Below, one piece after another: positions 1-64,000 of a stretch of DNA of 64,000 nucleotides (position 1 is its first letter; each line of letters begins with the position of its first letter). Made by a program: the position numbers and the translations under genes. Under the pieces are notes generated by a model. That model saw only the letters and a program-made list of their open reading frames with translations, searched no databases and was not told the DNA's origin. The stretch is from the NCBI GenBank assembly GCA_964247055.1, contig OZ176053.1, forward strand, positions 12,028,001-12,092,000, read 5' to 3'. The DNA comes from Paragordius varius. Taxonomy: Eukaryota; Animalia; Nematomorpha.

Positions 1-852
1 TATTTCTTAAAATCTCTTGCGTTATATATCTTATAAGGCAATATCGGTTCGTTTTCGTTATTTATAGACAGAATTGGAAGTAAATGTGAAATTTTTGAAA
101 TTACAAATATTTTACTTTTCACATATATTTTATTGGATATATTAACAAAATATTTGGTAAGCTTTGAGGGACTTCTACAAAAACGCAATGTGCATTAATG
201 ATGTTTCTGATATGGAACTATTATCATAAAAATGGAACTAATCAAAAATTTGTAAACGTAAAATTATAAGGCACCACATTATTCAAATTAAAATAATATT
301 GTGTCTCATAAAATTTTGATTTTCATGAAAGTTACCAAAGTCCAATATCATATCCAAACAAGTTTAATTTATATAATATTAAAAAACGTGCATAATTATT
401 CTAATTAAAAAATTCAAAGTTTTATTATTTTTGGGAATTTCATGATTATACAACAATTATGGATTAGTTTGCAAATTAATCTCTGCACTTAGGGTTTATT
501 TGTCATAAAATTTAATTTTATATAAGTTTATATGAATGCGTTAATATTTAACAAAACACATTTAACATATTAAACCCAATTAAAAGGCTTGTTAATGTCA
601 TACCATTATTGAAATAAATTTAGACTATTTTTATTGAGCAGTTTAATTAGAATTGTTTCACCAACCTAATTTAATTTTTTATTTTTCGACCAAGTAAGAA
701 TCGTGTGACAGGTAAAAAATAATAAAAAACTTTGTTTTGTAGAAACATGACAAAATTATAAATTTATCCCGGTTTTCGATAATCCATACAAGTTTTCAAA
801 AATTATTTTAAAGATGATTTATCAAAAAATATATAATTATTATAAATATTAC

Positions 853-1693
853 TCATCCATATCAAAGGATCCTGAATCGCCATTTGCGCTGGAATTTATA
901 ACCGAGTTAGCGACTGAACTTTGGGCTTGTCGATCGTTTTTCGCTAAAATATTTTCCATATGGGCAAAAACCGCAGGGGTAAACAGATATACGCCACAAC
1001 TAATAACGTTGGAAGAAAATTCATCTGGTTTCTCCACAAAATGTAAAATCTAATAGGGATTTAAAGTAATGTAAAAAATGGCTAAACCTCTTTAGATTTA
1101 TCATCAAAACTAATACATCCATAATGCGAACTGTAAGAAGGATCGTTCTATAAAAATAAAAATGGTAATTATTACATATTTTCCAAGGATAATAAATTGG
1201 TCATTGGAACAATAATTATCATGAAATTGAATGATTTGATTTAAACGAAGGTCACCAAGAATATCGCCGTTAATTACAAAAAACTTATCAACATTTTCGC
1301 TTAAAATCTCTTTTCTATAACGGTAAACTCCACCAGCACTGCCTGTTATATCATTTTCTTTGTAATATCTTAATTATCATAATCAATTTGAATACTTTAT
1401 TTTAATATTAAATTCTTCCGTACATATATCTAAGAAAGCTTGGAGTTTATCTAATTCCTGAAAAGATCCCAACAATATAATTTCTTTCATATTTGGAACC
1501 TTTATATAATAAACTCTCGAAAACCTTTGATAAAGCTTCAATCGTATGATATATTAAAGGGACACCAGCTATTGGAAAAAGCGGTTTTGGTAAATACAAT
1601 GATAAAGGCCTAAACCGTGTACCTTTTGATAATTAAATTAATGTAAAAACCTTTAGAGGGTCCTCCTATCAAAATTATCGCTTTATTAGGCAT
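853..1693 (-). CDS. GMPPA: Mannose-1-phosphate guanylyltransferase alpha, 5' part (exons 1693-1651, 1622-1525, 1499-1396, 1368-1176, 1147-1088, 1049-853); 3' exons not found in the window
   Basis: Spliced translation [58 protein letters not shown]...[14 protein letters not shown]...FFVINGDI...[21 protein letters not shown]. The [13 protein letters not shown] signature is GMPPA-type (GMPPB has GGYGTRLRPLT). Five GT-AG introns of 28, 25, 27, 28 and 38 nt; retaining intron 2 or 3 gives a stop. Confidence 0.95.
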
Positions 1694-4119
1694 TGCGAGC
1701 GTGTAATCCGTTCCAAAAACAGTTGTTTTACTCTAAAGTGTTAACTTATAATAGAATATAAAGGACCGTTTAACTATTTAGAAACGTATTAACTTTGAAA
1801 GGTTCTGAACAAATTAATCTATGATTTACAAGACTTGATTTGATAGTTTTTATGTTAAAAATAATTTTTATTAATCAAAATACCATATTTAATGGATAAA
1901 TGATGATTTATTTAATTTAACAATTTGTTACTGCATATCATTATAACTCAATTTTTTTCCGTTTCTGGTATCATTATTATCAAAAAATAAAGTTATATGA
2001 TTTCATAAATTGAAAAAAATATGAGGTAATTAATTTGGAAAAACAAAAAAAACCGCATACAAAAATATTGCAACATCACTTGATGCATTATTTATACATT
2101 CTTAAATAAAATTTTAACATAATAACACACCTACCTCAAATATGTTGTTACTAATGTAAGAAAAAAGGTTTCTTTCAATAAAATTTGTTTAACAATTACT
2201 TCCGAAAATATTGCATAAAACTACAACCACTACGTCATGGTTGAAAAGTATCAACTAGCAAAGCAAAACTAATTTTAACACAAAATTGAAAAAATATTAA
2301 AAAATTAAATTAACGCTATATATAAAGTATACATTAATAAGCAATATTCTAAAAATGACCTGTTTTTGCAACCTTCGCTCAAACTTTTTTATATAAAAAT
2401 AAATCTCATTATCCATATTATATATATAATTTTTATTTAAAAATTAATCAAGAGTTTTATCCAAATTTTTGAATATTTTATAAATTATTTTTTTACTTTT
2501 TATTTCATCAATTATATTGCATCTTAATAAAAATTCTCAATACATATTTTATTCATTGTCCATAGGAGCTTTATCACACCAATAAATTCTAATTAACTGC
2601 TTAGTATTTTGGTAAGAATTTATAATATTAATATTATTATCATTTATTTCCAAAAATTATATATAGATTATCGTATATTTTAGCCTACAGAATTCGCTTT
2701 TTCCTTTATCAAAAATTATTTTCCCAATATTCAATGTATGTAATGATTTCGATTCTCTATTTTAGGTAGTGTAAGAGGAATGATATCAAATGCATTGATT
2801 GCAAATATATGCCTAAAAGAAGAAAATAAGTTTAATATAAGATTAGAGGTGTCAAAACAAATTTTGCCATAATGAGTATTTATGAGGGGGCAATCATACC
2901 AGGTTTTTTTGCAATATGATCTGTAGTTGATTAGTTTTTTAGAAGGAAATTATTTATTATAATTTGAAAAAACTTTTCCTTGATCTGTTTTTTTAGTTAT
3001 ATCAAATTTTATGACAACTTTTAATTTATTACAAATGTTATAAAAATAATCTTCATAAATAATGTGAGGATGTAATACAGTAGCGTATATGGTTACAAAC
3101 TACAAATGGTTAAAATTAAACAATACCTATGCCTTAACATTAATTTTGGTTATTTAATTATGGACAACCTTTTTTATGCCATACACTAGTGTAAAAATAA
3201 AATTATTAAATAAGTTTTATACAATGATCAATATTACATAATTTCTTAAATATTGATTAATTTTATTATCTAAAAAATAATTTTCATCCTAATTTATCTC
3301 TAAATTTGGTAATAATTATAATTTAGAGAGATTAAATTGTTTAAAATCTTTGAAGCATATAATATACCAAACTACGAGTAAGCTAATATGTTTAAACATT
3401 ATTAATTATACTCTTACTCTCATTTTTTTCGATACACGGCTTAATTTATCATTTTTTATATGAAATAATATTTTTTTGATTTACCTTAAACTAATGAATA
3501 ATAGCTCCCTACCTATTGTATTTTATTCCTTTCAAATCATGTAATTAATTAATTACTCTTTTAATCTAAATTTGCAATTTGTAGCGTGTTATAAATAAAA
3601 ATAAAATATTGATCGTAAGGATATTGATAATACGTTCTTTTTTAACAAATTTTGTATAACAAACAAATTAATGTATAAAAATGCAATTCTAGCATTAAAA
3701 ATTTGATGATTGATTTTAACAGAAGGTAAAAGGGGTGGAAATTCGTTATTTCTTAGTAATAGGAACAATTTTCTTAATTTTTCTCTAAGTAGAGTCTTTA
3801 AACAAGTTTTACAGTCGAACGATCTAATATTATCAATCAAGTGCATAACCTACCCCCTCCCCCCATCAAACTTTAATGATTTATTAATATGGAGTGAGAT
3901 GCTTTTATACAGTAAAAACATTTAACTGAAGTGATTAATAGTAGTTAGAGAGAAATAGAGAATATGTTTTATTTTTTTATTTAATTTAAACGACGAAAAT
4001 TAATTTTACAAATTGATTGCACTTTAATACGAAAGTTATATATATATATTATATATATATTATAACATTAATCAAATTACATACACATTATTTTAAGCTA
4101 ACCTATAGATTTTGATTTT

Positions 4120-4800
4120 TACAATATAGTAAATCTTATTGACATAGTAGTACATAAGTAGAGAATATGGTTTAATATGGCTTCCTTTTTCCGAAAAATC
4201 ATATATGTTTCAACATCCGCACAAACCAATAACATACATATAATCCAAAAATCCATTTTATTATAACCTCTAAAATCACAATCTTCTTAAAACTCTTTTT
4301 TTATATTCCATTCACACTACTAATCTTGCTGCCCTAAAATTTAAAAATATTTTATATTTCTATCGTATGATCCTTGATTTGAAGTATATATCCATTAATC
4401 ATTATTATTGTATATATATATATATTCTTGGAATTCGAAAGTTGCAAGTTAAATTTATGGAAATCCTTAAATCTTAACATTGGAGAATCTCTAAATTCTG
4501 TTTTTACGCCTAAACTATTAATATAATGATAAAAGATTAAATTCATCATATTTACAGATAGAATGAGAATGGTTTATTTAAGATATCCGTTTTTAAATTG
4601 TTTTATGAAAATATATATTTTTACTTAATCTCTCTTCGCCCCATACTGCTTTCCAAATATGATAAATTATATCATCTTACAATGATTCAATTCCACATTA
4701 TCCATTTTTTAATACTACGATAACCTATCTCTGCAAATATTTTATGCAAACGAATAAAATTCTTAAATCACTATGTGATATTTACTCAGTTATTGGATAA
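4120..4800 (-). mobile_element. Possible highly degraded RTE-type LINE remnant
   Basis: Frame-broken fragments AARLVV*MEYKKRVL, CDFRGYNKMDFW and LLVCADVETYMIFRKKE resemble the RTE post-RT region (AAWLKWRE..GVLCD...VLLYGSETW). Many stops; weak. Confidence 0.3.
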
Positions 4801-4875
4801 ATACTAACCTAACATTTTTTTAAAAAAATGACAGTTTTTTTATGGTAGTGCCTAAAGAAAGCAATAAACATAATT

Positions 4876-7800
4876 ATGAAAGAATATAAAAACAATACTA
4901 AAAAACGTAAAAAATCTCGTGGAGGAGATTCCATTTCTAGTACTTTAACATCTCATCAAATTTACAGTAAAAGCTATGCAGCACGAAGGGCACGTTACCT
5001 AAGCAACGCTTCACATGCACAAAAAGATCCTTGCCGGACAATCTTGAGAGATGAAAATTCGGATTTGGTACGTTAACTAAATAATTTTACATATACAGAG
5101 TTTTTGGGGTACTTATGACCTATACATTTTATAGTTTAATTTATTTTTGGCAAATGTAATCTTTGTAGCCAAAAATATGTCACCTAATAACATTATTTTT
5201 TGCCAAAAATTAGTGATATAAAATTTTAAATTTTTGTTTTTAATTGTTTTTATTTTGTAAGTTAATTATTTATATTTTCTCAATAATGCACACTGTTAAA
5301 AATCTACAGAATATATATTGGTTTGTGAAAGATTTGACCTAATGGCTAAAATATTTAAATTTTTACTTAATTTCATAAAATGTTATTGTTTGTTTTGAGA
5401 TGGTAAACCTCTACTAGGCAATTTATTTTATATAGCATCACAATACTTGTTCTAATTTAACAAATTGTATTTATACAATTTTTCAATAAAGTTTTAATTG
5501 ATGTGAAATTTAAAGCTCATTGGCTGGCAACTTCCTTAACGTAGAGGAGACCTCTTTAACTAATTATTAAAACTCAATTTTGTTTTTTGCAAAAAACAGT
5601 TTATTGCTTTTTTCGAATACTACTTATGCAAGATTTTCTGTATAAACAATTGATCGATGATTTATTCCTACTTAATACATGCTTTTTGTCAGCATATTCG
5701 GTTAAATCTGTATTTGATTAACTTTTGTCGATCCAGCGCGTTTTGCGACGGGTACGTTTTGTAGATCCCAAAACTTATCAAATGGTAGACCAGGGATGTG
5801 GCAGGTGATGATTGGTATTCGAATTTGATTATATTTAGGCCTTTAATTTTATCCTTCTAATTAACTTTTGTCTGGCTAGATTGAAGGTTAAACCAAATTC
5901 CAGCATTTCTGGGTAATTATGTTATAAACTTTCTCTAGATATTTTTATGCAAATGTATGGTGTCATCAGCTGGAGGAATGGACGATATCGGCATCATTAT
6001 ACCGAACGTCTTTAATGTATGGTCCAGAATATGTTGAAACGTTAAAAAATATCTGTGAGAACACACATTTTCGCAATCGGTTGTTCATTTTCCAATACTT
6101 GACCTAATGGCATTTTATATGCACATATGATTCAAATTTAAATATCTAATTATATTTGTCAGGTGTATAGATAATTCCTTAAAATATTATGCTTCACGCT
6201 ATCAAATGCTCCCAAGATATCGATAAAGCTCATGTAAATTTTCCGATTTTGCCAACGCATGTTATTCAGTTAGCATCCTTTTGCGTCTTAATATCAAAAG
6301 ATGCTTTTCATATTGGATCCATCAAAGATCCATAGTTGTTGTACGATTTAGGATCTCGTGTTTTAAAGAGTGTAATTGTATGCGTGGACTAATTTTTGGA
6401 GATTTCTCGCCCGCTGAAATATTTAGATGAGTTAGTATTTGAATAGGCTAGAGGGCATGCTATTCAGGTGATAGTGTTGTGATTTTATAAGAGTCATATG
6501 CAGCTTTTAATTTTTTAAAATTAGGGGGATTTGGGCATATTACTTATTTTTTTGTCGATTTTTTCATATGATAATGAGGTTGATTTTGGGAGTCGTTTAA
6601 AATTTGCATGTTCCTATATGAATTTGTGCGGTAATTATATTTGGTTTCATAATTTAAACTCCCAAAAGGTAAAATGGGATATAATGCATGGAGTTGTACC
6701 ACCATAAAAGTGATATTACATCGGGACCTAAAAAAATATGCTTGATTATATATATAGACCCAGGGGTTAAAACATGCGCATAATGTAATATTACCAATTA
6801 TTTTGATTGTTTCTTTTATTTGAAAACGGTGCGTAGTTTACCTAAAAAAATCAGTAGTATATTTTCTGGAGGCTTATCGCATTTTCCTTGTAATGGGCTC
6901 TTACATGTGTTTAACACTTCGATACGAATTGGGGTATCTAAATACCCCAGACTAAATTTAAGTCAGTATTTTTAAAAAACTACCAAAGGAAACGGTCCCA
7001 ATTTAAATTTATGCTTCTATCTTAATAAAACTTATATAAATATGCCAAAATATTTAAATAAAAATTTTGTTTTGAAAAAAAGTTCCATGTCAAACTACTT
7101 CGACGCCATTTTTATTTTACAAAATTTTTGCAAAATATCGTCTTCATTTAATTTTAAGAGTAAAATTATCTAATTTTTTATTTAAATTAAATCTAACATT
7201 GAAGAAATAGAAAAAGCGGTTTATTTTGTATTAATTTTCAATTTTACCATCGAACACATGTCACGTTGACTCAATTTTTCCTTTCGGTTTTAGCTTAAAA
7301 TAAGTTATATCAAGTATATTTGAATAAATTTTTTTATATGTTTCGGTTTATTAATGTTATATAAGTGCAAAATTTTGCCATGGTTTTGATTGCTTCCATA
7401 TTTTTTAAAAAGTTTATTTTTAAACAGGCCTGGGGTATCCAAATACCCCAATTTGAATCGAAGAACTTAAATAAATGTGTTGTATCCAAGTGTTAAATCA
7501 ACTACCTAATTAGGAAAACGTTTTTAAAACTAAGCAATTATTATTTAAATGAAAGAATTATGATTTATAAGGGGTTAAGGCTTTCCTAAGTTTTATGGCT
7601 AACCATAATAGTTTTTAAAAAAAATGTGGTTTTTCAGCGTTTCTGGTTTTTGTAAAATTAAGAGTGGGGTGATAAAAAAAATTTTTTGACCTGACTAGGA
7701 AGTTATTCAAGTTATGACTTGCTTTCATGTGATAAAAAAATTTAGAATTAGACGACTTAAGTCAAGATTTGATTCGGAGGTGATAAAATTTTATATGATC

Positions 7801-10800
7801 AAGTGAAAATTGAAAATTTAGCAAGTGTGGTGTAAGTCACACTGACAGATTTAAATATATGGTTAAAATTTGGAATCTATTTATGTACATACTTTAGGTT
7901 TTATATGTAATTAAAACCTTGGTTAATGCTATAAACTGTTAATTTAATGGTTTTTGGCTAAATAACCTATTTAAATTGGGTAGATAGAAAAGAGGATAAA
8001 TTTTTATAAAAAAACTTGCTAATGCTTAAGAATAATCTAATAATATGTTAAATTTATCTATTCCGTAATCCCTAAAAAAATTTGATTCAGGAAAATATCT
8101 AAAAATTTTAAATATTAATCTTGTTTAAAATTGTCAAATCTTCGTTTTACATATAATTGAGTAGTGTGGTAAAATATAGAAGAGATTAAGGCGAATGGTT
8201 ATAACAACTTTATTTTAGTTGCCGGGCTAAATATTTAATAACATACATGTCATTGAGTTTGAAAAACTTTAAAAAATACATATTGTATTGATTGTTTATC
8301 TTTTTGTGCCTTAATTCATAAATTTTGGCTGAAGATTAAAATAATTACCGTAAAATTTGAATTGGATGGCAAAAAAATGTTGCATTCATAAGCAAAAGAC
8401 TTGACTTAAGTGTTTTTTATCATCGATCTTCACGTGTACACTTGCTAGAAGTAAATTGCTCAACTTTCTAACCTTACAAGACAAGTGCGACTTTTATATC
8501 ACCCCACCCTAAGATTAGAATGTAGATATTGAATTTAAATTAAATAATTGAAACCAAAACTTTCAACTAAAAACTATATCAAACTTTGTATATTTTATCA
8601 GCTTTGCAGCTTTTGTTATACGATTCTAAAATTTATTTTAAAAATGTACAAATATATGCATGTGACATTTTAGGTAGGATGCGGATATCAACCTGCTCCA
8701 TTAAAGCAATTTCTCACCTGGATATGTATTATTTTCACTGCCGGACTTTTGCGTTTAATTTTTCACTGGAAAGCTCATTGGTATCTTAAATGTACTCACA
8801 ATATTTGTGCACTTGATCGATGCACTAAAATATTGTTACAGGTTATTTTAACATTAACTATAATTTATTTTACGTAATCTTTTAATTTTTGCAGTAATAT
8901 ACCAGGGGTAGTCATAATTTTTACCAGTTAAACTAAGGGAAAGCGTCAGGAAAATTACGCAAAGGATTAATTCAATACAGATCCCATGTTCATTTCATAA
9001 AAAACTACACAAACAGACACAAGTTGAGCCCGTCAACACCTAGAGTCTTATATTTATTATTTATGTCAAAATTTTTGCTTGAAAAACATTTGCTGCACAT
9101 ATTGCTTTTCCTCCATCCAAAGATTGAATATCGATTGTCGGTTGAAACATATGGTGATTATGCTCTATCCTCATGTGAAATATGGTTCCGAAATATTAAA
9201 AGTTGTGAATATTTGCGAAAGAGTGTGGCGATCTGGTCAACGAATACGTTAAAGCGTATAAGTTATTGGATAATGACGCAACTCAACCCAACAACCATTG
9301 CCAGAAGCAATACACGCACAAAAAAACAATCAAATATCTACGATCAATGGGATAGATCAATAACTCGGTAAACGGGTTCAGCAATTTGTATGAGAGTAAA
9401 ATCACAAAATAAATTGACATTATTATCACGAAAAGGAAACATTTTCGCATCGAATTGGGAGTTGTAATGAGAAATAGCTTTATTTTGTAAACTCCAAGCG
9501 GAAAAATCGGCTTTCACCTTGCCAAAGTCATCAACACCAGGGTCAAATCGTTTCGCAAAGTCGCTTTATGTCAGATTGAACAGCGAATATTGAAACCAAA
9601 TGAAACCGTTAGTACACATCTCGCCAACAAATGATTAATATCAACCATGAATTTAATCGAAAAACGACTGGACTGGACGAAAAGACACGGCAAAATGATC
9701 TAGCTATCAGTGGACATCTTTGAGTCGCTTCGATGGGAAATCTTATGCCGCTAACCTCTTCTGACCTGGCGCCATCTTACAACTTCGTGTCAATGGGATA
9801 CACACTCGCAGAGCATCTTTTTTCCAGGGCAATGAAAATGGCTTATTTATACATTATCTAAGAGATGGGCCAAATGTGTAGAATCCGATATACAATATTT
9901 TGAATAAAATATATTATTGATTTTTTTAATACATATTTTTTAGTAAAAAAACCGGTAATAATTTATGACCACACGTGGTATATATCTTTTCCGAATTACA
10001 AATATAATATAAATTGGGAATATGGTTTTGTAAAATAATTTATTAAATATTTTATTAACAACCTTTAATAATAGTTTATCTCTTTTGAGTTTATTATATA
10101 AAAATTATGATTATACGCTTTTTAGGATCAATATGGGCAATATTTTGTGGAAGACGTCAAGATAACGCAATTAGACAAGTATAGATTTTTTCCAAAATAT
10201 ATAGCATATGTTTTATCGCTTTTAAAATATTAATGATTGATCTATCATTTTTATTATTGCATAATTGTTAAAACGATTATTAAAAGGTTTTGATACCATA
10301 AGTGCAAAAAATTGGAATCAGGTTTCCGAAAAATTTTTAAATAATATATATATACTAAACCAGAGCTCAGTCAAATTTTGTTCATATTAATGGAATTCTA
10401 AAATATATTTGGTGTATTTTATTGTGTATACGAATTAGCCTGTAAGGTAACATATAGTGAATATCAATGAGCCATCTTTATAATACAGTAGCTCCCATAT
10501 TCATCTCATATATTTTGTTAAATAAATGTTTAAAATTTTCTTTTTTTGGCCATAAGATATGTCACTAACTTAAACTATTCGGGCTTTAAGATTCTTTGAG
10601 ACACTCGAGTCGGTTCAGTCACCGAAATCCTTGGCTGAATTCTTATTTATATGGCGCTAAATTAGTGGTTAGTAAGAGCAATGGATTTCGTTTTATAATT
10701 ATAAAATTGAAAAAATTATTTATCACTAAAACATGTTGATGAAATTGACTAACGATTATTACAAATCATGCAATTTATAATAACCGATCTGCGATGTAAT

Positions 10801-13800
10801 TTTGAGAATGTTGACAAAATAGATGAAACGGTGTTTAGAAACCAGTATTGTTGAATTGATTTTGAAACTCTCCAAATCGAAAAATTTACAACCATTAACT
10901 TGGATTTTTATATTTTTGGTTTAAATTTAAACAACCGTTGAAACATTTTGTATTCGATAAGCCAAATAAAATCGATTCAGGGTTGCCACTGGGATGTAAT
11001 GTTTAAAAACTTTAATTAAATTAGGTATTATCAATCCCTCAGTTTATTTGACTAATAATTGATTAAATATTTTTTACCATGTCAAATTTTACGTTTTCTA
11101 CCTAAACATTCATCAATATTCTCTAAAATATAAATTTTGAACATTTTTAGATTACCATCTCCGTCAAAAACTAGCCAAGAATTAGCGCATTATAAGGAGA
11201 GGGCCAATTCACAAAGTCCCGAAGAAAAAATACGAATGATTGACACCTCTAAAGAGTTAAAATCTATTCCAGAATATAATAACTATATGTTGATTCCGCC
11301 AATATTGGTTAGTTATTATACCACATTAGGACATTTACTTATTTTAACGTCAAAAAACAATTATTGTATATAATTTTTAACGCTAAAGGATTCTCTATGC
11401 TTTATTTTAAAATTTATTTTTAGTTCAAAATTTGTTAATAAGGGATACTAAAATAAACTGTGAAAAATATTATAGGTATGCAAAAATTTAAATATTTTCC
11501 TCCTAATTTTTATAATAAATGTTTTAGAGCAAAATCTTACAGCAAAAAACAGTGCGTTATTTCATTAACAAAAAAATCAAATATATTTGGATACCAGAAG
11601 AACGAGATTTTGAACGATTGAAGTAATGTTTTATATTACCTTTCTTTACAATGATTAAATTTATAAATTGAATGATAAAAATGTCAAATTTTAATATATG
11701 TATTATTTTCATTTTGCAGAGGTATTGAATATAATGTACCATGTACAAACTTTCACAAAATGAGTACACTGAATCGAGATGAAAAATATCGAAGGTAATA
11801 ACGTTAGATTTCATAATTTTTTACCATTTTGTATAATACAATATATATTATATAGGCGAAATTTATTTGGGCCCAATGAAATACATATAGAGATCACTTC
11901 AAGGCTAACGCTTCTATTTTTGGAGGTTTTTTTCCAAAATATTTTTAACTTTAAAATTTTATTAGGTTTTGATTGAGTTAGTGTTTTACTAAGAAGAAAG
12001 TATAATTTCGCATATACCTCTTTTCAATTATTTATACAGGCGAAATATAAAAAGACAAAATATTTATTTAAAAGGCAACCACATAACTGCTATTTTTTAT
12101 ATAGTTATCATTTTGGGTTACAAAAAAGAAAAATTGATTTATATTGCTATCTCATTTATATAATTTAATATCCTAAGAAATCAAGGTTTGATTTTTTTCC
12201 CAAAGTTATCATTTCCAGCGTATAGATTATCCGATTACGATTTAACCTTATAATATTGTATTAGGTTTTAAATCCCTTCTATGTGTTTCAAGTTTATTCC
12301 TGCATCCTATGGATATTCCAAGATTATTACTATTTTGTCGGTTACATTATCATACTTTCTATCATACTTATCATTATAACGATTCGACAAACCAGAAAAG
12401 TATATTTGATTTTATATATGGCCCAGTTATAGTTTTCAGATTTTACCATTTCAAAAAAATCAGTTAAAAAAGTAACTAACATAAAATATTTACCGTAACA
12501 ATAAAATAATATGAAGATAATATTCTGTTATATTGTAAATTGTAAACTATAAGTTTTAATTAGCGTATAAATTTACTTTTTAATATCTTTAATATTACAA
12601 AAACGTAAATTTTTTTGGTTAAAATTTGTTTTAATTCATTATTTCTTTAATTAATTGGTTGAAACCATAACCTCTGCACTGGTACACATATCTTGACCCA
12701 AAACATTTCATTCAACGTTTTTATATGAAAATTTGAACAATGGCACCATTTTGTTTACAAAAAAATGTTTAGATAACAACTTTTATATTGATATTAACCA
12801 ATAATTTTTGACAAGTTTCGCCTCATGACAGGCCAATCTTAATACGTCGTCCATATGATCCTCGATTAAGCGATTTCTGTATGTATTCTTGGCATACTTC
12901 ATTTTTTAATATGCCGCCTCACACGTGTAAGTTGAAGGAAAAACAGTATTTGGCACATCTTGCCAAAACTGTACATATCTTTCTTCCCCCACGATTCTCC
13001 TAATATAGCCCTTGAAATCATTTTTAAGATCTACGAATTCTTCAATGATATGCGCCTGTCAAAATCGAAATGCTCGAGTGGCTTAATATTGGATTATCCA
13101 TATGCCATGGATTTTCAACGAGTTTTAAAAAAATTTTAATATTTCTTAATTCTGAATTTCATCTCATTAGATTAAAATGTTAAATGATAACCTCCGTGGT
13201 AATGTCGCAAAGGTAGGCTAATAAAACCCACTGTTTGTCACTATTATTGTCCTCGTCAAACCTTCTGTTATCATTTATAAATAATAGAATTTTATACCTT
13301 AAAACAAAAAATCTATTTAATACTTTGGTAAGGCTAAGCCATTGCACAGCGGTGTACAAATATGGTCAAATTCACTGTGGATATCTTTCAGAAGGTTTTT
13401 GAATTTACGGCCGTTGAATTCTTTGCCACGGATGTGGTTAACTATATCCACAAACGTTTTTATTACTGAATTGAGTGATTCATCTTTTATACGCGAAACC
13501 AAGTTGATGATGAATAAAGCAGTAAAAGGATAAAATATTTTGCAAATTATTTTGTCATTCAAAAGGGGAATAAATCCTCTGTTTATTCCAATGATAGAGG
13601 GACAGCCATCTGTGCACAAACCAATTTTTTCATAGATATGCCATTATTATCGAAAAAATGCTAATTATTTCTAGGAAATTACTTCTTTTCGTGGTATTAT
13701 TCATTGGTAAAAATAAATACTCGTTGATTATGTTGGCGTTGCAAAATCTCATGAACGCACATTAAGATGACTTTCCATATTGTATTTTTTATAATTATGT

Positions 13801-16800
13801 GGTCCTTATATATAAGGCAGGTAACAACATTTTTTTAAAAACGACAAAAAAAATTTCTTCCTATTCTTTTTTAAAGGAGCGATTTTCATCGGATAATTTA
13901 CGTTTTTTAGCATTAGATGTCATCCTTTTGATTTATGTTTAAATATTATGTAAATTTTTTCAAAAAAATAGGAATATAATTTGAATATGCTATAAAAAAA
14001 CAGGACGAAATTTAATGATGTTGATTTGATAAATATTTTATGGAAGTGAGTATCAGGAAATGATGTAAAATAGCAATGAAAAGAATATGCAAGTTTGGGT
14101 GAAAGGCTTGCTTTACAAAAAGGAATGCAATAAAACTTTTAAAATAGAAAAGAAAATAAAATACAGAAACAGAAACAACGTGTGCCAAATAATCATTTTA
14201 ATGTAGGAAAATTTTATACTTTTCAAATTGGGTAAAAAATAAAAATTACCAAAATTAACTTTAAAGAAAATAAATTAATATTAAAATACAAAAAATTCGC
14301 TTATGTGTATTTTAAAAATTCATCAAAAAAATAATTTATGTATCAATTTGGTCAAAGGGCAATTTTAAAGCACTCTTAGGGCCGCATGCGGCCCGCGGTT
14401 TGAGTATCACTGATATACATTGTAACGCTATTTATTTTATAAAGATGCAACGTGATTTACGAAATCTGGTCACGCTTACTGGCAACGTTCAAATCTTAAA
14501 TCCTGCCGGAAGTACTTTTCATAATTTAATTTAATTGAACAAAACTTACAAAATATATTTTAACTTACCTGATTATTCAAAAAAATCAATTGATTGTAAC
14601 ATATATTTCCCAAATTTTACCATTAAATTATTACACCTTAATAATAAAACTTTTATATTTTTAGATTCTATATCTGTACCGGCAGATAATTTGGTTCCGG
14701 GCGATATAATATTAATCCCGGACAATGAAAGCAATATGTTATGTGATGCACTTTTGTTGAGTGGTAATGTCATTGTTAATGAAAGCATATTAACAGGTTT
14801 TTTACCCAATTTTCAGAATTCCTCACTTTTTTCTCTTTATTTGTAATATTAATACGATTGAGCACCATCTTTTGCAGGCATACATTGGATATTAAATATT
14901 TTACATTTTTTATAAAGACTTTAAACGTTTAATATAGATACGCTTGTATGCTGAATATAGAAGCACTAAACTAAAAATATATACATACCATTTACAAAGC
15001 AAATTCACCCTTGAAAAATTCATATTCACACCCTCAAATATATTATGTGTTCTTTTATTTTTTAAAAATTACCTATATTTTAATATATCACAGTGTGCAA
15101 AATTGGGGGTGTTTATTTTCTCAGGATATTATATTAAGCTTAATATGACCGTTGTGACATAGACATCCTAAAAATATAAGGATAAAAAAAATTGTCAATG
15201 TAGAAAATTTTTTTTTCACTTTTTCCATATATGGATATATTCGGAAAAAATCAATTTATTTGCATAATACTTGATCAAAAATTATAAAACTTATATATAA
15301 TATAAATAATATTAAATAAATATTATTTGCAAATTTTGGCTCAATATGAATGGATAGATTTAAAATAAACGTCAATTTATTAAATCCAACTAAATTTAGC
15401 CCTTTATATTAGTAACATAAAAAATACTTGATGAAAATCAATATAATATGCGCCAAAATTTAAGTTTAACTTTATATGTTAATATAAATATTACTTATAT
15501 ATAATAAAAATTAGGTTTTAACTAAGTTAAAAATTTTTGAAATTTTTTATTTACTAAAATAAAATTAAATTTTTTTTAATATCAACTGTAATATAATCAT
15601 GTCTGGTGATTATAAATATAACCTTATGGATTTTTTTACCTGGATTTTTGAATTGTAGATGATATTGACTGTTGCTTTACCCTGATATGATGGTATATTT
15701 TTAATATAATTACAGATAAATATATTTGGAATTTAGATATAACATTGAAAAACCAATGTAATCCATTGTGAAAATCATATTTTAAAGACAAACTTGCTAA
15801 TCACAAGCAAACATCCACCAGAAAATTATATTTTGAGACATTATGTTCATTTTGTAATAAATTAATATATTTAATTTTTTTAATATAAAATTGTTTACTT
15901 GGTTTTGAACGAATGTGGGCAAGGTCGCCAAAAATAAAACTCCTCCAAAGATTTCCATTTTTAGTTTTAATGTTAAGTTCTGCCAAAGAATTGATTTCTC
16001 TTAGATCATGCGCTTCTTAAGCCATCGCAAACAACCTATCCTACTTCGGGTATATGAAATTCAACTCGTTGAAAAAGTTCTTGATATTGAGAAAGTCTTT
16101 TTGCCAAAATATTAATAACATGAAATACCCGATTAAAATAGTTTATAAAATGATTATCAACACCTCTTAAAAGATTTAAATATAAGAATTTGAAGAAATG
16201 GTATTCAACAAAAAAATTAAAAGGGCTGCAAAATCTTGTCTCATGAACCGTGCAACATACTATAACTATAAAAATTTGCAGACATTTATATTAAAAATAA
16301 ATATGACATAAAATTTAATTGATAATTCAGGGCCATAAATAAGCTTTTAGAGCCCAAGTTTTGGTAAAACTGATGTATACTTCGTTAACACTTTCTTTTG
16401 CCATAAACCGTTTTTTAAAAAATCATTCAAGAAAAAACTGGCCGTATTCAGAAGATTTTTTTAAATTTTACATTTCTAAATGAAAAAATAATTATGTGCC
16501 TGAATACTGGCATAACTCAACATAACAAAAAATAGCAATCTATGGAGGAGTTTTATTTAAATTAGAATGGGTAATTTAAGAGAAACCAATTCTTTGGCAG
16601 AACTCAACATTAAAACTAATAGAAATCTTTGGATGGATGGACCTTGCCCACATTCGTTCAAAACAAAGTAAACAATATTAAAAAAATTAAATATATTAAT
16701 TTATTACACAATGAACATAATGTCTCAAAATATAATTTTCTGGTGGATGTTTGCTTGTGATTAGCAAGTTTGTCTTTAAAATATGATTTTCACAATGGAT

Positions 16801-19800
16801 TACATTGGTTTTTCAATGTTATATCTAAATTCCAAATATATTTATCTATAATTATATTAAAAATATACCATCATATCAGGGTAAAGCAACAGTCAATATC
16901 ATCTACAATTCAAAAATCCAGGTAAAAAAATCCATATGGTTATATTTATAATCACCAGACATGATTATATTACAGTTGATATTAAAAAAATTTAATTTTA
17001 TTTTAGTAAAATAAAAAATTTCAAAAATTTTTAACTTAGTTAAAACCTAATTTTTATTATATATAAGTAATATTTATATTAACATATAAAGTTAAACTTA
17101 AATTTTGGCGCATATTATATTGATTTTCATCAAGTATTTTTTATGTTACTAATATAAAGGGCTAAATTTAGTTGGATTTAATAAATTGACGTTTATTTTA
17201 AATCTATCCATTCATATTGAGCCAAAATTTGCAAATAATATTTATTTAATATTATTTATATTATACATAAGTTTTATAATTTTTGTTCAAGTATTATGCA
17301 AATAAATTGATTTTTTCCGATTATATCCATATATGGAAAAAGTGAAAAAAAAATTTTCTACATTGACAATTTTTTTTATCCTTATATTTTTGAGATGTAT
17401 ATGTCACAAGGGTTATATTAAGCTAGGTATGATATCATGAGTAAATTTGTTGCAATTATTAAAATATATAATTTTGTTTTAAATTAAAATAATACTGAAA
17501 AAATAATAAACTATCCCATAAAGATATATCTCACATCAAAAATGAGTTATATTAGTTCGAAAACACATAATTGTTTTTAGGGTGAAAGGGTGAATTTGAA
17601 TTGTTTAAGGGTGAAATTGAACTGTAAATGGTATATATTTAAAACAAATAAAAATTAAATTAATTTTTGCCATTTTAAATCGTAGGAGAAAGTACTGCCA
17701 GTACCAAAACTCCCTTGGGATACGAAAATAAGCCAATCAATATCAAATCTGATGCAAAATCCATTTTGTTTAATGGAACGCGAGTTTTGCAAACTAGATC
17801 GCTTTCTGGCGAACCTGTTAAAGCTTTAGTCTTACGGACAGGTCTATACACTTTTAATATTTAAAACTAAGTTTGATTTAGATAATTAATTGATTTTTTT
17901 TACAGGTTATATGACGTTAAAGGGGGAATTGATTCAATCTATTTTGTTTCCTAAGCCGATTGATTTCAAATTCAATAAACACACCTATAAATTTATTGGA
18001 GTTTTAGCACTAATAGCCATGTTGGGCTTCTTTTATACCCTTGGGCTTATGGTAAGATTTATATTTAGTCAAAACATGTAAATTTTACCATTTAAAGAGT
18101 AAAATGGCACTAGAGTTTGCATAAAATAGTTATTAAAACATAATTTATTAATTTAAACCTAGTTTGATTTTTCCATCACTGGGTAAGCGAAAATATTGGT
18201 TAATACTAAATAATATAAATTCCCTAATTAAAGAAATTGCATAGAAATATTAGAATGTTTGAAACTTTACTGCAGAATATGTCAAAATTAACCGATCTTG
18301 TCATATTTTTTAGATTATTTCACACAAAGCGGATCCGGCTACTATAGCGATACGGGCACTTGATCTTATAACGATAACGGTTTCACCGGCTCTCCCCATT
18401 TCAATGGCCGTCGGGGTTATATTTGCCCAACGAAGGCTAAAGAAATTGGGTGTGTTCTGTATCAGCCCCAAAACAATTAACATTGTGGCAGCTATTAATT
18501 TGGTTTGTTTTGATAAGGTATTTTTATTTTATTTTAAACTACCTTTTGTCGATAACTTTTAAATGTTGAAACTTTAATTTTCCCAATGTATAAAGACAGG
18601 GACAATTACGATGGAAGATTTGGACATGTTGGGAGTCGTTCCTGTCGATCGAGATAATCAGTAAATATAATTTATTCTCAATTATTAAAATATGAATTTT
18701 GAAAGTTTATTGACTGTTTTTTATACTTATTAGTTAAATTAGGATTTGTCGATAGATTACTTTTTATTTGGTGAATTAGACAACAAGTCGCATAGATAAT
18801 TTATTTAACCCCAACTTTAATTTTTATTAAAAAAGCTTAATGTTATCAAATAATAATCAATCATGGTTATAATAGTTTCGAATCCTGTCAAGACATTATC
18901 ACTCTGGCATTTTCTCCATTACTTAAATGCTTAATAACCTGCCATAGTTTAACAAAATTAGATGGGAAATATATTGGAGATCCGTTGGACATTAAAATGT
19001 TTAATGCTACAGCTTGGGTATGAAATATTAAATTTCAGAAAAATGAATATTTTTTTACTTGTAAAACTGTTATAAATTACGTATATAATGGCAGATTATG
19101 AAAGATTCTTATGAAATATCGGAACAAAACAGTTTTCGATATAGGATAGTTGCCGAATTCAATAAGCCTCCCAACGTCAAAACACTGGATGTAAGCCGTT
19201 TTTATTAATTTATCCAAAATATCAATAACATATTTTCAGGTAAAATATTATTCCAAATTTTTACACTTAAATGTATTTCTTTCACGTTCTTACTTCATTT
19301 TCAGAAAAGGCCGAAAGTTGGTGTAATCAAACAATTCCCATTTACGTCAGAAAATCAAAGTATGTCCGTAATATGTGCACAAGAACACAGCAAAAACATG
19401 GAATTTTATATCAAAGGATCACCGGAAAAAATAGCAACACTCTGTCTGCCCACATCAAGTTTGCCTGCTATATTATATCCGAAACTATTTTTTTTAACGA
19501 AGTTTGAATACAAACATACATGTTTTGATTCTAATATTTTGTATTTTAGTGCCCAAAAATTATATGGATGAATTGATGCATTACACACAACAGGGATACC
19601 GAGTAATAGCTTTGGCTTGGAAATCCTTGGGTCCACCCACGCCTACAACATCTTTACAAGACTTTAAGAGGTTAAAAATTTCATATCATATTTTTGGTGG
19701 GTAGTTTACCAATTACGTTTAATTTAAACGATCGTCGTGTCTAAATAAAAGCATAAAAATAATTAAATTAGCTAGAAAAACCAAATTTTTTTATTCTTAA

Positions 19801-22800
19801 ATTATTGTTGTTTTAGTAGTCGCAATGCTATGTTAAGTAAAAATGAAAAGGCCTCTATTTAGGACGAAATATTTTTTAGTTACTTATAAACTTTGTATAA
19901 TTACCTTTAAATAATCTAATAAAGGAATGAATTGGAAAGGGATTTAATTTTTCTTGGCTTCATGATTTTGGAAAATCGTCCGAAACCCGATTCCAGACAA
20001 AACATTCAATTGTTGCATGATGCCGATATAAGGACTGTCATGATTACAGGTATCGATTGCCCTTGCAATGTTAAAAAATTTATTTTAACATACTTAACGT
20101 AATTTTTAAAAAACTCTAGGTGACAATCTTTACACGGCAGTCTGCGTAGCAAAAGATGTGGATATGATAAAACAAGACGAAAAAGTCATCATAATTGAAG
20201 CGGTTGAAAAAAAGGCATCCACAGTTGGAAGTCCAACCTCTCAGCTAGAACCAAATGTAAAGCCTCTAATCACTTATCGATATGCCGAACAAGGCCATTT
20301 CTATTCCCAGAATGTGGAGAAACGCCGAAGCTCCACTTACATAGTATGTACCGTACACCGTTTTAGATACAAATTATTTACACTGATTTCGGCATCCTAA
20401 CTTTACTGTGTTAAAACAGGCTCAAAAATGATAGTGGGTTTTTGTATATTTGCTAAAGATTTCATTTCAATTCGTATGTATATAAATATATATACATATA
20501 TATTGAATATATACCATTTACAATTCAAATTCACCCTTAAACAATTCAAATTCACCTTTAAACAATTCAAATTCACCCTTAAACAATTCAAATTCACCCT
20601 CGAACAATTCAAATTCACCCTCAAATAAAATATATGTTTTTTAAGATCAAAAATTACCTATATTTTATATATTTCTTAAAAATAAATATTTTGTTTTAAA
20701 TTAAAATAATACTGAAAAAATAATAAACTATACCATAAACATATATTTCATATTAATAATGAGTTATATTAGTTGGAAAACACATAATTTATTTTTAGGG
20801 TGAATTTGAATTGTTCAAGGGTGAATTTATACTGTTCAAGGGTGAATTTGAATTGTTCAAGGGTAAATTTGAACTGTAAATGGTATATATTGCGGTCAGA
20901 CCGGATATTTTGACTGGATCTAATCCTTTAATTAAGAGATAGCCTAATAACAAAAATATTTTTATTGAAATAAAAACAACAATAATTTTTATTTTATTTT
21001 ATATTCAAGCCCCGAAGCAAAGAAGAATTGCAACTTATCCAGGCAAATTATAAGAAAAATTTGGATTTACGCAATAATATGTACCATTTTGCATTAACTG
21101 GCAAAACAATGAAAGCCATTCAAGAATTTCATCCTTATCTTCTACCCAAAGTAATGTGGGAGGAACTTAAAAATATTTTTAGTTAAGAACAATTTAGGGT
21201 CAAATATCATAATTCACACACAATTTGCAATATTGCTATTAAAATTTATAAATTATATTTTTGATATTGTTAAGATTTTATCACGCGGAACTATTTTCGC
21301 TCGTATGTCACCAGAACAAAAAGCACAATTAATTGAATCATTTCAAAGTTTAGCCTATTATGTCGGTATGTGTGGCGATGGTGCAAATGACTGTGGGGTA
21401 ACATTTTAAATTTTTGTAAATAAAATACATTTACATTGGGCCCGCGAAACTATTTTAGTATCTATATTGCGAAATTTATTTTATAAAGTTCTGTAATTTA
21501 TTTAAGAAATATACCATTTATAGCTCAAATTCACCCTTGAACAATCCAAATTCATCCAAAAATAAACTAAAGTTTTCGAATATTAAAAACTAATAACTAT
21601 ATTTTTTTATACTTTAAAAAATTATATTTCGTCTAATATTAACATTATATGCCCGAAAACACATAATTTATTTCTAGGGTGAATTTGAATTGTTCAAGGA
21701 TGAATTTGAGGGTAAATTTGTTTGAATTGTTCAAGGATGAATTTGAAGTGTGAATGGTATATATATATAATAAACCATCACTATTTTTAACCAATCATTC
21801 TGATTTCCAATCTTTAATAAAATAAATTTATGTATTAAGAGCCTTGTTGGTTTCAATTATGTATTGTTTGCATTTAGGCTTTAAAAATGGCCCATGCAGG
21901 TATATCATTGTCGGAAAATGAGTCTTCGATCGCTTCTCCCTTCACGTCAAAAATTCAAAGTATATCCTGTGTACCCCTTTTGTTAAGGTATATCGAACAT
22001 TAATAAAATTATTTCTCAATCGTTATACTTGTGGTAATTGTATAATTATTTTTCCACGATTCCGTGTAAAATAATGTAATTTTTATCATAACTTTATTTA
22101 TTTCTTAACGATGGATAAATTTTGTTTTACCCTGGGATCAAAATATTCAATTTTAACAATTTAACCTATTTTAGGGAAGGACGAGCGGCATTAACAACTT
22201 CATTTGGGATTTTCAAATATTTAGCAAGCTATAGTATGGTACAATTTGTTACGGTCACGCTATTATATTGGGTAATTATTCGATTTTCATTTTTAAATAT
22301 CAAAGAATTGTGTATGCTTCGAATCATTATTTTTTTTCATTACTTAGGTTAAAGCAAGCCTTACAGATTTCGAATATCTCTATGTTGACATGTTTGAAAT
22401 GATGTTTTTAGCAATTACATGTAATTTTTTAAATATATTTATATTTAATTTATCATAAATGAATACACCTTTTTTCATATAAAAATATTTTTAATCATAT
22501 ATGTTGTACTTTTATAACTTTTTAGTTGGCAGGACGTTAGCCTATCCCTATTTATCAAAGGAAAGGCCACCCTTAAGCCTCATAAGTTTTTTGCCAATAT
22601 TCTCTATCATATCGTGCCTGATTATCAATATTTGTGCACAATTAACTGTCTTTTTGTTGGTTCGCAAACAGCCATGGTATTATATGCTATATCAAAAAAA
22701 ATTATTATTTAAAAAAATAACCTTTTTTTATTTGAATGTGACTGCAAGACAAGAAATTGGATTTTATAAATAAAAATACATTCACACCACGGGGCTTTGT

Positions 22801-24558
22801 CATTTATTAAATTTGCATTAATTTTGCGCAGGTTTGAACCATTAAAGCCCAAACACCCCAAAGATTACTATAGTTATCAAAATGCATGCGTTTTCTCAAT
22901 CTCAAATTTTCAATACATAATTTTGGCCGTTATATTTTCAAAAGGTCCTCCTTTTCGGCTTCCCACCTACACCAACTGTATGAATTATTTATTTAAATCA
23001 TATAATTTTTATGGCTTTTTTAAAAATAAATGGGAGAAAAAAGATATCAAACTATAATTTTATATAGATTGGTTTATGGCGACTTGTGTCATCTTAACAT
23101 TAGTTAGCGCCTATATTCTTTTGTATGGACATCCAAAATTTTTGGCTTTTCTTCAGTATCGTGCAGTTCCGGATATGAACTTTCGTTGGATCGTATTAGC
23201 CATTGCAGCAATAAATGCTATCCTCCTAGTTTTAAATGAAGTAATATTTAAGTGATTTTTGGATAATATTGGGGCGTAAGGTATTTGGTTTGTGATATAA
23301 ATAATTTCTATTTTATGTTTCTTAGAGAATTTTGGTACAAAAAATACTAAAAAATACGGTAGCAAAGCGCATACAAAGACGAAAGCAACGCAAATACCCC
23401 TACCAAATTTTAGAGAATGAAATGTCCTCCCTCGATCCAGATTCAATCGTAAATTTGGGGTTGGAACCGTCGGATCATTACATAGATATTGGAGCTACGG
23501 CTGTTAAAACAGCCGGTCGAGAATACCATTTTAATTCGGATACCCAGGGTGGTGGCTTACTATCTGTGTCATCTCCACCTTCAAGATCTCGAAGTCTTTA
23601 TCAACAGGGCGTCACAAATCATGGATCCATAATTAATCCTTCTTTAAATGGAAGAGAAGCAATCAATAATTTGATGCCTCAGCACAGTGCAAGTTTTGGG
23701 GATATACGTATAGCTATCGATGGTCCGCCCACAGAGGGAACTAAGGCCCGCGAAGAAAATAGTACTGTAGAGTCTTCTCTTATGTCACCAACAACGGACA
23801 GTATGGATGCTGATGATAGGGAAGTCATTGTCCCAGCCATAACAAAACCAATATCTCACTATAATCCTGAAAGTCATAAAGATGGTATTCTATAATTATA
23901 TATGTTTGGAATTATTTTTACTTTAAACTATGCTATTTAAAATGAATGCCTCGAAACAATTTACGTCATTCTGTCATCATAATCGTATGATATTGTAAAA
24001 GATTATAATAATTTTTTCCTTTTCACTTTCTTTTTCTTGTTTTACTAATGAGCCCTAGCGCGTAGCCTTTAAAAGGTTATTAAATATTTTAACTAGTTTT
24101 ACATTTTTGGATGTAACAAAAAAATTTTTTTGATTGTCATAGATATTTACATAGAATTCGGTAAAATGGTATTTTTATTACTCTCCCACTACTCTATAGT
24201 GTTTATTAAAGACATTAAACATCATGATAATGCGGCAGGAACTAGTCCTGACTCTCCAGGAAACAGCACAGATTCTTCCTCAAGCCCAAATGTGTTTCCA
24301 CATCAAGATTTAGTTGTTTCGAGGGAAACCCCGCCTACTATTGGATTGGCAAAAGGTTCCCTCATAATCAGTTCAGAGGGTAAAAATAGGTTTGATTTTA
24401 TCGATGATCCCATGGTGCAAGCAGTCAAATCTTCTTCATACACCAATCTTAACCAGAACAATAATAACAACAGCAATGGCATTAATATTGATGGTAGTAT
24501 AAACAAGAGTAAAAAGAATAGTCTAATGAAACTAATTGTTTTACCCAAAAAATATTGA
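4876..24558 (+). CDS. ATP13A3: P5B-type (ATP13A2/ATP13A3-like) polyamine-transporting P-type ATPase, 30 exons: 4876-5067, 8674-8841, 10126-10178, 11151-11307, 11528-11622, 11720-11794, 11856-11925, 12265-12399, 14445-14511, 14665-14796, 17686-17841, 17906-18051, 18314-18517, 18596-18660, 18876-19017, 19095-19190, 19305-19458, 19550-19670, 19925-20049, 20120-20343, 21010-21150, 21275-21397, 21878-21987, 22175-22271, 22348-22420, 22526-22676, 22832-22977, 23068-23240, 23326-23884, 24212-24558
   Basis: All GT-AG junctions keep frame (4497 nt in total). Motifs: [36 protein letters not shown] (phosphorylated Asp split by the intron at 18518), [53 protein letters not shown]. Orthology among ATP13A2-5 is not resolvable. 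Exons 1, 4, the acceptor of exon 5 and exon 30 are less certain. Confidence 0.93.
5650..6450 (-). mobile_element. Degraded non-LTR retrotransposon reverse transcriptase fragment in ATP13A intron 1
   Basis: Minus-strand fragments [20 protein letters not shown] (LDIxxAFD motif), PADDTIHL (YADD-like) and [13 protein letters not shown] occur in RT order, with stops and frameshifts. Confidence 0.55.
6911..7496. mobile_element. piggyBac-type MITE (TTAA-flanked)
   Basis: Ends TTAA-CACTTCGATAC and GTATCCAAGTG-TTAA, with asymmetric internal inverted repeats (TTGGGGTATCTAAATACCCCAG / CTGGGGTATCCAAATACCCCAA). A same-length inverted copy lies at 41109-41693. Confidence 0.8.
7661..8510. mobile_element. 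Degenerate MITE-like inverted-repeat element
   Basis: AGAGTGGGGTGATA at 7661 and TATCACCCCACCCT ending at 8510, plus internal GACTTAAGTCAAG / CTTGACTTAAGT. No clean TSD. Confidence 0.4.
8900..9980 (+). mobile_element. Defective mariner (Mos1-like) transposon in ATP13A intron 2
   Basis: TA-flanked TIRs of about 30 bp (TACCAGGGGTAGTCATAATT / AATTTATGACCACACGTGGTA). Broken transposase from ATG 9063 ([17 protein letters not shown]...[22 protein letters not shown]), with later DLAPS-like remnants. ~1.08 kb, internally deleted. Confidence 0.85.
12742..14412 (-). mobile_element. hAT (SPIN/Buster, GTF2IRD2-like) transposon relic, copy 1, in ATP13A intron 8
   Basis: TIR CAGTGATACTCAAAC with GCGGCCC subterminal repeats at 14380-14412. 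Transposase remnants [28 protein letters not shown] and [13 protein letters not shown]...RNRL. Homologous to 33859-38544. Confidence 0.85.
14986..17633. mobile_element. MITE with 21-bp subterminal repeats (TA-flanked family), interrupted by the foldback element
   Basis: TIR TACCATTTACA...CAAATTCACCCTT at 14986 and its reverse complement ending at 17633. The interior matches the intact copy at 20512-20885 once ~15090-17460 is removed. Confidence 0.75.
15112..17445. repeat. Long foldback (arms ~15130-16003 and ~16577-17440, spacer ~570 bp), probably piggyBac-derived
   Basis: The arms are near-identical reverse complements (2 differences in a 180-bp stretch checked). They carry EFYFWRPCP / [13 protein letters not shown], resembling the piggyBac GRCP..YIPSKP.KYGIK motif, and end in ...CACAAGGGTTA. 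Confidence 0.85.
20512..20885. mobile_element. TA-flanked MITE with 21-bp tandem subterminal repeats (TTCAAATTCACCCTTAAACAA)
   Basis: TA | TACCATTTAC ... GTAAATGGTA | TA. About 5 repeat units on the left and 4 inverted units on the right; these explain the LKQFKFT / VNLNCLR repeat ORFs. Confidence 0.85.
21512..21759. mobile_element. Shorter copy of the same TA-flanked MITE
   Basis: Same TIR (TACCATTTA / GAATGGTA), same 21-bp subterminal units, TA flanks. Confidence 0.8.
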
Positions 24559-24985
24559 GACCACTACACTGCCTATTGTTATATTTCGATAACAAAACAA
24601 TTTATATTGAATCTAAGAATATTTTTGTATGCATATATATATATATATTGTAAAAAAGTGTTTGTAAAATTTTTATTGACAATCTATTCAATCCCTCTAA
24701 CTACTTTTTTAAACCAAGCTGATTCGTATATTTATAAAACGGTTGGTTATACATGATAAATGAACAAACTTTATATATTTATAGTGGAATTCCAAATGCA
24801 AAAGTATGTTTTACTATGTTTATATTGCAAAGTTATAACATTATCTAGTCTTAATTATGTAACGTCATTATAGATCAAATGAAATTTTCTTTGATTCATT
24901 TTTTATATAATTGATGCATATCATATTTAATGCAAATAAATGTGTGTAAAATTGTCCTTTTATTCTAATAAATATTTTATTGCAA

Positions 24986-25420
24986 TAACCCTTGGATACA
25001 TTCATTTCAATCCTCCGATTCAAATGGGGTCTTTGGGAACCCCAGTAAAATATGGAACAAATCGAAACCAAATTATTTCATAACATTGATTCACCGAACA
25101 TAGAATTGATAAAACTTATTTTATGAAACCTCAAAGTAAAATTTAACAACATTGGCATGTGTGCGTTAGCTAATAAAAATAATGCAAAACAAACCACTTT
25201 TTCTGTTTATATCAATGTTAGAAGTGATATAAATAATAATTAGTAAATTGCATTAGAATAAAATAAACACGATATTTTGCAAAAATGTTGTGAAATAAAA
25301 ATGGCGTCGAAGCAGTTTAATAGGAGATTTTTGTTCAAAACTATTTCTTATAATATATATATTATATATATAGATATATATATGTATAAATCTGGGGCCC
25401 GATTCGATTCAAAGTGTTAA
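24986..25420. mobile_element. Diverged relative of the TTAA MITE family
   Basis: TAACCCTTGGATAC...CAAATGGGGTCTTTGGGAACCCCAG left end, shared internal AAAATGGCGTCGAAG block, right end GATTCAAAGTGTTAA. Confidence 0.6.
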
Positions 25421-25649
25421 AGGCTTTAATAATATTTAAGATTGCGAGTACCTTTTTGATAAAAATAACCGTTTTCAGTTATAAATAAGTAAAATGGATT
25501 TAATATAAACCGTTTTATCGTAATCTTTAATCTGTAATTTAATATTTATATCCACATTAATAATAGTCAATTTTTCCAGTTTTTTACCAAATTAATTATA
25601 TTTCTGACTTTAACAGTCAAATCTTATAAAAATTACCTTTTTAATTTTT

Positions 25650-25960
25650 AGTAGTCGCTTACATTTTGGGGTAACCTAGATCTTAAACACAAATAAACTT
25701 CTGTTTTGAAAGTTTTGGTTTATGTATGATTATCAAACAATGTTCTCCTGTCCTAGATAAAAAAGCTTATATTTCATTAATTTATAACTATTAAAGTTCT
25801 CTATTGGGATAGCTCCGAAATATATTTAAAATGAGTTACATCAAAATTAACATTTATTTATTCATTTTTTTCCTAGATTACCTTTTAGGGTGGTTTTATA
25901 TCCCAGATGTCAATTTGCAAATAAACTACAATTTTGAAAGTTTAAATAATTGTTCTCATG
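25650..25960. repeat. Interspersed repeat with an inverted copy at ~40790-41110
   Basis: CCTAGATTACCTTTTAGGGTGGTTTTATATCCCAGATGTCAATTTGCAAATAAA matches the reverse complement of ~40918-40980. Confidence 0.5.
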
Positions 25961-26770
25961 TGTTAAATCTAGAATCCAAAAATGGAACAACTCCACAACA
26001 CAATTGATACAAACAGCTAATAATTAAATCAAAATATATAAAGTTAAAAGCTTCTAAAGTTAATTAAATACATTTTCTTACCATAAAATACATTAAGTCT
26101 GTTGCATTAGCAGGCAAAACAGTATAATGGGGATTTTTTCACAATTTTTCATTAAAAATTTTGTATAAATGCGCCCAAAAAACTAAAGAAAGAATATATT
26201 TAAATTCGGATGAATACGTTAACTTTTTAAGAAATTCCAATCCTTCTGAAATATAAAATCACCCCAAAATGTAATAGGTGTTAAAAACATTTGAGAAATT
26301 TCTGTATAACTGTTATTTAAAGCTTTAAATAATTATTTTTATTTAAACATATAAACATTAAATTTTGTGAAAAAGTTGTAGATGAGAAATATTTTATAAT
26401 TTAGATTTTATGGGTTTTTAATGTGTCCAATAGGCTAAAAAAAATATTTTTTAAAATTCTGAACTCACAATCGCTCTAGGATTTAAAATACTTAAAAACG
26501 GTTATAAACTTTTGGCATTGTCAATGATTTGTACATAAATTTGGCAAATGATACCCTTTTAAACATAGCGTCAAATTTTAATCAAATTGCAATATTAAAA
26601 ATAATATTTGTTTAAACTTATCCACCAGTTCCCAAATCGTAAAAAGTGTCTTGTGGGTATTTGATATAAAAATCAGTGTTTATAATACAAATAAAATTAA
26701 AAAAAGCCAATGTAACAATGAAGGTTTTTTAGCTGAAAAACAACCGTTATTAAGAAAAATTAGTTTTTCC

Positions 26771-26794
26771 CTCTCTCTCTCTCTCTCTCTCTCT
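26771..26794. repeat. (CT)12 microsatellite
   Basis: Directly visible. Confidence 0.95.
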
Positions 26795-27572
26795 AACTGA
26801 TGCACTTGTTGATAGAAAGTCAGCATCCAAAAATTTAGAGTCAAAACATGCCACGGACTGAGTTGATATTGTGTAATTAGCATAAATTGATATTGGGTCT
26901 GATATTAGGAGTTGTTTGGTATTGGGTGCGCAAAATATATAAACATTTGATTTTTTACCTAATGAGACTTATAATGAGGCCCATTTATAATTAAACTTTA
27001 ATATATTTTTATGAGAAAAGACAAATTATCGTACACAATCATTTTCAACGAGTATACATTGAATACGCTATTAGGGAATGATTTTTGATATAACTTCTAT
27101 TTTATATTATAAACATGATTAATGTCGATAATATCATGATTAATTTAAAGTGCTGATAGATTTAGTATATTTAGATATGCGTGATAAATAGAAACAGAAA
27201 TTCATCAAAACTTCAAATTGGATTCTTATAATATATTATAATAGAATTTCACCATTTCAATTTTTCCTTTTATATCGTATTTAGCGCATGGAAATTTTCT
27301 TATAAATAACTGGTTTTTGTAAAAACAAATTTAAAAAAATAAAATAAACGAAAATATTTTAACAGCTTAAAACATAAGTTAAATAATGGTTTATATCAAG
27401 GCTGTCGCGACCGCATATGGGGTCGCATAACAAAATTTTGGGGTCGCGAGTAATAAAAATATAATTTAACAAAAAAGTTTTTTAACTTGTAAAGTTATTA
27501 TTATAAAAAATAACAATCATCGTAGATAAATATATCTAAAATGTGGTTCGGAAAGGCGTTCATACCAGCTTT

Positions 27573-28050
27573 TCCTATATATTCGTAAAAATAGAATATG
27601 CTCGGTTTGTGATCTGTTTCCGGAAAACCGGTAAACCCATTAAAATCCAAATATCAAAAAAATATAATCATTAATGCATTCCCCGACAATAGCTTAGCTC
27701 TTTTTTGAATTAGGCCCTCAGTTCGGGCCTGAAAACAGAAGTCCACAAAAATCGTGTCTTTGAGACAATTTTCCGGGAAATGTGTTGCACCATTTGATTT
27801 CAAATATGATTATATTTACTTTTTTTCGATTGCGCCGAACCTAGTCGGCTTACTATTTTAATTTAGGCTCTCTTTTTCCCCGTTCCCCCTTAAAATGCCA
27901 TTTTTTTCAAATAAAACTAAATAATTTTTTGCCCAGGATATGAGACCGTTAAAATTCACTGAGGACGAGTTATCCTCTGTTAAAAGGATAAATTTTAGTT
28001 TTGCGTTTTTTTAATATTGGCTGCTGGGTAAACAGATAACCGCTAAAACT
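27573..28050 (+). mobile_element. 5' part (one internal unit) of the Helitron found complete at 60564-61639
   Basis: Starts TCCTATATATTCGTAAAAATAGAATATGCTCGGTTTGTGATC, similar to the Helitron 5' end. The body is the reverse complement of ~61110-61610. No CTAG/hairpin 3' end. Confidence 0.7.
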
Positions 28051-28655
28051 GGGCCATAGAAAATGCGTTGTTTTGGAGCTAATTTACAGAATATTTATGA
28101 AGCCAAGCTCATCAAAAGCTTATATTACTGGTAATTAGGTAAAAATTGAGGTCGTTTGGGACCTTTTGCCCTAAAACTCCATCGTATAACCATTATTTAG
28201 TGTTGAGGTATTTTTTTGGAATTACCCATGAGACGATTAAAAATATGAATATAATTTGCTACTACGTCGAGAGCGCACTGTTCAATTTAGGAAATCAGTT
28301 AGATGTTATCATTAAATTAGAATAGATTTTTAGTTTAGAATGGAAACACCCTAAAAGACTGCTCTGTTTAACCATTTTATATATAGGAAAGGAACATTTA
28401 TATTATTTAGGGGTACGATAAAGAAAAGAGGACAATGAATGAGAAAATTGGGTATACTTTAAAGCGTATCTAGATATTCTATTTTTTCTAAATTAACTGT
28501 GACAGCTTTTTTTCAGGAGTAGAATAAAATGGAACTATCATTTTTTGTCCAAAAATGATAAATTTTCATTGAAAAGGTTTCCAATGAAAAATACAATTTA
28601 CAGGGTTTTATAATATAACATATGGATAACATTTTACTACTAAATACAGGTGAAA

Positions 28656-31600
28656 ATGCACAATTCACTCCTAAAAAATTATAATGAAAAAAGTTTGCTC
28701 TGTAAAAACAATTGCGGATTTTATGGTAACCAAGCGTGGAATGGATATTGCTCTAAATGCTATCGAGACTATAATAAAACTTTGGAAATATTAGCCTTGC
28801 AGGAAAAAACCAATAATCTATCTTTGAATGTTGCGTCAGACAAATCTCAGGAACAACTCAATAATTCACTTGCATCCACCCTACCGAATTTAAATAAATT
28901 TTATTCATTTTTTCCCATATCATCTCCTTCATCTGAGTATAAAAATTTTGATAGCTCTATCCTTAAACTTACTATCCGTGGGTTATCATTAAATGATGCG
29001 GCCAATGAAAGTCTGGCTGACCTAAATAACTTTCTACAACCCTTACATAATAGCAAAACTATATTAAGCGATATACGGAAACAATTACAATCATTTATGC
29101 AAACACTATGGAATAAACTATCCTCATACACCCCAAACGAAATTGACACTATCGATGATAACCTTTCCAATTTAACCCTTGATTTTTACAATTACATGTA
29201 TGAAAGAATGAATCATAACACCATTTATAAAAGTATATTGTCTTGATTATTTGTTTACACTAAATAAATGTTTAAAATTAAGGTTTTTTTAAATTCCCTT
29301 TTTAAAATTATTTGTAAATGCACACAATATAATTGTTGATTTTTTCGTAAATTATAATTTACATGAAAAATATAATTTTAAGATATACTTAGCAAAAATA
29401 AAAATTTTGAATTATTACAGTCAAAGTTTGTTACATGTACGTAATAGAAATGATAGCGGGTAATTAAATAAAATGTTTAAATAATCCAAATCTGATAATA
29501 GATTTATCCCATGCCCAAATCGAAGCCATTATGGATTTTTTGGAAAAATTTATTTTTTTGGCTCTTTATCAAGACATTTTCCACGCCATTTCATCCAAGG
29601 AGGAAATTAAGGATTTAGAAATACAGGAGAAAATCCGACAACTTTTGCCATGGTTTTGTGACCATTTGCTCGAAGATTTCGGTATTGATGAGAATGAACT
29701 TGAAATACAAGATTTCATTGACCAAGCTATTACAGGTTATAATAAGAAACTTAATTTTGGGAAAATTTCTTTTTAAAATTATTTTTTATTTTTTCATTAT
29801 CTTACTAGATACAATAATCCTACAAGTTTTTATTTAATATATGCACAATCGTTATTTTTTGAATGAACAATCGATTGATTGAGATTATTTTATAAAGTTT
29901 GCTTTTAATGATCAGTTAACTTGGGCGAAATATATTTACTTGAAAACTATGTTATAAATGTTATTAAATATTTTTTTGATTTTTTAACGTTATTAATTAC
30001 ATATAATATAGGCAATTCAAATATTTTTGCCCAATGTTTAAATATGTAGATATTAGATTCCAAATATTTTGGTACATTTATATTTTGTTTTCCCCCAAAT
30101 TATTTTATTAAGATTTTAACAAAAATATGTTATTATTACTGAAATTAATAATTTAATCCAAAATTGGTACATTTCTTAAGTTTTTTCATCAATATACTCA
30201 TAGATATCATTGAAATGAATGCACGGAAAACACCTCAACAGAAATTACACTGTGTTTATCGCTGTTCAAAACAAATATTTTCCATGCTTTCAAGGCACAA
30301 TCAAAATAGTTTACATCGGAAAACCCCAGACCTTTCCAATACTAATCACAATGATATTAGCAACAAAAATTTATTAGGCTCAAATCTCATGGTAAATACA
30401 ATTATTATATTTTGTTTTTAATGCTTTGATTAAAGTTCTCGATATATCTATCAATTTTTTAATTCCGCTCATACAGACTATCTAATTCAATTTCGATTAT
30501 CATAAGTCTATTTTATTTCACATTATATTATTGATTAATTATGAGACTAATAAACATTGTATGTTTTTGATAATTCTATATTTAGTGACAACCTTTTTTT
30601 GTTCACGCCCCAACAATTTCAAAATAAAAATTTTTGCACCATCTAAAAAAATCAAAATAAAAATGTAATAATTAAATATTCCAATCAATGAGATTCTTAT
30701 ATCTGCATTTTTTGAAATTTTTTCCATATCGGTGACAAATCTTGATAATTCCTACCTGAAATTCTTCAAATTGCTTCCCAAATTTTTCTACGCCCTCTTT
30801 TGGGAACCACTGATCTAATATATCTACTGTATGTTTTTGCAAAAAAAATTTCGAAGTTAATTTTTTTAAGTTTTTGTGTTTAAAGTGTATAATCCTATCA
30901 TATATGTAAGTTGATTAAATTCGCAAAGCTATCTTTATAATTTTGAGTTTTTAGCATAATGTTAACACACTTAGGTTTCTGGTTGGTTAGGGACATTATC
31001 TATAATTGAGACTCAAAAAAATATTAAACCATAAATTATGATAAAACTAGTCCCCTATGATAATCAAATTTCAAATCTCCCTGGGTATATTAAAGTTGGT
31101 TTTTTTTAATTTTCTGGGTAAATTTGAATCCTTTGACGCGTTGGTTTTTTATATTTTGTAACAATTTTTTCAATAGTTTATGGTTTGGGAGTACGTTTAA
31201 TACACCTATGCTTTTCACTGCTATATGTATTCCCCCAAATTAATCACAATTATATTATTAGAATTCTTACATTTAAAGTCTTTTTGATTTGACATTTTAT
31301 TGACATATAAATTGATATGACCTACCAACGATTTTTACTGCTGATATACATTGAATATTCTATTTTGTTTCGCAGAAAGACGAGTCTGATAACAAAGCAG
31401 CTCTACACCTTGTACATTCCAAAACAACCGCAAACACAAATTTACCCAATGAAAATAATTCCTCTATGAGTTCATTGGAGGATTTTAAATTTTTACACAG
31501 TAATGGTGGCATTGTGACAAATAATCCCTCAACAATGTCATCGGCACTTCTTTTAGATTTTGAGACTGAGGACGAACAAAATTCTAAAAGTTTAAATGTC

Positions 31601-32414
31601 AACGCCGCCTTTTCCGATAGCAATGATGAAATAAACTTAGATTCATATCCAAATAGTAACAACAATAATAATGCCAGTAGCAGTAATGAAGAAAGAGAAA
31701 TTACTACCAGCCAAAACTCTAACAAAACAATCGCTAGTAAAAAATGTGCGGACCCCAATAGTTCAGGTAGAAAAAGTCGGTCTTTAACCACGAGCGCTGA
31801 TGAATTTTTACCTGCTCTCATATATGTTATCATTAAGGCTAATCCACCCATGATTTACAGTAACATGATTTATGTCAGTAAATTTTGTTATCCTAACCGT
31901 TTGTTACGGGGTGAAGCTGGATACTATTTCACCAATCTTGTAAGTTTTAAATGTTACATTTTTTTATCTCTTATTTTAATAAACACTTTTTTGTTAACGT
32001 TCAAACATTATTTAGTGTTGTGCAATCTCTTTCATTCAAAATTTGGCGGCAGAAACGCTCAATATGTCTCAAGCCGAATTCGATGCCAAAATGAACCATG
32101 AAAATAGTGGTGGAGGAATTGCTTCCTATGATCAGAATGGGAATTGTAATTCTCTCTCATCTGTACCTCCGCAACAGAAACTACCTTGGCCCGAAGAAGT
32201 TTTGATGGAAAAATTGAGGACAACACGAATAGAAGATTTACTCCTCCCCGATTTTGAGGAAAGGAATGGGGCCATTCCGGCCTTGGATAATTTGATTGCC
32301 CGGCAAAAAGCGATTGTGCTTGAAAATGAAGCCCTTAACAATAATCTCGATGAGTTTGAGGTCCGTATGACAGAAAAAATACGACAAGCCTACGAAGGCA
32401 CTACATCATTGTAG
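28656..32414 (+). CDS. RABGEF1: Rab5 GDP/GTP exchange factor Rabex-5 (exons 28656-29232, 29502-29735, 30204-30391, 31376-31939, 32016-32414; ~653 aa)
   Basis: N-terminal A20 zinc finger [22 protein letters not shown]; helical bundle; VPS9 motifs [34 protein letters not shown] and [10 protein letters not shown]|CCAISFI; C-terminal coiled coil. Junctions keep frame. Confidence 0.95.
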
Positions 32415-32932
32415 CTACACATGAGTCAGGGTGGTGAATGTGTTTTTTTGGTGCAAACATGGAATTATATATTTTTGAGAATGTTTCTCTGTGTATAATC
32501 ACTTTAAATTATTTTATAATTGGATACAGTCTATATACTTATAGATTTAGAAATTTATATTAAAAGAATAATATATTTATATAATATTTTTTAACATTTT
32601 TGAGGGTGACGAATCAATAATAAATATATTAACAAATGTTGGGAATTGATAAGGGTATGTATATCAATTATAAAAAATGGATTTTTTTTATTTACCATAA
32701 TTTGTTATAGCTTGAGTTGGACGATATGGGTAACGTAAGTTGAAGAACTATTTTTGGCACGGTACTGCTTTGTTAAAAGTTGTTGCTTTTTGCATCGGCG
32801 ATTCTACATTTCATAAAATTTAAATATATTTTTTTAGGCTTTTCAAAAAATTGGAATTTTATACGGTCACCCACTCTTTCTCATCACACCACGCAGAAAA
32901 TGTGGGGGGGGGTATAAATATCATTCCTGATG

Positions 32933-32956
32933 ATATATATATATATATATATATAT
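32933..32956. repeat. (AT)12 microsatellite
   Basis: Directly visible. Other (AT)n runs lie at 47761-47788, 59582-59616 and 62039-62068. Confidence 0.95.
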
Positions 32957-33858
32957 CATTGGGATTTTCATGGTGCTTTTGGTTTCAGGATTTTCGAGCG
33001 ATATAAGAAATTTATTTGTACATTTGTGGTATTGGATGGATATTGTAATGCAAAATAACACTTTATTTGATAAAAAAATTTTTTTGGTATATGCTAATAT
33101 TCCAATAAATATCCTTAAAATATACAAAATAATTATGTTTAAAAACTTTATAAAACTACAATTTTTAGATGTCGGCTCCAAACTTAAATTGCCCTTGGGT
33201 AAAATGGGTTAGTTCTTTTAAATTTTATGCAAAATAATTCTCATATATATGCTAGATTATGGCATCAGGGTATAAAATATCTTAATGAAACATATATATT
33301 CTTAGATAAATGTATCCATGATGCTTTTTGCCCGGCTTAAGTATATCCACAAGATAGTTTTTTCCACTTCTAGGATAATTGCTCGATATAGTAAAATCGC
33401 AAAATTAGCTCACATTATGCTAAATAGATTTATGTATTCCAAATAATAGGATTACATTCAGTGAACATTTCATATAAATACCAATCACATATTTTTTGAT
33501 ATATGCCCGTATAATAAAAGAAGTTTTAACGTCATGATATAATGTTCGAATTAATGATAATATATGTTTTATGTATTAGTAATTAGTAGTGTCTCAATTT
33601 ATGGCAAAATTTTTATTAGCTCGTAATGAGCCGTTTAGTTTAGTGCTACATTTAAAAACGTTAACATAAGTTTACAAAATTTTAGATGTGAGCCCTCTAA
33701 AATGGACTAGTTTTATCATATGCTAAAATTTAGCCATTATTTTAATATATGCTTAAAAATAAATTTAAAAAATGCTTACTTTTTTCAAAATATAATTGCA
33801 TATGAGGCGAGTTTTATGGGATTTTAAAGCATGGTGCAAATACGTGAAATCCTAAAGC

Positions 33859-36225
33859 CAGTGGTACTCACCAAAAAAATTTGACTGGCCAAATAAAATA
33901 TTTTTTTTTCGCCATGAACCTTATAATGGCTTTTCCATAGCTTGTCACATATGCACATATTTATAATCTAAATTAGCACAATGAATTTTTTGCAGATCGC
34001 ATGTAAATCCAGCTAAAAACTCCTTTTGCACCATTTAGTTTAAAAAATTTAAATATTAACATTTATTTTGGTATTAACCAATAATTTTTGACAAATTTTG
34101 TTTCGCCTCGTGACAGGCCAATCTTAATAAGTCGTCCATTTGATCATAGCGATTTCTGTATATTCTTGGCATACCTCATTTTTGAATATGCCGTCTCACA
34201 CGTGTAAGTTGAGGAAAAAACAGTTAGGATAATTTGAGCACATTTTTTTATATTTTCATATTTATTTGGCAAGTCTTGCCAAAACCTGTCTACGATTTTC
34301 CTTGAATATAGCCTCCAAATTGGAATTTTTAAAATCTACGAATTCTTCGATATGCACCTGATCAAAACCGAAACGCTCAAGTTACTTAATATTGGATATA
34401 TCCATATGCCATGGATTTTTAACGAGTTAGCAATTTTTAATATTTCTTGATTCTTGAAATCTGAATTTCATCTCATTAGTTGAAAATGTTAAATGATTGT
34501 CTATTATAAAATTAATCTCCGCGGTAAATTCCATAATTTTTTTGTGTTCGAAAATATAGGAGTGTTTTATTCATAAAATCTTCAATATATATTTTAAATT
34601 TTTCTACAAAAGCATATATTTGATTAGCAAACCTTGACTTATATCAAAAATAAGTTTATAAGTACTGTCGCAAAGGTAGTCTAATAAAACCCCCCATTTG
34701 TCGAAATTAATTTCCTGGTCAAACTTTATGTTATCTTTTATAAATAATAGGAATAAAAAATCTATTTAATACTTTTCTAAGGCTTAGTCATCTCACAGCG
34801 CTGTACAAAAGAATATCATCAAACTGTGGACATCTTTCAGAAGGTTTTTAAATTTGCGGTGGCTGAATTCTCTGCCACGGATGTTAGCTATATCCACAAT
34901 CTTTTCCATTTCTTTTACACGCGAAACCAAGTATTGCTGACGAATAAAGCAGCGAAAGGATAAGATATTTTGCCAATTATTTGTTTTTCAAAAGAGGAAT
35001 AAATCCTTTGTTTATTCCAATCATAGGGGACAGCCATCTGTGCAGATCGAAACCAATTTTTTCATAAATTTACCATTATTATCGAAAAAATGCTAATTAT
35101 TTCGAGAAAATCATTTCCTTTCATGGTATTATCCGTTGGTAAAATTTTTACTATTCCTCGTTGATAATGTCATTGAGGTTATGAACACTGTGCTAAAATC
35201 AAGAGCAGTACCAAAATATTTGCAGTTATTCAGAGCAAATATATTGTTCAAAATATATTTAGACATATCTTCAATGCGTCCAGCACATTTTAAATCAGAA
35301 ATTTGAAGTTTTTAATTTGCCTCATGATTTGATCTTTATTATGTAATTTATCAAAAAAAGTGCAATTTATTAGACATTCATTTATTAGTTGGGAATCAGT
35401 AAACGGTTTATTTTTCTAAAATATAGCAAATTTTATACGAACCTAATGTTACAGCTTTTTTCTGAGAGAAAGCCATGGACATAATAGATTTTCCTTTCTG
35501 ATATAATTCCTTAATCTTTTTACATTTTTCGTTGTTTTCCTCATGATTTTCTGGTAATTTATGAAAATTATGGATTGTAAAATGTCTTTCAATATTGTAT
35601 GTTTTTCTATATGTTGTCCTTACATATAAGGCAGTTAACAACATTTTTATTTAAAACGACAAAGAATTTTTCTTCCCATTCTTTTTTAATTGAGCGATTT
35701 TCATCTGATAATTTACGTTTTTCAGCATTAGATGCATTCATTGAATTTATGTTTAAATATTATGTAAATTTTTTCAAAAAAATGGGAATATAATTTGAAT
35801 TATGCTATAAAAAACAGGTGAAAATTGTTGATTCGGAAAATATATTATGGGAATGAGTTATAAAAATGATGCAGAATAGCAATGAAAAGATTATGTATAT
35901 GTAAGTTTGGGTGAAAGGCTTGCTTAAACACAAAAGAAGGTAATAAAAATTTCTAAATAGATAAGAAAATAGAATCAGAAACAGAAACAATGTGAGCCAA
36001 ATTGAAATCATTTTAATGTAGGAGAATTTTTCTGCATTTTAAATTGGGTAAAAAATAAAAAATACCAAAATTAAATGTAAAGAAAATAATATTAAAATAA
36101 GGGATATGTTTATGTGTATTATAAAAATTGATAAAAATAATTTAAATATTAATAAGGTCATAGGGCAATTTTAAAGCACTCTTAGGGCCGCATGCGGCCC
36201 GCGGGCCGCGGTTTGAGTATCACTG
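33859..36225 (-). mobile_element. hAT (SPIN/Buster-like) relic, copy 2, with both TIRs
   Basis: CAGTGGTACTCAC at 33859 and GTTTGAGTATCACTG ending at 36225. Degraded transposase homologous to copy 1. No clean 8-bp TSD. Confidence 0.85.
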
Positions 36226-38544
36226 CTCTAAATCATCACAATGAATTTTTTGCGGATCGCATGTACCAGCTGAAAACTCGTTTTGCATCATTTAGTTAAA
36301 AAAATTAAAATATTTTGCTAACAACATTTTTTAGATATTAACCAATAACTTTTGACAAATTTGGTTTCGCCTCATGTCAGGCCACTCTTAATACGTCGTC
36401 CATATGATATTCGGTTAAGCGATTTCTATATGTATTCTTGACATACTTTATTTTTGAATATGCCGTCTCACACGTGTAAGTGGATGGAAAAACAGTTAGG
36501 ATTACTTGAACACATTTTTTTATTTTTTCATATTTATTTGGCACCCAAAACTCTACGCATCTTTCTTCTCTACGATTCTCCTTAAATATAGCCTACAAAT
36601 TGGAATATTTTTTTAAAATCTACAAATTCTTCAATGATATGCGCCTGATCAAAACCGCAATGCTCAAGATGCTTATATCCATATGCCATGGATTTTCAAT
36701 TCAACTTTTTTTAATATTTCTTAATTCTTGAAATCTGAAATCCATCTAATTAGGTAATAATGTTAAATCATTGTCAATTATTAAATTAATATCCGCGGTC
36801 ATATTTTCTTCATGAATCGTTTTAAGCGTTGGAAAATATAGGTGTTTTATTGATAAAATATGATTTATTATTAATTTTTCTTCAAAAAATATTTGATCAG
36901 CTTACTCCCTTGAAGACTTGTAGTAAAAAATACCAAGTATTTAAGTAATGTCGCCAAGGTAGGCTAATAAAATCCAACATTTGTTAATATTAATTTCCTC
37001 GTCAAACTTTGTGTTATCTTTTATAAATAATAGAAGTTCATGTAAAAAAATCTATTTAATACTTTGGTAAAGCTTAGTCATCTTACAGCGGTGTACAAAG
37101 AATATCATCAAACTCACTGTGGATATCTTTCAGAAAGCTTTAGAATTTACGGAGGTTGCCACGGATGTGGTTTACTATATCCACAACCGTTTTAATTACA
37201 GAATTGAGTGATTCATCTTTTACACGCGAAACCAAGTTTTGCTGATGAATAAAGCAGTGAAGGGATAAAATATTTTGCAAATTATAATTTTTTTCCAAAA
37301 GAGGAATCAATAATAGAGGGACAGCCATCTGTGAAGATCGAAACCAAATTCTTCATAGATATACCATTATTATCGAAAAAATCCTTTCGTGGTATAATTC
37401 ATTGGTAAAATTACCCAGTTGATTATGTTGACGTTTTAATATCTTAGGAAGAGCACACATAGAGGTGTTGAACTATTATCAGTGCTAGAGTCAATAGCTA
37501 TACAAAAATATTTGCAGTTTTTCAGAGCCAATAATGTATTGTTAAAATATAGACATATCTTTAATGCTTCGAGCAATGTTGAATCAGAAAGTTAAAGATA
37601 ATTTGCCTCATGATTTGATCTTTATTATGGAATTTATCAAATAAAAAAGTGAAACCATTTATTAGATATTCTTTTATTAGTTGGGAATCACGGTTTGATA
37701 TTGTTTCCTAAAATATAGCGAATTGCATACGAAGCTAATGTTACAGCTTTTTCCTGGGAGAAAGCTATGGACATAATAGATTTTTCTTTCTGGTATAATT
37801 CCTTAATCTATTTATATTTTTCGTTTTTTTCCTATGATTTTCTGATAATTTATGAGAATTATGGATTGTAAAATGTCTTTCATTATTGTATTTTTTACAA
37901 TTATGTTGTCCTTACATATAAGGCAGGTAACAACATTTTTCTTTAAAACGAAAGAATTTTTCTTCCCAATATTTTTTAAAAGAGCGATTTTCATCAGATA
38001 ATATACGTTTTTTAGCATTAGATGTCATCCTTTGAATTTATGTTTAAATGTTATATAAATTTTTTCATAAAAATAGGAATATAATTTAAATTTTGCTATA
38101 AAATACAGGTCGAAATTTAATGATGTTGATTTTAAAAATATTTTATGGGAATGAGTTATAAAAAATGAAGCAGGTTAGCAATGAAAAAAATGTGTATATG
38201 CAAGTTTGAGTGAGAGGTTTGCTTAAATACAAAAAAGGAATGCAATAAAAAATTCAAAATAGAAAAGAAAATAAGAATACAGAAACAGAAACAATGTGTG
38301 CCAAAATTTTGAAATTAATCTAATGTAGGGAATTTTTTTTACATTTCAAATTGGGTAAAAAATAAAAATTACCCTTAAATATAAAGAAAATAAATTAATA
38401 TTAAAATAAGCGAAAATTCGGTTATCTGTATTATAAAAATTCATCAATTAAAAAAATATAAAAGCATAAATATGGTCATGGTACAATTGTAAAACACTCT
38501 TAGGGCCGCATGCAGCCCGCGGGCCGCGGTTTTACCACCGCCTT
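36226..38544 (-). mobile_element. hAT relic, copy 3, directly abutting copy 2
   Basis: [35 protein letters not shown] (37140-37328) and VTCLICKD. Begins at a position homologous to ~33966 of copy 2, and its right-end TIR differs (GGTTTTACCACCGCC). Confidence 0.85.
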
Positions 38545-40333
38545 AAGTTGTCAAAATAAACTTATGAATCGATTATTCTAAACACCATTACTAGAACTTT
38601 ATTATAATATTTGTTTATTTTTAAAAATTATATTAAATATAAATTATTTTCTCCCAAAATTCATACAAATTTATAGCATGCAAACCTTTACCTTAAATTT
38701 ATGAGGTGATAGAAATGCTCGGCATCATTGAATTATGTAGGAAATGTAGTTACGGGATATTTAGACACTGGGGTTTATGGATAAAATTAGGCTAACATCA
38801 GTGTGAATTAACTAAAAAGATTGCAAACAATTTTTGTCTTTTTATTAATGGAATAAAAAATTATGTTAAATATTAGCTTTATAATCAAAATAACCAAAAT
38901 GAAAACGTAAATGTTCTCGATTAGATATGGAGCTTTTTTAAAAAATAAATTTTAGTTGAATTTTTGGCTCATTTATATAATATTTATTAAAAAAGAAGTA
39001 TGAATTCACATTGGAATCATTGATTCAGTAGTTTTTTATTAATATATAAACGGGAAAAATGTTTTTTTAAATTAAAAAAATATTAGTAGTTGGATTTTTT
39101 TTATTTAATATACAACTCCAACAGCAATGTACCATATTTATCGATTTCATACACCGCGAGGGGTAGTGGTATATAAAATCCTGATGAAGTTATATATTGA
39201 AAAAATGTATCAGGATTATAGTGCTTTTTGTAACCACCTTTGTGGTAACACCATATAGGGTAATGGCACCTTTTCTAATTAGATGATGTCAAATTCGTTC
39301 TAGAATTTTAATTTTGAGATATGTTTGCCTTCAAATTTTGGTGAATTTTTGTAGAAACAATTTATGTGTAACAATTTGACGAATATTTTTATCAAATTTC
39401 TAGATAAAGTAATGTTTAGCATTGGTATTTTAGAAAAGGTTCATAATATCTTAGGACTTTTTTATGCCGTTTCCTTTATGCCTCATAAGTATAAAGTAAG
39501 CAACAAAATTTTGCTAAAAATTAAATTTAAATAAAGTAAGTTCTTTAAAAAATATATTTTAAGCTAATATCAAAATTTAGTATATATTTTTTGCGTTTAG
39601 AATTAGCCCATTTTAGAAGAGCGAAAAAACTTGGGGCTGTTAGAGTTTACATCAAAAATTTAAAATTTCATGCAAATATCGTTTGACATATATATTTTTA
39701 ATATATTTAGTGTTTTTTGAATAAAGTTTTTCGCTTTCACCAAAAAATATATTAAAAAATGGCATTTTTTTATTTTTTGATATAGAGCACTTACCAAAAA
39801 AGTGTAAAAAACTTTTAATCACTCGAAGTCAAAACTAAAAGCACCTTGATAGTCCTGATACCATTTCCTATCGGAAATATCTTTCATTAGGATATTTTTT
39901 GTGGACAATGTGTGTATAATTCAATGATCAATTACCTCATTCGAAAAAAATATTCGTTAATTTTCAAATTTTTAATATAAATTGCGCTCTTTTTACATAT
40001 TCACCAAAATTCGAAAGCAAACGAACATTTAAAATTCTGAAGCGATAAAAATGTTGAATCAACGAATTATAAAAAAGTGTGATTTTATAATATTTTAAAA
40101 ACTTTTTATACCATTTTCATTATGCCTCAAAATAGTTTAAAGTACTAATATTGCTAAAGATTAAAAAATTAAAAAATATTCATTATTAAAAAATAATTTT
40201 CATTATTTTAGCATAAATTCAAAATTTTTATCGCTCAATTCGGCAAAAAAAAATTGTGACTTTCAGAGCTCACATCTTAAAATTAAATTTTTAAAAAAAA
40301 TATTTTTTTGCCTATGTGTAGTTATTGGTATAT

Positions 40334-40640
40334 TTAGCACTTCGATTCACTTTGGTATCAAGGCATCCCATTTATTTAAGTTGATATTTAAAAATACCGA
40401 TTATATTAATTTTAATATATGCTTCTATCCTAATAAAAACTATATAATTAAGCCAACATATATTAATAAGATTTAGTTTTGAAAAAAGTTCAATATCAAA
40501 CCAATTGTATGTTATTATATTATATAATTTTTGCAAAATATGGTGTGTATTTGATTCTAATGCTAACCTAATTTTTTATTTAAATTACATCTAACATCGA
40601 TACACAAAAGTGAATTAAAATATCTTTTGAGATAGTTATA
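40334..40640. mobile_element. Truncated, diverged copy of the TTAA MITE
   Basis: TTAGCACTTCGATTCACTTTGGTATC start, and a shared ATGCTTCTATCCTAATAAAA...TTTTGAAAAAAGTTC interior. Confidence 0.5.
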
Positions 40641-41108
40641 TATCTAATTATCCTCATCTCAAATCCCGCCTTTTCCTATAAATTTTAACTAATACAACAG
40701 GTAAAATGTATATTATAGTTAAATATGAGTAGTTAACTTTAAAAAACTTTCAGGCTATCTTAGTAGCAAAAACATTTATTTCAATTTAAATATCAAATGT
40801 TCGTTTCATTTACTAAAGCTTCTGGCCTCTAGAAGTCCCAAAACTGTAAAAAATATGAGCTCTTTTATCCAATACATGATAATTAAATTTTAACTGAAAT
40901 AACCTCCAAAAATATATTTTATTTGCAAAATCGAGCTCTGGGGTATAAAACTAGCCCAAAGGTAAATTTCGACAAAAAATTGTTAAAGGGATCTTTTTTA
41001 TACATTTCGGTGCATCAATGTTATGAAGTGCAAACTTCTGCAGAGGTTTCAATTTATTCCATGTTTTTAGACATTTTTGATTTAGTACAGGTTAGCGTCC
41101 CCAAAGTA

Positions 41109-41693
41109 TTAACACTTGGATACAACACATTCATTTTAGTCCTTCGATCAAATTGGGGTAGTTAAATAACCCAGGCCTACTTAAATAAAAATTCTTTAAA
41201 AAATATGGAAGGAATTTAAACCATGGCAAAATTTTGCACTTATATAACATTAATAAAGCGAAATATATAAAAAAATTTTAATAAAAAATACTTGATATTA
41301 CTTATTTTAAGCTAAATCTGAAAGGTAAAAATTTAATCAACATGACATATGTGCATTTGTTAAATCTAAATATAACGCAAAATAAACCACTTTTTCTATT
41401 TTCATCAATTTCAGATGTAATTTAAATAAAAAATTAGCTTTAGTTTTACCCTTAAAATTAAATTAAGACGATATTTTGCAAAAGCAAAATAAAAATGGCG
41501 TCGAAGTAATTTGACATGAAACTTTTTTTTCAAAACAAAATTTTATTTAGATATTTTGGCATATTTATATAATTTTTATTAGGATAGAAGCATAAATTTA
41601 AATTGGGACCGTTTATTTCAGTAGTTTTTAAAAATTCCTAATTAAAATTTAGTCTGGGATATTTAGATACCCCAATTGGAATCGAAGTGTTAA
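41109..41693. mobile_element. piggyBac-type MITE (TTAA-flanked), inverted copy of 6911-7496
   Basis: TTAACACTTGGATAC ... ATCGAAGTGTTAA; colinear with the reverse complement of 6911-7496. Ends ~110 bp upstream of the RILPL coding region. Confidence 0.8.
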
Positions 41694-41800
41694 TGTGTTT
41701 TATCCATTAATTTATAATTTAAATTTTCAACATGTGTGTATCAAGCCAAATACATTCATTACACCCACATGAAAATTTTTAGCTATTGATTTTTTTATCC

Positions 41801-44800
41801 ATGTTTAGTAATGTTTTGAGAAACGAGCAGCTACAACCTGATAATCAAGAATTTGATTCCGATTTAATGCCGTCTTATATCAAAAATATATCTCAACTTA
41901 CCGTTGCGGATGTTTATGAATCTGCTGCAGATATCGGCAAAGAATTTGAACGTTTAATTGATGTGTATGGAACGAATGAATTTATGTCGTTTATGCCTAA
42001 AGTTGTGAAAGTACTCGAGGAATTAGAGGCGTTAGCTGCGAGAAATGAACAAGACAATTTGGAAATTACAAATTTGACTTATGCTTTAGAGAAACTGGAA
42101 AACGAAAAATCCGAAAGAAATTTGGAAAAAATTAAATATGAAAAGGTATAATACTTTTTAAAACCATAGGAACTTGAACAAATGGAAGATGACTGGAAAG
42201 GGGAAGCCAAACAACTTGCACAATTGGTGGAGCGGTTAAAAGACGAAAATTTTAAATTAAGCAAAAGATTGGAAGAGACATCCAAATCTTCGACCAAACC
42301 TCTTTCCTATTCTAATGGAACTACTCATATAAAACTTACAACTCCAGATAAATCACCTCTTATAGCCAATCAATTAGGTTTTTTATATTCATTACATTTC
42401 AATTTTTAACCAAATGCGTAAATTTCTACCGTAATTTTAAGTTTAAGGTAAAATAAACCCCTTATAATTATTAAACTATCCATAATTGCATATTTGAATA
42501 TTACATATATTTTTTTGGTTTAACAATTTTAAATTGTTTTTTATTGACATTATTAAATAAAATTGTTTTTTACACTTAACCTACATATGAAATATATATA
42601 TTGGCATTATGTATAATTTTATTTATACGTGTATCGGAATTAATTAGTGTATTGATGAGATATGATATCTTTTATGTAAGACATTATAGGAAAGTTAGTT
42701 ATATATTGGAATCCAAAATGGAATACATCCTCATTTTATTATTGGAGACAATATATAAAATACTTATTAAAAAAATATAATTTATTTTACATAACAACAT
42801 TTGAGAAATATCTTTTACTAACTTTAAGTCTACTTTTATAAATTATATTTGCTTTTAATAGTGATAAAAAATGTAAAATAATTTGTTTAATAAATAACTA
42901 AAATATAATTAAACCAATTAAATACACTTTTAAATAGTTTTGATTTTAGTTTTTCCAACAAACACTTAAATAACTATATACTAGTTTATAATAATATGAT
43001 GTGTATGTTTTTTAAGAGTAAGAAGACTGTCAAAATGTTTGTTTTGTTAAAAAATCGATTTTTTACTTTCCTAAAATCAAAGGGTATTTTTTATAAATAG
43101 GACATTTTAGCAATACGAATTATTATGATTGTTGGATTGTCTAAGCATTTTGTTTAGCGTAACAACATAGACCTGTCTTTGGTATAGTTATTTAAAATAA
43201 ATCTTGGCCATTTTTTGCCTTTTTTGTTTTAATTTTTAACCGATAAATTATTTTATAGATATACCTGGTGGTCAGTAATAATTGTTTAAATAAAAATGTT
43301 TTTATAGCTTTATTTAACAACAGCACATCGAGAGGTATTTCTTATTTTTGATATGCGATTTTGTAAATTTTGCATAATGTTTTTTCACTATTTGAGATCG
43401 ATTAATAACTCCTTCATAATGGATGGATAATTTTAGGACTCCATATTCGGAGTTTTATATCCACGAAGTAGCTTCCTCCATAAATTACGATCTTTACATT
43501 GTTCTGTGGAAAGCCTACTTTGATTCAAGTCCATTTTTATATTATCATTATAAGAAAAGAGTGGTCGTCCCTTTCTTCTATTGCCATCAACATTAATGTT
43601 ATCAACAGTTTTTAACGGATGGGTGGCGTCTCTTCTCTGAGTATGACCGTATAGACGCAATCTGTTAGTTTGAATTATATAATCGATTTTATCGTTTTCT
43701 TTAATGAAAATTGGTATTTCTGGTGTACGAAAGCAGCTTTTGAGTATTCGATTCTCACTGGTTAGGAGTTTTGTTTGATTTGTTTTGTTTAATGCCCAGG
43801 TTTCAGAACCATAGGTAAGAGCAGGTCTTATTCCTGCCTTGTAAAGATACCATTTATTACGATTGTTAACATTTTTGTTTTGGAAAACATATTTTAATTG
43901 ATTATATTTTATCCAACCTTGTTGTATTCTTCTTTTGATAGCCTTTTGTGGGCTTCCCTGAGATGATATGACATCTCCTAGGTATACGAAAGAGTCAACC
44001 AATTTGATGTCATGTCCATCACTGTTAAGTAGCTTTGGTCGATTAAAATTTTTATTGCTTGGGTCTAAGCAATTTAAGCATTTAAAATTTATAACCTATT
44101 GCCACCTCCCCGTGGTGTTGGCTGGGGCATGAAAATGCGCTAACGGCAAAGGCCAGTTTTCTAATGATCTGTAAAATCATTAGTTGTACACAAGGGCATG
44201 TGTTACGTAAAAAATTGCCTCAATAAACCATGAAGTATAATAATATCCTTCATAATAATTTAATAAAATAATAATATTTTTAGAAACCCTAACCAAAGAT
44301 TTTGAAGTTGTCAATATGCTCGGGAACACGGTCGAAAAATTGGAAAAACAATTAAAAATACGCGATGAACAACTGTTAAAGAAATGTTCGGAAACTGAAA
44401 CGGTGAATTTATCAAAATTACCATTTTTTAATTTTAAGTTTATAGATCGTAATTTGTATGGATTTGTGGTGAGTTAACCCATTAACCTCATTTTTATCCA
44501 TTATGGTTTTTTTGTATGAAATTTTAACATGCACAAACCGGTATAATGTGAATAATCTGGTAGAAAACGCCTTATTAACAATCATTTCATTTTATAAAGA
44601 TTTTGGTCAGAGGTGTCCAAAACAAATATCTTTGCGGCTGCTTTTATAATTTTTGGGTTTTTTCTTTTATTTTGAATTTTGGATAATAAATCTTTTAAAT
44701 AATTATAATCTTTGATTGAAATCCTATTTAATATTTTTTTGAGCTCTTCGTACAGGAAAAAACATGTTGGATATCGATTTAGGGGATTTTTATTGCGATT

Positions 44801-47323
44801 TTTTATGGCGACCAATTAAATTTTTTACAAGATTTTTTATTCTATCTCATGTATTATCAGGATGAGTTTAATTAATATTTAAACCGATAGTTATCATTTT
44901 ATTACATATTTTCCCCAAAAATCTTTCTAAATATTACATTTAATTAACCTTTTAGTTATACTAACAGAATATTGTTTTTATCAGATGGAAAATCAAGTCA
45001 TGCGTTTATCCAAAGTGTGCCAGGAATTGAGGCGGAAAAATCAAACTTTGCAAAAACATTTGCACGTTCTGATTGACGATAAGACTGATCAACAACTCGA
45101 AATTCAGGAAAAAGATCATCAATTGTTGGAACTTAAAGATAGACTTCACACGTATGAACCAAACATTTTGGATTCCTTAATGGATAACAATACTGAATCT
45201 ATGAATCAAGTATGCTTAATATTTAGCTTTTAATACATAAAGTTTAGTTAAATTGTATTTCCTGTGAGTATTATTAATAACTTTTAAAGTGACGGCATTT
45301 TCTAATCGAGTAACTATTTACAAAAGTAATATATGTAATGGTTATTAAATAAATGTTATGTATATATGGTTATAAAATTTGTTGTAATGTTAGATTTTTT
45401 ATATATATAAAATTGTTTCGAGAGTATATTAATAATCATTAATTTTTAATATTTTTTAATCCCAATTTTACAGTCATGTACACTTACAGTATATGCGAGA
45501 TGCTATAAAAAATTAGCAAAACTCCCCGTTAAAAAACGATCAATTAAAATGGTAAAAAGCATGTGAAACCAAATTTGTAAAGCTTTTAATAAACATTACT
45601 TATCATTACAGAGTATGGTTAGTAATAGCAACACATCCGAAACGAGCGATGATGGAAATAATGTGGCTAGATTCACATTGGCAGAATTGAAAGAACTCAT
45701 TCGCGAAAAGAATGAATATAAGGCCCGTTTAATGGAAGCCGAAGAGGAATTAGCCTTTTTCCGGCCAAAGTTTGAGTTTGGTCTTTTATTTTACTGTGAA
45801 TATAAAAAAAATTGATTTGAAAACGCTATAAAAAGCTCTGTTAAACACTAGTATCCTATTTTTGGATTTTTTTATATTTAATTTTTTAAGTATTTTACCT
45901 AATGATATTTGGGGTGAATAGATAGAGAATCAACCATATTTAACAATTTTAAAAATTTATTATATAGATGAAATGGGGGTATATAAATAGTGGTTAAATA
46001 ATTAATAATGTTTATGACTGTCTAAGCAGTTCTATACTATAGTCTAATATTAAATTTTTACGTTTTCACGATTATATTCTCAATGATTATTGTATTTTGA
46101 TTTTACTAAATTTTGATAAGATGCTATTTGATGTTTAAAAACCGTATGTAATATTTTGTTTAATTATGTGGAATATATATTAAATGATTCAAAACAGGCT
46201 TGGTCAATAAAAAAATATATATTACTATAATAATTTGAAATTCCATTGCAAAAATATGCTCATAAAATCTTAGTAATATCGATTTTATTTAAAACAAATT
46301 TTTTAAATCTTTCTAAATGGCAACAACCCAGAAAAAAATTGGGAAAATAATTTACCCTGATATTGTGTTTGCATTTTTTACAGTCTAATATTATAATATT
46401 AATGCCGGTATATTTTTTTGCGGCGGAGCCATTTATGTTGAATCTTTAGTCCTGTTTTCTTTTTTCGAGCTATTAACACGTCTTTTGCCATATCCAAAAA
46501 CACTATCCATTTTTTTCACAAATTTTTAACATAAATTTATTTTTAATTTTGCTTTTATAAAATATTCAAAAAGTTTTGATTATTGAACCAAAAATATTTT
46601 TCAATGACAATTAACCCAAAGCTTATATCAATTTTTTTAAATCAACATAATTGGTTCATATATTTTTTTTGAATATTTTTTATTAATCCAACTAAAACTA
46701 TAGCGCTATGTATTTATTCCATAATAAAAATTTTGAAAATTATGCCTATAATTTATCCTCATATATTAGGCCAGTAGATAATCAGGTAGGTGCCGACGAA
46801 GAAGAATTGGTCGTTCAAGGTCCCATTAATCGAGAACCCGATGAAAAGTTATATCCTTGGAAGTATAGCGGTTTAAACCGCAAGAAAAATCCACCCTATG
46901 GAATAAGGAGATTGTAATTTTATATTAACTATTAATCTCAATGACTTTGTATATATATGTAATATGGGAAATATTATGTGCGTGCTTGGAAGATTATTAA
47001 ATTGGCACAAAGAAATAATTGTTTGCAATTCAGTAAAAATTGAAATTATAATATAAGACACAAACTTAAACACAAATATTAAATTTTAAAAAAAGACAAG
47101 CATATTTTTAAACATTAATTTAGCTTGATATTTTCATAAATTAAGATATTTTTAAACATGAAATGATTTGTGCAAAATCCATTCTAGTTTTAATTATATT
47201 TTTTATTCTTAATTTTATACATAAAATTATATTTTGATATATAGCTTTAGATGCCTGTTAAACAAAATTGCGCAATCCACGGAATCGAGTCAAAGCAGTT
47301 TTAATTGGGATATTTTAACTTAA
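41801..47323 (+). CDS. RILPL1: RILP-like protein (exons 41801-42145, 42170-42377, 44284-44402, 44985-45209, 45612-45769, 46770-46913, 47245-47323; ~425 aa; start codon uncertain)
   Basis: RH1 domain LTVADVYESAADIGKEFERLIDVYG...MPKVVKVLEELE and KELEQMEDDWKGEAKQL; RH2 domain RFTLAELKELIREKNEYKARLMEAEEELAFF; C-terminal VQGPINREPDE...GIRRFFRCL. Junctions keep frame. It could equally be the single invertebrate RILP/RILPL homologue. Confidence 0.92.
43421..44245 (-). mobile_element. RTE-clade LINE insertion (3' end of the ORF plus an inverted ~150-nt segment), flanked by an 11-bp TSD, in RILPL intron 2
   Basis: Open frame 44095 to 43433: FVYLGDVIS...IKRRIQQGW...GIRPALTYGSETWAL...RLRLYGH...GNRRKGRP. 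Short (ATCC)2 tail. TCCTTCATAAT at both 43410-43420 and 44246-44256. Confidence 0.9.
44095..44152 (+). ncRNA. HDV-like (R2/RTE-type) self-cleaving ribozyme core
   Basis: P2 TTGCC (44099-44103) / GGCAA (44145-44149); P3 ACC/GGT around L3 TCCCCGT; P1 3' strand GTTGGCT; P1.1 GG; P4 GCAT-GAAA-ATGC; J4/2 GCTAAC with candidate catalytic C44140. The P1 5' strand is not adjacent (see findings). Confidence 0.65.
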
Positions 47324-47600
47324 AACTCGGTCATATTTATTACCAGCTCATAATTTATATTATTTACATTCCCAAATTTATTCATTAAAACATGTGCAAT
47401 ATTTTTTATATATATTTTAAGAATCTCTAATTTATTGTTTTGTTTTTATTTCATTTGATTAAAGTATTGTTAGTGCATTAAATCAACAATCCATTGGATT
47501 ATGTCACACAACTAACTATTGGTAATATATTTTATATATCTTTTTTAAATAAATATAATGTGCTACTTAAAAACTATCTCTTTTATTCAAATGACAATTG

Positions 47601-47757
47601 TTAACCGCGAAAATATACTAAAAACTGAAATTATACGGGCAAAATGTAAAAATTATAAAGACAAATATTTTTTTCAAAAGATAACCATACTTTTTTAAAA
47701 AACTTTACCTATATATAAATTATCTAGTTATAATCTTTTAAATAATTAATTGTGTTA

Positions 47758-47791
<34 letters not shown>

Positions 47792-47912
47792 ACTTTGCCA
47801 TAATAAAAAATATTTAAAATTATAATTATCTTTTAGAAAAAAATATTTGTCTTTATGTTTTTAAGTTTTGTCGTATAATTTTAATTTTTACTGTATATAT
47901 AAATTTCTTTAA
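47601..47912. repeat. Hairpin/MITE-like inverted repeat with an (AT)14 centre, between the convergent RILPL and beta-adaptin 3' ends
   Basis: AAATTATACGGGCAAAATGTAAAAATTATAAAGACAAATATTTTTTTC matches the reverse complement of ~47826-47885. TTAA at both outer ends. A related fragment lies near 54720-54790. Confidence 0.6.
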
Positions 47913-48162
47913 TTTGCCATTTTATAATTAGTGAAGCTTAAAATCGATTACAATGCATTTTATCAAATATTTATCATTAAAATAAAACGCCTTAGTATAA
48001 AAATTAAAAACAAAAATTAGGTAATGAGTGCAAAAAAATTTATTTTTAAATTGTTGTGCTATATATGTATATATATTATAAATTTTATAAAAAATCAAAA
48101 ATTATATGTAAGATAATTAAGCAACCAATGGTGAAGGTATTACAAAAAAAATGGTTCAACAG

Positions 48163-51100
48163 TTAATATTGTAACAAAGTTTCATAAGCGCGTTGAAGGA
48201 AAGGTACAATATCCATCGTTTTGCATCGAACTGATAACTAAGTTTATAATAAATAAAATTTTTCAAACAACTTAATTTATATAATTGACAAAATTTAAAA
48301 TAATATAATAAATAAGCTATGAAAACCATAGTTTATGATTTTTTTAATGTATTAAATAGTTTTAAGTTGCGATATATGAATGTTATGTTTAATAACTTAA
48401 TTATTTTTGTTAACTTAACTCAATGGACCTTTTCATATTAGTTAACTTAATTGACCTTATATGTGCTTTAGTTAATTGTGAATGAAAATATTATGTTATC
48501 CTTCTCTCTTACCTTAGTGCATAAAAATATTGCATTATATATAGTTTTAGAGCAAGGTTGCATTTTTGCATAAGTTTAAATATTACAGTATTTGGTGAAA
48601 GCATTCAACATATCAAACGTAACAAGGACAAAAGGTATTATGCACTGGAGTAAGAGAGAAGGATAACATTATATTTTCATTCACAATCAACTAAAGCATA
48701 TATAAGATCAATTTAGTTAACTAATAAAGAAAAGGTCAATTGAGTTAAGTTAAGCAAAAACAATTAAGTTATTAAACATAACATATCTCCTATCTAAATT
48801 TAAAAGTGATTTGTGTATCTGCCAGGGGCTTTTCGGCTTCTGGTGGGATAGCGTCTTTCTACTAGTATTTCCAGGCTTGGGGGTTCTGCAATCTTATCGC
48901 CGTCGGGATTTTGCTGATTATTGTGGAAGTCTTGACAAATATCCGGGGAAGGATTGGTATCATCATTATTGATATTGTTATCAATAAACCATGAGAGGGG
49001 GTGGACATGATATTATAATATTGTTATTCTGTTGTTCCGATTCCAATTCTTTCTGGTCAACTAGCTTAAGTTCATCTGGACCTTATTTTTGCCCTCTTAA
49101 TTGATCAGCATGTTTTCGTACTATCTTCGATATTGTGTGACAATAATCCAGTCCGCTCTACTACTTTTCCTTCTCGCCAACCGGCTTCTAACTCATTCTT
49201 AATACATACTTTCTCACCTGGAACGAACTCATGTATACTATCTGAGGTACCATCAATATAATCCTTTGGTTTTCCTTTCATAATGGACATCAGTGTCGGT
49301 AAATTTCGTTTTAGAAATAGTCGTGCAGGTGTTTAATTTATACCATTGTGATGTGCTGACCTGTAAGCCCACAATACCTGGTTTAACTGGCGTTCTGGAA
49401 CTGCTACTTCAGAATTACGCATATAATAGTGCGTTTTTAAGGTTTGAATAACCCTTTGCACTAAACCACTTGTCCGAGGGTGGTATGGCGCAGAAGTTAC
49501 ATGCTTGATATTAGAGGAACTTAATATTCTTTCAAAATCACCGGACTTAAAATACGACGCATTATCAGTTACAATCATCTTTGGGGTTCCATATCGTGCA
49601 TACCAACTTTCTCAAACTTTCATAATACTGATCGATTGTTTTAAGCTGTGCCACTTCCTTTCAATGGGTACAGTGATCTATAAGTATGACCCAGTAGAGG
49701 TTATCTACGGGTATATCGAGATGCAATCGCTCCCAAACGGTGGTGTTAGGGTTCCATTTATAAGTCGGGCTTACTGCAATGTTGAATCGTGACTTTTGAC
49801 AACTTGAACATCTTTGCACCCCCTGGTTCAATTTGGCAGTCTTACCTAACGCTTTTATGGACTGGATACCAGGGTGACCTTTATGAAGATAAGAATATCG
49901 ACCCTCATGCTTTGAGGAACAAGACGGTCACCTAGATATAGATCAGTATGTTTTTGTAAAACCCCACCCATATAGTAAACGTATTAAAATCGAATAATGA
50001 GTTATGAATGTGCGCAGATTTTAAAGTGTCAATAAATAAATACATAAAAACACCTTAATATTTAATACCGACATTTGATGATTTGATTTCCAAAAATTTA
50101 CATGGTAAGACGTTTTAACAGTAGATTTAAAAGATCCTTATCTTCAAATTCTAGTGCACCCGGAATCTCAAAATCTTCTACAATATCCACACCTCTTGGG
50201 TTTTTTAAATATACTTGGCTCCCTTTTGGTCCGTCGTGTGCACCAGTTTTTTACAACAGATCATGGATGAGTTATTAGGGGATTGTAAGGGAGCGGTCTA
50301 CTTAGATGATATAATTGTTACGTGGGAAAAGGATGAGGAGCATTATAAAATTCTAACACGAGTATTTGGAAGATTAGAACGAATAAGTCTTAAATTAAAA
50401 ATAAAATAAAGATTTTTCAACTGAAAGTAGAATATTTGGGGTTTACTATATTATAAAAAAGTATAAAACCAGCGAGCAGTAAAAATTGAGGCCATTCACG
50501 AGTGTCCAGCCCCCAAAGATAAAACAAGTCTCCGATCGTTTTTGGGCTTTTTAAATTTCATATTTATACCTTCTCTAAATACAATTGTCAACGAACTTCA
50601 TCAGCTAGCTGGTTCTAAAAAGAAATGGTGTTGGACAGATGTACATCAAAATATTTTTGAAAGGGCTATGTTGTCAATAGGGAATAACACCCGTCACTTT
50701 TCTGTTAAACCAATGCTTCCCCTTATATTAGAAACAGATGCATCCCGGGATGGCTTCAGGGCCATCCTGTCGCACAAGACGTCGGAAGGTAAACGACCCA
50801 ATGCATATTTTTCTTAAAAATGTTCCCCAGCTGAAAAAAAAATATTTAATTATAGAAAAAGAGGCAAAAGCCATTGGATTGGCTCTAGAGAATTTAAAAC
50901 ATTTTTATATTATAGAAAATTCGATATCAAAATAGACCATAATCATTCGGGCATCAAGGTGTATTAGGCGAGCTAAACAATAGAAAATTTCTAAGATGGA
51001 TTTCAAGAACATCCATTTTCCACTTCAACACAATGTACTATCCGGGAACTGAAAATCTAGCAGACTCACTATCAAGATTACCAGCTAAGATAACTGAAGA

Positions 51101-54100
51101 GTGTGACAATGACGAGGATATAGCGCAGATCCGATTGCTATGGTGTCAGGAGTTAAACTTAAACAAGGACAGGGTTCTTAAGGAAGCTATCGATGAGGTG
51201 TGAGATTAAAGCAGCACGAAAGACCAATGATTGGTCTCATCCCCAATCGTATAAACCACTGAAAAATGATATCGAAGAGTCCGGCCTTCTATATCTAGGT
51301 GACCGTCTTATTGTTCCTCAAAGCATGAGGATCGACATTCTTTCGTATCTTCATAAAGGTCACCCTGGTATCCAGTCCATGAAAGCGTTAGGTAAGACTG
51401 GTGTATTTTGGCCCAAATTGAACCAGGATATCGAAAAATGGGTGCAAAGATGTTTGAATTCTTAAAAGTTACGGTTAACATTGCAGTAAGCCCGACTTAT
51501 AAATGAAACCCGAACACCACCGTTTCTCGATATACCCGTAGAGAACCTCTACTGGGTCATACTTATAGATCACTGTACCTGTTGAAAGGAAGTGGCACAG
51601 CTTAAAACAGTAAACTCGATCAGTATTTTGAAAGTTTTAGGTAGTTGGTTTGCACGATATGGCACCCCAGAGATGATCGTAACTGATAATGCGTCGTATT
51701 TTAAATTCGGTGATTTTAAAAGAATATTAAGTTCCTCTAATATCAAGCATGTAGCTTCTGCGCCATACCATCCTCGGACAAATGGTGTAGTGGAAAGGGT
51801 TTTTCAAACCTTAAAAACGCACTATTAGATGTGTATTTCTGAAGTAGCAGATCCAGAACGCCGGTTAAACCAGGTCCTGTGGGCTTACAGGTCAGCACAT
51901 CACAATAGTAATGAGACACCTGCATGACTATTTCTAAAACGAAATTTACCGACACCGCTGTCCTGGATGAAAAGAAAACCAAAGGATTATATTGATGGTA
52001 CCTCAGATAGTATACATGAGTTCGTTCCAGGTGAAAGAGTATTTATAAAGAATGAGTTAGAAGACGGTTGGCGAGAAGGAAAAGTAGTGGAGCGGACTGG
52101 ATTATTGTCATACAATATCGAAGATAGAGGGAGAGTTTTACGAAAACATACTGATCAACTAAGAGGGCGAAAAGCAGGTCCAGATGAACTTAAGCTAGCC
52201 TACCAGAAAGAATTGGAACAACAGAATAATAATGGTAATATCATAGCCGCTCCCCTCGTGATCCTCTTATGGATAACAGTATCAATGATGATGATACCAA
52301 TCCTTCCCCGGATATTTGTCAAGAATTCCACAATAATTAGCAAATTCCCAAAGGCGATAAGATTGCAGAAGCCCCAAGCCTGGAAGTACCAGTCGAGAGA
52401 CGCTATCCCACAAAAAGCCAAAAAGCCCCTGACTACATAAATCACTTTTAAATTTTGTTTAATTAACTCAATTGACCTTTTCTATTTTTGTTAACTTAAT
52501 TGACCTTATATATGCTTTAGTTAATTGTGAATGAAAATATAATGATATCCTTCTCTCTTAACCCAGTGCATAATATACTTTTGTCCTTGTTACGTTAAAT
52601 ATGTAAATTACCTTTGTTGTGAATACTACCTAACTGTAATATTTAACCATATGCAAAATATATAATGCAATATATTTTACTCACACATAATTTTTAATAC
52701 TACAATAAATTTCTTTTGCGATTATCAACGGAACAGAGATTTAAGCTGCGGGTAAATCACTCGCTTTTATATATAACAATTAATTTCACTCATCAATGTA
52801 TAATTAAGAGATATTTTAAAAATAATCAATTTTTTAAACGTATATGTGTGAAATCCATCCATCATAAGTATAAAATTAACAATAAAAAAAAATTACCGTA
52901 GCAATAGCGTTTCCAGGTAAAATTTTCAATTCAGCCAAAATCCAAATGGCATTGGTTAGCTTGATACTTTGATAGAGTAGGTCTCTACCTTCAACATCCC
53001 TTTTATCAGCGACGGTGAATACATTGTTATCTCTTAATCGTTTGATAATAACATCTAAAAAAGATGAAAAAAATAAATTTTAAGATAAATCAATTATAAT
53101 TATTCAATATTAAACTTCACTTCTTTTACAAACCAAAGGCCCCTACCTCATCAAATAACTAGATTAGGAAGTTATTTGCGCAATCCTGGCATAAAACATT
53201 CATTAAATTTCAGAAAACGGTAAAACACAAAAATGAAATTTTTATCGGCCTAAAAAGATTGTAAAATGCATCTATTAGAATATCTAAGCTTGTGTCGTTA
53301 CTAAAAATCGAAAAGCATATATATTAAACATCTAAAAATCGAAGAAATGATAACAAATTAAACCAAATGACTGTGTGTTAAAAATAGTATCGCAAAAATA
53401 AATTTACAAAAGTGCCATATTTTTCACAACGCAATAGTCACAAAAATTCTAACTAAATATTTATATTTTACCAAACAAAAAACAAAAATCCTTTATATCT
53501 ACCAGAAAAAGTCATATAATTTTCACTTTTTTACTTAAAAAAACGACATAAACTCTTTTATATTCTTGATAATAAAATTTAAATTAATTCGTGTTATACC
53601 AGTATTGCCAGCCATGAGTAGATTCATATTAATTTGACAGGATATTTCATTGGTAGCTGGTATGTCTTTCCAAGTGTTAAGGAATAAGCGCTTCTCCATG
53701 TCCCCATCCTCCCCAAAGAAAATGTAAAGGGAAACGTCCAACAAATCAAAATAAAACACATCCAAATTATTTTTTACTGCGACCTGTATAATTCACATGT
53801 TATATATCATATATTATATAGATTTATTTCTTTAACACAAAAAAAATATTAATATTAAATGTTTACATGTAAATCGAAAAAATCATATAAAAAATAGTTT
53901 AAATATAAAAATGAGTAAAAAGTTTAATTATAAAATAACGGGTCAACTTTTATTATATGAAAATTGCTTTGGGATTTTAAAATATTTTTTAAAATTAATA
54001 ATTATATGGATAATAAATTTTTATTCATAGCAAATATTTTATGAAAAATTCATTTTTATTCCATTTCCCTAGAAAACTTGTTTTTCAACAAATTATTTAA

Positions 54101-57100
54101 CACATATTAAAAAATTAGTTGTATTATCATTTAAAAATTCACCGCATAGTCAAAATCCTTTTTACAAATAAAGGGAAAACAGAGTTTGATTGTCTCAAAA
54201 AATTCCTTTTATACCTGGAGTTTCAAAAGGGGATCCATTTTTTGCACTGGTCCTGAAGTGTTTAATACCAAAGTATTTTCACAATGATTGTTTGGTGGTA
54301 GGGGCGCTGTTATATGCAATTGCTCTCCAATCGCCAAACCAAAACTAAAATTATATACCATTTTATAGTCAAAGTGCAACATTTTTTCAATTATCCTTGC
54401 TTGAAAAAATGTTGCGTTTTGATTAAAAAACGGTGTATCATCATAGTGAATAGGTTAGATTCAAACAAAAAAAATGTTAAAAAAGATATCTTATAAGGCC
54501 TGTGATTACAAAAGCAAGGTATCGTAATATAGTAAAATCCAAAATTATGGACAAAATAAAAAAATGATATATTTTCAAAACTATCCTTTTTAAAACTTGT
54601 TTTATTTATATAAAAGTCATTGCGCCATGTATAGATGTAAATTGGTAGCAGAATCAAATACATATTTAATAATTGTAATTAAATAGTTTATATAGGAAAT
54701 TTTACGGTTTAAAAAAGTATAGTTTTGTCTTTTGAAAAAGAATAATTGTCTTTATGTTTGAACATTTTGTCGGTATATTATTTCAATTTTTACTGTAATC
54801 TATTAAGAAAATTTTTATGATCAATGGGGAAAAATTATTGCTCAAAAATTTTGTATTCACCTATTTTTGTTGAATTGAATGGCAAAACCGGACATGGGCG
54901 TGAGTGCTTTGTTATGGAAATCGACATTCATACAAATTTGTCCGTGTTTGCGATAAAACGATCCTTGAATTTCCAAACCCTTTGCTTTTGCCGCAGTCAA
55001 CCAAATCTAAATTTTATTGTAACGAATTAAAGAACATACTTGAAAACTATTAAGCAATGTGCTTTAGTTAATATAATTTTAATTTGATTAAACATTAATC
55101 CAAATAGATAAATTAATCCCAATAGCAAAATGAAAATCCATAGCAAATACGTTTACACCAAAATACAACTTGATTTTAATTTGATTCAATTACAATCAGT
55201 AACCACAAAATTCTGAAATATTCCGCAAAAAAGGTTTACATGTTTCGGTGCTATAAAACCACCACCCATCATAGAATTTGCCACATTTGTCAGGGGTTGA
55301 TTAGCGGAAGATGAAAGGGTATTTGTAGTTAAACCAAAAATATCACCCAATTCTCCAAACAAATTATTACTGTTATTAGTGGTGATGCCGCCATCTTTAG
55401 ATGATGTTCCCAAAAACGCTGAATGGGGTGCAGGGGGTACAGGTGAAGCCCCCAATAAATTTCCAGAATAATCTATAAATGTGGCATAAACAATAGATGT
55501 GAAAAGAATTAAAAAGGTCGCAATATGATTTTCAAGAATATTACAGTAATGAAAGAGAACAAGACTATTGTTTGGAAAAAGGTTTTAAATTTTAATAGTG
55601 ATTTGATAAAGCTTTCTCTGAAATATTATTTATTTTTTTACTCTTTTTTGCACATCTGTATATTTTGAGTGAAAACAAAATTTTTACAATTTTCTTTTGG
55701 CTAGGGATTATTATAAAAAGGGTTTTTAATAATATGACCCTTGCATAGAATATAAACAATAAGACATATATATACCTTTACATTAAATAAAAATAAAATG
55801 TAAAAAATGTTAAAATACCAGGTAAATTTAATGGGCTAGTGTTGGTATGAATGTTTGTGGAAGTAGCGCCCATGTTCCCAAAAACATTTTCTAGTTCATT
55901 ATCGATTGGGCCCAACTATCAAAATGTACAAAATTAATCGAATAAATTTTTTTATCGTTGCAAAAAATTATGATATTAAATAAAATAAAATTTCAAAGCG
56001 AAACTATACCAACGAATCTGTCCCTATTCCATAATCTAAGGACGGGCTCATAAAATTGGATTGTTTTGATGTACCATAACCTATGGGTATAAATGTTACA
56101 AAGTATTAAACAATGCTATTCTAAACTGAAAATCATCATAATCTCTAGAAGATTAAAAATTCAATAAAACTTGAAAAGGATTTATTGAAAAAACATTGGA
56201 GCTATAATATTTTTTATAACATGCAATTGCATTTTTAAAAAATAAGGAAATTATACCAAAATAAAAAAACATTTTTTTAGCACTGTGATAATAGTATTTT
56301 AAAATTAAAACATCATGTATGATACACATATACCTCCCATGTTATTCATCATCATGTTTCCCTGATTAACTCCATTGTTATAGTCGGTGGCTAATTTAAA
56401 TAAAATATAAATATTTTGATAAAATATAAAAATTAACAAATACAATATGCATATATATATAAATGTTAAATTGAGATAGAATTTAACATCAAACTCAAAA
56501 TTATTTCTATGTCAGGGTTGATAAAATAAATTTTCATCAAACCATTCTCATCATAATATATCACCCCATGACAAAATAAAAAACGCTTAAAAACATATTA
56601 GAAAAGTTGTATATTTTTGGAAAAAAATAAGTAAGTAAGGTTTAAAATGAAAGCAGACAGTATAAGATGCATTATCCATAAAGATATTTAAAATATAAAA
56701 GTCTAAGTATTATCTTAAATTTATGGTAGAGTTATGACTAATTATTAGTTTATTAAAGAAGGCTGCAAACTGCATCATGCTTAAAGAGAATAGTTAAATA
56801 ACGATTTTTTAAAACCTATTGATAAACTCTTACTCAGAACACATAATAATTTAGCGTATCTGTTGAACTTTTTTTTAAAAAAATTAAAAATAAACTTAAA
56901 TCCAAAGATAACAAATCTCCCAATAAAGAATCGGCCGATGGAATAACAATATTTTGTTTCGGTAAAGTTGAACAGACAGGTGAAGATGGACTTCCAAAAT
57001 CTCCAAGCAAATCGGGTTGTTGATTGGCTAATTGGACGCTAAATAATATTTATATGATTAAAAAAAAAGTTGTTTTATTTTCCCCTATTATTTCAAAAGT

Positions 57101-59578
57101 TTGAATCGTAAAATGTATAAAAGTTGTGTGTTGATAAAGTTTCTTTATGAATGCAAATTCCATTATTTAATTAGAATAAAAGCCATTTGGGAAACATTGT
57201 TTTCCTGATGATCGCAAAGCTATTATTACATCCAAAACAAAATATCATTACTATTTGACTATTTTAGACCATGCACCTACCTAAACAAACTTACGAGACC
57301 TCCAATAAAATAAACATCTAATTTTAGATATAATTAAAGTAAATTACGTTTGTGCGTTTTCATTGAAGGTGGTTCCTTTTTTAACATGCTTCTGGGATGT
57401 TGTATGTCCTGCCCGGCTTAAATTAACAACGGTTGGATCCAAAAATGCCGATGGTGGTTTATGATATACTGATGCCAATGTGCCTTTGAACAAAAAATAA
57501 TATTTTAACTTTAAATTGCTGGAAAATGTTAATTTTATTTTATTATTGGGAAAGGGATAAACTGTCAAAAATTAAAAAATGAAGAGTAGAATTCTTAACA
57601 AAAAAAATCATCTTGAAAAAATGACACAGTTTGGTTAAATTTTTTATAAAAAAATCCGTTGATTATTTGACTCAGTCTGTGTTAAAAAGTTTAAGAAACT
57701 AGAGAAATAAAACTAAACTTAATATAGGACATACAAAACGCACCATTTTTTATCATCTAACAAGGAATTGTTATAATGAATATCAATATTTTTAGCACAA
57801 AAAAAACGATATAGTTTGATCTTTATTTGTTTTATTTAGCCAATATCAATACAATATTAAATATAAAAGAGTGTGTTACCCATTTACATTTTTAATGTCT
57901 CTTTATATTTCCATAATATTAAGTTATATTAAAAAATACATAGTATTAATGGTTGTCTTTTATCATAAAAAAGCTTTGTCTTACATTTCTGTATAGGTAC
58001 TTCAAAAACAACCGACAAATTGGGTAACTAATTCATTTAAAAGCCAAGTCCCTAACAAATCCGTCTTGTTATAATAACTCTAGGAAAAAACAAAATGAAT
58101 TTTTTCCACTTTAATATAATAAACCCAAAATTGGACAAAAAAATGATAGAGTATATAATTACCAATATATTGGGTAACTAATTCATCTAAAAGCGAAGGT
58201 TCCAACAAATCCGTATTTTCGCTTATGAGCGGACGAGGGGCTAAAACAACTCTTCGGGCAGCAGCTGGATCCGTGGATAAAAGGCGCCAATAAATGAAAC
58301 CTCGATCCCTTAGATCAGGGTTATCGCTATGCTAAAACAAAAAGGTTTCAAAATAAAAAATTATTAAATGTTACGTAAATGATGTTTATACCTCTAATCT
58401 CATCAATTTTTATCAATAAACTACATTAAATATTACCATAAAGTGTAAATTCCAAATAGAAAAGGGTATGAATTATTTATGAATTTAAAAAAAAATAAAA
58501 TTTTTTTAATTTATTAATAATCGGTTTTAGAGACATTGTTTACTAGTTCAAATAATAAGTCTCCGAAATTGTTAAAACGTAATTTATAATGCCCTAAAAA
58601 ATTTTGTCATCGCTCATTACACCTCTTATTATAAATTTCATTGTGATTTGTATAAAAGTATATAAACTACCTGAGTAGCTAATGTGAGAACAGATTGTAC
58701 CAATTCTTGTGTTTCAGACGGTTTCTTCAAAAATAGTTTAACTATGGCTGTCAGTAATTGGAGTTGAACCTAAAAAAATATTTTTTATATATTTATGGAT
58801 ATAATTATAAGATTAAAAAAATGATTTTATAAATCCTAACCTGGGTATTTTCATCATTAAATCCGTCCAGAAAACTATCCAATAATTCATCGGCGTTATC
58901 AATTCGTTCAGCGTATTCGCCTATAATCCAAATCATACTGGCTCTGAGATAATAAAGTATTAATTTCAAAATAATTTTATGACATACATAACCTTAAATT
59001 TTTGTTTTATAGGGCTGGAAACTAATATACCCTTTTTCAACAAATTTATGTTTTAATTAAACTAAAACAAAAATTATTACTAACCGGGCTTCGGGTTCAT
59101 CCAAAGAATCCAAATTTTCACATAAAACAGAAATTATGCTTTCATATTTATTCGGGTATTTGCGAAAGATGTCCTAAATATTAAAAGTATAAAAATGTTA
59201 AATGCTAAATATACCACAAAAAAAAGGGTCAATTTTTAACAAATTTAATTTTATTTACCTTAACCTCCAAATTTTTCAAAAACCACATTTTCAAAAAATT
59301 TATATTTCATTCATTTTTACATTCAAATAATTTCTAAAAAACCTGACAACTAATAATTTACAAAATATCTATAATTTGGTATAAACCTTTATGACTACAA
59401 TAGCTTCTTGGACCACATAATTAACTTTGGTTTGAATCAAATCAAGGAGGATAGAAACACATTTCTGGGCGGCTGGACCAACCTTTATAGCACATCGACC
59501 TATGGCCCGAACAGATTTACGCACGAAATCAACATCAACTTCGGTTCCATATCTGGGTGTGGTTAAATAGAGTAAAAA

Positions 59579-59620
<42 letters not shown>

Positions 59621-62036
59621 TTATAAATAAAATTGTCAAAAATTAAAGGGGGATTTTATGTATACATGGCCAATATTTATATGGATTTAATGGTAAAATC
59701 AAGGATGATCAATGCATAAATTTTAGAAACAGTTTTGAACGTATGATTTAGGGTACCGATACCTTATATAAAAGATTTTTATGGAGGAATTTACGTATTG
59801 AAAATATTACGGAAAAATATATTATTTTAACGATTTTATTATTTAAAGCAAAATATGGATATTAAAAATAATTCACAGATTCCATATATTTCAGCCTATA
59901 TTACCTAATTTCATTGTAAAAAACTTCTTTTGTTATAACCAATATTAATTCCCTAAAAAGCAAATACATTTTTTTTCTAAGATTTAACTAACTTACTCTT
60001 TAAGTTCCGCCAACACTTGTGTTATATTTGATTCATTAGCAAGGCGTATCATAATATCAAGTTTTTCGAGTTTAACATAAATCGGGTCATTATATTTCAC
60101 GAAAAAGACTTTCATTTCATGCTTAAGGACATCAGGCCTTTTCTGGACAATCAGATTAATGTTTCGTAAAGCGACATATTGAATCTCAGGCTCAGCTGAT
60201 AGCAGTGTCACCAAGGGTGGGGCTAATTTCTTAATGAGCGATTGTACGTATTCACTTTCCTCATCCAAACTGTCCATAAATTTCATGAGGACCTTAATAA
60301 TTATAATTAATATATATTTCGGAGACACACACATATTAATAATTTTTATGATTGAAAAGATAAATAATTTATTTTCAATTATGTCTATAAGTCGGGCAAA
60401 TTCGTTATAAACATATCTCTTTCATCCAAACTCCATTAATATTATGATAATTTTAGTTAATTTTTTAATTTGCGCCCAAAATTGATTTGCTAAATGTTTT
60501 TAAGTACCAAAATAGTTTTATGATTTCGATATTGTATATTGATAAAACATATTTATAAAAATACTAGCGTGAATCTCGTGCTGCTACGCAGCCCGAGGAA
60601 GTCCTTCGGACTTTTGGGGGGGGGGGGGGGGGGGGGGAGTTAGATACTCCTTACTCAGCATCTATCATCAAGGAAACGCTTGACTAAAATTTTTGCCTTT
60701 TAACAGGCAATACGAAAAATCTTTCTCGAATTTTTACAGTCTCATACCGTAGGAAAAAAAATACAATCAAAAAATTATTTTTGTGGACTTTGTTTTTTTT
60801 GAAAAAAATGGCATTTTACGGGGGTAGCGGGTAAAAAGAGGCCAAATCAAAAAAGTGAGTCGACTATGTTCAGCGCGATCAAAAATAAGTAAACGAAAAT
60901 CATATTTGAAATTGAATGGTCCAACACGTTCTCCAAAAAATTGACTTAACCCATTTTTCACACGGGGTGGGCCCGAACTGGGGACCTAATTCCAAAAACG
61001 GGCGAAGCTATTGTCGGGACATTTATTTATGATTATATTTTTTCGATATTTGGATTTGATTGCGTTCACCGGTTTTCCGGAAACTAATCACAAAGTTATA
61101 TGAAAAATCAGTTTTTAGCGGGTAGCTCCTTACCCAGCAGCTATCATCAAATAAACGGTGGACTAAAATTTTTGCCTTTTAACAGGGAATACGTGGAATC
61201 CATATTGAATTTTTACGGTCTCATACCTTGGTCGAAAAATAGATTTAAAAAAATATTTTTGTGGACTTTGTTTTTTGAAAAAAATGGCATTTTACGGGGG
61301 GAGCGGGTAAAAAGAGGGCCTAAATCAAAAAAGTGGCTCGACTATGTTCGGCGCAATCGAAAATAAGTAAACAAAAATTATATTTGAAATTGAATGGTCC
61401 AACACGTTCTCCGGAAAATTGTCTCAAAAACACGATTTGTGGACTTCTGTTTTCAAAAAAAACCCGTTTTTCATACGGGGTGGGCCCGAACTGGGAGCCT
61501 ATTTCAAAAAAAGGGCGAAGCTATTGTCGGGACATTTATTAATGATTATATTTTTTCGATATTTGGATTTGATTGGGTCTACCGGTTTTCCTGTACCAGA
61601 TCACAAAGCCAGCATTTTCCATTTTTATAAATATATAGATTAATTTATATTTACAGCATTTCAAGTTTACGCAAGAAATTATGTTAATTCAAATATATCC
61701 TTAAAAAAACTCTTCATTTGTTGCTAAAATTAATAAGTAAGTTTGTTATCATAAAAAAATAGCCAATAATATCATATAAATTTACCTTCACGGCAGAAAG
61801 TACGACTCCAGCATTGGCGTGGGCCAAACGAGGACTAACTCTCTCACATATACTATTTATATGGTCCAAATATATATTAATTAAATATATAAAAAATTTA
61901 TATAAATTCCATTTTTTACAGTATAAATTATTAGTACACGCAAAACCCAGAAGGTAAATTTTTTTCCTCAAAAAAAGACAACTACACTTTTTTTCATACC
62001 TTAAATATTATCAAATAAACTAAGTATTCTATTATT

Positions 62037-62071
<35 letters not shown>

Positions 62072-62674
62072 GTTAAACAGTTTACATTTCTATTACCTAT
62101 TTTACCAACAATAATGCGTTATTATTTAAAAAAAAGTTTAAAACAATTTATTTGTCTTATTAAACATAATATTTGTCTTTAAAATTTTACCAGTACTATT
62201 AATTATTATAATTATTAAATTAAAATAGAAAACCTTTGGGCCTCTTTTTCATCTTTGGCATGATAGGTGGCCAAACAATCCAGAATAAATATTTGACCCC
62301 ATCTATAACATAAAATAGTTTTGGAAAATATAAAACTTTACATTTAAATTAGGTAGGAGGGACATATGAATTCATAATGCAATCATGATAAATATAAATA
62401 TGATATGATTTCCTTTAATATAATATAATTTAAAAACAATAAATAATTTAAAAATTTACCATGCATAAACCAAACTAATTAACACACAAGATTAAACAAA
62501 CTTTTTTAAGTAAACGTAAAAAAAATAATTTTATCCATTTATAGATTACTCAGTGCATTCATTAAGGGCCGCCAACAATTTATTGACAGATTGCGTGTTT
62601 AAATTCAAGACTTTACTGGGATCCTCCGAATTTTCTGCGATTTCTGAAAGGGCAGCCACGGCATTTGCTACAAC
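48163..62674 (-). CDS. AP2B1: AP-1/AP-2 adaptor complex beta subunit, 5' end outside the window; exons 62674-62550, 62302-62234, 61852-61786, 60292-59997, 59552-59387, 59173-59085, 58943-58841, 58769-58671, 58331-58163, 57483-57348, 57038-56896, 56390-56334, 56080-56010, 55915-55819, 55472-55240, 55006-54861, 54344-54215, 53783-53600, 53054-52897, 48237-48163
   Basis: [100 protein letters not shown], clathrin-box-like [10 protein letters not shown], appendage FLNTWKDIP and [17 protein letters not shown], terminal exon [24 protein letters not shown]. 2613 nt in frame. AP1B1 versus AP2B1 is not distinguishable; invertebrates typically have one shared beta-1/2. Confidence 0.96.
48381..48524 (+). 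mobile_element. Truncated LTR (5' half) facing the minus-strand LTR
   Basis: Starts TGTTATGTTTAATAAC and is the reverse complement of 48640-48783. No PPT upstream; ends at GTGCATAA, which overlaps the end of the minus LTR. Confidence 0.8.
48518..49942 (-). mobile_element. Ty3/Gypsy 3' portion (integrase, PPT, ~266-bp LTR TG...CA), inverted
   Basis: [10 protein letters not shown]...[10 protein letters not shown] and [11 protein letters not shown]...WREGKVV; PPT AGATAGGAGATA precedes TG at 48783. Roughly 90% identical to 51288-52685. Confidence 0.9.
50040..52685 (+). mobile_element. Defective Ty3/Gypsy pol (RT-RNase H-integrase) plus 3' LTR
   Basis: [15 protein letters not shown]...VYLDDIIV; LETDAS; IEKEAKAI; [14 protein letters not shown]...[10 protein letters not shown]; [12 protein letters not shown]. 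The RT-RH-IN order is Gypsy-type. Many frameshifts; PPT and LTR start are deleted. Confidence 0.92.
58013..58079 (-). other. Duplicated 3' half of beta-adaptin exon 58331-58163, with its own AG and GT
   Basis: TTTTTTCCTAG | [23 protein letters not shown] | GTTGTT, versus the original ...[20 protein letters not shown] | GTAATT; ~80% nucleotide identity by eye. Confidence 0.75.
60564..61639 (-). mobile_element. Complete non-autonomous Helitron with a ~479-bp internal tandem duplication, in a beta-adaptin intron
   Basis: Minus strand reads A | TCTATATATTTATAAAAATGG ... hairpin CGGGCTGC-GTA-GCAGCACG, 9 nt, CTAG | T, with no TSD. Units start at ~60647 and ~61126; a G22 run lies at 60616-60637. 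Confidence 0.85.
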
Positions 62675-63034
62675 CTATTTTTTCCCATAAAAAATTAATT
62701 GAAAAAATAAAAAAGGCAGTAATGATAAAACATGATTGAATTTTACTATATAACGTCTTAATAAAGTAATATCAGTTTGCACCTCTGTTTTGTATTTCGC
62801 ACTTAAAGGGATAGGTTATATTTAGAAAATAGGAGTTTTTATAAAAATAAATTTCTTTATTTTGGGACAATGACGCAAATTAAACCGTAAAAATAAAATA
62901 ATGACTATATATATAATATATGAAGAAAAAAATTAAGGCATTCTATAATACTTGGTTTTAATTTGTATTATTAACTACAACTTTTTTTATTAGATGATAT
63001 TTTTAGATACTTTCAACAACAGGTCATTGCATAT

Positions 63035-63145
63035 AATTAATTCCAGGAGTTTAATTGAGCGATATGATGTGCAATTTAGTTTATTCCGTTTATTTTTATA
63101 GATTGAAATAGTAAATACTGTTTTGCCAATCGGTTGGGATCTTAA
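63035..63145 (-). repeat. Inverted duplicate of the RTE segment at ~63358-63468
   Basis: The reverse complement matches AAGATCCCCACCGATTGACAAAACAG...GCTCAAGTAAACTCCTGGAA at roughly 90%. Confidence 0.8.
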
Positions 63146-63269
63146 TATCAAATATATTATTTTGTTAAAAAGGGTTGTTAAAATGGAGACCCTTAAATTT
63201 TACACTTTTCAATAATCAGCTTAGAGTTCAGACGGTCCTGCCGTTTTATTGTTTTTCATTTTTTTAATG

Positions 63270-64000
63270 CGTTTGTCGATTTCGTTGATGAGTGGTGTGG
63301 GCCCAATGTTAAAAGGCAATATTGGCAGTTCGTCGTCAACAAAATTGCAATTGAGAATAAGATCCCCACCGATTGACAAAACAGTAATACTATTCCAATC
63401 TATAAAAATAAAGGGAATAAACTTAATTGCACATCATATCGCTCAAGTAAACTCCTGGAACATATTATGAAAAGTTTTTGAATCAATCTTAGCTCAAAAA
63501 ATAAGTTAATATTGACAGCATGCAATTTGCCTTCCGGCAAGTCTGCAGCACAACAGATCCCATATTTATATTAAGGCGCCTCCAAGAAAACTATCTTTTT
63601 AAAGGTATTCAATTATACCATCTATTTATTGACATGGAGAAAGCGTTCAAGAAAATCCCTCGAACGCTTATTTTCTGGTGTCTTCAAAAAAAAGAAGTAA
63701 ATGGATCATAGATGCAATAAAGTTATTATATGATAACAGTAAAACTTGTGTTAACACACATTTCGGGTACACAATTCCATTCCACATCACAACAGAACTA
63801 CACAAATGTTCTGTTCTCAGTCGCTTACTATTCACCATAATAGTAGACACCATCAGTGATGAGATCCGTACTGGCCTTCCTTGGGAGCTCATTTACGCTG
63901 ATGATCTATTGTTAACGTCAGAAAATCTAAACGAACTCAGTCAAAAGTTCAAAAGACTGTTTACGTCATAATCTCACAATCAACATCCAAAAAAACTAAG
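63270..64000 (+). mobile_element. Degraded RTE-clade LINE reverse transcriptase, running off the window edge
   Basis: KIPTD*QNSNTIPIYKNKGNKLNCTSYR..KLLEHIMKVFE; QFAFRQ..STTDPIFILRRLQE; FIDMEKAF; LPWELIYADDLLL; NLTINIQKTK. Frameshifted. Confidence 0.9.

What the first reader, a model, noticed from the sequence alone, without database searches (positions are those of the whole stretch)
44095..44157. HDV-like self-cleaving ribozyme core in sense orientation in RILPL intron 2
Seen: an isolated GC-rich island, TTGCC ACC TCCCCGT GGT GTTGGCT GG G GCAT GAAA ATGC GCTAAC GGCAA, that fits the nested double pseudoknot element by element (P2, P3/L3, P1 3' strand, P1.1 GG, P4 with a GNRA loop, J4/2 GCUAA, P2 3' strand). 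Known: ACC-UCCUCGU-GGU and GCUAA are hallmarks of R2-type HDV-like ribozymes; such ribozymes sit at the 5' ends of R2 and RTE elements; and the mammalian CPEB3 ribozyme lies in a host intron. Inference: the native P1 5' strand appears lost, but AGTCAAC at 43993-43999 (antisense RT sequence, ~95 nt upstream) can pair with GTTGGCT. The RILPL pre-mRNA could therefore carry a chimeric, re-assembled ribozyme ~130 nt upstream of the 44283 splice acceptor. The AGTCAAC match alone could easily be chance.
Basis: partly seen in the sequence, partly recalled or inferred. Interest (0 to 1): 0.85.

Follow-up and report, generated by a model that had tools for sequence, protein, structure and literature searches.

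The report
Dead ribozyme tip of inverted retrotransposon
The GC-rich island is a genuine hepatitis-delta-type self-cutting RNA motif, but it is a broken leftover: the flipped front tip of a jumping gene that landed in this intron and lost the 12 bases the ribozyme needs to cut, so it is an ordinary relic rather than a working host ribozyme.

Summary
Bases 44095-44152 (+) carry every element of an HDV-like ribozyme except the P1 5' strand. Rfam's only hit is drz-agam-1, at 20.7 bits, below the gathering score of 37.

Contigs from four public runs show that 43421-44245 is one repeat-family insertion, flanked by an 11-nt target-site duplication (TCCTTCATAAT). The insertion has two parts:
- **3' part, minus strand (44092 to 43421):** the last 219 codons of an RTE-like reverse transcriptase plus a 12-nt 3' UTR.
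- **Flipped 5' tip, plus strand (44095-44245):** joined head-to-head to the first part.

Other copies of the family carry ...GGCCAAC-AAAGT directly before 44095. GGCCAAC is the exact complement of the P1 3' strand GUUGGCU, and only unrelated flank lies upstream of it. The family ribozyme is therefore complete and sits at the element's first base. This copy lacks its first 12 nt.

At least one such site occurs within 200 nt in 39% of shuffles, it is predicted to be largely base-paired locally, and it has G at -1.

Best reading: a 5'-inverted (twin-priming-type) RTE-like insertion carrying a dead ribozyme. It is a new member of a known kind and of low interest. The scan has already noted RTE 5' ribozymes, and one inverted tip, elsewhere in this genome.

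The parts
43410..43420 (.). Left copy of the target-site duplication, TCCTTCATAAT.
   Evidence: It is an exact 11-nt direct repeat of 44246-44256. It abuts the left boundary of the repeat family, which defines independently (depth step; other copies diverge at about 43419-43421). An abutting repeat of 9 nt or more occurs in 0.1% of random position pairs.
43421..44092 (-). 3' part of an RTE-like non-LTR retrotransposon: an open frame of 219 codons (44092 to 43436) for the C-terminal part of the reverse transcriptase, the stop codon at 43435-43433, and a 12-nt 3' UTR at 43432-43421.
   Evidence: The frame is open. There are 6208 relatives at E<=0.001, the best at 29-38% identity, and the full-length ones are about 1000-aa APE+RVT_1 proteins. 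It aligns to residues 797-986 of the 1000-aa P0059. Contigs of other copies run past 44092 into different, conserved sequence, so 44092 is a breakpoint.
44093..44094 (.). Two filler bases (AA) at the inversion junction.
   Evidence: They match neither what follows 44092 nor what precedes 44095 in other copies.
44095..44152 (+). HDV-like ribozyme lacking its first 12 nt (P1 5' strand and J1/2). Present are P2, P3/L3, the P1 3' strand, P1.1, P4 and J4/2, with the putative catalytic C at 44140.
   Evidence: Other copies have ...GGCCAAC AAAGT before 44095.
44153..44245 (+). Remainder of the inverted 5' tip, i.e. the element's 5' UTR, including an ATG at 44230.
   Evidence: Multi-copy contig depth holds up to about 44245. 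One contig is identical over 44095-44246. Other copies continue past 44246 with GAATATGAAAGAAC... instead of the intron sequence.
44246..44256 (.). Right copy of the target-site duplication, TCCTTCATAAT.
43993..43999 (+). It lies inside the antisense RT sequence and is judged a chance match.
   Evidence: 116 such wobble-tolerant sites occur on the + strand of the window. There are 5 in the upstream intron against 4.2 in shuffles, and at least one within 200 nt in 39% of shuffles. Four of its 7 nt are paired with >97% probability locally.
42378..44283 (+). Host intron of the RILPL-like gene that holds the insertion. The flanking exons are 42170-42377 and 44284-44402.
   Evidence: RH1 and RILP domain exons lie on the + strand. 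GT/AG boundaries and frame continuity were read. No transcript evidence was available.

Best explanation
The island is the 5' tip of an RTE-like non-LTR retrotransposon whose RNA begins with an HDV-like self-cleaving ribozyme.

One retrotransposition event put an 825-bp, 5'-inverted copy (43421-44245) into the RILPL-like intron and duplicated 10-11 bp of target. The copy has two parts:
- The 3' part (RT C-terminus plus a 12-nt 3' UTR) lies on the minus strand.
- The element's first roughly 164 nt, minus the first 12, lie flipped on the plus strand, joined head-to-head through two filler bases.

This is the layout expected from twin priming. The second target-strand end primes reverse transcription near the 5' end of the same RNA and runs almost to the ribozyme-generated 5' end, and the two cDNA ends are then joined. 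A template switch onto a cDNA would give the same layout.

Because of the flip, the ribozyme core reads in sense in the host pre-mRNA. The junction removed GGCCAAC-AAAGU, which is the substrate strand of P1 and the cleavage site, so this copy cannot form P1 and is catalytically dead.

**Shown:** the core; the missing P1 strand; the repeat-family boundaries; the TSD; the breakpoints on both sides of 44093-94; and a complete P1 in other copies.

**Inferred:** that both parts come from one RNA or element family; the twin-priming mechanism itself; and self-cleavage by the complete family ribozyme.
For: - **Core and partial Rfam match:**
- **Abutting RT frame:** the RT frame is open up to 44092 and directly abuts the core. 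Its relatives are about 1000-aa APE+RT proteins that end at the same C-terminus.
- **Depth step:** summed contig depth steps up 15- to several-hundred-fold exactly between about 43421 and about 44245 in all four runs.
- **Sequence before 44095 in other copies:** contigs matching rightwards from 44095 carry before it GGCCAACAAAGT (23 contigs, X2), ATCCAACAAAGT (X1) or GACCAACAAAGT (X5). Further upstream there is only non-agreeing AT-rich sequence. In the fourth run, X7, the consensus (4 contigs, agreement 0.57) shows only ...AACAAAAAAAAGT, so the P1 strand is not resolved there.
- **Sequence beyond the other two breakpoints:** contigs matching up to 44092 continue with a conserved different sequence (T[A/G]CATTTGTTAACTTG...). 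Contigs matching up to 44246 continue with GAATATGAAAG...
- **P1 complement:** GGCCAAC is the exact complement, with a G.U at the cleavage site, of GUUGGCU at 44117-23. The duplex energy is -9.4 kcal/mol.
- **TSD:** an 11-nt direct repeat abuts both boundaries. Its length falls in the 10-12 bp range most abundant for RTE-clade LINEs (PMC6007223, citing Ichiyanagi and Okada 2008).
- **Distant relative:** L002 has a drz-agam-1-like ribozyme (25.3 bits) directly before its ORF1/ORF2, with a covarying P1.
- **Independent instances:** 75 of 107 instances of the same 22-nt core have a fully complementary P1 5' strand 14-18 nt upstream of P3. A partner-shuffle control gives 28. There are 17 P1 types. 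The window copy has none in that place.
- **Literature:** HDV-like ribozymes at the 5' ends of RTE elements are reported (PMC3774820 and PMC6765202, both citing Ruminski et al. 2011).
Against: - No full-length copy showing the ribozyme tip and this RT tail in one element could be fetched, so 'one element, one RNA' rests on the shared TSD and adjacency.
- Classic twin priming leaves the inverted and direct segments nearly contiguous in the element. Here an unknown but probably >2 kb internal stretch is missing.
- 5' inversions have been seen almost only for L1 in human cells (PMC4245944).
- The tip has 2-4 times the summed contig depth of the RT tail, and other subfamilies diverge after about 44169. 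The tip module is therefore shared by more than one family, and a two-RNA chimera is possible.
- The first two bases of the family P1 strand are clear only in run X2.
- Both Rfam scores, 20.7 for the window copy and 25.3 for L002, are below gathering.
- No cleavage assay exists for any copy.
Confidence: 0.82

Rival explanations
1. One reading: the truncated core is rescued in cis by AGUCAAC at 43993-99, or by another upstream 7-mer. This would form a chimeric P1 across a J1/2 of about 95 nt, so the RILPL pre-mRNA self-cleaves in the intron.
For: - All catalytic-core elements are intact.
- AGUCAAC can pair 7/7 with GUUGGCU at -6.7 kcal/mol.
- HDV ribozymes work when the substrate strand is supplied separately, and a search for genomic trans-cleaving HDV-like RNAs has been proposed (Webb and Luptak 2018, as cited in PMC6765202).
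- An A-U pair at +1 is seen in 17 of 75 natural instances of this core.
Against: - The match is at chance level: at least one site within 200 nt in 39% of shuffles, and 5 sites in the upstream intron against 4.2 expected.
- Four of its 7 nt are paired locally at >97%, and the proposed pairs have about zero probability in the nested ensemble.
- Without P1 the core is predicted to misfold into an extended P3-like hairpin.
- The -1 base is G, the worst of the four in the genomic HDV ribozyme, and the G1:U37 wobble is replaced by A-U (PMC1874588).
- The arrangement is a by-product of an insertion junction, with no sign of selection.
Confidence: 0.04
2. Two independent events. A sense-oriented copy of the ribozyme-bearing element, or of a short non-autonomous derivative of it, was present first. 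An antisense 5'-truncated RTE-like copy then inserted into it, or a deletion followed, removing the P1 strand.
For: - The tip module is more abundant than the RT tail and is shared by several subfamilies. It may therefore also travel on short elements.
- Nested insertions are common.
Against: - A single 11-nt TSD flanks the pair as a whole, and no second TSD flanks either part.
- TPRT copies keep their 3' ends, but the tip fragment has no 3' end of its own. Other copies continue past 44246.
- Both parts are little diverged from other copies. The frame is open and there are 0-2 differences in the X7 contigs.
Confidence: 0.1

Closest known systems
HDV-like ribozymes at the 5' ends of RTE (and R2, Baggins, L1Tc) non-LTR retrotransposons; Rfam drz-agam-1 (RF01787)
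   Same: - It has the same nested double-pseudoknot layout and near-identical core sequence: ACCUCCNCGUGGU, GG for P1.1, and CUAA in J4/2.
- In the family's other copies the ribozyme starts at the first base of the element, so the cleavage site is the element's 5' end (PMC3774820, PMC6765202).
   Different: - This copy lacks the first 12 nt (P1 5' strand and J1/2).
- It is inverted relative to the rest of its element.
- P4 is a minimal 4-bp GAAA hairpin.
- It scores below Rfam's gathering threshold.
5'-inverted L1 insertions made by twin priming (Ostertag and Kazazian 2001, as cited in PMC4245944)
   Same: - A single TSD of at least 10 bp flanks a 3' segment in one orientation and a more 5' segment in the other.
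- The most 5' base of the inverted segment sits at the internal junction.
   Different: - The element is RTE-like, not L1.
- The inverted piece is the extreme 5' tip and a large internal part is missing, whereas classic cases are nearly contiguous.
- PMC4245944 found 5' inversion almost only with L1 in human cells.
Mammalian CPEB3 intronic HDV-like ribozyme
   Same: It is an HDV-like motif in sense orientation inside a host intron.
   Different: CPEB3 is a complete, conserved, active single-copy ribozyme. This one is a truncated copy from a multi-copy transposon family, with no P1 and no evidence of conservation or activity.

Membership tests
HDV-like self-cleaving ribozyme (nested double pseudoknot) | P3 of 3 bp closing a 7-nt L3 (UCCNCGU), followed by the P1 3' strand and GG that forms P1.1 with the L3 CC. 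| tested here: met
   ACC/GGU at 44104-06 and 44114-16, L3 UCCCCGU, and GG at 44124-25.
HDV-like self-cleaving ribozyme (nested double pseudoknot) | P2 helix enclosing P3, P1 3' strand and P4, with a J4/2 that carries the catalytic C (CUAA). | tested here: met
   44095-103 pairs with 44145-152 (8 bp, one bulge). GCUAAC is at 44139-44, with C44140.
HDV-like self-cleaving ribozyme (nested double pseudoknot) | P1 of 6-7 bp whose 5' strand begins at the cleavage site, just upstream of P2. | tested here: not met
   No complementary strand lies within 60 nt upstream in this copy. The feature is met in other copies of the family, which carry GGCCAAC + AAAGU before 44095.
HDV-like self-cleaving ribozyme (nested double pseudoknot) | Rfam gathering score for an HDV-like family. 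| tested here: not met
   drz-agam-1 scores 20.7 bits against 37. There is no hit at the gathering threshold anywhere in the window.
HDV-like self-cleaving ribozyme (nested double pseudoknot) | Site-specific, Mg2+-dependent self-cleavage. | not testable with these tools
   This needs an in vitro transcription and cleavage assay.
RTE-like non-LTR retrotransposon | A single long ORF of about 1000 aa with an N-terminal APE endonuclease and an RT, ending close to the element's 3' end. | tested here: inconclusive
   Only the last 219 codons are present. The best full-length relatives are 965-1042-aa APE+RVT_1 proteins that align end to end with the fragment's C-terminus. No clade phylogeny was made.
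RTE-like non-LTR retrotransposon | Very short 3' UTR and a TSD of about 7-15 bp. | tested here: met
   12 nt lie between the stop codon and the TSD. The TSD is 10-11 bp (range from PMC6007223).
Twin-priming 5' inversion | One TSD flanks both segments, and the inverted segment derives from further 5' in the element, with its 5'-most base at the internal junction. | tested here: met
Twin-priming 5' inversion | Both segments derive from one element RNA and are nearly contiguous in it. | tested here: inconclusive
   No full-length copy was available. The tip ends at about nt 164 and the tail is the last 672 nt, so a large internal part is missing.
Host-domesticated intronic ribozyme (CPEB3-like) | A complete ribozyme, single-copy and conserved at an orthologous site. 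| tested here: not met
   The core is truncated and belongs to a multi-copy repeat family.

The most novel reading that the evidence does not exclude
The P1-less core, transcribed as part of the RILPL pre-mRNA or its excised intron, acts as a natural split HDV-like ribozyme. It would bind a GGCCAAC-like or AGUCAAC-like strand in cis-distal or in trans and cleave it. Possible targets are the host pre-mRNA or transcripts of the same transposon family. This would be the first natural trans-cleaving HDV-like ribozyme, created by a 5'-inverted retrotransposition.
Probability: 0.03. Interest if true: 0.8.

Novelty: new member of a known kind. Interest (0 to 1): 0.2.

Why it matters
Mainly as a clean negative: a convincing-looking intronic 'host ribozyme' turns out to be a truncated transposon relic.

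It also documents two modest points.
- An apparently young, multi-copy RTE-like family in this genome starts with a compact drz-agam-1-type ribozyme, and its predicted cleavage site is the element's first base.
- An RTE-like element can make 5'-inverted insertions that reach almost to the ribozyme-made 5' end of its RNA. That fits reverse transcription of a ribozyme-processed RNA. 5' inversions have so far been seen almost only for L1 in human cells.

Such inversions are a route by which ribozyme cores land in sense orientation in host introns. Annotators should expect this before calling domesticated ribozymes.

Tried and rejected
- **Minimum-free-energy folding** of 44086-44160 and 43985-44160 gave z about 0. 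This is uninformative for a pseudoknot and was used only to show alternative local pairing.
- **Other copies in the window:** none were found by tblastn or blastn.
- **Close protein relatives of the RT fragment, sought to fetch full-length copies:** the word-indexed search found none. The exhaustive representative search gave at most 38% identity among the longer hits, so the family itself is not in the protein collections.
- **5' regions of seven contigs encoding six distant full-length relatives:** only L002 had a detectable HDV-like ribozyme. P0089 is not on record.
- **Exact 22-nt core of this family in metagenome contigs:** no match.
- **The search of earlier findings by sequence:** blank.
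- **Circular-permutation reading:** rejected.
- **Papers not held:** Ruminski 2011, Webb 2009 and Webb & Luptak 2011 could not be read. They are cited only through PMC3774820 and PMC6765202.
- **RNA runs:** none holding the locus was on offer and all runs were contigs. Expression and RNA ends could not be examined.
Full report
**1. The observation**

On the + strand it holds:
- a P2 5' strand (CCU-A-UUGCC, 44095-44103)
- P3 (ACC, 44104-06, with GGU, 44114-16) around a 7-nt L3 (UCCCCGU)
- a P1 3' strand (GUUGGCU, 44117-23)
- the P1.1 GG (44124-25)
- a 4-bp P4 with a GAAA loop (44127-38)
- J4/2 GCUAAC, with the putative catalytic C at 44140
- the P2 3' strand (GGCAAAGG, 44145-52)

A permissive Rfam scan of 41000-47000 gives one ribozyme hit, drz-agam-1 (RF01787), at 44086-44152 +. 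It scores 20.7 bits against a gathering score of 37, with E=1.2 over all 4227 families. The core columns align almost perfectly and the first 12 model positions (P1 5' strand and J1/2) are unmatched. At gathering thresholds the whole window has no Rfam hit.

The 13-mer ACCTCCNCGTGGT occurs once in the window, against 0.05 expected. A generic core descriptor without the P1 5' strand finds only 44099-44149, and finds nothing in 100 Markov resamplings of the window on both strands. That descriptor was written post hoc. The core is real and is not a chance pattern.

**2. The surroundings**

The host gene is on the + strand.
- An RH1-domain exon lies at about 41786-42145 and a RILP-domain exon at 45615-45815.
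- Exons 42170-42377 and 44284-44402 join in frame (phase 1) across a GT..AG intron at 42378-44283.

The label 'intron 2' is plausible but unverified by transcripts.

Directly left of the core, the minus strand is an open frame of 219 codons running from 44092 down to 43436. It has the FxYLG...YGSETW...GRP pattern of the C-terminal part of a non-LTR reverse transcriptase.
- Pfam does not cover this region.
- An exhaustive HMMER search finds 6208 relatives. The best have 29-38% identity, and the full-length ones are 965-1042-aa proteins with APE (Exo_endo_phos) and RVT_1 domains that end where the fragment ends.
- After the stop codon only 12 nt follow before a direct repeat.

**3. Evidence from other copies**

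Contigs of four public runs were laid on 43000-44600 at 80% likeness. The runs carry coded organism labels A, B, C and D and come from four studies.

(a) Summed contig depth rises from flank level to 15- to several-hundred-fold that level between about 43421 and about 44245. In X1 it goes from about 5 to 65-600. In X2 it goes from about 500-1200 to 44,000-395,000. The stretch is a multi-copy repeat with sharp ends. The tool warns that depth is not copy number.

(b) Contigs that match up to 44092 continue with a conserved, different sequence (T[A/G]CATTTGTTAACTTG...). In ordinary copies the RT gene simply goes on.

(c) Contigs that match rightwards from 44095 carry before it a family 5' end. 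The consensus is ...GGCCAACAAAGT in X2 (23 contigs), ATCCAACAAAGT in X1 (6) and GACCAACAAAGT in X5 (4). Agreement collapses into AT-rich, unlike sequence further upstream. In X7 (4 contigs, agreement 0.57) the consensus shows only ...AACAAAAAAAAGT, so the P1 strand is not resolved in that run.

(d) Contigs that match up to 44246 continue with GAATATGAAAGAAC... rather than with the intron.

GGCCAAC is exactly the strand predicted from GUUGGCU: six Watson-Crick pairs plus a G.U at the cleavage site, at -9.4 kcal/mol. The family's ribozyme is therefore complete and starts at, or within a base or two of, the first base of the element. The window copy lacks its first 12 nt.

**4. One insertion**

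An exact 11-nt direct repeat, TCCTTCATAAT, lies at 43410-20 and 44246-56. It abuts both boundaries that defines independently. Abutting repeats of 9 nt or more occur in 0.1% of random position pairs in this AT-rich window. Its length falls in the 10-12 bp range reported as most abundant for RTE-clade LINEs (PMC6007223, citing Ichiyanagi and Okada 2008).

The insert is 43421-44245 and reads as follows:
- the 3' part on the minus strand (44092 to 43421)
- two filler bases (44093-94)
- element nt 13 to about 164 on the plus strand (44095-44245)

On the element's sense strand this is flank, then the reverse complement of (a..b), then (c..end), then flank, with the 5'-most base a at the internal junction. 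That is the topology of a 5' inversion made by twin priming (Ostertag and Kazazian 2001, via PMC4245944). A template switch of the RT onto a cDNA would give the same product.

It departs from the classic picture in three ways:
- A large internal stretch is missing.
- Only 1 nt of possible microhomology is seen at the outer junction.
- 5' inversions were found almost exclusively for L1 in human cells in the one systematic comparison I could read (PMC4245944).

That the inverted cDNA stops 12 nt short of the ribozyme-defined 5' end fits reverse transcription of a ribozyme-processed RNA.

**5. Identity of the ribozyme family**

A distant relative satisfies it, besides the same-family copies. P0059 is a 1000-aa APE+RT protein with 32% identity to the window fragment over its last 190 residues. 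It is encoded on a 3.4-kb contig, L002. The 5' end of that contig holds a drz-agam-1-like ribozyme (25.3 bits, 75-162) just before a small ORF1 and the main ORF. Its P1 is CCCUAAC/GUUAGGG, and it has the same CCUAUU start of P2.

Scanning public contigs for the 22-nt core with four free positions gave more than 120 metagenome loci and 6 IMG/VR loci.
- Of 107 distinct instances, 75 have a fully complementary P1 5' strand 14-18 nt upstream of P3. The figure is 28 when P1 3' strands are dealt out among instances.
- There are 17 distinct P1 types.

The core motif is thus diagnostic of a covarying P1, and the window copy stands out by lacking one.

**6.

AGUCAAC at 43993-99 can pair with GUUGGCU at -6.7 kcal/mol, but the evidence is against it working.
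- Wobble-tolerant partners are common. There are 116 on the + strand of the window and 5 in the upstream intron against 4.2 in shuffles. At least one lies within 200 nt in 39% of shuffles. A second site, GGUCGAU, is at 44037.
- In the nested ensemble four of the seven bases are paired at >97% with local partners, and the proposed P1 pairs have about zero probability.
- Without P1 the core is predicted to fold into an extended P3-like hairpin.
- The base before the would-be cleavage site is G. This is the least favourable of the four in the genomic HDV ribozyme, where the loss from U-1 to G-1 is more than 25-fold. The G1:U37 wobble is also replaced by A-U (PMC1874588).

In fairness, A-U at this position occurs in 17 of the 75 natural instances, and HDV ribozymes are known to work with a separate substrate strand. 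Activity therefore cannot be excluded without an assay. I put it at about 4%.

The earlier alternative note, a circularly permuted monomer at 44098-44219 (s1-316147), is not supported. No possible P1 partner lies in 44153-44400.

**7. Comparison and verdict**

HDV-like ribozymes at the 5' ends of RTE, R2, Baggins and L1Tc elements have been known since 2010-2011 (PMC3774820, PMC6765202). Earlier notes of this scan report intact RTE 5' ribozymes in this same genome, and one 'inverted 5' tip'. These are leads that I did not check.

This locus is a truncated, inverted copy of such a ribozyme. It is a new member of a known kind and is not a CPEB3-like host ribozyme. Interest is low. The modest added value is the 5'-inverted RTE-like insertion that reaches nearly to the ribozyme-made RNA end.

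Noticed in passing
window 42146-42169: Two in-frame coding stretches of the RILPL-like gene (...KYEK and ELEQMEDDW...) are separated by only 24 nt. The gap starts GT, ends AG and contains in-frame stop codons. If it is an intron it is unusually short for an animal gene.
   Followed up: no
window 44246-44283: The transposon landed only 27-38 nt upstream of the 3' splice site at 44283/44284. The right TSD copy and the AT-rich tract after it now supply the branch-point and polypyrimidine region, so splicing signals may have survived only because of the duplication.
   Followed up: no
window 44095-44190: The ribozyme tip has 2-4 times the summed contig depth of the RT tail. That is the opposite of what 5' truncation predicts. 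Contigs from other copies share the ribozyme plus about 17 nt and then diverge into at least two different sequences after about 44169. The ribozyme module seems to be shared by several subfamilies or by short non-autonomous elements.
   Followed up: partly
run X7 (organism label D): This run has no contig on the unique flanks of the locus. It does hold copies of the element with 0-2 differences over 150-185 nt. Nearly identical copies therefore occur under at least four organism labels. Possible causes are the same species complex, mislabelling or recent horizontal spread, which is known for RTE.
   Followed up: no
L002 75-162: The ribozyme of this distant RTE-like relative would have C-G, not G.U, at the first P1 pair (CCCUAAC/GUUAGGG), and only one C in L3 for P1.1.
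   Followed up: no
Several contigs have two copies. In L128 (294 and 1139) the two copies share P2 but have different, each self-complementary, P1 helices.
   Followed up: partly
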